From positions 496,001 through 560,000 of the forward strand of contig JAHLTZ010000003.1 of NCBI GenBank assembly GCA_025786725.1: DNA of 64,000 nucleotides. The letters run 5' to 3'. Source of the DNA: Syncephalis fuscata S228 (taxonomy: Eukaryota > Fungi > Zoopagomycota). The translations under genes were made by a program, and so were the position numbers. The notes under the pieces were generated by a model. That model was not told where the DNA came from, did not search any database, and saw nothing but the letters and a program-made list of their open reading frames with translations. Of the stretch, positions 1-64,000 are shown one piece after another (within the stretch, counting starts at the first letter, position 1; each line of letters opens with the position of its first letter).

Positions 1-1587
1 TCGTCCATGTCCGGTACAGCTAGCCTATATGGGATTTGCCGGTACACTGGCTGCTGGGTGGTGCGACTACTTTATCGTTGATCCAATTGTATGTCCACCC
101 GAAACAGTAGCCTGGGAGAGATGGCGTGCTCGCTTATCCAACGGTCTACCTATTGAACAGCTACACGATAACGGTGACTGTGGACAAGATATTGATCCCG
201 AAGACGAAACAGAACCCGACTGGGTCTACAGTGAACGTCTTATCTATATGCCGCACTCCTACTTTGTTAACGATCATCGACAAGGTTTCCGCGAAGAAGA
301 TGAAGACGTTAATGCCGATGCTGAAACGAAATGGTCACACGAAGAAGACCGTCGTTGGCGTATGCGTCGACAAGTATTCCCTGGTCTACGTGACGATGTT
401 GTTGTTTTCGCCAACTTTAATCAGCTTTACAAGATAGATCCATGTATATTCCGAGCCTGGCTACGTATTCTAGCCAGTGTGCCTAATTCAATTTTATGGC
501 TACTCCGATTCCCTGTAGCTGGTGAACAGCACATTCTAAATACGGCCGAAGAATGGGCTGGTAAAGAAATAGCTTCTCGCATTGTATTTACAGGTAAATA
601 GATGTAACCTGCTATTAACCTGCCTATTAACCATAATATTATTATTTAGATGTTGCGGCAAAACAAATCCATATCCATCGTGGCCGAGTAGCTGATTTGT
701 TCCTTGATACACCAGAATGTAATGGACATACAACATCTACGGATATTCTATGGTCTGGTACACCAGTGTTAACATTACCACGACACTATCATAAAATGTG
801 TTCACGAGTAGCGGCTAGCATTGCCTTTGCTACTGGATACGGCGATGATATGGTGGTAGATACTGAAGAAGCCTATATTGCACGGGCTATTGAATATGCA
901 CGCACACTTTATTGGGATTATAGCTCTGATCCAATGCCGCCATCATCATTTGCCTCTACGGTCATAGCAGCCAACAATAGCAATAGTAACACCAGTCTTA
1001 TTGCTAATATGCCATCTTCCAATGCCCGTCTACCGCCTACACTACTCGATCAAGGCCATTCACCATTACCAAGAGCTGGTCTACATCGACGTGGCCATGG
1101 ACCATTAATGGAACTACGTAAAAAGCTATTCCTTACCCGTGATGTTTCACCATTATTCGATACTGGTCGTTGGGTACGCAATTTAGAAAAAGGTTACTGG
1201 GAAGCATGGCGACGATGGGCATCGGGTGATGAATTTACCATCGATGATAATTTTGATAAGAACGAGAATAACGATAGTTCAATAACTATAGAACAATTGA
1301 TGACTAAAACTGGCTGTATCCTTATTATGGACGACACCGATGGTGCAGCCTCAAGTCATTCTAATTATGCTACAAGTCAACCACGAATAGATAGCAACAG
1401 TAATACGATGATGACAACAACAACATCGACTACACCAGCTACTTCTAATTCAATATTGAATCAAGATATCCACCATTCTCATGATAGTCATAGTCATTTT
1501 ATAATGAACCACATTATCATCATGCAAATCATAGTCAATCTACTAGCAATAATAGTAATAGTCATCATAATGAAGTGGATAATATAA
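1..1587 (+). CDS. OGT: O-GlcNAc transferase (GT41), C-terminal catalytic part; 5' end outside the window
   Basis: Motifs FANFNQLYKIDP, ILWLLRFP, (intron ~594-649) DLFLDTPECNGHTT, SRVAAS and SPLFDT. The low-complexity tail may continue to ~1700 across a frameshift. Confidence 0.9.
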
Positions 1588-1959
1588 TGACGATAACAAA
1601 TATGGCTACTTTACCATGTTCTGACACTTCATTATCACAAAAAAGACGCTCAATTCATACGACATCACCCAGACCATCAGCTGCAGCGGCACTTAGTTAA
1701 CTAATCAGTAGATTCTACTTTTGTATTATATACTCTATCCATAATCATTATTATTATTATTATTATTATTCTATTGTTTGTAAAGTGGTTTAATAATATG
1801 AATACTCTTTCTCTTCTTTCTTTTCGCTTTATATAGCATTCTAACTAGCATTTAAAACCTTTATCAATGACTTAAATAAATCCCACTCATCTTTTATTAA
1901 CAACTACTATTTAATAATACTTTTTATTTATATTCTACATACACACATCTATTAGATAT

Positions 1960-4613
1960 TTAATCAAACTCTGCAGGCCATAATCGATCAAATACACTTC
2001 TACTATGGCCATTACTTCTTGGACCCGTGGTGGTTATTGTACTATTATTACCACGTTCATAGGTGGCCATATCAAATGACGAGGATGTCGATAAGAATAG
2101 ATCGTCACTTAACGGGGAACAATGATTCGAGTTGGTTGTACCATGTGAGAAACTAAGAATATCGTCACGATAAGATAGAAAACGAGCATGTCGATAAAGA
2201 GCATGCCATAATGTAAGTAATAAACGATAATTAGGATCAGCGGTTGTACCACGAGTTGGTCTACACCCACAATGTAATACAATGAGTTAGTTATTAGTTA
2301 ACAATCAATAGTAATACCAATGATAGATAGTTACCTTTCTACAAAAGCAATTGGATCCTCTAGACCATCAAGTAATACTTCACGATAGGATCCACTGGCT
2401 GTACGTCGAAGTGGTCGTGTTTTATAATGTTGTCCTGTTGTTGTTGTTGTTGTTGTTGTTTCTGTTGTTGTGTGGTGTGTGGTGTCAATACATACTTTAC
2501 TACTCGTACCTGTATGTTCATCATCCCACATACTCATCGCTTCTTCTTGTCGTTGTGCAGACCACACAGCATCGTTAGATGGTGTAGATGACCGACTATC
2601 TCTATTATTCGATGATCGATGTGTATAATAGATATCTGTAGTATCATCTATATTATGCCATGGTCTTTCTTTAATTGAACTGTATTGTTGTCGCTCTTTT
2701 TCTTCTTTTCTTCTCTTCTTCTTCTGTCAGAGTAGGTGTAAATGAGATACGCATTGGATCTTTGATATAACCAGGTGCAGTGGCCCGTTTCCGAACAGCA
2801 AATGAATGAAATAGTGTCTTGGATCGCATAGGTCGACCCATATCATATCGTATAGAAGATCGCCATCTTTATTGGTGTTGTTACTACGACTATTAGTATG
2901 GGTACTATCTTCATCGTCATAATAGTCATCCGTACTATTATTAATAAGTAGACCCGATGGATCTTCTGTTAAATGATGTCGTTGTTCAAATCGATAAGCG
3001 GCCATTGCATCGGGTGAATTGGAAAAATAGTTACTAGGATGCCACTATCATTTATTATTTAATATAAAGATTAAGATTAAGATTAATATGTTAATGGTTA
3101 AATACTAAACACTTACATTAACCGCATCAGAAAATACCAAGGCAGATTTGACTGATAAATCACCAATAGCATTCATAGATGCATGTACTAATGATTTAAT
3201 AGAAAATAAAGAATTACGTTTTTTGTTATGAATACTATGGTGGTGGTGGTTATGATGGTGTTGTAGTTGTGGTGGTGGTGGTAATTGATGGTGTTGAATA
3301 GTAGTGACTGGAAGGGATTCAGTTGATAATGGATCAATATTTGATTGAATAGGTGTAGTATGGATGGACATGTTATTCGTTACAGTAACTGTATTGGTAG
3401 GTGTTGTTGTTGTTGTTGGTGGTGGTGGTGATAAAGTATCAATATACACTAATTGACTATCTTCTTGGTGTACATTAATCGGTGAAGATGGATTAGATAC
3501 ATATGTAATATCTGTATCAATTAATGGTGTAGTAGCCATTGAATCAGTAATAGGCGATGCATTAGTAACAGGCACACCTGGGGCAATAGGTGTAGATGCC
3601 AATTCACTACGTAATGCTCTTAATTCTTCAGGTCGACCCAATACACGTGATACACTACCGTGAGAGGAACGGACTCGAGAACGGCCTATACTTTTAACAG
3701 CCCCATTACCATTTACCATGTCATGTTGACCATTCTCTTCTGTACAATAACTAGCACTGGATGAACGACGTAGTAGTAATTCCCAGGCCTGTTTTTGTTT
3801 TTGTTGTGTGATATGACTGGGTGGCAATGCTTCAATTGATGACGTAGATGGTGGCGATATAATAGCCGGTAACTTTTTAGTTGACTCTAGTTCTGGCGAT
3901 GATAGCATTTCAAAGTCTGAACTATCTGGACTAATCATTACCGGTGAGGTAATACCGTCACCAACATGGTTATCCTGTGTATTATTATTGGCGGTTATAT
4001 CAATGGGTGTATGAACAAGGTCATTGGTCGTATTTGTGACTGTTTCTACACTAGTAGATTTGGTGGTTGAAGCTAATTTGATACTAGGTGTTGTCAATGA
4101 AGTAGTGGCACTAATAATGGCTGCTGCACTAGCTTTAATAGAAGACCGATGATTTGATTGTGTACCACGTTGTTGTAATGATAAACTAAGTGGTGCAGGA
4201 ATACCGCCTACAGTGCCCGTACTGATACTTTGACCAGCATGGACTGGTGTTGATAATTGTCGACGTTGAGCAATAGTAGGCGGTGTTGTCACCAAGCCAT
4301 TATGTCCTTTTCGTTTTGTATAGCCTTTTCCATATCTGGTGGTTTCTTCGGTTGTTCTGCCCGATGCCGTGAGCAGTGGCGTTGAAGATAACGACGCTGA
4401 CGACGACGACAACGACGACGACGACAGCGGTAAACGATGAGGGCCGCCAGTCATCGTCGGTGTGGTCACCGTTGTCGTTGGCAACTCTACCCAGTCATCT
4501 TCACCACCTAGTGACGATAATGAATCAGAGGAAGAAGTAGAGGTAGAAGGAATGGCGTTGGCGGTAGAGATGTTAAGACGACCATGAGATGACGTCTTTT
4601 GTTTTTGAGACAT
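1960..4613 (-). CDS. Hypothetical Ser/Thr/His-rich, largely disordered protein (multi-exon)
   Basis: 502-aa ORF ending at a GTAAGT donor (~3115), further open segments at 2331-3045 and a last exon ending ...RLWPAEFD* at 1960. No recognisable domain. Confidence 0.5.
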
Positions 4614-5852
4614 TGCTAGTCAGGGTGACGAGCACTAGTTGAGCGGTAGAAGCAATGAGTTGAGTGTAGAGGAAAAGAGGCAGTGGTTCGAATAAAGTCG
4701 CAGTCACACAGAAATAGTCAAATGTGTAGATGTAAGTAAATGATGAGTTGAAATAAGAAAGAAAATAAACTAGAAGGTTGCTAATATAGAGGATATAGAA
4801 GCGAATAGACAAGGCAAAGAAGAGTGTTAAGGGGCAGTAACCAGATATTCAATGTCTCGGTGTTGATGTAGTAAAATTCTCAGAACTGAAGCAAGTATAA
4901 TAAGCGTGTGTGAATGGATGCATACACACGTCTTGTTAATTGGTCGATAGGAATAGATATCGAATAAAAGTAAGGCGATTAAATCAAGACAGCTAGAGGA
5001 GAGAGAGAGAGAGAGAGAAAGAAGCAAGTAACGGAATAGAAAGTGGAAACTATTTGAATTGTTGTCTAGTATTGCGCGATAGAAAATGTAATCTAAGATT
5101 GGCAATTAATGCAACATATGACCACACGGAGTCAAAATAAAAAGTGACTATTTCGACCAATAATATGTCCATATTTAATAGACTACTAATGATTATAGTG
5201 GCGATGAAGATGATGATAGAAAATTAATAAATTAATCATTTATATTGGGAACAGATCATTAAGTTGTATTATTATTATTTATTATAAATATTGGCATTAG
5301 GTGAGAGCGCGTGATCATTGATTACTAAACGTCATTCTTTATCGTTATCACGTCAGATTCTATGGTCTATAGTTATTAACGTCTACTTCAAGCGTGTTAA
5401 TTGATACAATGATTGTGTTGGGATTCTACTTTTGGTATACTGCTCATAAATCTATTATCGCTAATACATCTGATATGTTATCGGATGATTTCGGATCTAT
5501 AGCCATTTATTCATTGGCATATGGCATGCTAAATATGGCCTGAAATGTAAAAGATTGACCGTGTGGTGATAGTGCCATGGAGGTCATTTCAATGAGCTTA
5601 TTATATAATTAGAATGTACTACTTTTATTGTAACATAAATTATTAAACGGATATTTTGTAATACATGGCTATTCTATCCATAATGAAAAGTAGTAAATTC
5701 GTTAGAAACCATTAATATATTAATGATTAAATAGCTCAATAGTAATGGTATATTATTATATGATTTATTACACTTTATTGATTAGTTTATATCAATTATA
5801 AATTGGTTTCCATGAAAAATTGGAAAAAGATGGTTTATTAAGTAAAATTAAA

Positions 5853-7024
5853 TTATAGTTCATTACCAATGGTGATCCAATAATCACGTAGATTATTTTT
5901 ACGTCCGAATATTTCTAAATATTTACCTATTTATTTAAATGATGATAATGACGGGTAAATATACATGTAGATAAACTATTCTATACTCATCTACTTACCA
6001 TTGGGTACCATATGTTCTATCATTTCATATAATTCTTCGGGTTTTTGACTCTGTCCTCGTCTTTCGCTATAAATGACATCAGAACAGCTAGATGGTCGAT
6101 AGCCGGGTGGATCTTTGCCCTATAAATACTACTGTTAAATGAAAACTATTACACCATACTTATTACCGACCTTTTTGCCAATAAGACATGTTTCCTTGGC
6201 ATGTTGCAGATAATAGCCATGTCCCTTGGCCATACGGCGATTTACTGTCTGTTTTACCCAGGCAATTTCATCAACAAATCTACGTAATAACGTTAAATAC
6301 TAAATTACTATTTATACCAACAATTACTTACTCATATCCCCATCGTTCCATCAACTCGAATGCGCGTACATATTTTGCATTAATAACCCAAATAAAATAA
6401 GTCCATCGCTTTGTAACTTTTCAATAGGTAGACTCTCAATACAAATATCCGGCAATTGCTGATAGGCAATAGCCACCTAAATAAACTAGTTAGTAGGGTT
6501 ATTCTTAATATCATTGTGCTATAGCTTACTCCGCGAGTGGGTGCATGAGTAGCGAGTTGCCACGGTGGATCCATCAATATAACATCAAATTGAGTAGATG
6601 CCGCAAGTCGCTAATTAACGTTACTATCATACTAGTTTGGATACCAAAGTGTATGGATGACTTACTGGCCATTCAAATGTCATAACATTGGCTTTTATAG
6701 GCACGCACCATTCAGGAGCACGGAATTCTTCCAAATCTGCCTCTATTAAATGATGCATTAGACTATTGTTTATATTGTTTTATGCTGTCATTGTACTATA
6801 CCAGTAAAGGTTGGCTCATTTGTTGTTCTACTAGCGTCACCGGTATTGTTACCGTTAGAGCCACTTTGCTGAGCTGCTTGAGCCGTGTCTCCGGCTATAT
6901 TCAGCTCTAATCGCGCAATATCTTTTTGTAGCGCGTCAATCTTGAGCCTAAGCTCAGTCTCACGTTCAGTTAGCGCTTGGAGCCGACATTCGTCCGCGTC
7001 GAGTGTGTCGGGAGAAGCGAGCAT
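5853..7024 (-). CDS. MTA1: MT-A70 family adenine methyltransferase, MTA1/AMT1 type (DNA 6mA)
   Basis: Hand-spliced exons give FDVILMDPPWQLATHAPTRG-VAIAYQQL...INAKY...WGYE-YVDEIAWVKQTVNRRMAKGHGYYLQHAKETCLIGKK...RGQSQKPEELY...KYLEIFGRKNN...WITIGNEL*. One 1-nt frameshift near 6395. Confidence 0.85.
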
Positions 7025-7871
7025 AATGATGGAAATGAATCTGGAAAGAAAACGCGTAAATATTTTTATTTTATTTTATTCTTAATTCATGTAATAAAAT
7101 AATTGCCGCGTCGAGTTACAATCACATCGTAATTATTCTGATTAATGAGTATTTGATGACTGATACCACTCGCTACCCAGTTCTATGTTTAATTGTATGA
7201 ATACTATTGTGTAAAGTTGTTTAGCATCAAAGCATATTAAATGGCTAGTAAAGTTAATATAAAATAAATTGTATGATAATGTTACATAGTATATGGCACA
7301 CATTTATTAATGTAACAAAACTAAAATAAATAAACACAACAATTAACCAAGTGAGCTATTATTGCTAATATTAAAATGGACGGTGTGTTGCAATCTTATA
7401 GAATGTAAATAACCTTAAAGTTAATGCTTGATTGCATCGAGTGGATTGAAAAGTAAAGATACTGGAAATGAAACTGGAAATGAAATGCGCGCTTATTTGT
7501 CCTTTCTTTTCTTCTAACTTTTAACCATTTCAAAGTGTAACAAATGGTTCTTTACACAATTAATTATTACTTTTTTTAGTATTATCACTGATCATTGGCG
7601 TATCTATTTTTATCTTTTATTTTATTTTTTACACTCAATAGTTCCAACTAAGATAGTCGGATCTATAGAATATAAAAGCACACACAGCTGCAAATTAATA
7701 AAAATGTTCATTTTCAATATTCATACTTTAACATAACTTTTATTGTATTATTTTTAAAGTTCCCGTAATAATTTCACTATATTTCTCAACTGCGTATAGT
7801 AGCTTTTATAGTCTACTTGTCATTGGAAATACGTAAAACAGAATACAAACTAGGATTTGATAAAGCTAAAA

Positions 7872-9695
7872 ATGTATAAACGAGAGACGCAAGCTGAACA
7901 CGCTCAAAAGCCTTTGGCAAGTAAACACGTTTCTCGCCGCACTAAAAGTGTATTATCATCGTTGTCGCCGACTTTTACTTTTGAAGACAAACCAAAGTAT
8001 CTTCATTTAAGCTTTATATGCTTTAACTTTTCTGAAGTAGAATCCGATGAAAACACAATAATCGAAGCTTTAAACCAAAGATATGGAAATGAAACACATT
8101 CAATTAGAAACAGTAAAAAGCCAGGAATCTACGAACTTGAAATAAAGGAAACAGTAGATTTAAATAAAATGTCATTAGACGATTTCATATATAAAGGACA
8201 CCAAATACCGAGGATTTTAGCAACACGTCCCAATGAAAATATTTTTTTAGTAATGCTGAAAAACACACCAGCAATGGAGGAAAGAAAGCTGGCATCAGTA
8301 TTGGAGTTTCAGCTTTTAAAATTTGGCCATTTAATAGATTTGCGTTTGGCATACGACAAAGAAATAGATTGCTTAGATGGTGACGCATACGCTTTCTACG
8401 ATTTGGAAAAATCACCCAACATCAAGGAGAAATTACCGCAAACACTGGAGTTGTCTGAAGCAAAAGATACTGAAACAAGTCTTTTTTGGGACAAATTACC
8501 AACCATCGCTTCACTTGATCTTTACAACGAAATGGACACTATGCTGAATGACACTAAGAGAGTACGCCAAGCGCTTGAAACTTGGTGGGCTTCAACCGCG
8601 TCTAAACGGCTTATGGATGCAAGGACAGAGGAGCAGTTTGAGAAGCAACATTTACAACACGCAATATCTATTCCGTATAATCAGCTGAACATGCGCTGGT
8701 TTGAACTACCAAGCCGACAAGCATCGTTTGCTTTATTATTACCAATGCAGGAAAAGGACTTGGACGAGCGTGAAAGTGTATTGGGACAGTTGCGTGTACG
8801 TGGTTGGGATCCCCTGGTTATTTTATGGGACGAGCCAAGTCTTTGGCAAATAGCCACAGCTATGGGGCTGCTAGCCAAGCCTGCCGGTACTGAGCCCATT
8901 CGTTTTTTGTTTTCGCCTAGCCCGTTTCTTGAAGAACAAATACCAGGCATTGAGATGCTACTAATAGAATCAGCAATGCTTAGATTGGCAGAAAGTGGCA
9001 GTAATAATGACACGTGCACTCCAACACAATTTAAGTTTCGATTATGCGATGTTGGATGCGGCAGCGGGCGAGATGTAGCCTGGATGCTTGCTCGATCTCG
9101 TGATAATTACACTTATATTGGTGATGCAGCAAATGTGCATGCTCCCTTATTTACTCAATTTCATATGCAGAAATATAATTTTTGTTGGAGCGCATGTGCT
9201 ATCGATGCTTGGCAAGGTGCAGTTACGCGTACATGTCAGCTATTGATGTCACGCCAATTTACAACAACACGAGCTCAGGTAGTACGAGCACAATTTCAAC
9301 CCGATGGTTGCATTCGTTATTACAACGCGCCATCTACCAACCAAGATACTAGCAACACTGCTGCTTTAGAATATCGAATAATAGATCAACACGTGGCGCA
9401 AAAAGTAGTGGAAAATACAACTTACGATTTGGTTGTAGCAGTGCGCTTTTTGGAGCGAGCTGCATTTTCTCATTTAAATAATTGCGTGGCCCCGGGTGGC
9501 TTTTTACTTTACAGTACATTTGTCGATGGCATTAGTGAGTATGAACAACCGGCCGGCCAAGCCCATCGATTAACAATAGGTGAGTTGGCCGGTTATTTCA
9601 ACGTATCACGAGGCTATACAATTCTCGAGGATCGTATAGACTGGACAGAAGATGGGAGACCATTAAACTCGTTTTTAGCACGTCAATTGAGCTAA
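7872..9695 (+). CDS. Rhodanese-like plus class I SAM methyltransferase protein with a retroelement ORF1-like N-terminal extension
   Basis: Single long ORF. Rhodanese-like DARTEEQFEKQHLQHAISIP; methyltransferase motif I DVGCGSGRD; YDLVVAVRFLER; PGGFLLY. Confidence 0.7.
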   Translation: MYKRETQAEHAQKPLASKHVSRRTKSVLSSLSPTFTFEDKPKYLHLSFICFNFSEVESDENTIIEALNQRYGNETHSIRNSKKPGIYELEIKETVDLNKMSLDDFIYKGHQIPRILATRPNENIFLVMLKNTPAMEERKLASVLEFQLLKFGHLIDLRLAYDKEIDCLDGDAYAFYDLEKSPNIKEKLPQTLELSEAKDTETSLFWDKLPTIASLDLYNEMDTMLNDTKRVRQALETWWASTASKRLMDARTEEQFEKQHLQHAISIPYNQLNMRWFELPSRQASFALLLPMQEKDLDERESVLGQLRVRGWDPLVILWDEPSLWQIATAMGLLAKPAGTEPIRFLFSPSPFLEEQIPGIEMLLIESAMLRLAESGSNNDTCTPTQFKFRLCDVGCGSGRDVAWMLARSRDNYTYIGDAANVHAPLFTQFHMQKYNFCWSACAIDAWQGAVTRTCQLLMSRQFTTTRAQVVRAQFQPDGCIRYYNAPSTNQDTSNTAALEYRIIDQHVAQKVVENTTYDLVVAVRFLERAAFSHLNNCVAPGGFLLYSTFVDGISEYEQPAGQAHRLTIGELAGYFNVSRGYTILEDRIDWTEDGRPLNSFLARQLS

Positions 9696-10066
9696 TCCTC
9701 ATTTATTTATTTATTAAATTCATTGTTACTATTATTAGTATTGGTGTTATTATTATTATAAAAATAGAACTACCGAGTAAGGGGTAATATTTAGTAAACA
9801 ATTATAAAATACAGAATCATTTTGAGAATAAATACCAACAAATTTATAATAATGACTATGTTAAATTACATTTAATTTATTATTTCAACATAAATTTCGT
9901 TAGTGTGGCATTGTTTTCTTGTTTTTATTGTAATATTAAATTACATCAGGTAATGACTTTAACTAAATCATACCATAATAGCTTAATAATGCTTACACAA
10001 ACATAATTAACCACTAGACATCAGTGAATTTTTACACTAAGGAATTGCTATAAAATATAATTAAAA

Positions 10067-11823
10067 ATGGCCAATGCTATGCATAAATTCCAAGATATGG
10101 TGACGAGGATAGCAGCCCTGGATAATAAATTTGAAGAACTGGTGCAACTAGACAAAGAGGCAGCAATTATTGAAGCAAAACACAAGCAAACAGATAAATT
10201 AGATCAACTAATGAAAAACATCAAAGATAGTGGGACAAGACTTGAAAAGCATCTAGAAGAAAATGATATACATATTAAAAATGCACATAAAAGAATAACG
10301 CAGATAATGGAGAAGATTGCTGATATTGGTAATGGAAAGATACAAGTAAGAACAAAAGTAAAGAAAAGACTGCTAAAACCTAAAATTAATTGTAAAAATC
10401 TAATGAAACTATTAAGGAAGCGAATAGTGAGGATGAAGCAGAAGAAATAGAAGTAAAAGCTAAACAAATATTGGCCGATTTAAAGATGACAAGGAGGAGA
10501 CAATAATGGTACACCCAAAAACCTGAGACTGAAGCTAAAGAGAAAAAAGCCATGCAACTAAAGGCTATAGTAAAGATAAATGACGACGAGAAAATATTGA
10601 AGACGTTTCTACAATATGTGATAACAAATATTGATGAAAAAATGAATAAGAAAAAGGCAATCATACAAGTTAATATGGCAAAGATTGAAGAGGAACAAGA
10701 AGATATAAAGATGCGTATACAAATTAAGATGGTAGAGACTGAAGAGGAGAGGGAAAAAGAAAAGATGCGTAAGCAGGATATGCTAATAGAGCTTGAGGAG
10801 AGAAATGAAGAAAGAAAAATACAAATACACAATCTAATAGCAAGCCTTGAAGATGACTATGAAGAAAATAAGATGGATATACAACGTATGATGGCAATGG
10901 TTCACGAAGGAAATAAGAATGCAAAAATGTATCTGCACATTAAAATGGCAGAACTTGAAGAAAAAATCGAAGAAAAAAGAATGCAGCTACAGATTATGAT
11001 GGTAGAAGTCGAAGAGAATGCGGAACAGATACAGATGCAACGACAGATTATGATGATACAGGCTGAATCGGACATGGAAGAAAGAAAGATACGACTGCAG
11101 AGTATGATTCTAGAGGCTGAAGAAGCGATAGAAGAAAAAAAATTGCCATTACAAATCAAAATGATGAAGCTTGAAGAAAAAACGGAAAGAAGGAAGAAAC
11201 AGATACAAGATGTTGTAAAAGAAGTTGAAAAAAAAGCGAGAGACATAAGGATACGACTAAAGAAGAATATTGTGCAGGATAAAGTTGAAGATAAAAAAAC
11301 AATAGAACTACAGAAGGCGAGGAATAAAGATAAAGGCAACGAAATGATGCAACTAAAGAATAGACTAACAGAGCTTGAGAATGGACTGAAAAGTGCTCGA
11401 GATCAAGTAAAAGCCAGTAAAAAAGCTGCTTTGTTTAAAACACTAGCAAGTAATATTCAATCTGCTAATGCTTGTCATACGTGCTTTTGCTCGAATGCAT
11501 CAAATCAACTACATCCAAAAGAAGCTAAAACCAATTGCGATAGCAATCAACACCTATTAAATTATATGGAAAGAAGAAACAAAACAGTCCAACATGACAG
11601 GCATTCTAACTTAAACGAGCTTAAAGAACATATGACATATATGAAAAAACTTTTACAAAAACTTAATGTGGATATTTCAACAAGCAACAGCTACAATAGT
11701 CAATATCGAGAATATGTTAGAAATTTTCTTGATAATATTGATGCAGAAACAAAAGGCCCCTTTATAGGACAGTTTACTACGATGGAATCAACCAAATCGC
11801 TGCTAAAAGCAAAGTTAATATAA
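10067..11823 (+). CDS. Coiled-coil E/K/M/Q-rich repetitive protein, interrupted near 10380-10550
   Basis: Two consecutive ORFs (127 and 423 aa) of the same composition, with internal repeats such as MQLQIMMVEVEE and MQRQIMMIQAES. Confidence 0.55.
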
Positions 11824-11959
11824 GCTACAAAATGTTAATAATTTTATTGCAATAATAGAGCAAGCGCTTGAAGTTGGACAACATTGAATAATTTAATAAA
11901 ATCACGCATTGTAAAAACATTGCAATAGATAGTATAATTATCTTAATGTTATTTATTTA

Positions 11960-13880
11960 TTATATTATTAAATAATTTTGACTGACATTTTACATTTTCC
12001 AATAAACGTGTTGTGTAGCAAGCAGCATGCGAAGGTGCTTCTCCTTGAGCCATTTGCCAAATGGACGGATATTTCATACTATTTGATTTTTTAGTTAATA
12101 GATTATTTATAGTAGTGGCAGTAGTAGTAGTAGTAGTAGTATAGTAGTAGTAGTAGTAGTAGTGGCGAATTGTGTTTTCGATATATGTTGCAGTGCACCC
12201 TCGTTTAGTAAATAGCTAGCTCGGCAGTGTATTAAATCAAGTGCCTCTTCAACACACAGAATATCTGAGGCCAATCGTTTAAAAGATCGCTGACGCTGTT
12301 TCTTCGCGCGATTCACCTTAGTGGTTGTGGCCATCGAGGCGCTAAGTGCCAGTGCTGTTTGTAATTCATATCGTGTAACAATTCTTTTTTGGTGATTTGT
12401 GCTGTGTTGTTGTTGATGTAAACACTTGCTTGGGGAATAGTCTCCCGATGCGTATGTAGCATAGGTGCAAAATCATTATCATCTGTTGTTATCATAAAAT
12501 TAAATAGATTTGCGCGCTTCGTCGTGCGGACTATCGTCTTGTTAGAGTGCGGTTTTTTGACATCGTTGATGTTAATAACGACTGAATTTTGGCGCTGTTT
12601 ATACTACCATTAGCTATAGTATTAATAGTACTAGTTGTAGCAACACCTGCTGTACTTGGTGCACACACAAGTTTTCAAGTAATTTATCCAAAGAAATACG
12701 GCATTGTTGTGCACATAGTCGTAAATGGTTCATACGACCCGCTGCTGTATGTCTATTTAACGGCCATGCAGCACGACAGCACGGCAACAGGTAAGAGTAA
12801 GTAATTGTGTCAAATGACCTGTATCATTGGTAAATGTTGTTAGTGTTTCCAATTGTGCATTGCTATCTGTTACAGCCAATGTTGGCTTTTCAAATAAATT
12901 AATGGCACATTGATCAGCATGTAATTCACGTTCAGGCAAGCTTAGGTCTGTAAAGTCGATATCACAAATAGGACAGGCACAAATATCATCGGTTTGCTGT
13001 ATAACTGCACCATTAACGGCCCAATCTGAATTCAATGGTGATTTATACAACATGTTATCTGGTGTATCTGCCAATGCAACTGTTGAATTGTTATCATTAA
13101 CATCATTGTTGTTCACTAAATTATCCGTGCAAATTGTATCTTTGATTGGTTGTCTATTTGAATCTTTTAACATTGAATCCGTTAAATGGACTGTTGGCTG
13201 CAAATGATCAATATCCTCATCATTGATCGCGTGCATTGCTATTGACTTAAAATCTAAACAATCGCCATCTGTTATTGCAGTAGTATTATCAATAATATGA
13301 CTAGTTTTAATAACATCTTTTGTTACTGCTTTCACTGGTTCTATTGTTGCTGTAACGTGTTGTTCCGTCGATTGGTTATTAGTTGACGTTTCTTTTTTAC
13401 TTCTCTTTATAGTTGTTTCTAGTGTCAATTGTATCGATACGAGTCAGTAGTTTGTAGATAATTTGCCTGTGCCTGTACCTTGTATACAGTTTGTTCTTTT
13501 TCGTTTTGGACAAAACAAACGACTTTTTTGATTTGTATAATATAATGAACAAGCAGGTTGACTCTATTTTATAAATGTTGGTCATAATGGACGCGTAGTA
13601 CTTGCTATATAACTTACACGTTTTGTCAGGTTAGCTTTAGGCTTTGTCGCCTGCACACCAGTGGGCTGAAATATATCGTCGTCATCTTCAAGATTGTTGA
13701 GTTCTTTTAATTCAGTCGTAGTAAGATTGTACATTATGAATGAACAAGTTGGCGGTTTTAGTGGATCTGTTTTATGAATTTTTCTTTTTCATTTCGCTTG
13801 TATTTACCGCATCTTGATATTTACTTGTTTCCAAGCAGCCATATACTTTGTTTACTATTGAAGGTATTAGTGCGGCATAT
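11960..13880 (-). CDS. UBZ-type zinc-finger protein, possibly SLX4/SNM1-like N-terminal region; frameshifted, boundaries approximate
   Basis: CPICDIDFTDLSLPERELHADQC; a second finger in another frame (PCCRAAW...RMNHLRLCAQQC); C-terminal SIWQMA...YTTRLL. Confidence 0.45.
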
Positions 13881-14089
13881 TACGTGTTCAATAGAGCTTG
13901 AACATTCAACGATCAAGAGGATAGCGACGATTGCTGTAACGATACGGGTAAGCATAGTAGGGATTCAAAGTATCATATAAATACGCTTGGACGCGGTAGC
14001 AAGTTATTACGTTTTAACTAGTGAACTTTTATTTTTATTCTATATACTAATTGAATGGTATTATAGGCGTATATATATATATCGAGAAA

Positions 14090-15075
14090 ATGAGTGAGAC
14101 TACATCAGTTGGTCAGGTTGAAATGTCGACGGCAACACAGGATGATACTCATGTAGCAATGGTATGTTAGAATATACTGTCAACTACATAATAATTGTAA
14201 CATATAAATTTCTAGACAAATAAAGAATCGATAGTAGGAACTGATGGCGATTCTACCATGAATACAGAGGATAATAACGGTGATAAGCCAGTGTCATTGA
14301 TCAATAAAGAGGAGGTGAAACGTCGATCAAAACGTATGCTAGGTGTTATGTTGGGCACGTTAAATAGTTTTAAAAAGGCCAACGATAACAAGACTGATGC
14401 AGTAAGTAGCATAAAAGAAAGAACCATAGATAGACAACAGTACATGTACTGATGGAAATTATTGTTAATAGGAGAGAAGACGCGAAGCATTAGAAACAAA
14501 ACTACAGGATCGAATGTCTAAGGAAAAAGAAAGTTGGAAAAACGACGAGAAGAAATTCAAGAAGAGCGTCGACAAAGAATTCTAGAGTCACATCGCATGT
14601 TACAAGAGAAACAACAACGACAAGCAGTACGTAATAATAATAATAATAATAATCAGAAAAGATACAATAATACTAAATGATGTGTGTGTAGAAAACTGTT
14701 TTAATGCGCCGTCGACTTCATTGTTCTAGTTTCTTAAAAACAACCACCGGTCCTAAATTATACTATCTACCGGCCAAATTAACAGATAAACAAGCAGCTC
14801 AGCTTAAAGAGCAAGTGTCTGAAACTAAGCATTATGTCAAGGAACGGATGCCTGAACTACTGGAACGCAATAGATCCGATGAAACCGACGATGTTATCAA
14901 CGTGGCCGATGGTCGAGATCAACGTTTGGGCGAGGAACATGACGAAACAATGCTAGAGATGGAAGCGGAACTTACTTCAAATAATTTGGATACGATGCAG
15001 GATGATTCAGATGAACCTGGTGCAATAAGAGATGGCGCATTAAATGATTATGACATGGAGTTAACGGAAAAGTAA
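14090..15075 (+). CDS. PNN: Pinin/SDK/memA domain protein (multi-exon)
   Basis: KRRSKRMLGVMLGTLNSFKK and FLKTTTGPKLYYLPAKLT are pinin-domain motifs; canonical GT-AG introns. Confidence 0.8.
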
Positions 15076-15283
15076 AGCATCCGAGAAGAAGATTACAAAT
15101 GAAAATTGAACTGTTTTTAATTCATTTATCATAATATAATTATTCCATTAATAAATATAGTGTTGTTGTTAAGTGGCACATTAAAGATTTACGTACAATA
15201 TTCGGTTTATTCTTTCTTCATTCAAATGGTATACACAAAGCACTGCAAATTGGGATGTTAACTATACTGCTATGGACAATAGA

Positions 15284-16481
15284 TTAGGATGGTTCTGGAT
15301 TGTCGATAGTCTCTGATTCGGATGATTCAAGTGTATCTATTCGAATGAATTCACGTAACCGATTGTATAGCATCTTCTGTTGTGTTTTTAATCTTTCTTG
15401 AATTCCGTGATGTTTAAATTCTGCTACAAATAGCTCATAATAATCTTCGGGTGTCTTTTGTATATTATATCGCATTAAAATAGCGCCTGTTCTGTTACTA
15501 TAATTATAAAAATAATTGACGAGCTGCTCGATTAGCTGATTCGTGCGTACTAAATGACATCCCAGATATTCAATAATGTCCCGTGCCTCACGCACGGTTA
15601 TTGTGCGATATTCAAGCTTTGTCTTTATATCGTTGGTAGTTTCTTCTTCTTCGTTTCCATTAAATGTTTATATTTTAAGAGTTCTGTTTTGTTATCAGCT
15701 AGCTCGTAAGTTTGTTCCCTATAATTTTCCTCTTTCCGCCATTGCTGTCGCAGCTTTACAAGTGCTTCTTTTTCTTTTTCGCGGGCTTGAGTCTCGCTAT
15801 GATGTGCCTTTTCTTCAGCTAGCCATACGTCGCGCTGTTGCTGGTGTTTTCTATCTTCATTAGCCCACATTAATCGCTTTAACGAGTGTTGCACTTCTTC
15901 TTTGGTCCATTGTATCTTCTTTTTCTTGTGCTTCTTATCCTCTTCCATCCACTGCGTCTGCTTCTGCTGATGTTCCTTCTCTTTTCTAGCATACGCTTCA
16001 AACTCTTGTTCCATTTTTCGTTTCGTTTCTTCCCATTCGAGTACCTCATGTTTATGTTTTTCTTTTTCTTTCTCCCATTGAGCCTGTTGTACTTTCTGTG
16101 CCTCTCTAGCACAGTCCCATAAAAACAAATCCTTTTGGTGGTCCTTTTCATCAAGCTGGTGCTGTCGAGTTCTTTCCTCAAGATCGGATGTGGATGTTGC
16201 CATTACTGCTAACCAATTGCGCATGCTTGTTTCCATTTTAGCCTTGTCTTCATTCCACAATAATCGCTTTCGTGCGTATTTCTTTTCCTCTGCACGCCAT
16301 TGCTGCCGTAGTTTCTCTTGCGCGCTACTTCTGCTTGAAATTGATGTCGTAAAATGCCAAGCAAATCTTCTACATTGGCCTGAAGTTATATTAGCAAAGG
16401 TCTAAAGCAACCATAAAACATTACATTAAACTCACAGTCTTTTAATGACTTATCCTCGTCACAACCAATTTTCAAAACCAT
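15284..16481 (-). CDS. Coiled-coil, Trp-periodic E/K/Q-rich hypothetical protein (frameshifted)
   Basis: 211-aa and 103-aa ORFs in series; short first exon MVLKIGCDEDKSLKD followed by a GTGAGT donor. Confidence 0.5.
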
Positions 16482-17020
16482 GTTAAAACAGAGAGAAATA
16501 GAGGGAGAGGAGAGAAAAAAACAGAGAGAGAAAGCAACTAGCAAGAAAGAAGATGGTCAAAACGGATCTGTGATGTCAATTACCGCCTTTGGTCATGTGT
16601 ATCCTTATGACCATTTCTGTTTTCGTACAACCCGCCATCTATAAATGGCGGTTTTTGAAAACAAAGCAACCTCGTGACATTTGAATTTGAACGTTCTCAA
16701 CACTATTTATTATTATTAATATTAATAGATGGAACTATTGTACTTTGACTCTCATTTTTTATTCACTCATTTCACTTCCTTTTTTAATACTTTTAGACAT
16801 AAACATCTACTCATCACTATTCCATGTGCACTATTCCATGTATAATATTGTATCCAACATTAATTAATTCATGTTTAATTATTGATACAATAATGTAATT
16901 AATTAGTTGTTTTTATTATTGCTTTAATATATACACATGTACTGTCATTTATTTAGTCAAATTGGCTATAGGGGAAGTGACTGTCTAATAAACGACTTTT
17001 TTAATAATTATATTAATATT

Positions 17021-17200
17021 AATCTTACATCACAAATATGCCCAAAATATGATAGTAGAACATTAGAAAATAGAAGAGACTGTTTAGATGCAAGAATCCA
17101 TGCTGTACATAGATGCAACAACAATCAATGTGGAATGACATGGAATTGCAATTATATGACTTTTATTAGTATTCAATCAACATTTTTACACATGGCCAAC
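17021..17200 (-). repeat. Dispersed ~175-bp repeat, copy 1 (inverted relative to copies 2 and 3)
   Basis: Reverse complement aligns by eye with 51012-51183 and 58084-58262. Confidence 0.7.
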
Positions 17201-17256
17201 AACAATAATGATCAACCTCAAATGTTTTAAAAAAATCAAATAGTATGCTATATTTT

Positions 17257-18165
17257 TCATTTAAATCGATTTATTAATATAACTTTAAAATATTTGGTTG
17301 CGCATGGTGCCAGAAGCGTGCTGATATAAAAAATAATACGTACTGCTGTGCTTTTCATCTTGTCTTCAATAAAAGTTTTATAAAGATTAACGTAGTTGCT
17401 ATCTAATATTACTTCCTTGTTGCTGCTAAGTGGATATTTAAGTGCTATATCTAAAATACTCTGTGCTTCTTTGTTACTCTCGTTTATCCATCTTCAACAC
17501 AATCGGAAAGTTGTTTGTTTGGTGCCGACGCACATCCCCACTTAGCGAGTGCAGCTGATAGCTCATTTTTTTTAGGTCGGAGACAATTTTTTAGCAAATG
17601 TTTCGGGATCGTTATTCATAACCGTTTTTGGAAGAAAAGAATCCCACACGGCATGAAGATTGGTGCTGGTCTTGCCATACCAAAGAGCCAGCACACCGTT
17701 AGCTCCTCCTAAATAACTGGTAACATGCAGTGGCTGACTTGCATCACTTAGATAGTGCAATAAGAACTAATGCCATCTTTCCTCCTGCCTGTGGAGCGTT
17801 GCATGCTGAAGCAAGTGCGGCTCTAATTATGCCACTGGTAAGACATCTATTTCTAACGCAATGGGCTGGAGCGTATGGAGTGAGAGTTGGTGGTGTGTGT
17901 GGGATACTGACATAATGCTCAAATTGGGTACCTGCATATGCTGGTATATTTCGAATGGTATCTGCCCAATTAGCGGCTATTCCCCATTCGACGTTTGTAT
18001 TTTTAGCATTAAGCATATTTTGACCTCATTACGAACACCGTCTGATAATAAATCTTTCACCATGAATGCTATTGCGTCGTGTGCAACTGGGCCCCAGGCA
18101 TCAGCAAAGGATGTGGCGGCAACGCACATAGTGATGGCTAAAATAATACTTTTTGATAGCAACAT
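17257..18165 (-). pseudogene. Secreted S1/P1 nuclease, copy A (several frameshifts)
   Basis: Signal peptide then WGPVAH, ANWADTIR, HYVS, HYLSDASQPLH and NLHAVWD; at least 3-4 frame breaks. Confidence 0.75.
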
Positions 18166-19286
18166 TTTAATGATTGTTAACGTAATGGCAAGTGGGTGAG
18201 CGTAAAAGAATATAGTTGTTTGTAAAAAATATGCTTTAGTCAATAAAGCTGATATCTAACGTTTAAATGATGGAGAAACTAATGAGAAGCTTTGCTTAGA
18301 TTGCTTGTTGACTGATGGTATAGAGGTATAAATTACCAATTATCTGACGCGTTTAAATAGCCTGGCTTACTGTAGCATTTATTAAATATTTGTACATTTG
18401 AAATAGCACCACAGTTTGAATCCTGAAACATATTAACCGGTTAGCTCCTTTCTGTTACAAAACAACATGTACTTATCTGCCAATAATTATATAGTTATAT
18501 GACTATAACATTCGCAATAGTGGCTGTATAACTGTAATTAGTCAGTATTACGATCTTAGGTATAATAATTATACATTTGCTATTACGGCTAATGATTTAA
18601 ATTAACTAATTGAATTTTGGTGTTTACCATGGCGATAAAGTGCAATATTCTGTGGTGGAACTGTTGTATCATCCACGTATGATAACGAGTGCAGTGTTAA
18701 TGGAAAGGGGCGCCTTACCTTTACACGTTTTCTTGTTTTGCAAAAAACTGTTTTAACTAGATTCTATAGAGACTCTGATGTGTACCGACTATGTGGCTGG
18801 ATTTGTTTCGTATCATAGTTTTCAATGATTATAAAAGTGCTATAATTACCAGATTTTAACACATGGTACCGAAAAAACCAGATTTAGACACATGCTACCT
18901 TGCTATCACTTGCCCGTGTTTTCCATACATGCCAACAGCCAACAACATGCGCGTCATTTATTAAGAAATAATTTATCAAACATCATTACAGCTGCGTCTA
19001 TGTGTACTAAATATAGAACGAAAATGGCAGTATTATTGTACATGATACATGGTGATGTTGTTTCATCCGATTCCAATGATGTACTTATTTTTTGGTATTC
19101 AAAGAAAGTGCTAACCAGGTTTTTTATTTTGGTAAATGACAGTATTTGTAATTTATGGCAATTCTGTACAATAATGAAATTATATTTTAATTTGGTAAAA
19201 GTATAACAGTTAGATTTAATTCATTAATAGCAGTTACTATTGCTCTGCATTCTATAACTGTTTATTTAATGTATAAAACTGTAATA

Positions 19287-20164
19287 TTATTTGGTTGCGC
19301 ATGGTGCCAAAAGTTTGTTAATATACCCAGCAGTGCGTACAGCCGTGGCTAACATTTTGTTTTGAACTAGCGTGCTATACTTAGCAACGTATTTGCTATC
19401 TAAAATTAGACCATTGGGGTCGGTTGAAGCTGGTAGTGCCTTTAGAATAGCATGTGCGTCTTTGCTACCCTCGTTTATCCATTCAATAACACAATCGTCA
19501 AGCTGTTTGTTTTTTGCCGACGTACATCCACCCCATTTGGTAACTTGAGCCGCATAGGCTGGAGTTTTCAAAAGAATGGACCATTTTTCAGCAAATTCTT
19601 TGGGATCGTCATCCATAACTTCTTTTGGAATTAAAGTGTCCCATACGGCATGAAGATTGGTGCTGGCCTTGCCATTCCAACGAACTAGCACACCGTTAGC
19701 TCCTCCTAAATAACTGATAACATGCAATGGCTGGTTCACATCGTTTAGATAGTGCAATAAGAATCTAATGGCATCTTTTTTCCTGCCGGTGGAGCATTGC
19801 ATGCTGAGGCAAGTGCGGCTCTAGTTATGCCACTGGTAAGACATCTATTTCTAACGCAATGGGCTGGAGCGTATGGAGCGGGGGTTGGCGGCGTGTATGG
19901 GATACTGACATAATGCTCAGAGGCGGTGTTTGAATACTCTGATACATATCGAACAGTATCAGCCCAATTAGCGGCTTCTCCCCAATTTTCGGGTGTTTTT
20001 GCCCCACCAATTATTTTATTGACTTCTGCTTGGACCTTTGGCGGCAATAGCTCTTTCGCCAAATATGTTATTGCATTGTGTCCATCGCGGCCCCAGGCAT
20101 CAGCGAAGGATGTGGCGGCAACACACATAATGATGGCTGAAATAAGGCTTTTTGACAGCAACAT
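19287..20164 (-). CDS. Secreted S1/P1 nuclease, copy B (one frameshift near 19770)
   Basis: Signal peptide, WGRDGH, ANWADTVR, HYVS, FLLHYLNDVNQPLH and NLHAVWD: the zinc ligands of the S1/P1 family. Confidence 0.85.
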
Positions 20165-21114
20165 TTTAATGATCGTTAACGTAATGGAAAGCGAGTGAGC
20201 GTAAAAGGGTATAGTTGCTGGTTAGATTGCTTGTTGGCTGATGATATAGAGGTGTAAATTGCCAATTGTCTGACGCGTTTAAATAGCTTGGTTTGCTGTA
20301 GCATTTGTTAAATATTTGTGCATTTGAAATAAAATTTTAAGACATGAAACACATTAACCGGTTAACTCCTTTTTGTTACAGAGCAACACGTACTTATCTG
20401 CCTATAATCATATAACCATACGCCTACAGCATTAGCAATAATGGCTATATAATCGTAATTAATTAGCATTATTACTTTGGAAATAAAGATTACATACTTA
20501 CTATTACAGTTAATAATTTACACAAACTGCTTGATTTTTCAATATTTGCCATAGTATTAAAGTGCGATATTCTATAGAAACATCGACGTGTATAAAGAAC
20601 GTGGTTACGCATGTTTCGTATCCTTAATTTTATTAATTAAAAGCTCTGTCATTTGTCAAATTATAATGAACAATCATAAAATAACCGGACTAATTACGCA
20701 TTGTTTTGATATAGTTACCCGTGTTTCTTATCCGTGTTAACGGTTAACAATATGACACACCACACATCAGACAATATTGTATTACATACTATTATATTTG
20801 CGTATTCACGTTCGCATTGAAATAGCAAAAATTACTTTGTACCATTGTACTATTTAATATTTTATTTCATAGTGTCTATTTAATCATAACACGCTGAGTT
20901 TTTTCATTGAATATAAAATGAGTTCGTATATAAATACGACGATTATAGCATTATGAAACCACTATTGTATGTTACAGATTTTCCGTATCCTAGTTTGACT
21001 CCGTTTTATTATTGGAAACCTTGAAATTATGCCAAGACGTCTATCATTAAATTGACGTACTTAGCAATCCCTTAGCGATTTCCTGTGGTATAGCACGATA
21101 TTTTGGATCTACAG

Positions 21115-21447
21115 TCAACATTTTAAAAACATACGACCTATATGATTCATGCATAGCCATATTGTTTCATGCATCTTCAACGCCACGTTTTTCCCTTTAT
21201 ATTCATAGTAAATACCGCCCAGTTGCTTTTCATACTCGCTAGGTGATTGCATTTGCAATTCACGACCATTATGCACAAATCCATGGGGTGGCAAGCCAGC
21301 ACAGCAAAGTATGCCATCAAGGCAGTCATCCATGAATCGCGTTTTTTGACATTAATTTTTGGAATCACCATGGATTCTGGCGCTTCGTAACCCATAGAAG
21401 TTGTAGGTGGTACTTGTGGAATTGGTACTTTTGTTGCTGTATTCATC
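21115..21447 (-). CDS. Small hypothetical protein (probably frameshifted)
   Basis: Overlapping ORFs in a GC-richer island; no recognisable domain. Confidence 0.3.
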
Positions 21448-21922
21448 TTTATAATGGTAGCTTTTGTATAGTTTGTTAGCATGAGCTGGCTACTTTCTCC
21501 ATTTTTATAAAATCGGATTGCTAAACAATAGCAGTTCAGTCTCATGTATTTATGATAATACCTTTCAGTAACTTACTATCGGGATTGATATTATTATGTG
21601 CAACACCAGCATAATGTAGAAATGCCACGGCTATTCACAGAGTTAATTCTCATTTATCAACCTCCAATAAAATTATTACCTTGCACTAGCATTTTGTAGC
21701 ATTCTGGAAGTACTTTGACTTTTTTTCGTCACTGATGCGGTAAAAAACGTACGGAACGAAAATAAATCTTGACGAGATGTGACCATACAGTAGTAATCTC
21801 CTACCCAGAAATCATGCAAAAGCTGAGACACCCACTTGCTTCCTTGTGCCAAAATATTATTAGAGTTCTTTGCTAATTGTATTTGCTAAATTAAACATGA
21901 ATGTTTAGTTCATGTTACATCG

Positions 21923-22363
21923 CTATAGAGCAAGCCTACGTACTCGTAAAATACGTTCATCGTGTTCGTTTTGTTTTTTATCCCGTGAACATTTAAGCGT
22001 CGCTCCACCAAAGTAATCATTGGTATAATACGCAGAGGCAATGGCCGTGTTTTCGTCCCGAAATATCCATTTGGAAATGCTGAGTCCCACCTGGCCGTAT
22101 ACATCATAATCTCCCGTATTTGCCAGTTTGAAGCCGTAGAGTCCACTGGTGAATGGCACTTTATCCCACAAGAATTCATTCATCGGCGGAAGAATTTCAT
22201 TGTCTGTATCTTCCGAATCGTAAATCGGGGATTTTCCAGTATCTTCTTCATGTTCTAGAGCCCATCGAACAACAGGATTGTTAATCACTACAACATTATT
22301 AACTGCTTTGGTTGTAGTGGCCAGCAAGCAGCAAATAGCAATAGTTGAAACAACTAAACGCAT
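21923..22363 (-). CDS. Small secreted protein of unknown function
   Basis: Signal peptide MRLVVSTIAICCLLATTTKA followed by a ~125-aa mature region. Confidence 0.65.
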   Translation of the reverse strand: MRLVVSTIAICCLLATTTKAVNNVVVINNPVVRWALEHEEDTGKSPIYDSEDTDNEILPPMNEFLWDKVPFTSGLYGFKLANTGDYDVYGQVGLSISKWIFRDENTAIASAYYTNDYFGGATLKCSRDKKQNEHDERILRVRRLAL

Positions 22364-23234
22364 TGTGGTCAGCAATTTATTCTAGCAGCCGGTGTTTATA
22401 TAAAATATTATAGCTTTTATGCAATAGCTATATGGACTGTATGGTGACGATAACTTTACGAATATTAAAAGTACAATAATATTGCAAAGTGCTTTAAATA
22501 ATTTTATTTTATTAAACATAAAAAGTAAGGACCATGTGGCTAATAAACATTCTTTTTAACCGCCGAACAATGCCATAAATAACGTAAAAGCACGATGCAA
22601 CTATTTATGGCAATTCTAATTAAACATTAGTCGTTCTTATTCGGTAATTTTCCAACGTTTATCACGACAACTAAAATGTCAGTTGATGGTGTTAACAATA
22701 ACCTGAATTATTAAAAAATACCCAAAAGTATGATTGCATTAGATAGTAATGTTTATCTATGTTCGCATGTATCTACACGTATAGTTGAAACAATAAACGA
22801 AAGATGTAAATGATAAACGTGGAGCATGTTATATTTTGAATTCAATACGCAAATAAATCAGTTAAACTAATGGAGCAAACAAAACAAAATTCATCCATGT
22901 TATCTAGCAAAGTAGCATGTTACTTTGGCAAATAAACGACGGACGAATACACTGGAATGTTAACGCTGAGTATAATGGTTTTACGCATCAATAAAACGTC
23001 AGAGCGAGAAGTCAAATAATATAAATGCTCAGATAACGAGACCAAGCTAATAAGTAGAATCCCGAGTTTAATCAAATGATTAACTCGCTATAATACCATA
23101 TATAACTTGCGGCCATTGTTATCCTTCAAATGGGCGATAGCTTTTCAGTATTACTATGTAATATTATATTTGAAAAGCGGTACGTCCAAATGTGCTTAAA
23201 CACGTCACCATTTTGCAGAAATAGAATGGTTTAG

Positions 23235-23971
23235 TCAGACAGACTCGTCCAACAACCGCTCAATCTCTGGAATGAAGGAGAAAGGTTCTTCGTTGGGTGC
23301 ATACCGTTTTACGGGTTCACCATTACGATCAATAAGAACTATATGACAATGTTAAGCCATATAGATAGTAGGTAACAAATCATGCTTACCTTGGAAAAGT
23401 TCCACTTGATTGCATTAAACATAAAGCCTTTCTGCTTCTGCTTCAGGTAGACATAAAGCGGATGTGCATTAGAGCCGTTGACATCGATCTTGTCGAACAT
23501 ATCGAATTCCACGCCAAAGCCGGCGGCAAATTCTTTAATCTCTTCGTTGGTGCCCGGTTCTGTAATAAAAATTAGTCGTTTGTTTGCACATTGTTACAGT
23601 TTTTGATTTAAAAACTTACCTTGACTGCCGAACTGGTTGCAGGGAAAGCCGAGGATGCGCAAACCACGCTCGCGGTAGCGCTGATCGAGCTGAACTAGCT
23701 GGGTGTAGTTCAGCTAATATGCAATGATATTAAGCTGGTTAGCAATCGTAGCACATGCATATCTGCCTATAAACAACGTTACCTTTGTAAAACCTCACTT
23801 GGAGGCTACATTGACGACAAGGACAACCTGGCCACGGTATTGCTCCATGGACACCTCATTGCCATCAATGTCAAGGGCGGTAAAGTCGTAGAAATTCTAG
23901 TTGGTCAAAATAATTCAGTTAGAGTGGTTTTAAAAAAGATGTAACTGTTCTACCTTCGACGAATCCGCCAT
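23235..23971 (-). CDS. GPX4: Glutathione peroxidase, GPx4/PHGPx-like, with in-frame TGA (Sec) at the catalytic position
   Basis: Five exons: MADSSK|[33 protein letters not shown][TGA]GFTK|[31 protein letters not shown]|[57 protein letters not shown]|[15 protein letters not shown]... TGA at 23797-23795. An in-frame upstream ATG lies at 24211. Confidence 0.9.
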
Positions 23972-26150
23972 TGTTTCGTTGTTGTCGTCAGTCTCTTCTG
24001 GACTGATATCGGGTGTGTTCTGTTGCTGTGAAGTAAAAGATACAGTTTTGTCAGTTGCAGACAAACAAATACTTGAGGTAGATGGGTCGGGAGAAAGAAG
24101 TGTTCTACCGAGGGGTGCTAACGAATAACGATGGTAGTTGAGCTCGGAATAATGTAGGCCGATAAGAAAGGAAGGCCCAACAAGGCGAGCCAACCTCCAA
24201 GTTGGTTTCATACTCGACCTACACAACAACTGTATTAGTAATCTAGAACAAAAGCTATAGCAGTGTTGCAGTTGTCAAGCAAGCAGTAGCGAGCGAGACA
24301 GAGTGTCAGTTTGCATAAACAATGGATATGCTAGTGCACTACAACAAGCCATGACGTACCTCGAATAATGGGGAAAAGATATGACACCAATGTCTGGTGA
24401 ATCGAACAGTTTGTTATTGGAGTAAATAATAGAGTAGCCAACCATAATGCGATTATTAGCTATATTCGTTACAACTACACACATATTATCCATTTTAGCA
24501 ATAATATATAATTTATTTAGTTAATTGCCATTTCTGTTCTTTACTAACATATTTTAATAAATATGTGTCGTGTGCTGTTTAACATTACTATACAATTAAC
24601 TTTTATATTAATAATTTATTATTGGTTAATGTGCTCTGAAGTCTAAATAACTAGATTAAACACTACACATTTGTTCTAATAAACATGATGACGGATGGTG
24701 AGTGACATCAGCCATTAAAATGCTCATCATTGTAGATTCATTATCCAGTATGCATATACCCTTTATCCATCTATACCATTAAACATCATATACTCATACT
24801 ATACTATATATCGTCCTATGATGGATATCGAGCAGAAATGTAGTTTATATTGTTTAATGCAAAATAATCAAAGCCTTTATAGCTATTTGAACATAAGAAC
24901 AAGTATAAATACATTAACGATAAAATCATCGATAATACTGATTGTCCTGCAATGTAGCATCAGTGTTTATAGCACAGTAGTAATCAACTAATTGCCATAT
25001 CTACAATGTAATAAATATCATAGATTTATTGAATTTGTATGTATAATACCGTGCTTGTAACACTGTATATTAATATTTATCTCTTTGGTATTGGCGTATC
25101 AGTTATGATATGTATAGCACGCCTTCGACGTTTCTGTCGAAATTATAAGTAAATAGTTATCTTTAAATATATTGATTAGTTTTTGTTGATATTTCAAACG
25201 TTTATTTTTTAATTGATCCAGATGATGGCTAGCCAATAATTTTTGTAGCTTAGTAATGTGCAATGGCTATTGAAGGCTACGCCTATGTACAATTTGTTAT
25301 GTACACTTGAGCTTTTAAAAAGATTATAGCTACATTAACTACTGTAACAAGACAGTAGATAACCATCAGATTATAATAGTAAAGTGTTGCGCTATATACT
25401 GCACATTAATTATAGGCATACAACTAACAGCCAATAGTAAAATAAATAATGAAATTGTGTACAAATGACTTTGGCTTTGTTCATCTGGAAGCATCATTCT
25501 TACGCAACAGTATAAACGTCATAGTAGGCCGTAACGATAGCTTGTCAGTTACCAAGTAAATATTGTTGATACTACAAATCGCCGATCGAGTAAATAACCC
25601 ACCCATCAGTGTTCATTCTATTAGTCATACCATGCTTTAATGCATTGCAGGATATGACGTAACAGCTGCTAAATCTAAATTTGAACTTGATCATATTGAC
25701 CCAATCCGGTTTCAGCCGAAGACATCGTTAGTGATACGCACTGCAGAGCCGTTGTTTAAATTGCTTTGCAGAATGGCGTGCTGTATCATATAAGAACCGT
25801 GGAAACCGCAGTCTCACGCTTACTTGACACCCACACGTCTATCCAAAACCTTATACGTATACACGCCTAGTAGTTAGTTAGTACACGGCCAAGCAAAAGG
25901 CACCTATTGACACGGTCATCTACTTGCAGTATTGTCGCTTACTTTACTAAGTATCACGTGGATGCCTTGACACACTTGTCCGACAGCTTATTTCGCGTGA
26001 TTAGTACCTCTTGAATCGCAAGACCGACCACAAGCTTTATATTTCAACTCTCAGGCTCACTACTCTTATCGCTCTCTTTACAACATACATATACATTTCG
26101 TTTTTACCTTTGCATCGGCGATTACTTTAACACAACCTCTTTATTTCAAC

Positions 26151-28638
26151 ATGGACACAACATCTGTAGATTCTGCAATTGTTCACGCTCATGCGAGTGA
26201 ATATTACTCGCGAGCGGATGTGCACCGTGTCCGAACTGTTCATGCCGTACGTAGACCAACCTAACCTATATTGCGGCAGTTAACGTTTATACATTTTCTA
26301 TGTTTACAGACACAGAGTCAAATTGGTATTAGTGCGGAATATCCAAGTAATACCTCTAGTTCGAATGCTAATCGTAAAAACTACCAGCGTCGTCGCCGTA
26401 CTTCTCATGGTAAGTGTCGAGACACGATTATCAGTGGCGCAATCGAGATGGTAGATAATGATAGGCGCATTACTAATGCAGCTATCGTTATCGGTGGTGG
26501 CACGAGTATGTACTTGTGTTACCGCTGATGCAGACAATTTGCTAATAGCAATCAATGTATCGTATTTAGATGAAAAATCGAATAAACCACGAAAGTTTCT
26601 TATCGATGTTGAAGAAACTAAGCGGCTTATTTTGGAACAAGAAGATACCGATGGTGATTTGCAAATTACCGTCAACGATGCCGGACCTAAAGTAATTAAT
26701 GTGGGCACAGCCGATTCTGCCGGCTATCGTAAATTTGATATTCGTGGCACTTACATGCTGTCAAATCTTTTACAAGAATTGGCACTGGCCAGTGGATATG
26801 GTCGAAGACATATTGTTATCGACGAGGCCCGTTTGAATGAAAATCCCGTCAATCGACTATCCCGTATGATTCGACATCATTTCTGGGACGGATTAACGCG
26901 GCGAATCGATGCGGATGGTTTAGAATTGATTTGTAAAGATCCAAAGAATCGAGGCAATGATCAACGGCCACGTATTTACGTACCACACGGTGATCCCGAT
27001 GCTTGGGAGTACTACACAGCAATTTCTGAGGCACGGCCACATCTTAACCTACAGGTGGAGAAGTTGCCGGAGGATATTACACCACAATGGGTCAAGAGCA
27101 TTAATGGCCATCCAGGTATTCTTGCGCTGGCCACACATCGCTGTATCGATATTAAAGGTGAATCTACGCTGGCTGCCGTGCCATTTGTCGTACCGGGTGG
27201 CCGATTTAATGAGATGTACGGATGGGACTCGTATTTTGTAGCACTTGGTCTATTGGCCGATGGACGTGTCGAATTGGCACGCGGTATGGTTGATAACTTT
27301 GCCTATCAGATTAAACATTATGGAAAAATACTCAATGCCAATCGTAGTTATTATTTGACCCGATCTCAGCCGCCTTTCCTGACTGATATGGCACTTAAAG
27401 TGTACGAACGACTGTCAGTCGATACGCCCGAAGAGAATCTTGCCTGGCTAACGGCCGCTTTGCACGCCGCCTTTAAGGAATACTACACTGTATGGATGGC
27501 TGAGCCACGACTCGACACTGTCTCTGGACTTTCGTGCTACCATCCAACGGGTATTGGTATGCCACCCGAGACAGAGGCCAGTCATTTTGATCATCTACTA
27601 GAACCGTATGCACGTAAGCTTGGCATAACACTTGCTGAGTATGTGATCGGTTATAATAATGGCAGCATTAAAGAGCCAGCACTTGATGCGTACTTTGTCC
27701 ACGATCGAGCAGTACGAGAAAGCGGTCATGACACGACCTATCGTCTTGAGAAACGCTGTGCAAATCTAGCTACAGTAGATTTGAATGCACTACTGTATAA
27801 ATTTGAAATAGATTTTGCTACAACTATACGCGATCTATACGACGATCAATTTGAAATGGCCGATGGTACTATTGCTCTAGTGCAGAATATTTTGATTTAG
27901 CTCAACACGACGTACACTTATCGATCGTTACTGCTGGGATGAAGCAACGGGACTTTATTACGACTACGACATTAAATTAAAGACAAAATCGACTTATGAA
28001 AGTGTCACCGCTTTTGGATGCTTTGGGCTGGTGCTGCAAGTACGGAACAAGCCGAGCGACTCGTCAAGAGTGCACTAGCGCGCTTTGAAGTCACCGGTGG
28101 ATTGGTCAGTGGCACAGAGTCATCCCGCGGTGCCATTTCACTTGATCGGCCCAACCGACAATGGGATTATCCGTATGGATGGGCTCCACATCAAATAATG
28201 GCATGGCGTGGTCTAGAAGAGTATGGATATGGTGAAGCAGCTAGTCGATTGGCCTACCGCTGGCTCTACACTATTACCCAGGCATTTGTTGATTTTAATG
28301 GTGTTGTGCCAGAAAAGTTTGACATTGTCAGTATGACCCATTTGGTCAAAGTTGAATATGGCAACGTAGGTGTCGATTTTAAACTAGTACCGCGCGAAGG
28401 ATTTGGCTGGATGAATGCCAGCTACCAAGTTGGTCTTACCTATCTTACATCGCATATGCGTCGTGCGCTTGGCACGTTAACAGCACCTGATCAATTCGGT
28501 AAATTCAGTCAAGTGAATGCTCATCAGCCTAGTCACTTGATGGTCGATTCACAAGCACCTGCCTCCGGTATGAACAGTGATGCGACCATTACCGCCAATA
28601 ACACAGCCACTGAAAGTGAAGGCGCAGTATCCGATTAA
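26151..28638 (+). CDS. NTH1: Neutral (cytosolic) trehalase, GH37
   Basis: RRRTS PKA-like site, Ca-binding [58 protein letters not shown] and EGFGWMN. Disrupted around 27870-28015. Confidence 0.92.
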
Positions 28639-29496
28639 TGATAATTGTCTTTATTTTTGTTTATTAATGTTTAATGAACTGTAGTTGATTTGCTTTTTAA
28701 CTGTATAGCTGTAACTGTGCATTATTTGATTATAACCAAAACAATTCAATTGTAGTGTAATTGGGTGTTAAATGACTATATTTACTAATATTTGCGTAAT
28801 TAAACTAGACTTCCAATCTATTGAACATGATGATGGATGGTGAGTGGAATCAATGATCAAATACTCAGCATAGTAGATTTATTATTCAGTATAATGTATA
28901 TCATTGTATATTCACTTAAAATGGCTGTATTCAAAATTATTTCTAATTTGTTGTTGACTTTATTGTAATAAATCTGCATTACATGATAAACAATGCAATG
29001 ATATAGTTAAATAAAGAATATATGTATACCGTATAATAAATCTATAATAAGCATTTCAATTCCTGATATCATTCTAGATGGTGAGTAATTTAATTATTAT
29101 TTAATTATTTAATTATTTAATTATTATTGGATCCTGATTGCTCCTTTTTCATCTTGTGTCTATAGCAAGTTGAATACGATTTTTTCTATATTGCTGTCAA
29201 AAAAAAATTCATTGATAGCCTGTTATTCTACCATTCACGCACATACTACTGTTCTAGTCTGTCTAGTGCGCAGAAACAAGCCTTTATAACGTTACTATTA
29301 CTAATAGCTTAATAGTAACAATAGTAATCGTGCTCTTTTACTGTATACGCGTAAAGAATCCACGCGTCGTTACTATTATTATTATTATTATTGTATAAGC
29401 GCACCCATAGTCAAAGTCTGCTTAATACACGTCGACTGCGTTGTATATCAAGATCTAGACAACGACCGTCTACTTTCGTAGATATCTATTTAAATT

Positions 29497-33703
<4,207 letters not shown>

Positions 33704-33900
33704 TACACACACACACAGAGAGAGAAAGAGAAAGAAGAAAGAAAGAGAAAGAGAGAGATCTATTTGAGATAAAGCGAATAAAAACTAGCTATTATTTTAC
33801 TCATGATTTAGTTATAGATTAATTCATTTGAATTTATTCAATTTAAACGATAGTATTGTCGTTCTATACCTATCATATGGATGTATAGCTATAATCCAAT

Positions 33901-36530
33901 TTAATCGGCTTTAGGTCCACACGTGAATAGGTGCTTTCACCAGTACTACGCTTAACCATATAGGCCAATACACCGAATACACCCACAATGCCGATAAAGG
34001 CAAGGAATGGATTATTAATAGCGGCCGACTAGTTAAATAGTTATAGTAGTTATAAGTTATAAAGGTAGTTAGAAATAAAGGATTACTTACACCAGCACGT
34101 GTTAACTTCTTAACACCGCCCTTAAGTGTCCAACAAATGCGCCCAACATACTCTTTGCCTAATAAATAGTTATTTATCAATTAGATCGTCTATATTACTC
34201 TTAGTAATGCTATACTTACTTGTAATTTATGTGATTGGGCTGCTTCAAGATAACTGGCTATCTTATCCTTTTAATAGTAAACTTAACATTATCGGCATCT
34301 TTGTCAAAGTATTCTTCCTCCTAATAATAACAATACATTTTGTATCAATATAACAAATATTAAATGGTATCAATCAATTCAATTACCTTATGGTTAATAA
34401 TGACCATACTTGGTAAATTACCATCATTAATATTAAATGTGGTAGACACGTAAGATTCGTATTCTGTAGCATCAATCCAGCCAAATAATACAAGTGGTTT
34501 TGAGGAATCAGTTATTTACCGGAGGCTTTCTTATCGCTATCGGAATACATATGACTGATGGCGGCCGTTTTCAATTCATTTTTAACTCGCTCAAATCCCG
34601 TACGTTTTGGAGCAAATAGGCCCAGAACAACCCATGAATTCTCGTTAAAACCACTACCAAGAATACGTTTAGCATTGCCGGCATTAATAGGGATCAAGGC
34701 TGGATAGCGATGCTCTTCAATGAATTCTCTTATTGCCAACTTATCCGTAAGTGATCCGGTATAAGGAATGGCTCGTTCGTCTTTGTAAACAACTAGACCA
34801 GAGGTTGTTTTCACGTTCAATTGCTTAGCCAACGCAGTGTCGGTAGTGTGATAGTAGGATGCAACAGCGAAAAGACTACGAGCTACATTGCTATAGGTCT
34901 AGATGGGTCATTTCCTTTTTAGTATTTGATTTCATTTAGCTAGTTCTCTACCAATTAATACTTACATCCATGGCAGCGCTCTTGGTCTCTGGATCAACCA
35001 TAATGATCATAACTTCGTTTTGTTTGCTGACCTCGGGCCATTCCTTTGCTTCAATCTTGGTGATTTGGGCACTACGTTACATTAATAATGGTTAGATGAT
35101 GGTTTCAATAACCAATATGGATCATTTCACCATTAATACTGACCCTGCGGCCTTCATGGCAAATGCTTTCAATGCATCCAGTGTACGGGCACCAATATAC
35201 TCGCTTGAAACGCCATCTACAACACTATAGTTGCATTTGTGCATTAAGCAAATAACACAAAGCATGATAACTCTATTGTATAGACATAATAAAAGGATAC
35301 AGCTTAAGTGTTGGATATCCCTTGATATCGAATTGAGCACATATATCTATAGTATAATTAATATTAGCATTGGTGATTCTATTGCGGCTATATTAAAATA
35401 CTCGCCTTTCTCTACTGTACAATCCACACTACCAACGTTAACCTTTCCTTTAAGAACTTGGCCCAATTCAACCCATGTTGGTGCCAATTGTTGACAGTAG
35501 CCACACCAAGGTGCATAGAACTTGAGGAACCATGCACCGTTATTGCCATTGACCATCTAATAGATTCCCATGATCCATTAGATAATATTCAAAGTGAAAA
35601 AAATACTATGCTTACCTCTTCGAATGAGGCACTACTTAATGCTATGGCATGTCCATTTGGATTGGCCAAAACACCATCTGTAGACTGGTCTTGATGATCC
35701 TTTTGTTTAGTAGATTTATCTGTTTTAGGAGTAGTTTCTTTGGGTGGCAACTTGTCTTCCTTTGGCTATACCACAGTTAGTTGTGGATGCAAATTGTGTA
35801 AGTGATTAAAATAGTGGCACTTACTTTAGGTGCAGTTTCCTTGGTAGCTGGTGGTTTGCTTTCTGTTTCCTTTTTAATATGCTTCAATAGTTGATCTTCA
35901 ACAAAAGTGCTCATTAGCTCGAGTGTGGGCTCTTGAACGTATTCTTCTTCCCGATCGCCGTTGTTGTACCTATTGTTAATATTGTTAATATACCGCATCT
36001 TTATCAGATAAATAATACTAACATCACCATTGTAGGAAAGCCAGTAATGTCATGGCGTTCACACAAATCTATTATTGATATGTTAAATAGATATAATCAA
36101 CAGGTCAATTAACTCACCAGCCTCTGCTATACAATTGATTTCAGCTAGATGGAAATTCTTTGTTTCCGAGTATTTATGTGATAGCTCGACCCAGATTGGA
36201 GCTATTACACACAATAATAAACTTTTATTAATAAAAATACATTTAACGGAAATTAAGAAATAAATACTTGCCCATTTTTTTACAGTGCTTGCATTTTGGC
36301 GAGTAATGTTTAACAAACCTATTTATTGAATAGAGATGGTCAAGTTAGATTGGCGCTACACGTAGTGATAGTATTTACCATAAGCCTGCTGATACTGTTT
36401 CTGTAAAATTCTTTTCGCCTAAAGGAACACTAAGACTATCCTCGGCTCCAGAAAGCGGAAGAGCCACAGTTAGGCCAGTAAGGCAAAAGGCTAACAACGA
36501 AAACAACATAGTGGTTGCTGATCGCCTCAT
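33901..36530 (-). CDS. Membrane-anchored protein disulfide isomerase-like protein (two thioredoxin domains, Eps1-like)
   Basis: Signal peptide; FVKHYSPKCKHCKKM and FLKFYAPWCGYCQQLAPTW; C-terminal TM segment NPFLAFIGIVGVFGVLAYMV. Confidence 0.8.
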
Positions 36531-36905
36531 CAGAAACAATAATAAACTTATATACTAATAATAGTAAAAGTAATGATAGTAGCAGCAATGAGTGTTGACA
36601 AAACTAACTACAAAGTAGAAAATAGTAGAAAGGGAAGAGAAAGCAACAATCGTGTCGGAGTAAAGTTAACTACGCAACAATGGTTAAGGCCCGAGTGTTT
36701 GAGAACTAGCCATTTTTGTAAATGATGTTGGGACCATTTACAATAAAAATAGAGTCGACATCCAATAAAGCTAATTTGTATTACAGTTTATTCTTTGTTT
36801 TTTGATATTTAATCAATAAAGTGTGGCGATTAACACCAACTTAAGTAAAGAAAGCTAGCTTATATCATAATACGTTATTTATTCAGAGCAAACAGTAAAA
36901 ACCAT

Positions 36906-38075
36906 TTAATTTTCATCCTTCTTGCTCTTGGATTTACCCTTCTTATTCTTCTTGTGAGACTTTTTGTCAGTCTTGGACTTGGACTTGGGCTCGGGCTCGG
37001 CTTCATTGTTGGTCGTGTCGTCTGAAGTGTCGGTCTCATTTTCAGCCTTCTTGTCAGACCTGGTTGGCGTCTTTTCTGGTTGGGTATCAGAATCCACATC
37101 ACCACCAGTTGTGGTATCATTGTCTGCACCAGCATCAGGCTTGGTCGGCTCAAATGTGTCCTTGCCATCAGCGGTAGTAGGGGTCAGTTTTTTATCGTTG
37201 TATTTACCGCCAGTGCCACCACGGGGATCGGCACTTGTAGCGATGAAAAAGCCTGGCATATCTTTGCCAGTTGGGCCCAAATCGGTACGCTTTTTCTTTC
37301 TGGCTCCATTGTTATCGGCGAATTTACTAGCAACAAATTTTGACCATGGAATTTTGGTCGGTGGCTTAACTGCGCCTGGCTTACCGCCACCAGCCTCACC
37401 TACAACGGTACCCTCGGTAGTTGCTGTGGAGCCAGCAGGAATAGTAACAATTTTACGCTTGTTAAAGTTCTCCTTGCCATCCTGCGATGCATCCTTGTTG
37501 GCCCATCGAGGGAATTCGGGTGCACCAGAGGTACGAGCAAGCATGAGTTCCGGTCCAGTTAAACTACCAGTGGGTGAGCCGCCAGTAATTTCAATATCGG
37601 CACAATTCATATAGTATTCTGAGTTACCACCGGCGTTGATAAATGTCCAGGTAAACAGCGCTTTACCGTTACGTGCTCCCTTTGGAATTGGAACTGTGTA
37701 GCGGTAAGGAGCAATGCCCATAAAGCACATATCGATGATGGTTCGAGTAACAACCCACGTCTTTCCGTTATCGTAAGAAAAAGCGAATTGGCAATGTCCA
37801 CCCATGTGTGGACTACCTTGCATGAATTCAACGATAAAGTCTTGTCCCGCAGTGTAGCGCGCAGTAACAGGCCCTTCTTTTTGGAATCGGCAAGGATATT
37901 TACCGGGGGCGCCACCGCCAAATAAAGCACCATCAGGATGCGGTGCAACTTGGCCATATCCTTTATTACGTGGATCACCGCGAGGAATTGGAGAGAAAAG
38001 CTGCATATGGCCAGAGACGCATTGCAAAGCGCTCAATGCCAGAAGAGTGGCGCCGCTGAGTTTGTTCCAAAACAT
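36906..38075 (-). CDS. Secreted LPMO-like (AA11-like) protein with N-terminal His and a charged low-complexity tail
   Basis: Signal cleavage VSG|HMQLFSPIPRG gives His1; GSPHMGGHCQFAFSYD; FTWTFIN...EYYMNCADIEI. Confidence 0.75.
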   Translation of the reverse strand: MFWNKLSGATLLALSALQCVSGHMQLFSPIPRGDPRNKGYGQVAPHPDGALFGGGAPGKYPCRFQKEGPVTARYTAGQDFIVEFMQGSPHMGGHCQFAFSYDNGKTWVVTRTIIDMCFMGIAPYRYTVPIPKGARNGKALFTWTFINAGGNSEYYMNCADIEITGGSPTGSLTGPELMLARTSGAPEFPRWANKDASQDGKENFNKRKIVTIPAGSTATTEGTVVGEAGGGKPGAVKPPTKIPWSKFVASKFADNNGARKKKRTDLGPTGKDMPGFFIATSADPRGGTGGKYNDKKLTPTTADGKDTFEPTKPDAGADNDTTTGGDVDSDTQPEKTPTRSDKKAENETDTSDDTTNNEAEPEPKSKSKTDKKSHKKNKKGKSKSKKDEN

Positions 38076-39552
38076 AGTGGATAGTAGACGTAAAAGTTAA
38101 TAGAGTTATCGTTCGGCAGTCCAGCTGCAAGTGAATGGTTAGTGCGTATGGGTGATATTGGTGTTGTGTTGGTGGGTGCGTTTAAGCTCGTATTTATATA
38201 TTGTCTTTCTCCATGGCTATGCTTTCTAAATAATAAACAACAATTACGTTAGTAGAGGGCCGTATCGGATAGTTAATTGGTCAAATTTCTATAATTGGAC
38301 CTGAAAATTGGTGTATTGTGGTATTTAATATTTCCTAAACATTAAGGCTACACACGTAATACGTTTACAGTTACACTCTGGCTCGGTTATCCTTTTGTAT
38401 AGACCCTCGCTTTTAAAGAGAATTTTATTACAACCGATCAGTTTACTCGCCCAAAACCATGAAACAAAATCACGCTGGGGTTATTACACTATGTTACCGG
38501 CAATGAAACAATTTGTACACCAAATAATCCACATACCAAAAACGGCAAATTTTGAAATAAGGACTTGTGGAAAGGGGCGACAAGGTTAAAAAAATCATCA
38601 TACTATTGCCGTTTATGCCAATAAGAAACTGTATATCTGTGGCCTTGAGTATCGTTTAAAAGACAACGAATGGCTATTGTTAAGATCTTGTCTATGAGAA
38701 TAGACAGTGTAGCACGTTTACTCATACATTGTGTCATACATACTTGTCACAACTAAACCATTCTATAGCAGCAATTATACTGGGTAGCGTGTTTAATGTG
38801 AATCACAATTTGAATCATTTGTTATTTTGATTGTTATAAAATCTATATAAAAGCAATATTATAAGTAAATATGAGTATCTATTACAGAAGAAATGATATT
38901 TTAATGTGTTGCAATTGCTGGAAACCGTTATAATTGCTTTTAAGCTCATCACCTTTGCTAGAGCTTTATTTAGTGTGCTGGCCCATACCAACAAAGCACT
39001 GATATAATCTATACCATTTGAAATAAACATTTATGTAGACTTGTATTTTATTTTAAAATTGAACAATCAATGACATCAATGACTGGATAAAATGTTTCTA
39101 TTAGCAGAAGGATTATTAACCATTGTATTACAAGTAGTACATATTGTACGACCAACTTTGATAATTACAACTCGGATTTTAACAATGTATGGTTCTGCAG
39201 TGGTATACGCGAATGCAGCACCTATGTAAACTCAGTGCGTTATCTTTTCTATACGAATAACCGGCTACAATATTTGATAGTATAGTTATATGGACCAAAT
39301 GTTATGGGCTGTTTGGAATACATATAGGCATTGGGAATTGATTTTGTCGGTAAAAGTGACGGTAGAAGCATAATGGCGCATTGTCACTGTTTCTTTAAAA
39401 CCAATAGATTTAGTTTGCGACGTGTAGTTGAGCTGTGTAATGGTGCTGTATAGACTTGTATGCGGATCCCTACCACCTATGTATCGGATTATTTATAATA
39501 AACACATACCATCTTCCATTCTATTTATTTCTTTTAACAATCCAGTATTAAC

Positions 39553-40215
39553 ATGAGTATTTCTATTGCCGTCGTCTGTACCATTGTCGTGGCTCTTGTG
39601 GCCACTATGACCGTGGTGGACACTAAGCCAGTTCTAACTCGTCGTGGTATGTTGCAATTACAATAAATATGTAAATTAGTATACTTATTAACATTATGTT
39701 TACCTAATGCATCATTAGAACATAAGTTGTGATTATTGATCATTATTCCAACACTTATCGACACTATTATACACATGATGGCCATTATAACACATAACAG
39801 CTGCCAGTAAGTGGAATTGTATATTGTTTGGTTACATACTAATTATATTTCATATATTATGCATATCTAATAATGATACTAATAGTTGGTAAGTGATATT
39901 TTGTATCAAATAAATATAAACTAATTACATGCTATGCGCTGTGTGTGTTTAACAATCTAATATCAATAGTTGGTAAGTGGCATTTTATATTAAATAGCTA
40001 TATACTAATTAAATAATATACGTTGTGTATATTTAATAACTATATTAATAGCTGGTAAGTAGTATGCTATATTAACCAATTTTATATTTGTTACATGTCA
40101 TTCAATGTGTGCACTTGATAACTTGTATTAATAGAATGTAAGTGACATCGTATAGCATTAATTTATATGCTGCTTATATGGCACATTCTACATATATACT
40201 ATCGATACAGTTTAA
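39553..40215 (+). CDS. Microexon-encoded secreted prepropeptide, short paralogue
   Basis: Exon 1 (39553-39646) MSISIAVVCTIVVALVATMTVVDTKPVLTRR+g. Microexons: AAC 39719 (donor reads ATAAGT), CTGCCA 39801, TTG 39886, TTG 39970, CTG 40052, AAT 40135. Last exon TT-TAA at 40211-40215. Confidence 0.7.
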
Positions 40216-41124
40216 CCGGTATATTCAATAGATTAGCATTGGTGGTGTAAATGGAGGTGCTAGAGCAATATATTTAGGTATATCTTTGGCAAAATCAAGA
40301 CCATTCAATGACAATTGTCTACTTCACTTACATATCAAGTTACAGCCAATGCACTCATTTTATTCAACTATTAATCAATGGCATCATTATATTGTCAACA
40401 AGTCTGAGTTTAGTCAAGCCTTTTTATCTATGCAAACTTGTAGCAATAAATACATGAGTTTATCAGTATTATACTTGATTAATTTTTTACAGTTTTATCC
40501 ATGCTTTGTTTGCATTTGGCAATTAGCAATATTGTTTAAGTAAAAATAATAGTATTACAGTAATAAAATTACAATTTGATCAACAGAATACATGTCACTG
40601 GGTTACTGCTCATGCACAGGTGATATAGATTGTATATAATGTGATTAGACTAACGTGTCATTATTGGTTTATTATTTAATTTGGTTTTACGCATATTGAT
40701 GGGACAAGCATTATAGTATTAAATATGTTGTCGTTTATTTAAAATATTACACTTGTTACGTTTATGCTGTTGATTACAGCGATATTAGGGTAGAATAATT
40801 GATAAATGATATTCCGAATAGACTGAGTATGCGCACTACTCAATATTGGAGTCAGACACGAGCAAAAGTGGCATGAAACTATGAAGAACGATTAGACAAC
40901 AAAATGGAATGAACAAAGTGAAGGCGGCCAATCTTCGCTAATCAATGCGTTGCTATGTCTTAATATAATTATTTGCTGAAATTCGATTTAATGTAAGTTA
41001 CGCACTCAATTTGACATTTTTCAGCTATACATTTATATTAAAACATATCACTGTAAACTAGTGTTTTAAATATTTATAAACGCTACTGATTCACTTTTTT
41101 ATTAACTATTATTTGTAGGCTGGT

Positions 41125-42416
41125 TTAACTAGTTGATAAAATCTTAATTGGAATTAAACAACCTGGATTATCGTTATGGTTTAGTGCTACCATAAACTCA
41201 AGAAGATTGAGTAGTTTTTTTGCTGCCACTGTGTCGAATTTAGTTGGAATATTTGGTGGTTTATCGTAAGGATCTTGACAGCTTTTAATAAAGTCTGATT
41301 TTAATTCTTCCAACTTTTTAAATTGACTTGGCTTCATCTGAACCGACATTTGTGCCGTTAATTGGAAAATCTCCAACAACTTATTGTATGAATGTACAAT
41401 ACCACCCACAAAATGAAACGGAAAGACGCCCGTAATAGATCTGAATATTTTCATTGACAAGCGTTTGTTGTCATCGCTGCACAAAGAATAAGCAATTTTA
41501 CCATCCAAATTTTCTAACGGCACCAGCTTCTTGGTAGATAGAAAACTACGTTTAACCAGTAGTTTGGCGAAATCAAAATCAATCACTGTTACTTTTACGC
41601 TTTGTAAATTTGGTGATTCTTCGACTATGATATCTGTTTAAAATAATTAGATAAAATATAAACGCATAATTTCAGCATACTTTCGTGTATAAAATCATAA
41701 TGAACCAAGTTGGCATAGCGGAAATACATGGCAGCTAGTTATTGTTAGTGACTATATACAATCCATAGTCTTGTTATGTACCTTGTGCCACTTGATAAAA
41801 CACTTGTGGAAGCAAAAGAGCCTTTTCTGCCCATGATTTTTCATCACTAAAGCTGTCCAACTCTTTGCCCTCAGCAAATGAATAAATATAACATATTTGA
41901 TAATCAAATTAGCAGAAAGTTCTGGTATTTCAAATCTATGCACTGGCTGTTGGATATAAGCTCTGCCTTTTGCCATGTCGCCTTGGATTAAATCGTCGTC
42001 TTCTACTTCTTTTAATATCTATTTTTGTAATCAGTTAATTCTACTAACAAGCCAAGTCCTTACTTTGAATGTCTCATCTTCGCGTAATGCTAGATTGTGC
42101 CGTATACATTTTAAAAATCTATGATGGTTGTTCCATACAACATCGCCGAGACTTATTTTTCCATATAGTCCACCAACCCATTTAATTGATTCAAAGCCAT
42201 GTTCCTTGAGTGCATTGCCGTTTTGAAGATAGCTATATCCAGGATTGTCATCGCTGACTTTAACTATAATAATATAATTTCAATAAAAATGCGCGTTTAA
42301 CACAGGTATGTGTGCTTACCACCAACTTTTGCATTGACAGCATTTACTAGTGATACACTGCAAAGTGCTGACAAAGCGTAAATAGGAATAACGTGAAAAA
42401 AGAAAATTTTAACCAT
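41125..42416 (-). CDS. Secreted protein-kinase-like protein
   Basis: Signal peptide MVKIFFFHVIPIYALSALCSVSLVNA, then FLKC (beta3 Lys), REDE (alphaC), LVHYDFIHE|NIIV (catalytic loop) and VIDFD (DFG-like). Four introns and one frameshift near 41900. Confidence 0.7.
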
Positions 42417-43322
42417 ATTGAAATAGCTATTACATAGATTGAGACTTCAAGAAATGTGTAGCTGTGTGTTTGCAGAAAATAAGATAATAGTTACTATATT
42501 GGAAAATGAGAACTCGATACTTTTATCATATATATATATATTTATAAATCAGTAAAGTTTAGAATATACAAATTACCGCAAAAACTAAATCATTAGATTT
42601 ATAGAAATAAAATACTAGTTTGAGATATGCTATTGCCATTTACAAAACTGTAGAACGTGGACTGACTAAACAAATAAAGCATCAATACTTAGTACAAAAT
42701 GCCACTCTGATAACACATGCCATGCTAAATTAAAACATATCTATCAAGTAGCTCAACATCCACTGTCAAGTGTAGATATAGTGCGTTATTTTCACTGAAT
42801 AGTGCCAATTGTCAGATAAACAAATAAAATTAATTGTAACACTCCTTATTGTACATCTAGTTATTATGTCATGTGATATGGCGAAAGAAATCCAGAATGG
42901 CGACAAAGTGACACAAAAGGCTATATTAGCCGTATACATGTCTGCGTTCTAATCTCTAAATTCAATCAATTCTCGCATTTTTATTAGTTAATAAAACAAT
43001 TGTTTATTTAGCAGCGAAATTAAAGCAATGTAATTTTATAGACAACTTGTTGCATCAATTATTAGCAATCGTACAAGTTATTTAAATTGATTATAATAGC
43101 TATATCCTAATAACATTAAAATATGTCAAGTTGTTTATAATAATGGTTTGAACGAAACAAAGTAGTAGCAATATGCTGATTTCCGTCAGTCTTGAACGGA
43201 TTTTGGGGACCGGTAGCAGTCGCTATTTACCTAACAAGCTAATCCATTCTAACATTGCTTTAACATTTGCATTATTAAGTATCAATGATCTGCTAACAAC
43301 TTAAAATGTCAATTTGCCTTAC

Positions 43323-43354
<32 letters not shown>

Positions 43355-43481
43355 TGATGATGATGATGATGCAACAATTGGCATCATCCAAGCCTTATTC
43401 CGTCATCCTTATCGACCCCACCTATTGCGTTTTCAATCCTTTTGCTATTATCACCTCTCAACTATCATAGTGTCGAGCAAC

Positions 43482-44556
43482 ATGACTATCAAAGCACAAC
43501 AGTATGGCAAGGACCGTATTCGTTTGGTTAAAGTAGTTCGTGGAGCCAACGCTTGGCAAGATTTACATGAATTGACGGTAAGATTATGATGGCGAGCTAG
43601 TTTAGCATAACTAACACTGTAGTATACGTGTAGGTACGTGTACTGCTCGAGGGCGACTTTGAAGCCTCGTATACACACGCCGATAATACACTCGTTATTG
43701 CAACTGACTCAATGAAGAACACGGTCTATGCATTGGCCAAACAAAGCGAGCTTGTAGGACAGCCAGAACTATTTGCTCAAGTCGTGGCCCGCCATTTCCT
43801 CGATACTTACCCACATGTTAGTGGCGCGAATGTACGCGTCCATAAGCATCGATGGGCTCGACTAACAGTCGATGACCAGCTGCATCCACACTCATTCCGA
43901 CGCGACTCAAGTGAGCTTCGAGTTGCTGAAGCGCATGTCCGTCGCACGGCTAGCAAGAGCCACTACGAGCTAAGCTTGACCTCAGGCATTACTGGCCTAC
44001 TTGTTCTAAAGACGACAGGTTCAGCTTTTACCAACTTCTTACGCGACCAATTTACAACACTACCTGAGGCAGAGGATCGTATTCTTTCGACTGTTGTCGA
44101 TGCTAATTGGGTGTACCGCACGCAACAGCTGCCTGCTGCTAAGCTTACCGGCGATGCGTGGAAGGCGGCAGCAGCCAATCCTGGCAATAGAATTGCTAGT
44201 GATATTGACTACGAAGGCATCTACCAAGCGGTGCGTGATATTACCCTGACTGTATTCTCAAACGACCAGAGTGCATCAGTTCAAGCGACGCTTTACCGTA
44301 TGGCCCAGCAGATTCTTGACCGAGCACCAGAGGTCAACCTAGTGAGCTATGCCTTGCCTAACAAGCATGTATTTACGGTCAATTTGGAGCCATTTGGGCA
44401 ATCAAACGTTGGCAAAGATGCAACTATTTTTATGCCCTTTGACGATCCTGCTGGTAAGCAATTACTACTATCATTTCACATCTTTAACTGACACGTTTAT
44501 TTATTATAGGTCTTATTACAGCTACAATTACCCGCCACGCTGGAGCGAAACTCTAA
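43482..44556 (+). CDS. UOX: Urate oxidase (uricase), peroxisomal
   Basis: YGKDRIRLVKV, IATDSMKNTVYALAK, VLKTTGSAF, SASVQATLY, LPNKH; C-terminal PTS1 -AKL; two introns. Confidence 0.95.
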
Positions 44557-44788
44557 GTAGCATGCTTTGCAAACCAATTGCATTGTTGAGTTTAATAAAC
44601 GAGTCTGCCATTAATTTATATTGTTCATTAATTTTATAATTGGTATATCCACTCGATTACAAAACTCAAAATCGGCAATGATTAAAACTAATCCTAATGA
44701 TTGATCCATTTCTATTATTTGTATTTAAGCCATGTCTACTTGCTTCTAATAGTAGCCAAGTTTATTTATTATTATTTTCAACTGTAGA

Positions 44789-45347
44789 TTAAATGACGTG
44801 TGGCTTAGCATTGAATGGTGACCAAATACCACGAACCGAAGGTGTATCAGAAATAACAGGCTTCTTAAATACTTTTACTTTCATGCCACTCGTGTCGCGT
44901 AGTAATTGTACGGTTTCTGCAATACGTTTTGGTTCTGTGTTGCGGACACATACAATCTTCTCTCGTCCATTTACTATTGCATGCAAATTAATAAAAGTCA
45001 CGTTGATATACAGACTTGTATAGCTATACAGCTAACTACACTTACGATAGTATCCACGAATAATCGGATGTTTAGCAGGACGTGGAGTAACTAGAATCTC
45101 AATCTGAGGATTCTCCTTGGCAAATGGAATCAGATGCGTCTTCAAATACTCACTATTAAAAAGATTGCATTATATAGATTAGTTGGTCGAGGATCTAGAA
45201 TGATTAAGAAGTTGTAACAGCTTACTTGATTCCTCGGCTACTGCCACTTTTTTCGCAGTATTGGAAAACAAGCTTGCGGCATTGCAGCACAAATGCACCG
45301 ACGCCATTCTTGTTGATGGATAGCTGTCGTGCAGCTGTCGACGCCAT
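44789..45347 (-). CDS. MRPL51: Mitochondrial ribosomal protein mL43
   Basis: NGVGAFVLQCRKLVFQYCEKSGSSRGI...NGREKIVCVRN...SVRGIWSPF. Confidence 0.9.
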
Positions 45348-45703
45348 GTCGTAAGGATTTGCGTAATGGCCGTACGAAAACGGAACAAACAAAGTGGTGA
45401 AAAAATATTGTTAGCCAATTCGATTACCATCACCACCACTTTGCCTTACCCATTAATGACTCACTCTGTATATTTCATTAATAGTGACTCAAACTATAGA
45501 TAACTAAATACACGTCCAGTAGATTAGTAAGCTTACTATATGTTTATCTGGAATATAGCGCTATGGTAATAAATAAATATAAATATTTATGTATAAATAG
45601 TGCCATGTTTGCGCATGGTTTAGTGTGTACAATAACCATTAGTCTATTTGTTGAAGTGTATTCTACATCAATCTATCGTCGGTCTTTTATTTCATTTAGT
45701 ACC

Positions 45704-46908
45704 ATGTCGGATACATCATTGCCTATCATTGATTTTGCACCGTTCTTAAGCCCGGATGCTACGAATGAGGATCGGCTTACTATTGCTAAGCAAATCGATG
45801 CAGCGTGCCGTGATTATGGGTAAGTGGCTGTTAATTGGCTATATTAGCCATATTAATACCATTATGCAACAGATTCTTTTATTTGATTAATCATGGTGTG
45901 CCACAAGAGCAATACGATGGCATCCACAAGCTAGCAAGACAGTTTTTGCCCAGTCCAGCGAGGAGAAAAAAAATATAGCGTGGATGGCCTGTTTCGTGGC
46001 TATCGACACTTTGCAAGGCAAATCAACGGAAACGAGCATACGCATCACGAGACAATTGCATTAGCACAATCTGTACGATATCTGTCAAATGGCCGTATTC
46101 CTGGTGACGCCGATGCTCAAGAGGACACCAATGCACCCGATATAATAGGTCTTCAAAATACTTACCCCATCCAGATTTGCATAAGATTACTCAAGCTTAT
46201 ATTGAACAGCTTACGCAGCTTAGTGCACAGCTTGTGACGGCAATGTCGATAGGAATTGGTTCAAAAGACACAGAGTTTGATTGGATGCGTGATGCTTTCC
46301 GCGTACTTCGCATGGCATCTTATCCTAAGCTAGACGATGCCAGCATAGAATCAGGTGGTTATAGCTTAGAGGCCCACGCCGATTCAAGGTAAATCGCTAG
46401 ATGGCGTTAGCACTGTATTCACTAACCGGTCGTTGTTTTGTTTAGCTTTTTGACACTGTTAAATCAGGTAGATAGATTGCAATTGTTTAAAAAAACTGCT
46501 TTATTAATGCATTAATATAGGACTCTACAGTGACATCACTGCAGGCTATGAATAAACAAGGAGAATGGTACTATGTTAAGCCTGTGCCAAATAGTTTTGT
46601 GGTCAATGTGGGCGACATGGCAGTGGTATGGTGTTGGAATGATAGCAGATTAACGAAAAGATAACAAAAAATTATTATTATAGGTTTGGTCGAATAAAAA
46701 ATATACAGCCGCTGTGCATCGTGTAATTCACCAAGGAGCGACAACTCGCTATTCTGTTCCCTTTTTCTATGAGCCACGTTTTGATTCAACTGTTTATCCA
46801 GTTGTTGATAAAGATCCCGAGTCTGAATCTAATGCAATACCTACTTGCTTTGGCAATTTCCTTATAGAAAAGATTGGCAATTTCTATCAGTATGATATTA
46901 AAAAATAA
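45704..46908 (+). CDS. 2OG-Fe(II) oxygenase, IPNS/DIOX_N family
   Basis: LPIIDFAPF, ACRDYG|FFYLINHGVP, HAD (HxD), VNVGDM, VHRV and RYSVPFFYEP. Confidence 0.88.
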
Positions 46909-47664
46909 ATTGATTTATTTTGCATTCAGTAGCTGTGTAGCTAGAAATTAAACTATTTGGCGTTGATTTGTATAAAGTGTAGCCTAATAAAGCCTGGATG
47001 TTTTTAATATTTTCGTTAACGCAGCGTATCAGCTTATATAGTTGTTGGTATGTTTACAATGAACAAGTAGCTACTCGTCATATTGTCGTAATAAACGTAT
47101 GTCGCTAGTAATTAGTACTGATATCTAATAGATATATTGTTCTTGTAACCGTTTATGTGTAAGATGTTTTTCAATTATATAATATTTTTTAAACGCACTT
47201 TTACAAAACTTTGTCCATAATACTATGATGGTAACATTATAATAAATATGAAAGTGTATTAAAATACAAGCATTTTTGCGCAACACCGAGTAACTGGTAG
47301 ATTGGGGCCTATGGTAAACCTGCTAAGCAACGTACTTGCCTTTTCTCGAATTATTTTTTCAGAACTATAAACAGTACCTGTTCATGGCATATTTTAATGA
47401 TTGGCCAACTGTTTGGAGAAGTTTTTAAAACGAGGCAGAAGCTAATGAATAAATATAAAGTATAAGACTTGTACACTCTGTGGCTATTTACACAATCGTC
47501 CTTATCGCATATTATAGTTACTCTTTATTGCTCCACTTACGGTTCGTGAACCAATTTACTATACTCTGCGAGTATTATTATTACAAGCTTATACACAGTG
47601 TAAAGCAGTGCAATATTGGTATTTATTATAGCCATTAAATGCATAAATTTTAAATTGGCCAATC

Positions 47665-50600
47665 ATGCAACCAATGATCGATTCCCGCCCGCTTTTACTA
47701 GCAATTATTGCAGGTGTAATTACAAATACATGGCAGACTATAGACGCTAAACGTCATCATCATCATCGCCAACAATATTATCCACAGAATTACAATCATA
47801 ATTATTATCAACAACAAAACTATCAACAAAATTATTACCGACATCAACAACAAAATCATTATCAGCAGCAGCAGACTAGCATCGATAGCCCACCAATTCG
47901 GACCCCACAACATGATTCAAGCTACAACAACCAAACTGTGAAACAGGAACCGTCCAAACCTGACAATTCATCGTTGGAACAGCAGCCTGTACCACAGAGT
48001 ACACGAGGCCTGGTGCCCACAGCGTATGTTGTTGAGTTAACTGCTCAGCCTGGGACTAATGAGGTAGTCGCACAGCAACAAGAGTTTTTTCGGCAAGCTG
48101 AAAAAGTCTTATCCCTGGTCCTCGCGCAACCTACAATCGGTTAATGAACGCTGTTGCCTTTAACATTCTAAAAGGTGGTGAATGGTATCTGCAGCGTCTG
48201 GCGACACTACCTATGGTAAAAGCAATTGAGCCACTGGAAAAAGGACTTAAGCACTCTAATATTTTAAATGCATCCGGCAACGAAGCAATACAGCTTCGCC
48301 GACGCCAGTCAGTGGATACCAATAAAGATTTTGAGGCTGGTCGAGGAGTTAAGATTGGTATTATCGACACAGGCATCGATTATCTTCATTCTGCTTTGGG
48401 GGGCTGCTTTGGCAAAGGCTGCAAGGTGACCTATGGCTACGATTTTGTTGGTGATAATTACAATGGTGCTAATATGCCGCATCCCGATGCTGATCCCATG
48501 GACAGTTGTAATGGCCATGGTACGCATGTGGCTGGCATTATTGCGGCCCAGTCATCCTATGTAATCGGTGTGGCACCTGCTGCTACACTTGGCGCATACC
48601 GTGTTTTTGGCTGTGAAGGCACAGTAACTACAGATGTGCTAATGAGCGCAATGGAACGTGCTTTTGTCGATGGCATGGACATTGTTAATATATCTATTGG
48701 CAGTCGACGTTATTTTGTCAATGTATTTGATGCTCGTATGGCACAGGCACTAGTCAATTTGGGCGTTGTCGTCGTGGCGTCGGCCGGTAACAGTGGCGAC
48801 CTTGATATGTTTTCCGTCACTAGTCCGGGAACTGCACCAGGCGTCATTTCCGTTGGTTCTATTAACCCAGAAAAAAGTAACGTGTTCTTTTTTACCGAAC
48901 TTCAAACAAAAGAGCAGTTTACATATATTACTGCCAAGGTTATGAGTATACCACCATCTACTACAAGCAATATAACGACTACTGGATTCGATAACGCAGA
49001 AGCATGTCGACCGTTATCGCAATCTTATAAACACAAGTTTTTATTGGTCGATCGTGGGCAATGTACATTTGAAATTAAGGCACAGCATGCTAGCAAAGCA
49101 GGTGCCATTGGTCTTATTATAGCAAATAACGGTGAATCGCTTCAAGAGCCAGATATTAGCACTGGTATAAAAATCCCCGTGTTGATGGTTTTGCAAAGCA
49201 CGGGGAAACGACTTAAAAGTCTACTAACAAAGCCAGGAAATAACCAAACGCTTAAAGTCAAATGGAACCTATCGCCAACCAATGAACATGTTGCACGCGA
49301 GTGGGGATGGTCATCGTTTTCATCCTATGGGCCATCCGCGTCTATGAAAGGTTTTAAGCCAGAAGTGGTTGCCTATGGCGTTAAAATATTTAGCACTTAT
49401 CCGACACAACTTGGTTCGTATGCCATTCGAACGGGAACCAGTATGTCGGCACCTTACGTAGCAGGTACAGCAGCATTAATTTTACAACGTTCAGTAGCTG
49501 GCGTTCCGTTCAAACAGCGACCAACAGCCGTTCGTCGTATCTTGACCCAAACAGCAGATCCACAAGTATGGCAACAACATTTAACCTCCAATGAATTATC
49601 AGATCGTGTCTTGCCGCCATTACATTGTGGCTCGGGTCTAGCAAGAGCTGATGCTACGTCAGAGGCTACATGGGGATTTGATGTTGAAGGCATTACAATT
49701 TATCCCGATCAATACAATCGACCGACCATGTTCAATGCCACCAATGTCGCCTTTACCGGACATGTTCCTCAAGGAACAATAAAATTTCGACTTGAACTGG
49801 CGCCCTCTATTTCAAACTGGGTCATGGGCCATCCTCAGAATGGACTGGCCACCAGCACAATCAATATCTGGGACATGTATTCAATCACTCCAAGCACATT
49901 AAATATTGGGCCAGGTACATCTAATATAAGCGTAAATACGCCAACAAAGTATATATTTAATTTAATACTTGGGTCACAATCGATTAGTCCAAACATTGAC
50001 ACACTTTGGATTCACTCTGGTTTTATTGTAGCGGAGCACATTGCAGCATCCAATGGTAGAAAGACTGTACGAAGAATTCCGTTTCAATCAATTCTCGGTG
50101 CAAAATACAACATTAATCCTATACAAAAAACAAATAACTATCCAAAACTTGATAAATTCAATGGAGCAGCTCTTTTGCCAGAGACAGCACCTGCCATCAT
50201 CAACGGTAAACCGTTAAGTGTGGCGCTACGTTTCCGTCTTCTAACTCCTACTCAACAATTGTTTGCTCTTGTGGAGGATGCGGCAAGCAATCGCACACTT
50301 GGCATGGTACCTGGCTCAAAATCATTCAATGTGGATGCACAAGACAATATTAAGGACTCAGATTTCCTACTAACGTGGAACGGTGCAATTCAGATTTCCA
50401 ATCCATCGAATCCAAAACAAAGTAAGATAGCACCTGTACCCGATGGAAAATACCGTGTACGTCTATTTGTGCTTCGTCCAGGTCTTAATGCCACTAATCA
50501 ATTAAATTACGACACATGGCTAACACCGATTATTACCGTTTCAGGTATTGTCGCTAAAGCACAGACTCAAAATACCGCTGCTATAGTTAATGAAAATGCT

Positions 50601-50669
50601 GGTACTATTAACTCAGTAGTGCCTAAAATCCAAACTATGAGCGTATTTCTGCACAATAATTTGAATTAA
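47665..50669 (+). CDS. Secreted subtilisin (S8) with PA domain; frameshift near 48110-48140 between prepro and catalytic regions
   Basis: IIDTGIDY, GHGTHVAG, SAGNSG, GTSMSAPYVAG; PA domain RGQCTFEIKA; signal peptide and Gln/Tyr-rich N-terminus. Confidence 0.92.
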
Positions 50670-51011
50670 AACAGCCATTATATTACTAGTCTGCAGTTAA
50701 CTTTTAATAAACAAATATATTATTTATTTACATAGTTATAGCAGGGGTAGTGACTTAAACTGGGAGCAGCAAATCATTTTACACAATCAATTGTAGTAAT
50801 TTAAATAATCGACAAGTTGATTGGATTAATTTGTGTTTAAATGATCATTTACAATAAATATTAACGTAATATAATATCATTATCATTTTCATAAAATAGA
50901 ATATAATTAATGTAATAGAACATTGTATCAGTAATAATATTAAACATTTAAATAAATAATGTAACATACTATTTGATTTCATTGAAACATTTGAGACATA
51001 TCATTATTGAT

Positions 51012-51183
51012 GTTGGCCATGCGTAGAAATATTGATTAAATATCAATAAAAGCGATTGATCGTGATTCCATATCGTTTCGCATTGATTGTTGTTGCATCT
51101 ATATACAGCGTGGATTATTGCACCTGAATGGTCTCTATTTTTCAATTTTTACTGTTGATTTTGGGCATATTGCAATGTAAGAT
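51012..51183 (+). repeat. Dispersed ~175-bp repeat, copy 2
   Basis: gttggccatgcgtagaaatattgattaaatatc...gtggattattgcacctgaatg...gcatattgcaatgtaagat. Confidence 0.7.
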
Positions 51184-52660
51184 ACTCGTTTATGTGACAA
51201 AAAGGTAGGACGACTAGCATTTCTGATGTTCACCATTGTCTTGAGCATTCTTGGTATCAACTTCGTAGGTGCTGATGCTTTGCCGACCATTGATCAAGCA
51301 AATGGCCTCCACCATATGCAATAATGCTAAATTGAGTGTCTTCACCAGGAAAATCTTGTAGCACAATTGTAACTAGAATATACGACATGCCGTTGAGGTT
51401 ACTTGAACAGGTGTTGATGTAAAAAAGAGAAATAAAGACTAGTAATTAAATAATGTTTTTATTGATGTTCAAATATACATGCTATTTATATTGTTATATT
51501 TGGTATTATCACGTAATATATTACTGAAGAGAACGATAAGATAAAAATAAGAAAAAGAAAGTGAAATGAGTAAATGAAAATGTGAAAGTCAAAGTAAAAA
51601 TATTTAATTATGCAAATATTACATACTCAATCCGATGGTTTATTTCATATATAGCTATACAATTTTATTAATGGTCAATAAATAAAAATAATCTACCTTT
51701 CTATCATTGCAATTATGTATACTATTAGCTGCTTACTTTGATAACTAGTTAGATTAAGCTTTATAATAGTTGATTTGGTTGGTGGTCGTATAAATGTAGA
51801 TATATAAAAAGTTACAATGTGATTGTAAATATTTATCCGTACAAACAACCAAAATTATAAATTATAGTGACAATAATAAGTTATTTAATTACTAAAACTT
51901 ATTGCTTTAATTCTATCTACAGCTCTCTGTTTTCCGTGCGTTATTTTGGTTTAATATGCTGCTGTTCTAATTGCATCAGCAACGGTCAACTTTTTGATAA
52001 ATATAGTCCAGCTTAGCATGGCTATAATAATTTGCTATAGGTTAAACGAGTAAGCCTTTAAGCTGATAATTGTTTTTCCATTGGCTTCTGTCTTGGCCTA
52101 TTCTTCTATATTTCATCTTGCTTGACTTGTCAGAAGTGGTTTCAGAAATGTGGAGAGAACTTAGGCCTTGGATGGTTACCAATTGATATGCAATCCACGG
52201 TCACTATGCACTCGAAATTGTCGATATTTGAGCAAAAATTTTTATTGTATCTAGTTCAGTGTCCGCATATTGTAATGTGTATAATTTAGCCAATGAAATT
52301 TAGTCTACAGCTGAAAAACTGATAAAAATAACTTGTTAAAATATCTCATTGCTTAAAATGTTGTGGTGAATCATACCATAAACAGTACTTATTGTATAAT
52401 TGATTTCAGGTAATTTGGATTAGCCGTCATTTGAATGATATCAGTTGCACATGTGGCATGATATGCCTGGATGTGCTGCATTGTGAATTCAAAGCAATGA
52501 TTACCCGATAACAATGGGCATAGTGTCGAATGAAATACATACATGTACCAATCAGCACACTTTATAATTAAGGAGTTATGAGTGGCTTATGTATGGGAGT
52601 AAAAACCTGTATAAAATACCATTCTGATACATTAAACTTGTTTTTGCGTCAGTGTTGTAC

Positions 52661-53135
52661 GCTATTTGTATGTATGCAGATATTGGGACCCGAGTCATTC
52701 AGTGGAAGTGACAGCAAAAACAGCATTATCGCTTTTATAAAACCAAACAATATACTTGTTTTCACCAAGTAGTTAGACCTTGTAATAAAAAATACGACTA
52801 ATGTGTCTATCTCTATCATATGTGTACTGAATTATTATCATTATTGTGTTATTACTGTAAATGACTAGCAGATTGAAGTAAAGGCCGGGCAGATTATGTG
52901 CTATTTTGTATGCATGCAGATATCGGGGCCCAAGTCATTCGGTGGAAGTGACAGCAAAGGCATCATTATCGTTTTTACAAAACCAAACAATATACTTGTT
53001 TTTATTAAATAGTTAGATCGTGTAACAGAAAATACAGAATAATATACCTATCTCTATCGCATATGCACCGGATTATTACCATTATTGTTTCATTCCTGTA
53101 AATGATGGCAGCTTAAAGTAAAGACCAGGCAGGTT
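52661..53135. repeat. Two-copy tandem duplication, ~240-bp unit, upstream of the microexon gene
   Basis: gctatttgtatgtatgcagatattgggacccgagtcattcagtggaagtgacagc... at 52661 recurs with substitutions at ~52900. Confidence 0.85.
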
Positions 53136-53432
53136 AAAATTAAGACTGGGAACATTCTATCATACCACGAATCTATTGGTACCCGCACGTTTCAAACCAT
53201 TATTTAGATTGCTTCATTGGTTCATATTACACATCAATGGTATGCCTCGTATGCTACAGCATACCAGTACCTCAGCATAACCATAGATTTAAATAGCCCA
53301 CAAAATATACACAACCAACTAAAATATCATCACCACACTCTACTTCTTACTAAACACACACTACTCTTCACTTTACACTTACCACACTCTACTATCTCTT
53401 TTATTTGTTTGTCTTAACAAATCAATATCACC

Positions 53433-56400
53433 ATGAAGCTTTCCATTGCCGTCGTTTGCACCATTGCCATTGCGCTTGTGGCCGTCACAACCATGGTGGA
53501 TGCTAATCCAGCGTTAGTTCGTCGTGGTGGTATGTTGCAATAACAATAAATATGCCATATCATTATATTTACTAACAGTATTGCTAACTAATGATTATAA
53601 TAGCCAGTAGGTTGTATTATATACTACTTGACTATAAATTAACTATATTATTGATTAATTGTACCGTTTATTTAATATTAATAGAGGGTAAGTTGTACTA
53701 TATATTGCTTAACTATACATTAACTATGTGCCATATACTGTATTTATCAACAACTTAATATTAATAGAATGTAAGTTGTATTGTATATCAATTGATTACT
53801 TAATAATTATATACTTTGTACTGTGTGCATCAATGTTTAATACTAATAGGCAGTAAGTGATATTGTATACTAGTGACCTATAAATTAATTCTATACCATG
53901 TATTATTTGTATCAACAACTTAATGTCATAGAGGGTAAGGTGTATTGTGTATTAACTGGCTATGAACTAATTTTATATTATCCCCGTGTATATCAACAAT
54001 TTAATATTAATAGAATGTAAGTTATATTGCATATTAATTAATTATTCACTAATCATATATTATGTACTGTGTGTACCAACGGCTTAATAATAATAGGCGG
54101 TAAGCAGCATTATCTGTTGCTGACTTATAAATTAATTATATACCATACACTATGTGTATCAATAACTTGATGGAATAGTTAGTAAGTAACATTACATATT
54201 AACTGACTATGCACTAATTATACATAATGTACTATGTGTATCAACAATTTAATTCAATAGAAAGTAAGCTATATTATATATTAACTAATTACTCACTAAT
54301 TATATCTATGCACTGTATGCATCAACAAATATTAATAGACTGTAAGTAGCATTGTATATTGGTGATTTATACATTGATTATATACCACTTATTGTGTATA
54401 TCAATAACGTAATATTAATAGGCTGTAAGTACCATTATATATTGATGGTTTATAAATTAATTATGTGCCATGCACTGTGTATCAACGAATTAATATATTA
54501 GTGAGTAAGTAACATTGCATATTAACTGACTATACATTAATAATGCTATTTACTAATTGTACCGATTATTTAATATTAATAGATGGTAAGTATTATTGTA
54601 TATTAATTAACTATACATTAACTATACTATTTACTGATTGTACCAATTATTTAATATTAATAGCCAGTAAGTGATATTGTATATTAACTGAATATACATT
54701 AATCATGTTACTTACTGATTGTACTAATTATTTAATATTAATAGATTGTAAGTGATATTGTATATTAAATGAATATACATTAATCATGTTACTTACTAAT
54801 GGTATTAATTATTTAATATTAATAGCCAGTAAGTGATATTGTATATTAACTGACTATACATTAACCATGTCACTTACTGATTGTACCAATTATTTAATAT
54901 TAATAGCTGGTATGTTATATTGTATATTAACTGAATATACATTAATCATGCTATTTACTAATTATACCGATTACTTAATATTAATAGATTGTAAGTGATA
55001 TTTTATATTAGCTGACTATACATTAATTATAATATTTACTGATTGTACCAATTATTTAATATTAATAGCTAGTAAGTGATATTGTATATTAACTGAATAT
55101 ACATTAATCATGTTACTTACTGATTGTACTAATTATTTAATATTAATAGAACGTAAGTGATATTGTATATTAAATGAATATACATTAGTCATTCTATTTA
55201 CTAATTGTACCGATTATTTAATATTAATAGCCAGTAAGTGATATTTTATATTAACTGACTATACATTAACCATGTCACTTACTGATTGTACCAATTATTT
55301 AATATTAATAGCTGGTATGTTATATCGCATATTAACTGACTACATTAATAATGCTATTTACTAATTGTACCAATTATTTAATATTAATAGCTGGTATGTT
55401 ATATTGTATATTAACTGACTATACATTAATCATGCTATTTACTAATTGTACCGATTATTTAATATTAATAGATTGTAAGTGATATTTTATATTAGCTGAC
55501 TATACACTAATAATGCTATTTACTAATTGTACCGATTACTTAATATTAATAGATTGTAAGTGATATTGTATATTAACTGACTATACACTAATAATGCTAT
55601 TTACTAATTGTACCGATTGTTTAATATGAATAGGCTGTAAGTGATATTGCATATTAACTGACTATACATTCACTATGCTATTTACTGATTGTATCAATTG
55701 TTTAATATGAATAGGGGGTAGGTAATATTGCATATTAACCGAATATACATTAACCATGCTATTTACTGATTGTATCAATTGTTTAATATTAATAGATAGT
55801 AAGTGATATTGTATATTAATTGGCTATAAATTAATTATGCTATTTGCTGATGATACCGATTATTTAATGTTAATAGAATGTATGTGAAATTTTGGATCAA
55901 TTGAATATTCACTAATCACATGCTATTTATTGTATCCATTAACAAATTAATATTAATAGGCAGTAAGTAGAATTATATATTAACTAAATATGCACTAATT
56001 CTATACCATGTATTGTATATATAAATAACTTAATATAAAAGGACGTAAGTTGTATTATGTGTCAATTAACTACTTGCTAATTATATATTATGTATTATGC
56101 TTATCAATGGCTTAATATTAATAGAATGTAAGTCATATTGTATATTAATTGAACATTGGCTAATTATATACCATGCACCATGTATATTAATAACTTAATA
56201 TTAGCTAAATGTAATTTGTATTGTATATTAATTGAGCATTGGTTAATTATATATCACATATTGTGTACATTAATAATTTAATATTAATAGGCTGTAAGTA
56301 GTATTGTATATTGACGGCTTATACATTAATTATATACCGCTTATTGTGTATATCAACAACTTAATATTAATAGACTGTAAGTAGCATTGTATATTGCTGC

Positions 56401-56452
56401 CTTATAAATTAATTTATGACATATAACATCTTTATTTGTAAATACAGCATAA
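53433..56452 (+). CDS. Secreted 6-Cys prepropeptide encoded by 35 microexons (36 introns)
   Basis: Exon 1 is 53433-53529, then 34 three-nt exons and one six-nt exon, each between AG and GT(A/G) at ~81-nt spacing; last exon CA-TAA at 56448-56452. Spliced: MKLSIAVVCTIAIALVAVTTMVDANPALVRRGAKECKECVKNCLNANSTDSKPTADYCWDKCRQSKCYS*. Confidence 0.88.
53530..56447 (+). repeat. Tandem array of ~78-83-bp intron+microexon units
   Basis: Consensus gtaagtgatattgtatattaactgactatacattaatcatgctatttactaattgtaccgattatttaatattaatag+NNN. Units from 54502 to 55879 are almost all 81 bp. Confidence 0.95.
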
Positions 56453-58083
56453 TCGATGGTTTCAAGACATCAGCATTGGTAGTGCAATCAAGCCACTAGT
56501 CCAATACACTTTAGGTATATATTCGGTGAAAAGCAAGACCATTTGACAACTACGCCGTCCAGTCTATCTGTATATCAAGTTTTTGCCAATGCTTCGGTTT
56601 ATCCAATCTTTAACCAATGGAATCATTATGTTACCAACATGTTTGCATCTAGTTGTTTCTATTCAACTGTGCAAGCTTATAGTAATAAATCTATGGTTTC
56701 ATCTTAGCTATATACAATCAACTTACTATATTTTTAATCATGTTTTATTTACATTTAATAATTAACAATTATTAATCAAATAGTTAAATTAATAACAAAC
56801 TGTGTATGATTATATCGTGTAAGCTATAGACATAGATTGTTATGGATGGTAGTAAAGCTATCATTATCATATAGCCAAATAATAGTATGCTGAATTAAAA
56901 TAAATACGCTTTTTAATAAAACACGACAATAAAGCATACAGTATTATAAAACAAAATAAATAGACAAAACAAATACGTGAATAGTAATAACAAAACTATA
57001 CTGTATGCAATTAGCCAATAGTAATGAACGAAATGGATCAAGATCTGCTAAAAGAATACAGTTAGCAATAAACTTTTAGCTTTTATTAATATAATTTCTA
57101 CAATTTACAATATTAATGATATAGACAGACATATAGTATATGTATACAGGGTAGATATGTACAGCACAATAATAATGATAAATAAATAGTTTAATAACCA
57201 ATGACACTCATCACTCAGTTTCATCTTTAATAAAGCGGATACTTCGTTTAAATGTGTGGCTATTATAGTTATTTAACTGCCAAATCACATTAAACAGTCA
57301 ATAGTGTGTTCAATATTGTGGAAAAAGTTATCTTTATTTAGTTGATAAAAATATCATAAGATTCAATACAAATCAAATGGTTTAAATGATTCGCTACAGC
57401 TCCCTTTTAAGCTTTTTTGCCATATTCCATAACTTTTCTAAATTATGACATTGGAGCGACTACTGCGATGTTTAAGAATGAATGTTACAAGTAGATTGTT
57501 CTAGTTTGCCAATGATAAATGTCATGTTGACGGTTTTATTTTGCATATCTCCCCTCTTGCTTGATACACCAACTAATTAACTTGATTTAATCAAAACAGT
57601 AATGCTTTCATGTAATTCGGAATTGTTTAATTACTAAATCTGATACCTGAAATGCTCTAAATAAGCCACTCTAATTTTATTTGTTGGTTAAATTTTATAT
57701 TTTAAAAAATATTTATTAATTGAATCGCTTTTGTTTGCATTAAACTTTATTTATTTTGCTAGTTGTTTCGTTAGTAGTTTGTATTTGTTCAATAAAAACG
57801 TTTATTTCAATATTAACTACTGTTTTAATACAATTAATGCTAATCTTTACATAGCATGTTTTTGTATTGTATTTTTGAGTTGCATTTGTCACAAATATAT
57901 TGTTGAAAGTCTTTTAACAAATAAAACATGATTAGCATTGCTGTTGATATTGCTAAAATTAACTAAACTATGTAAATAAGCAAAATTGGTTTCAATTGAA
58001 AACATGCTGTTATGTAAAAAAAAACATAGTTATAGTGTTCTCATTTGATTAATTTGAAATTCACGAGGCTAATTATTGTTTTT

Positions 58084-58262
58084 GTTGGTCATGTATAGAA
58101 AAATTGATCAAATATCGATAGAAGCTATATGATTGTAATTCCATATCATTTCGCATTTGTTGTTGCTATGTCTACGTACAGTGTGGATTATTGCATCTGA
58201 ATGATTTTTTCTATTTTCTAATATTCTACTATTGTATTTTAAGCATATTTGTGCTGTAAGAT
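58084..58262 (+). repeat. Dispersed ~175-bp repeat, copy 3
   Basis: gttggtcatgtatagaaaaattgatcaaatatc...gtggattattgcatctgaatg...gcatatttgtgctgtaagat. Confidence 0.7.
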
Positions 58263-58589
58263 CAATATTAATATAGCTATTATAAGTATTGTTTATTAAA
58301 CAGCCACTTTCCCTATAGCTAATCTAACTAAATAAGAAGTCAAAGTAAAATAGCTCACTAATGTAAATAATTTATTAGTAGATTCATGTGATTTAGTGTC
58401 AAAAAATCAAAACTAACATTTTTTACTTAATTGAACTACACATTTGCTATTCTACTAAACATGGAACTGGATGGTGAGTGCTATTAAATATCAAATTACA
58501 ATGCTTTCAATACTTTACAGCAGCAATAATATGGATCAACATTTATTAACATATACACTAACATATAGCCTCTACCTATTCATCCACTT

Positions 58590-58955
58590 GATGATAAAAT
58601 TCCACTTATTACTTTTGGAGCTACTTGATTTGCTACTTTTATGAAAGATAAGGTTGCTGGACTATCCAATCGTTGCAAAAAGGTGCTCAAACTGCTGAGT
58701 AACAAGGACTTTTGGTTATTGTAGATATTAACGAGTACAATACATCAAAAGTCTGTTCCAAATGCAAGAAAAAGGAAATGACAGGTTTACATCTGGAAGA
58801 ACGCAAAAGCACAATGCATAGCGTATTTGTTTGGCAAAACAATGATTGTCGTACGGTATAGCAGCGTGATGTTAATGCCAGCAGAAACATGCACAGTATA
58901 TTCAGTACAATGGCCAGTGGTGAACCAAGGCCTTCTGATTTCTTACCACCTATTA
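58590..58955 (+). pseudogene. Fanzor/TnpB-like nuclease C-terminal remnant
   Basis: PLITFGAT*FATFMKDKVAGLSNRCKKVLK/AE*QGLLVIVDINEYNTSKVCSKC...HSVFVWQNNDCRTV*QRDVNASRNM...GEPRPSDF. This shows the RuvC-II Glu, zinc-ribbon cysteines and RuvC-III RDxNA; three stops and one frameshift. Confidence 0.75.
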
Positions 58956-59677
58956 TTATAAAAGTCAAACTGACACTGTTGCATAAACATTATAATTAAA
59001 TTATAACATTTTATTGTAAGTAGTATAAAATACTATTTAACATTTATTAACATTGATATCAAATATTGGAAATAGTGCTGATTAATTAAGACACTGATTA
59101 ATTCAATCGAAGTTGATATAATACTACTTCAACAGATACTACTTCTTAGTAGTAAAAACTAATCGATGATTTATTATTCAAGTTATTGATTTTTGTCCCC
59201 AGTTTAAGGATGGAGAGTCAAAGTACAGTAGCTTCATCAACCTAGTATAAACATGACTATTAAATTTAGTAAAAACTTTATTAATAAATGCGTAAAAATG
59301 TGCTAACTAGTGGGAAAAAGATCATTCACGTTACCTAAAATGGGCATAACAATGTGTCTTATCAGCAAATCAGCCACCAGACCATGTGAGTGAGTAATGG
59401 TTGATCCAAGTGACCATTGTCACAGTTACACAAATTCTTGGCAATTTTGTTCGATTAAAAAATGAACACGTTGCTAATTTCACATTCCTAATGGGATTGA
59501 AAAGAGGCCGAATTTCGCCCTTTTCCTTTTTAACTTTACTACTATTCACCACATTATCAACACACACACACACACGCACATACTTATATTTACACCTGGT
59601 TCAATTTGTCTGTTTATTTGTCATTATCTAGCATTATTAACTAGATTATTGCTCAGTTCACTTTTGTTTGCTAAGGT

Positions 59678-61177
59678 ATGGCTCACGTTTACTATCCCGT
59701 CTCGCCCAGCGCCTCGGATTTGGATGACGCACAGGCTATCAATCCTATAGCTGTTGACGCTGAATTGTTTTTTGACGATAATAGCAGCGACAGTTGCACA
59801 ACAGTCCCGCAGTATAACGGTCGTATTCTTCGTAAACTGCTTTCTAGCGACCTGCCCATGTTTGCGCCCAGCTCTTCTGGCAGCCTTGCCAGCTCTCCGT
59901 CCATTGATGCATTGAAGATTAAGCCTATTAACGTTGCGCTTCCTATGTTTGCAGCGATCAGCCCGGTCAGCGATCTGGCCGACATGAGCGACGAAGGGAG
60001 CACAGGTGGTGCCTGTGAAGATAGTCAGTCGGACGATGCAGCAAGCACCGCCGACTACTCTTCGTATTCTCGCCAAAAGCCTGGCCGTAAGCGCAAAGGA
60101 GAGGAGCGGAAACCGGAAGACCAAGCGCGTATCCGTATGTTGCGCAACCGAGCTGCGGCACAAGCATCGCGTGAACGTAAACGACAACATGCTGCAGAAA
60201 TGGAGGAAACAAACAAACGATTACGCATCGATAACGATGAATTGAAGGAGCGGGCCGAAGCAGCTGAGAAAGCACAAATGCTACTTAGCAATCAAGTAGA
60301 GCTGCTGTCTAAACAAGTAAACGATCTTTTAATGATGTTTACACCGTCCAATTCTTCCATTTCTAATGAGCAAACTTTACCTTATGACAATCTATCTCTT
60401 GTTTCTAATGAATCTAATGACAAACTGACAGCCATTCAACCTAGTGTCGATTTATTATCCGACAACAATTCCTCTTCTCTTCTTTCCGTCTTCAACCATC
60501 TTCTTTCGAATCCCCCCACAAATGATGTAATGGCATCGGTAGACGGTCTTGGCGGATCAGAAGTATCCCCAATGTTAGTGCAGGACACTAGCATCTCCCG
60601 GCAGCGGAGACCGTTCTGCTCGATGATCCACTACAGTCCATTTGTATTCCATCGCTATCCGAATCACTTCACACAGACGAGACGGTGTCCGGCCACGGTC
60701 ACACCGAACAACAGCTATTTGAACTATTATTTGGCGAGAATACCGAGTCTTCTAATGACACCACTGTTTCTTTCTAACGTTGCATCATTGTCATCCGCTC
60801 TAACCACCTCAGCAGTGTCTGTAGCGTCGATGTGGGTGCAATGGGTTAGAACAGTTTGTACATTAGTGCTACGGCTATGTTTGTCATTTGGGTTCTATAG
60901 TGATACGATACGTCGTGTTTGGCCATCAATGTTACCGTTGAACGGCTCCTTTACACGAAATAATCGATGTCATTACAGTTGTTCCAAATATACTTTACCG
61001 TTAAGGTCAGGTAGATTTGGTTGTTTATTCTCCAGTGAAGTGATCTTGCCACTTACAGTACCTCGTTTATCAGCGAATGGTCATTTTGTTGATTTAGCGG
61101 CTGTTTGTGCAAAAGATATGCATTATGCAAACGAACCTGCTCCATTGATGCCGGGTAAACAACGTCTATCTGTTTAA
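59678..61177 (+). CDS. HAC1: bZIP UPR transcription factor HAC1/XBP1 (unspliced ORF 499 aa; predicted spliced form ends at 60777, 352 aa)
   Basis: RMLRNRAAAQASRERKR basic region plus leucine zipper; twin IRE1-type hairpins at 60554-60568 and 60594-60610. Confidence 0.85.
   Translation: MAHVYYPVSPSASDLDDAQAINPIAVDAELFFDDNSSDSCTTVPQYNGRILRKLLSSDLPMFAPSSSGSLASSPSIDALKIKPINVALPMFAAISPVSDLADMSDEGSTGGACEDSQSDDAASTADYSSYSRQKPGRKRKGEERKPEDQARIRMLRNRAAAQASRERKRQHAAEMEETNKRLRIDNDELKERAEAAEKAQMLLSNQVELLSKQVNDLLMMFTPSNSSISNEQTLPYDNLSLVSNESNDKLTAIQPSVDLLSDNNSSSLLSVFNHLLSNPPTNDVMASVDGLGGSEVSPMLVQDTSISRQRRPFCSMIHYSPFVFHRYPNHFTQTRRCPATVTPNNSYLNYYLARIPSLLMTPLFLSNVASLSSALTTSAVSVASMWVQWVRTVCTLVLRLCLSFGFYSDTIRRVWPSMLPLNGSFTRNNRCHYSCSKYTLPLRSGRFGCLFSSEVILPLTVPRLSANGHFVDLAAVCAKDMHYANEPAPLMPGKQRLSV
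60549..60615 (+). promoter_or_regulatory. IRE1-type unconventional intron (41 nt, 60561-60601)
   Basis: GGAT-[CAG|AAGT]-ATCC and TCTCC-[CGG|CAGC]-GGAGA: two 7-nt CNGNNGN loops. Confidence 0.8.
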
Positions 61178-62212
61178 GATATGTTACTGTTGTCACCGTT
61201 GCACTTGGACAGTAGAAAACAATGCTCATCTTAAGACACAAAGCAGTCACTTGGATCGCTAGATGATATCAAAGATAACAGCACTTTAAGTGGTAATTCG
61301 GTTTGCGCTTCGTTTAATCCCGTTTACTTTTTTTGAAGCTTGGCTTTAACTGTGTATGTTATTTCGAAACTTTTCGATCTTTTTATTGAATAGTCGTTGA
61401 TTATCTCTTGATATTTTCTTTGTTTGCACATCGTTTATACCAGTAACATCTGTAACCAATCTTCTACTGATGAGTGATATAAACAATAAATAAGTTATTA
61501 CTTAATTTCTATGGCAATGGAACAGTAAAATACAAATGAATTATGTAAACTAAAGTATATGATCATCAAAGTTGTAACACATCATTGGCTATTTGAGTCG
61601 TATTAAATTATTAGCATCTCACAATTAACTGCATTCATTAAATTGCGCATGCTATAACTTTAACATCATAATTCGTATGCTTCTCGTTGTATGTTCATCC
61701 TACAATATATCTTTTTATGATTTATGAAAAACATATTATTAATAAAAGTAAAACTAATCCCAACTTACAAATTTATCATTATAACAATAAAATATTTATG
61801 TTTATTGCTGTTGCGGTAACTTCATAAACTATATTGTTGGTTACGGTGTCAATTAATTAATCGGCTTAGTAGTGACAAACCTTATATAAATAACAATTTG
61901 TTCTATAATTTTTTGTCAACAACTCATCAAATTCTTAACTAATTCTTAAACCATATTTACTTGTAAATAAAATAATAGTATCTACACTGTACTTCAATAG
62001 ACATACATAACTGTGTAACCATTATACTGTAAATAGAATAAAACAGCTCACAACCATGCATTGCCTTTGTTTTTCACTTACATCTATTGCTGTCTATTCT
62101 TTTTATGTCGTATCAATTTTAGTACAGTCATTTCTGGTCAGCTATGCCTTTAAACGTTCATAGTAAACGTTTGTGGCAAAATTGTGATACTTTACCGTAT
62201 TTGTGTTAGTTT

Positions 62213-63904
62213 ATGGAAGGACAAGAACTGATACTCTTTGCCAGTAGCTGCCGAATTATTTATTGAACAATAGTTGATTGTCCTGTTTATTAGGAACGAC
62301 AATATAGACAAACATTTTGCTTAGGCAATCAACGTGAACAAGAATGGCTTACATGGTATAAGTGGTACATCAGTACTACAACAAAATCAAAAGAATCTAC
62401 ACCTAGGTAAATCAAACAAAACAAGAACATTTATCATCTACTATTGCAATCATTGATAATAGCGACAATGAATTTATACTATTTGCCAATGATTTATCAC
62501 CAAACCTTAATTTAATAGTACTCAATGGTTTTATGCTTATTATCAGCGTCGACAGACTAATCTTGGCTTTATGTCGGGTCAATTTAAAAAAAACAAATGT
62601 GCCGACTGCCAGTTAATGACAACGCTCAGTTAAGGCTAATTGACGTGAATCCGTGGTATGCTTTAGTATGGAACAAACGAAATTCAAAATTTTGATCAAT
62701 TCATTAAAAATGAAAACGAAACTTTTGATATTGTGGATGACTATCCTATTTTTTCTTGAAGCGGTAAAGCTTCAAGTAAGCAGGAAAATCATAATAAGAA
62801 AGCTATTGTAGTTTGGGCTAATGCTGGCTATTCATCTTCTTGTTTTATTTTTCTCAAATGCAAAAAGAAAGGCGAGCAAGAGCCTGTAAAGCCTAGATTA
62901 GTTGCTATTCATAATCATTTTATGCTTTTACGAACTATATTTAGTCAAAAGCCATACTGGAAATACGATTTATTTGATTTGGAGCAGCATCGATGGATAG
63001 AAGGCCTAAAATTACACCAGTATAATTCTTGCTCTAATATCCAGCTTGCTTCTTATAGCCAGTGTCAATTGGTGGCATGAACAATAATACGAAACTTTGT
63101 AAAAGATGTCAATAATTCTACTGCTACTGCTACTCAAGATTCGCAAGATTTTGATAGTGGCAATCAATTAAAGCAAATACAATGGGAGCTATTTGATGTT
63201 AAAAAAATTAATCACAATGCAAAAATATATTATCTAACCAGGTCAGCATTCCATATCACGCAGGCACTATCATCAAATCCGATATGTACACAAGCAAAGT
63301 GTGCCTAGTCACTGTATTTGATGCAGATGATTTGTCAAATTACTGCTACTATGAAGAATTTAGCGCCTCATTGTTTCTATTTGCGTGGAGTGATTTTTCA
63401 TCAAAAGATTCACTAAAATTGCTATTTGACGCTAGTGATTCTGTTCAACCGCTTCCAATCAGTAGATCTGATCAAGGACGTATATTATGGAGCCGAAATA
63501 TACGTAGTGATGTTATTACAAAAATATACAGTGAAAAGCTAACTGTTGTTCAAAACATTGGAATATTTGACGTGCTTGATGCACGAAATGAAAGTTTATT
63601 ATGTTCAATTGCTTTTCCATTTTACAAAAGATTTATACCTTTTATTGGACCTTTATGCTCAATGATTGATGGAGAAAAAGGGCAGAGCTGGTTTGTTGAT
63701 ATGCGTACTGGCTGTACCTACAATCCGCCAGTTTGTCTTACTACCCACCAAACTGGAGGTTATAATAAAACTCAATCTTTAGGCGTTGTCCGAACAACAC
63801 ATTTACCACCACCAGGTCAATATATGAAAGGTAAACTGTCCAGTTATCTGGTATCAAGTCCCTTTATTGGTCGGATTGACGCGAGCAGCAATGGTATTTA
63901 TTAA
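62213..63904 (+). pseudogene. Degraded hypothetical gene (possibly F-box-like N-terminus) ending in a 206-aa ORF
   Basis: Coding-like composition with stops and frameshifts from MEGQELILFASSCRII...; the terminal ORF is 63284-63904. Confidence 0.3.
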
Positions 63905-64000
63905 GCATATATGTTTTAAATAAAGGTTTTAGTTAAAAACTTTTGAAATAAATAGCTTAAATACTAACTACTTGAATGCTTAGTTTTTTGTAATAAATTA

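Follow-up and report, generated by a model that had tools for sequence, protein, structure and literature searches.

A probable selenoprotein gene of the GPx4 type in the mycoparasitic fungus Syncephalis fuscata

Glutathione peroxidase (GPx) is the archetypal selenoenzyme. Fungi were long believed to be without selenoproteins, and use of selenocysteine (Sec) has been known from 2019 onward in a small number of early-diverging species. In Syncephalis fuscata, a mycoparasitic fungus, a GPx4-like gene on the minus strand of the analysed window (a 64,000-nt stretch of contig JAHLTZ010000003.1) carries a TGA at the codon of the peroxidatic residue, and the question raised by this locus is whether the codon is read as Sec. 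As argued below from sequence comparison, the locus is very probably a functional selenoprotein gene, encoding a monomeric GPx4-type (phospholipid-hydroperoxide-type) glutathione peroxidase with a peroxidatic Sec specified by UGA 23797-23795; the selenoprotein interpretation, first proposed from the letters of the window, gained support from spliced RNA, the Sec machinery of the genome, conservation of the TGA, a dN far below dS and a SECIS-like element in the 3'UTR. We found no previous account of a selenium-containing glutathione peroxidase from a fungus. The fungal selenoprotein families listed in the 2018 preprint by Mariotti et al. (10.1101/314781) are SPS, AhpC, MsrA, DI-like, TR, SelenoU and SelenoH, and the statement of the first-pass annotation that GPx lies outside the reported fungal selenoproteins holds for these seven families. 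Zoopagales are absent from the Sec-using fungi of the same preprint, which comprise Harpellales, Bifiguratus and Gonapodya (10.1101/314781), and a later review still counts nine species only, seven of the nine belonging to Harpellales.

Gene structure and enzyme type

The features of the locus are collected in Table 1. The motif NVASK-TGA-GFTK, on which the proposal of a selenoprotein was built, is present in the sequence of the window and in spliced RNA contigs, which keep the TGA. The GSHPx domain (Pfam PF00255, cut-off 27 bits) was found above cut-off on three exons in an exon-wise search (45.5, 41.5 and 37.9 bits); homology searches were run with single exons, with the uninterrupted ORF of a copy on another contig (C301) and with the NCBI models P0001 and P0002. 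The exon translations contain a complete catalytic tetrad (NVASK-UGA-GFTK, CNQFGSQ/EPG and IKWNFSK), with the catalytic Gln, Trp and Asn as originally assigned. The block EIKEFAAG was confirmed to have Ala rather than Cys at the resolving position, both in the exon translations and in the alignment to GPX4, where the stretch is aligned, Cys-free, to EIKEF.A.Y.V.F of GPX4. Alignment to a GPX4-derived chain further showed no insertion of a subunit-interface loop, the gaps in the alignment stemming from errors in the NCBI model, which together with the Cys-less block places the predicted protein in the monomeric GPx4 type.

Table 1. Coordinates (in the window) of the GPx gene and its SECIS-like element.
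Feature	Position	Strand	Evidence
Short upstream ORF, ATG at 24316, 13 codons, in the transcribed 5' leader	24275..24316	-	sequence; inside RNA contig reaching 24345
Exon 1, long-form start ATG 24211-24209, basic presequence MKPTWRLARLVGPSFL...	23954..24211	-	ORF, translation; RNA contig 23954-24345
Internal ATG (MADSSK), start in NCBI model	23971-23969 (exon 1)	-	ORF and translation
Exon 2 (NFYDF...NVASK-U-GFTK)	23783..23896	-	RNA contigs: loose ends 23954/23898, joint 23713->23783; Pfam GSHPx 37.9 bits
UGA codon, peroxidatic (putative Sec) position	23795..23797	-	RNA contig bridging intron 2 matches without difference
Exon 3 (LNYTQ...FPCNQFGSQ, catalytic Gln)	23620..23713	-	RNA joints 23713->23783, 23559->23620
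Exon 4 (...IKWNFSK, with catalytic Trp and Asn; resolving Cys absent)	23390..23559	-	translation, Pfam GSHPx, alignment to GPX4
Exon 5 (...LLDESV-stop; stop TGA 23237-23235)	23235..23338	-	frame analysis; RNA contig with extra base
3'UTR	22808..23234	-	distal end (~22808) inferred from C301 retrocopy: similarity end and A-run
SECIS-like element, ~180 nt	22835..23016	-	RNAalifold, pair counts, constrained fold
Helix I of the element	23016-23004 with 22850-22835	-	found in all five sequences
5' core CUGA of the element	23002-22999	-	
Helix II of the element, 11 bp	22997-22984 with 22873-22861	-	compensatory changes
UAAAACC bulge of the element	22983-22977	-	
Helix III of the element	AGCG 22967-22964 with UGCU 22877-22874	-	
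3' core UGAU of the element	22860-22857	-	

Typical fungal Cys-GPx enzymes of the yeast Gpx1-3/Hyr1 type are thioredoxin-dependent 2-Cys peroxidases with a peroxidatic Cys and a resolving Cys, the latter in the FC block. The S. fuscata gene shares with them PF00255 and membership of the GPx4-like monomeric lineage, whereas it differs in having UGA at the peroxidatic codon and Ala at the resolving position. Because a resolving Cys is lacking, glutathione is the predicted reductant, and the enzyme would use it to reduce (lipid) hydroperoxides. Among solved structures, those of mammalian GPX4 come closest (e.g. PDB 2OBI, 5H5Q and 6HKQ; E about 1e-50). The two have in common a UGA-encoded peroxidatic position assigned to Sec, the Gln, Trp and Asn of the active site, the EIKEFAAG block without resolving Cys, the lack of an oligomerisation-loop insertion, a SECIS in the 3'UTR (SECIS-like in S. 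fuscata) and an upstream in-frame ATG with a basic presequence, besides an internal ATG from which a short form may arise; unlike mammalian GPX4, the S. fuscata gene resides in a fungal host (Zoopagomycotina), and its element has CUGA in place of AUGA, spans ~180 nt and carries a large apical insertion. That the ATG at 24211 adds a presequence, as had been suggested, is supported by an RNA contig extending to 24345 and by conservation of the presequence in S. plumigaleata: the pattern MKP.WRL..GP.FL.G.HYSELN is kept in that species and partly in the environmental mRNA L019, with synonymous differences. Initiation at this ATG would give a basic, probably mitochondrial N-terminal presequence, and the internal ATG at 23971 may serve as the start of a short form, which would parallel mammalian GPX4.

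Decoding of the UGA codon

A search of the genome for Sec machinery, one of the checks proposed at first pass, recovered two copies of tRNA-Sec (76.9 bits; called SeC(tca) by ARAGORN), SepSecS, SPS2, the eEFSec-specific domain eEFSec_4th (PF21131; 31.6 bits, above cut-off) and a partial PSTK-like exon with TIGR03575 as its top match. SPS2 is itself a Sec gene, with UGA in GUGCK and a canonical type II SECIS (L013, about 2029-2090). The top TIGR00475 matches, considered as eEFSec, turned out to be EF-Tu, eEF1A, eIF2-gamma and an EF-G-like gene, and a profile search with PF10262 (SelenoH/W/T) gave no match.

The distal 3'UTR of the GPx gene, which is present in its entirety in the C301 retrocopy and in the environmental mRNA L019, contains a SECIS-like element that was compared across five sequences, four of them independent for the purpose of covariation. 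Pair counts gave 98.7% of cells paired and double changes in 6 of the 11 pairs of helix II, a result that none of 500 shuffles attained, with 24-47% in slid controls; helix II is paired in 100%. The constrained fold has an energy of -35.5 kcal/mol vs -39.1 kcal/mol for the minimum free energy (MFE) structure. The features shared with a type II SECIS, such as that of SPS2 in the same genome, are helix I, an internal loop, a UGA...GA core of tandem sheared pairs, helix II, an upper helix and, less clearly, an unpaired A-run on the 5' strand. Below the internal loop, helix I consists in all sequences of YGC:GCR and an outer segment (UUC:GAA, GUGUUC:GAACAC or CUC:GAG); CUGAC and (U/C)GA(U/C) flank helix II as a K-turn quartet in a register that is invariant in the five sequences, and in all five the A-run lies atop helix II, directly after it. 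The element departs from the type II form in the base before UGA (C in place of A/G, in each of the five Syncephalis-type sequences), in a longer helix II, in the position of an invariant UAAAACC, 15-16 nt from the core vs about 9-13 nt usual for AA(A), and in the ~105 nt inserted apically, which separate the two strands of helix III. It is, to our knowledge, far bigger than any known SECIS. The RNA contigs, all from a single run (X1), end at 23029, 13 nt short of the element, and none lies on 22744-22965, so that a major SECIS-less isoform may exist. 

We infer that this K-turn element recodes the UGA, following type II SECIS logic, in which case SBP2 and eEFSec would bring Sec-tRNA to the codon. 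The Rfam SECIS covariance models gave no match on 21500-25000, on 22790-23240 or genome-wide, a null that counts for little because the canonical SECIS of SPS2 (301-nt query), used as positive control, was missed as well. A scan for canonical patterns recovered the SPS2 SECIS and found nothing canonical in the GPx 3'UTR. Several other candidate structures were discarded: the UUGA...GA rod that ranked best in the pattern scan (23129-23029) lacks conservation in the other species; a GAGC:GCUC hairpin proposed by RNAalifold is broken in L019; an outer helix seen by eye (23030-23017 with 22833-22820) has no compensatory changes; and an AUGA..AA..UGA arrangement, seen by eye in the environmental mRNA L020, is not its MFE fold. 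The motif CTGAC..GTAAAAC occurred 48 times in the S. fuscata genome vs 31 times in the control, the best-looking match lying antisense within an ORF, and was attributed to chance, and none of its 36 matches in metagenome contigs adjoins a GPx.

The UGA could alternatively be read as a residue other than Sec (Cys, Trp or Arg, through a near-cognate or suppressor tRNA), or act mainly as a regulated stop yielding a short N-terminal peptide, the conserved 3'UTR structure then having some other role, for instance in stability or localisation. Such a reading, which we regard as unlikely, would be in keeping with the non-canonical CUGA core, with the outcome of the canonical scan, and with the RNA contigs, which end ahead of the element. 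Against this, the tested Sec machinery is present and the same genome has an SPS2 gene with UGA and SECIS, the UGA falls exactly where Sec-GPx enzymes carry Sec, and in all five sequences UGA and GA stand in K-turn register on either side of a conserved helix topped by an A-run.

Integrity of the gene and selection on its product

A second alternative is that the gene is a decaying pseudogene, with the TGA as a premature stop and a one-nucleotide frame break in exon 5 as a second lesion. Both the in-frame stop and the frameshift are visible in the sequence of the window alone, and a related, broken-looking copy lies on C301. The first-pass annotation had described the rest of the gene as intact and canonically spliced; the splicing stood, with four GT-AG introns confirmed by RNA, and the intactness did not, exon 5 being off by one base in the window. 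The last intron admits a single GT..AG choice of 51 nt, after which the genomic sequence aag/ttcttattgat runs out of frame to a stop. In the spliced RNA contig, TTC is followed by an additional C (aag ttc ctt att gat, KFLID) that is absent from the assembly between 23336 and 23335 and restores the frame of exon 5, and the C301 retrocopy likewise reads ttcctt at the start of this exon. Since the mRNA carries the missing C, the frame break is attributed to an assembly error (or a strain difference), and as both sources read ttcctt, the gene is intact in the mRNA and not in the assembly.

The pseudogene reading, which we consider very unlikely, is also at odds with the abundance of the spliced transcript among the RNA contigs and with the comparative data. 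At least five other taxa share the TGA at this codon, namely S. pseudoplumigaleata, S. plumigaleata, Thamnocephalis sphaerospora and the environmental mRNAs L019 and L020, a comparison that comprises independent assemblies of three species and two metatranscriptome contigs; the Jimgerdemannia ortholog has TGA too, within a 15-nt micro-exon. Strong purifying selection acts on the coding sequence 3' of the TGA (dN 0.01-0.09, dS 0.5-2.7), with dN/dS of ~0.03-0.1 over exons 3-5; for exon 3, dN of 0.014-0.057 vs dS of 0.5-2.6 were obtained against the Sec-form orthologs of Syncephalis spp., the environmental mRNA L019 and Thamnocephalis. That the true codon is TGC or TGT, misrendered in sequencing or assembly, would suit an assembly with at least one proven one-nucleotide error in this very gene and a paralogous C301 copy that has TGC, yet it is scarcely credible, given that the codon is covered, without any listed difference, by an RNA contig whose sequence is that of the window and not that of C301, and that TGA recurs in the independent assemblies and metatranscriptome contigs named above.

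A Sec-GPx4 among fungal selenoproteins

S. fuscata resembles the Sec-utilising early-diverging fungi (10.1101/314781) in being early-diverging, in its eukaryotic Sec machinery and in an SPS that is a selenoprotein. On the preferred selenoprotein reading, GPx4 would join the fungal selenoproteome, and Sec use would reach Zoopagomycotina. It appears somewhat more probable than its contrary that Zoopagales, possibly with Endogonales, retained an ancestral Sec-GPx4 that other fungi converted to Cys or lost, and that the UGA is recoded by an undescribed form of SECIS whose core is CUGA, whose helix II is long and whose apical insertion exceeds 100 nt. SECISearch3 detects a SECIS in 5 of 16 fungal selenoprotein genes, and 'distinct fungal SECIS variants' have been postulated for the 11 of 16 genes without a detectable one (Mariotti et al., 10.1101/314781). 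If the proposed recoding is true, the GPx element would be a concrete case of such variants; as a covariation-supported candidate that violates the size and sequence rules of SECIS finders, it makes the question of the 'missing' fungal SECIS directly testable, and a native fungal Sec-insertion cassette could aid selenoprotein expression in fungi.

The copy of the GPx gene on C301 is a semi-processed retrocopy with TGC at the Sec codon and an uninterrupted ORF, which, under the same reading, would represent a Sec-to-Cys conversion (TGA to TGC) caught soon after retroposition. The NCBI gene models of at least five species splice around the UGA, and these public models would accordingly conceal a selenoprotein.

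Gene structure, RNA evidence and constraint beyond the UGA

The S. fuscata GPx gene encodes a PF00255 member whose closest solved relatives are mammalian GPX4. As the first-pass annotation had described, exon translation places a TGA codon between NVASK and GFTK (23797-23795, minus strand). The exons also encode the catalytic residues, Gln in FGSQ|EPG and Trp and Asn in IKWNF, and have Ala (EIKEFAAG) where 2-Cys GPx enzymes carry their resolving Cys. The claim that the gene was otherwise intact did not hold for the window, where intron 4 can be drawn as a GT..AG intron in one way alone (51 nt); the last exon then reads as a stretch of 10 residues (not shown) followed by a stop and is off the GPx frame by one base.

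Among the Logan contigs, the locus is covered by one public sequencing run, X1 (2017), whose contigs omit introns 2, 3 and 4 exactly, in line with the canonical splicing previously proposed, and bridge intron 1 by loose ends. These contigs match the window identically and not the paralogous copy, which assigns them to this gene's spliced RNA. The contig bridging intron 2 extends beyond the joint by 32 letters or more in both directions and so spans 23795-23797 with no difference reported there, so that UGA is present in the GPx mRNA, as the proposed check against cDNA demanded. At the intron 4 joint, three letters lie between the two sides (aag-TTC-Ctt-att-gat, KFLID); the mRNA thus has one C more than the assembly, and what puts exon 5 out of frame is either a base lost in the assembly or a difference between strains. 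The NCBI model of the gene (P0002) inserts a spurious ‘KVSMIF’ to bypass this assembly indel.

Orthologs were searched for with the uninterrupted ORF of the paralogous copy on contig C301. The NCBI proteins named Syncephalis fuscata were returned for both loci (P0002 for the window gene, P0001 for C301), together with S. pseudoplumigaleata, S. plumigaleata, Thamnocephalis sphaerospora, Jimgerdemannia flammicorona and two JGI metatranscriptome contigs; their Sec codons are collected in the table. The active-site peptide is missing from all NCBI models, the predictor having spliced around it; models from five species (P0004, P0112, P0005, P0010 and P0002, for L015, L016, L017, L021 and the window, respectively) splice around the TGA. 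The Jimgerdemannia micro-exon, TGA-GGT-TTG-ACC-AAG (U-G-L-T-K), is flanked by GT-AG introns on both sides, and this Endogonales gene is a candidate Sec-GPx in Mucoromycota. Thamnocephalis has a second GPx paralog (L018) with TGC in the motif NVASQ-C-GLTK. Exons 3, 4 and 5, after the UGA, were each compared with those of the Syncephalis orthologs, giving dN of 0.014-0.09 vs dS of 0.5-2.7; translation and constraint therefore continue past the UGA, which rules out a pseudogene or a UGA acting as a simple stop.

Coordinates of the GPx gene, its relatives and associated features (window positions unless a contig or locus is named)
Feature	Location	Strand	Source or detail
GPx gene, five exons	24211 (or 23971)-23954, 23896-23783, 23713-23620, 23559-23390, 23338-23235	minus	sequence reading
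Candidate SECIS, distal 3'UTR	23016-22835	minus	
Sec codon TGA, S. pseudoplumigaleata	L015		DNA
Sec codon TGA, S. plumigaleata	L016		DNA
Sec codon TGA, Thamnocephalis sphaerospora	L017		DNA; NVASK-U-GLTK
Sec codon TGA, environmental mRNA	L019		spliced; VASK-TGA-GMTK
Sec codon TGA, environmental mRNA	L020		spliced; VASD-TGA-GLTK
Candidate Sec codon TGA, Jimgerdemannia flammicorona	L021 about 680-694		first codon of 15-nt micro-exon
Semi-processed retrocopy of GPx mRNA	G000:C301:~42700-43560 = L004 ~940-1975	minus	NCBI model P0001

The retrocopy and the N-terminus

The C301 retrocopy has lost introns 1-3 and kept intron 4, whose donor is GC. Its Sec codon reads TGC, and EPG has become ELG. One Phe codon is gone, 68 nt are deleted from the proximal 3'UTR, and a single C (1 nt) is missing, which may be a further assembly error. 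Since all orthologs have TGA, this codon is ancestral and the change from Sec to Cys followed retroposition. At the intron 2 joint lies another, weaker RNA contig that would, in our reading, fit the retrocopy, possibly itself transcribed, at a lower level.

The first-pass annotation had also suggested that the ATG at 24211 could add a mitochondrial presequence. Transcription of this upstream ATG is shown by a 409-nt X1 contig that extends from exon 2 through exon 1 and reaches 24345; the frame is open from the ATG through to MADSSK. The first 21 residues of the long form are basic with zero acidic residues. Because the presequence is matched at the corresponding place in S. plumigaleata (MKPAWRLTHLIGPAFLVGIHYSELN) and environmental mRNA L019 retains LHYSELN with synonymous differences only, the long form is very likely translated; it would probably be targeted to mitochondria. 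As in GPX4, a short form may start from the internal ATG at 23971. The transcribed 5' leader contains a 13-codon uORF (24275-24316, minus strand), and a single RNA/assembly mismatch was seen at 24229 (A>G, plus strand).

A candidate SECIS in the distal 3'UTR

The Rfam SECIS models gave no match in the GPx 3'UTR; this result is weightless because they also missed the SPS2 SECIS of the same genome, even with a query of 301 nt and matches admitted up to E<=10. A canonical-pattern scan of the GPx 3'UTR gave nothing convincing. An alignment of the 3'UTRs of three Syncephalis species, the retrocopy and L019 showed an unconserved proximal part and a conserved distal ~220 nt, in which RNAalifold placed a long-range helix that pairs the 14 nt following an invariant CUGAC (23002-22998) with the 13 nt preceding an invariant (U/C)GA (22860-22858). 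On an alignment built without structure input, the 11-pair helix has standard pairs in all cells, with two-sided changes in 6 pairs; none of 500 shuffles matched the observed values, and pairing fell to 24-47% when the partner was slid by 1-3 columns. The helix has UGA next to it on the 5' strand and GA on the 3' strand, as the register of the SECIS K-turn quartet requires; an invariant UAAAACC caps its 5' strand, and a further helix, AGCG:UGCU, extends it. Beneath lies a co-varying helix I with an inner (CGC:GCG, UGC:GCA, CGU:GCG) and an outer segment (UUC:GAA, GUGUUC:GAACAC, CUC:GAG), and the constrained fold is within 3.6 kcal/mol of the MFE. Taken as modelled, the element is predicted to follow type II SECIS logic with three departures, namely C instead of A ahead of the UGA, an A-run 15-16 nt from the core and an apical insertion of ~105 nt. 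A strong hairpin in the proximal 3'UTR (23096-23190, minus strand; GCUUUUCA...UGAAAAGC), with a weak mir-85-like Rfam match, lacks conservation in the other species and has been lost from the retrocopy by deletion. The 3'UTR of the Thamnocephalis Sec-GPx meets the contig end 78 nt past the stop.

The main caveat on this candidate is that the S. fuscata RNA contigs stop at 23029, with none placed on 22744-22965. Such assemblers simplify graphs, and short, weaker branches can be clipped as tips; a strong proximal poly(A) site could have made the assembly graph fork, and the short, weaker distal arm may have been clipped in this way. The retrocopy resembles the GPx gene over 24101-22807 and ends in an A-run, and L019 carries the CDS and the entire candidate element on one contig; transcripts therefore include the distal UTR. 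Covariation is selectable only in RNA.

Relation to known fungal selenoproteins and Sec machinery

The GPx enzyme family and the principle of UGA recoding are already known; what is new is the kingdom for the Sec-GPx family, and the architecture of the candidate GPx SECIS is unusual. GPx is absent from the seven fungal selenoprotein families in the preprint by Mariotti et al. (2018; 10.1101/314781), in line with the first-pass annotation; the preprint's Sec-using fungi include no Zoopagales, and a SECIS was undetected in 11 of its 16 fungal candidates. A literature search, in which Mariotti et al. was covered as that preprint, found no report of a fungal Sec-GPx.

Components of the Sec machinery, proposed earlier as a check, were found in the S. 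fuscata genome (29.4 Mb, 371 contigs). These include two tRNA-Sec genes (76.9 bits vs a cut-off of 47; SeC, anticodon tca, by ARAGORN), a SepSecS gene, an eEFSec-specific fourth domain that exceeds its cut-off and adjoins a SelB-type GTPase match, and one exon with eukaryotic PSTK as top NCBIfam match. SPS2 has an in-frame TGA within a GUGCK motif (L013 about 515-520, G000:C235) and, ~55 nt past the stop (L013 about 2029-2090), a canonical type II SECIS with AUGA, a helix II of about 12 bp, AAA and a mini-stem. Equal-score doubles occur on different contigs for tRNA-Sec (C68/C132), eEFSec (C310/C62) and SepSecS (C223:888k/C242), with flanks that are alike, not identical (78-92% ungapped); the pairs may represent haplotigs or have arisen by recent duplication. 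A further, inverted copy of SepSecS lies ~7 kb off on C223.

What the first reader, a model, noticed from the sequence alone, without database searches (positions are those of the whole stretch)
53433..56452. One-exon-per-amino-acid gene: 35 microexons spell a secreted 6-Cys peptide
Seen in sequence: after a 97-nt signal/pro exon (phase 1), each ~81-bp unit is a complete spliceosomal intron (GTAAGT/GTATGT/GTAGGT ... CTRAY-like branch site ... AG) followed by three variable bases. Exons in order: CCA 53604, AGG 53685, AAT 53768, GCA 53850, AGG 53932, AAT 54014, GCG 54097, TTA 54179, AAA 54261, ACT 54339, GCT 54422, TGA 54502, ATG 54583, CCA 54664, ATT 54745, CCA 54826, CTG 54907, ATT 54988, CTA 55069, AAC 55150, CCA 55231, CTG 55312, CTG 55391, ATT 55472, ATT 55553, GCT 55634, GGG 55715, ATA 55796, AAT 55877, GCA 55960, GAC 56042, AAT 56125, CTAAAT 56205, GCT 56291, ACT 56374, then CA-TAA at 56448. 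Joined, they give ...VRR-GAKECKECVKNCLNANSTDSKPTADYCWDKCRQSKCYS*. Almost every codon is split 1+2 across an intron. All six exons starting GC follow an exon ending in T and so make Cys (TGC). None of the 14 T-initiated junction codons is a stop, although 9 exons start with AA, AG or GA. This is hard to explain as a neutral minisatellite. Inference: a dibasic-processed, disulfide-stapled secreted peptide (effector or antimicrobial-like) that standard gene finders would miss. It resembles schistosome micro-exon genes in concept but is more extreme; I know of no described fungal equivalent.
Basis: partly seen in the sequence, partly recalled or inferred. Interest (0 to 1): 0.98.

Follow-up and report, generated by a model that had tools for sequence, protein, structure and literature searches.

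The report
Fungal genes with one-codon exons
In the fungus-parasitising fungus Syncephalis fuscata, what looks like an 81-base repeat is a real gene cut into 35 exons of three (once six) bases; RNA shows these exons being joined, and a large, mostly unannotated family built this way encodes variable secreted cysteine peptides.

Summary
Confirmed and extended. The genome is Syncephalis fuscata. All 35 microexons (34 x 3 nt, 1 x 6 nt), 36 introns of 71-80 nt and the 69-aa phase-1 frame are as stated. RNA contigs show the microexons joined exactly: exons 2-6, 22-28, and exon 1 to microexons 1-3, 15 of 36 junctions, mostly in partly spliced molecules. The gene is one of a family: 230 leader matches and 2,752 exact units in the assembly, haplotype duplicates included. 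Across 41 loci, 750 of 754 internal exons are multiples of 3. Adjacent junctions give 3 stops against 45 expected; skip junctions are not purged. Intronless paralogs encode similar six-Cys peptides; one is sister to a microexon gene. Unlike schistosome MEGs, variation seems to come from DNA-level copying of intron+codon units, not exon skipping (inferred). Function untested; a host-directed effector is most likely. Similar arrays occur in unrelated metagenome eukaryotes (no RNA test). No paper found. The scan's first readers noted the family elsewhere in this genome.

The parts
53433..53529 (+). Exon 1 coding part, 97 nt, phase 1: hydrophobic signal-like leader and short pro-piece ending in a dibasic RR site
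   Evidence: 94/97-nt exon conserved in 30 paralogs; very high family RNA depth; cleavage sites are inference
53530..56447 (+). 36 spliceosomal introns of 71-80 nt forming the 81-bp tandem repeat, with 35 microexons between them
53604..54099 (+). Microexons 1-7 (first helix, Cys 1-2); junctions seen joined in RNA
   Evidence: table 5c joint 53606>54097; loose end at 53529
54583..55152 (+). Microexons 13-20, the variable loop. Seven units lie between exons 12 and 20 here, four in the C64 copy; units 14-18 resemble a recent duplicate of 19-24
   Evidence: flanks of units 14 and 19 identical at 70/70; joint 54504>55150 carries the C64 version
55231..55879 (+). Microexons 21-29; eight junctions seen joined in RNA
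   Evidence: table 5c joint 55233>55877
56205..56210 (+). The single 6-nt exon (acceptor shifted 3 nt upstream, a form seen 44 times in the family)
56448..56700 (+). Last exon: 2 coding bases, stop at 56450-56452, conserved 3' UTR (end approximate)
   Evidence: depth falls in the 56622-56768 bin
51850..53432 (+). Upstream flank shared by family members at about 75-83% identity, with a 240-bp tandem repeat at 52661-53136; the true 5' boundary was not reached
56448..58262 (+). Downstream flank shared by most full loci (about 80-89%), ending at a 220-bp dispersed repeat that also lies upstream at 50971-51183
39553..40250 (+). Diverged short paralog in the same window: same kind of leader, five intact 3-6-nt units, one unit with a dead donor (AT for GT at 39722), no Cys; probably degenerate

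Best explanation
A transcribed, spliced protein-coding gene of a large Syncephalis fuscata family. SHOWN: exon-intron anatomy; joining of consecutive 3-nt exons in RNA, in blocks flanked by still-retained introns, so removal is not strictly 5' to 3'; selection on the phase-1 frame between adjacent exons; intronless paralogs with the same leader, UTR and flanks. INFERRED: (1) each 71-80-nt intron is recognised on its own (intron definition), so exon length hardly matters, and the exons are normally all included. (2) The unit 'intron + 3 nt' is frame-neutral, so unequal crossing-over or conversion between the homologous introns adds, deletes or swaps single residues; this makes the mature peptide hypervariable behind a constant leader. 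(3) Whole-array intron loss, probably by recombination with a reverse-transcribed mRNA, gives the intronless members. (4) The 69-aa product is secreted, cut after RR by a Kex2-type protease and folds as a disulfide-stapled helix-loop-helix of 38 residues. Most likely role: a variable effector or toxin aimed at the fungal host (about 50%); antimicrobial about 25%; signal or surface/structural role about 25%.
For: RNA joints and 1e3-1e4 exon/intron depth contrast; the joined runs also match two stretches of paralog L019. Exon lengths 704/44/2 at 3/6/9 nt against 4 others; adjacent stops 3 of 705 against 44.7 +- 4.9 shuffled; Cys codons 132 against 58.7; skip-one junctions 45 stops in 667, the random level. 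Intronless L043/L048, P0123, P0126 have six Cys spaced 2-(3/4)-n-(3/5)-3. L038 (intronless) is sister to microexon gene L037 inside a microexon clade at 100/98 support and shares four consecutive triplets with it; L043's phase-1 triplets fit the microexon alphabet better than any of 5,000 synonymous recodings. The window and C64 copies differ by whole units in the loop. AlphaFold models of two intronless mature peptides are helical hairpins, pLDDT 88 and 84. About 410-bp insertions inside introns leave the frame intact.
Against: No full-length spliced contig of this locus is displayed; 15 of 36 junctions (17 counting two seen in the C64 context) are seen, in one run whose RNA nature is a tool guess. 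The discriminating joint matched the C64 copy. Exon-1 and UTR depth sums the whole family, including intronless members, so the exon 1-to-last exon joints do not prove splicing. Contigs drop rare variants, so skipping cannot be excluded. Paralogs and haplotype pairs are not independent. No protein, disulfide or activity data; no homolog outside S. fuscata. Some copies look dead (L033 first donor, non-3n exons in L027, L029, L039, L041).
Confidence: 0.85

Rival explanations
1. Neutral intronic minisatellite: the 3 kb is one long intron or untranscribed repeat and the triplets are not exons.
For: The region scores as an 81-bp tandem repeat; RNA joints from exon 1 to the last exon exist; repeats keep unit length by themselves, which could explain the 3-nt spacing.
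Against: Consecutive triplets are joined exactly in RNA; 15-fold stop depletion only between adjacent exons; intronless paralogs carry the joined kind of sequence; the long joints have unknown letters between and can come from other family members.
Confidence: 0.02
2. MEG-like system: variety is made mainly by alternative skipping of microexons in each transcript.
For: All exons are symmetric (phase 1-1), so skipping keeps the frame; schistosome MEGs work this way (PMC4350168); contigs would hide rare isoforms.
Against: All five legible joined runs for this gene and L019 show no skip; skip junctions carry stops at the random rate; a Cys needs two particular adjacent exons, so skipping either destroys it.
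Confidence: 0.1
3. Real spliced genes, but the architecture is a tolerated by-product: a selfish or drifting intron repeat expanded in a mobile cassette, with no benefit from unit shuffling.
For: Copies share kilobases of flank and are scattered over many contigs; intronless members are intact and recur, so the introns are dispensable; similar arrays sit in kinase genes of other fungi.
Against: Mature peptides differ greatly behind nearly identical leaders; near-identical copies differ by whole units in the loop; exons differ 5.6% against 1.6% for introns in collinear units (biased by the identity filter, suggestive only). This rival concerns why the architecture persists, not whether the gene is real, and can be true together with the best explanation.
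Confidence: 0.35
4. The family is transcribed and spliced, but this particular copy is silent or a weaker allele; the RNA comes from the C64 copy.
For: The only discriminating joint (54504>55150) carries the C64 exons.
Against: Leader, splice sites and frame are intact and the upstream region is 99% identical to the C64 copy; 13 further rows of table 5c were not shown.
Confidence: 0.15

Closest known systems
Schistosoma micro-exon genes (MEGs)
   Same: Parasite multigene family; signal-peptide exon followed by many small symmetric exons; secreted products; missed by automatic annotation (PMC10526429, PMC4350168).
   Different: MEG exons are mostly 15 nt (6-81; the abstract says 3-81), 10-20 per gene, with introns of 0.1-5 kb and alternative splicing as the source of variety. 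Here 93% of exons are 3 nt, 18-35 per complete gene, introns are short homologous repeats, skipping has no support, the product is Cys-stapled, and no sequence relationship was found.
Isolated 1-15-nt microexons of plants and animals
   Same: Very small exons, flanking introns removed one after the other and often detained (PMC8831610), as in the partly spliced contigs here.
   Different: Those papers describe single microexons in conventional genes; here 35 in a row encode nearly the whole mature product.
Cys-stapled helical hairpin peptides (plant alpha-hairpinins such as Luffin P1 and vicilin leader peptides; scorpion CS-alpha/alpha toxins such as wasabi receptor toxin)
   Same: Helix-loop-helix model with C-x3-C on both helices; weak structural matches (Z 3.4 to 6ofa, 2.5 to 2l37, 2.3 to 7uv3).
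   Different: Six Cys with an extra C-x2-C; no sequence, Pfam or Foldseek match; Z scores are at background level, so this is a resemblance of shape only.
Fungal small secreted cysteine-rich effector families with a conserved pre-pro leader and dibasic site
   Same: Constant leader, variable Cys-rich mature part, dispersed high copy number, lineage-specific (own knowledge for the class).
   Different: Gene architecture; the host is a fungus; no homolog outside S. fuscata.
Repeat-born introns (intron gain by tandem genomic duplication; introners; Hypoxylaceae sister stwintrons)
   Same: Many sequence-similar introns in one genome (PMC9024468 abstract for stwintrons; the others from own knowledge).
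   Different: Here the copies are stacked head to tail in one gene family, three bases apart, not dispersed over unrelated genes, and they are not nested.

Membership tests
Schistosome-type MEG | Most of the coding region in very small symmetric exons | tested here: met
   750 of 754 internal exons are multiples of 3, all phase 1-1
Schistosome-type MEG | N-terminal signal peptide in a larger first exon | tested here: inconclusive
   Hydrophobic conserved leader seen; no signal-peptide predictor or secretion data available
Schistosome-type MEG | Long introns (0.1-5 kb) between exons | tested here: not met
   Introns 71-80 nt here; 723 of 754 in the family are 70-89 nt
Schistosome-type MEG | Variety generated by alternative splicing of microexons | tested here: inconclusive
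   No skip in the joined runs shown; skip junctions not purged of stops; contigs hide rare isoforms
Schistosome-type MEG | Sequence relationship to MEG proteins | tested here: not met
   All convincing hits of the intronless members are S. fuscata proteins; one 1,581-aa hit at 28% identity was not followed
Spliceosomal (U2) introns | GT/GC donors and YAG acceptors, removed from RNA | tested here: met
   GTAAGT 640 of 754, GC donors 21, TAG 734; exact removal in RNA contigs
Spliceosomal (U2) introns | Branch-point motif near the 3' end | tested here: inconclusive
   CTRAY within 45 nt in 20 of 36 introns; TTAAT at about -13 in most; few AGs in the last 40 nt
Alpha-hairpinin / CS-alpha/alpha peptides | Two antiparallel helices with C-x3-C on each | tested here: met
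   Models of two intronless paralogs and Cys spacing; the window peptide itself was not folded
Alpha-hairpinin / CS-alpha/alpha peptides | Four Cys, nested disulfides, sequence or significant fold match | tested here: not met
   Six Cys; no Foldseek, Pfam or PDB sequence hit; best Z 3.4; connectivity not read
CS-alpha-beta defensins | Helix stapled to a beta sheet with a C-x-C strand | tested here: not met
   No strands in either model; no C-x-C in the window peptide
Fungal effector | Secretion at the host interface and an effect on the host | not testable with these tools
   No infection-stage expression or assay data

The most novel reading that the evidence does not exclude
A distinct diversity-generating gene architecture: tandem intron+codon units act as recombination handles that let a parasite add, delete and swap single residues in over a hundred secreted toxin-like peptides, with reverse-transcription-driven intron loss fixing variants. 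The same one-codon-exon arrays arose independently in other fungi (Glomeromycotina-type kinase genes, a soil fungus with a phase-0 secreted peptide gene) and in at least one more eukaryote, and are missed by annotation.
Probability: 0.45. Interest if true: 0.97.

Novelty: new variant of a known kind. Interest (0 to 1): 0.92.

Why it matters
It puts 36 introns into a 210-nt coding sequence and shows the spliceosome joining runs of up to seven consecutive 3-nt exons without error in the contigs seen. That gives a natural test system for intron definition, splicing order and minimal exon size. It reveals a large secreted peptide repertoire of a mycoparasite that public gene models largely miss: in our searches the complete Cys-rich models checked were intronless members, and several other models have the leader with an unrelated tail. 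It offers a testable route for rapid protein evolution, one residue per repeat unit, and a clean case of whole-gene intron loss. Look-alike arrays in unrelated metagenome fungi suggest that some sequence masked as minisatellite is coding.

Tried and rejected
Own-genome gene models could not be fetched. Natural intronless paralogs served as queries. The first two exon parsers missed weak donors; two of the three residual adjacent stops (L041, L047) are probably such misses and one (L036) is probably the natural stop. Pfam, PDB sequence, Foldseek, ESM Atlas: nothing significant. The leader was not found in metagenomes. Terminal inverted repeats around the cassette: none convincing. The GGA-only arrays are bacterial CRISPR repeats (read for L057) and were rejected. 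tRNA and Rfam scans did not recognise the intronic insertion. Ten literature searches found no description of this family; the library is open-access only and the original MEG paper was not held.

Full report
Source. A uricase 10 kb upstream is 100% identical to that of Syncephalis fuscata, a Zoopagales fungus; Syncephalis species are obligate mycoparasites (PMC13188720), of Mucorales by my own knowledge. The window is contig C223 of a 29.4-Mb assembly.

Observation. The region is an 81-bp tandem repeat of about 33 copies. With the 97-nt first exon and two bases of the last exon the frame is 69 aa, open to the stop at 56450, with six Cys spaced 2-3-14-3-4. Shuffled exon orders give no stop and six Cys together in 5e-5 of cases. 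The branch-site claim is only partly right: CTRAY lies within 45 nt of the acceptor in 20 of 36 introns.

RNA evidence. One public run holds part of the stretch (RNA by guess, contigs only). Laid on 52800-57200 it gives a depth of 3e5 on exon 1, 1.7e5 on the 3' UTR, and mostly 10-200 on the array. These depths sum the family and are not an expression measure. The decisive rows are the joints. From 53606 to 54097 the letters between are exons 2-6 in order. From 55233 to 55877 they are exons 22-28 in order. A loose end at 53529 continues with microexons 1-3. Together that is 15 of 36 junctions. The first two contigs reach 80 and 33 letters on their shorter side, so they include neighbouring intron sequence and are partly spliced molecules. 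The joint 54504 to 55150 carries the four exons of the near-identical copy on C64 (L002/L050), not the seven of this copy; expression of this exact copy is therefore not proven. Two further joints match runs of three and nine exons of paralog L019 (compared by eye). No displayed run skips an exon. The joints from exon 1 to the last exon have unknown letters between and may come from intronless members, so I do not count them.

Family. The start motif has 230 matches and the exact unit TAATAG-NNN-GTAAGT 2,752, against 0 and 5 for reversed controls; haplotype duplicates inflate both. In 41 distinct intron-bearing loci, 704 internal exons are 3 nt, 44 are 6, 2 are 9 and 4 are not multiples of 3. 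Adjacent junction codons include 3 stops in 705 against 44.7 +- 4.9 after shuffling, and 132 Cys against 58.7. Junctions that skip one exon have 45 stops in 667, the random rate. Selection thus acts on the all-included product. Complete genes give 51-69-aa products, mostly Cys-rich with C-x2-C and C-x3-C motifs, some short and Trp/Pro-rich.

Intronless members. Four of 20 full loci lack all introns (L038, L042, L043, L048). L043/L048 encode a 65-aa six-Cys peptide and run into the same last exon. GenBank models P0123 and P0126 (69 aa, six Cys) also lie unbroken in the genome; other models such as P0121 and P0122 keep the leader but have Cys-poor unrelated tails and look mis-built. On a tree of upstream region plus leader the intronless rows need three changes (at least two are forced by well-supported branches); L038 is sister to microexon gene L037 within a microexon clade at 100/98. 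L038, L043 and L048 keep upstream and downstream flanks, so they are not simple poly(A) retrocopies. Loss of all introns in place, by recombination with a cDNA, is the simplest reading; direction is well supported for L038 only.

How variety arises (inferred). Family members share at least 1.5 kb of flank on each side at about 75-89%, so the gene spreads as a cassette; its 5' end was not reached. Within genes, the window copy and the C64 copy are identical over exon 1 and the first 13 microexons, then differ by whole units in the loop, and units 14-18 of the window look like a recent duplicate of 19-24. Any duplication or deletion of one intron plus three bases keeps the frame, so recombination between the homologous introns edits the peptide residue by residue. 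That this is adaptive is not shown.

Product. Two intronless mature peptides fold in AlphaFold as helix-loop-helix hairpins. Structural matches are at background level, the best being wasabi receptor toxin at Z 3.4. No Pfam family or outside homolog was found. The window's mature peptide is 38 aa with net charge +2. A constant leader with a dibasic site, a hypervariable Cys-stapled mature part and high copy number in an obligate parasite point to a host-directed effector or toxin; this is inference.

Beyond Syncephalis. A metagenome scan for two adjacent units returned 42 stretches. Several are CRISPR repeats. Others look like the same architecture. Ten AT-rich contigs have 153 of 154 exons at 3 nt, with 1 phase-1 stop against 6.2 expected (P 0.002); in three the array runs in phase 1 into a kinase-like exon whose weak Atlas neighbours are Mucoromycota (Pfam did not score it; the Glomeromycotina kinase assignment is from memory). 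L067/L060, from a 45% GC soil eukaryote, probably a fungus, have an 87-nt signal-like exon followed by phase-0 one-codon exons. L075 and L091 show further arrays. None was tested against RNA, and the shuffle test cannot judge phase-0 arrays.

Comparison and verdict. It works like a schistosome micro-exon gene in layout but fails the MEG tests of long introns and homology, and alternative splicing is unsupported (PMC10526429, PMC4350168). Single tiny exons with detained flanking introns are known in plants (PMC8831610). I found no paper on this family or on consecutive one-codon exon arrays, within an open-access library. First readers of this scan flagged other members in the same genome; those notes are unchecked and are not counted as support. 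The joined spliced model was not used in any search or fold. Verdict: real, RNA-supported at family level, an extreme new variant of microexon genes with a probably different diversifying mechanism; function open.

Noticed in passing
L005, L017, L024/L045, L029, L031, L037, L039 (twice), L044, L046: introns of 470-570 nt: A roughly 410-bp element, 74-95% alike between distinct loci, sits antisense about 20 nt behind the donor of different introns in different paralogs, with a T-rich tail, 16-18-nt target duplications in four cases and a tRNA-like head by eye: probably a SINE that targets this intron repeat. ARAGORN and Rfam did not recognise it.
   Followed up: partly
window 58640-58950 (+): Broken Fanzor/TnpB-like relic with stops; the open piece 58703-58858 hits PF07282 at E 1.6e-4, below the curated cut-off.
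   Followed up: partly
window 50971-51183, 58043-58262 and 16949-17284 (-): A 220-290-bp dispersed repeat, in direct orientation on both sides of the gene; the shared downstream flank of several members ends at it.
   Followed up: partly
window 39553-40250 (+): Short diverged paralog with one dead donor and no Cys.
   Followed up: partly
L052, L054, L058, L068-L070, L073, L074, L076, L082, L087: AT-rich fungal contigs with runs of 3-nt units open in phase 1; in L052, L073 and L082 they lead into a kinase-like exon. In L052 and L073 that exon begins with three bases and a donor-like GT, which hints at how units are born by duplication.
   Followed up: partly
L067:6072-7190 (+), L060 (-), L091, L075 (-): Phase-0 one-codon arrays with periods of 70-73 in three other eukaryotes; L067 has a signal-like first exon.
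   Followed up: partly
L034, L036, L037, L038, L042: Family members with other kinds of mature peptide (short Trp/Pro-rich with two Cys or none; longer intronless forms), some with an extended leader.
   Followed up: no
L033; L010, L014: L033 has a dead first donor while its close copy L049 is intact; L010 and L014 lack one base early in the leader (lesion or sequencing error).
   Followed up: no
L009 and L015, intron after the first microexon: About 905-nt introns, 80% alike, holding a different insertion.
   Followed up: no
window 48144-50669 (+) and 59678-61177 (+): Neighbours are a subtilase with PA domain and a bZIP protein; no link to the family was tested.
   Followed up: no
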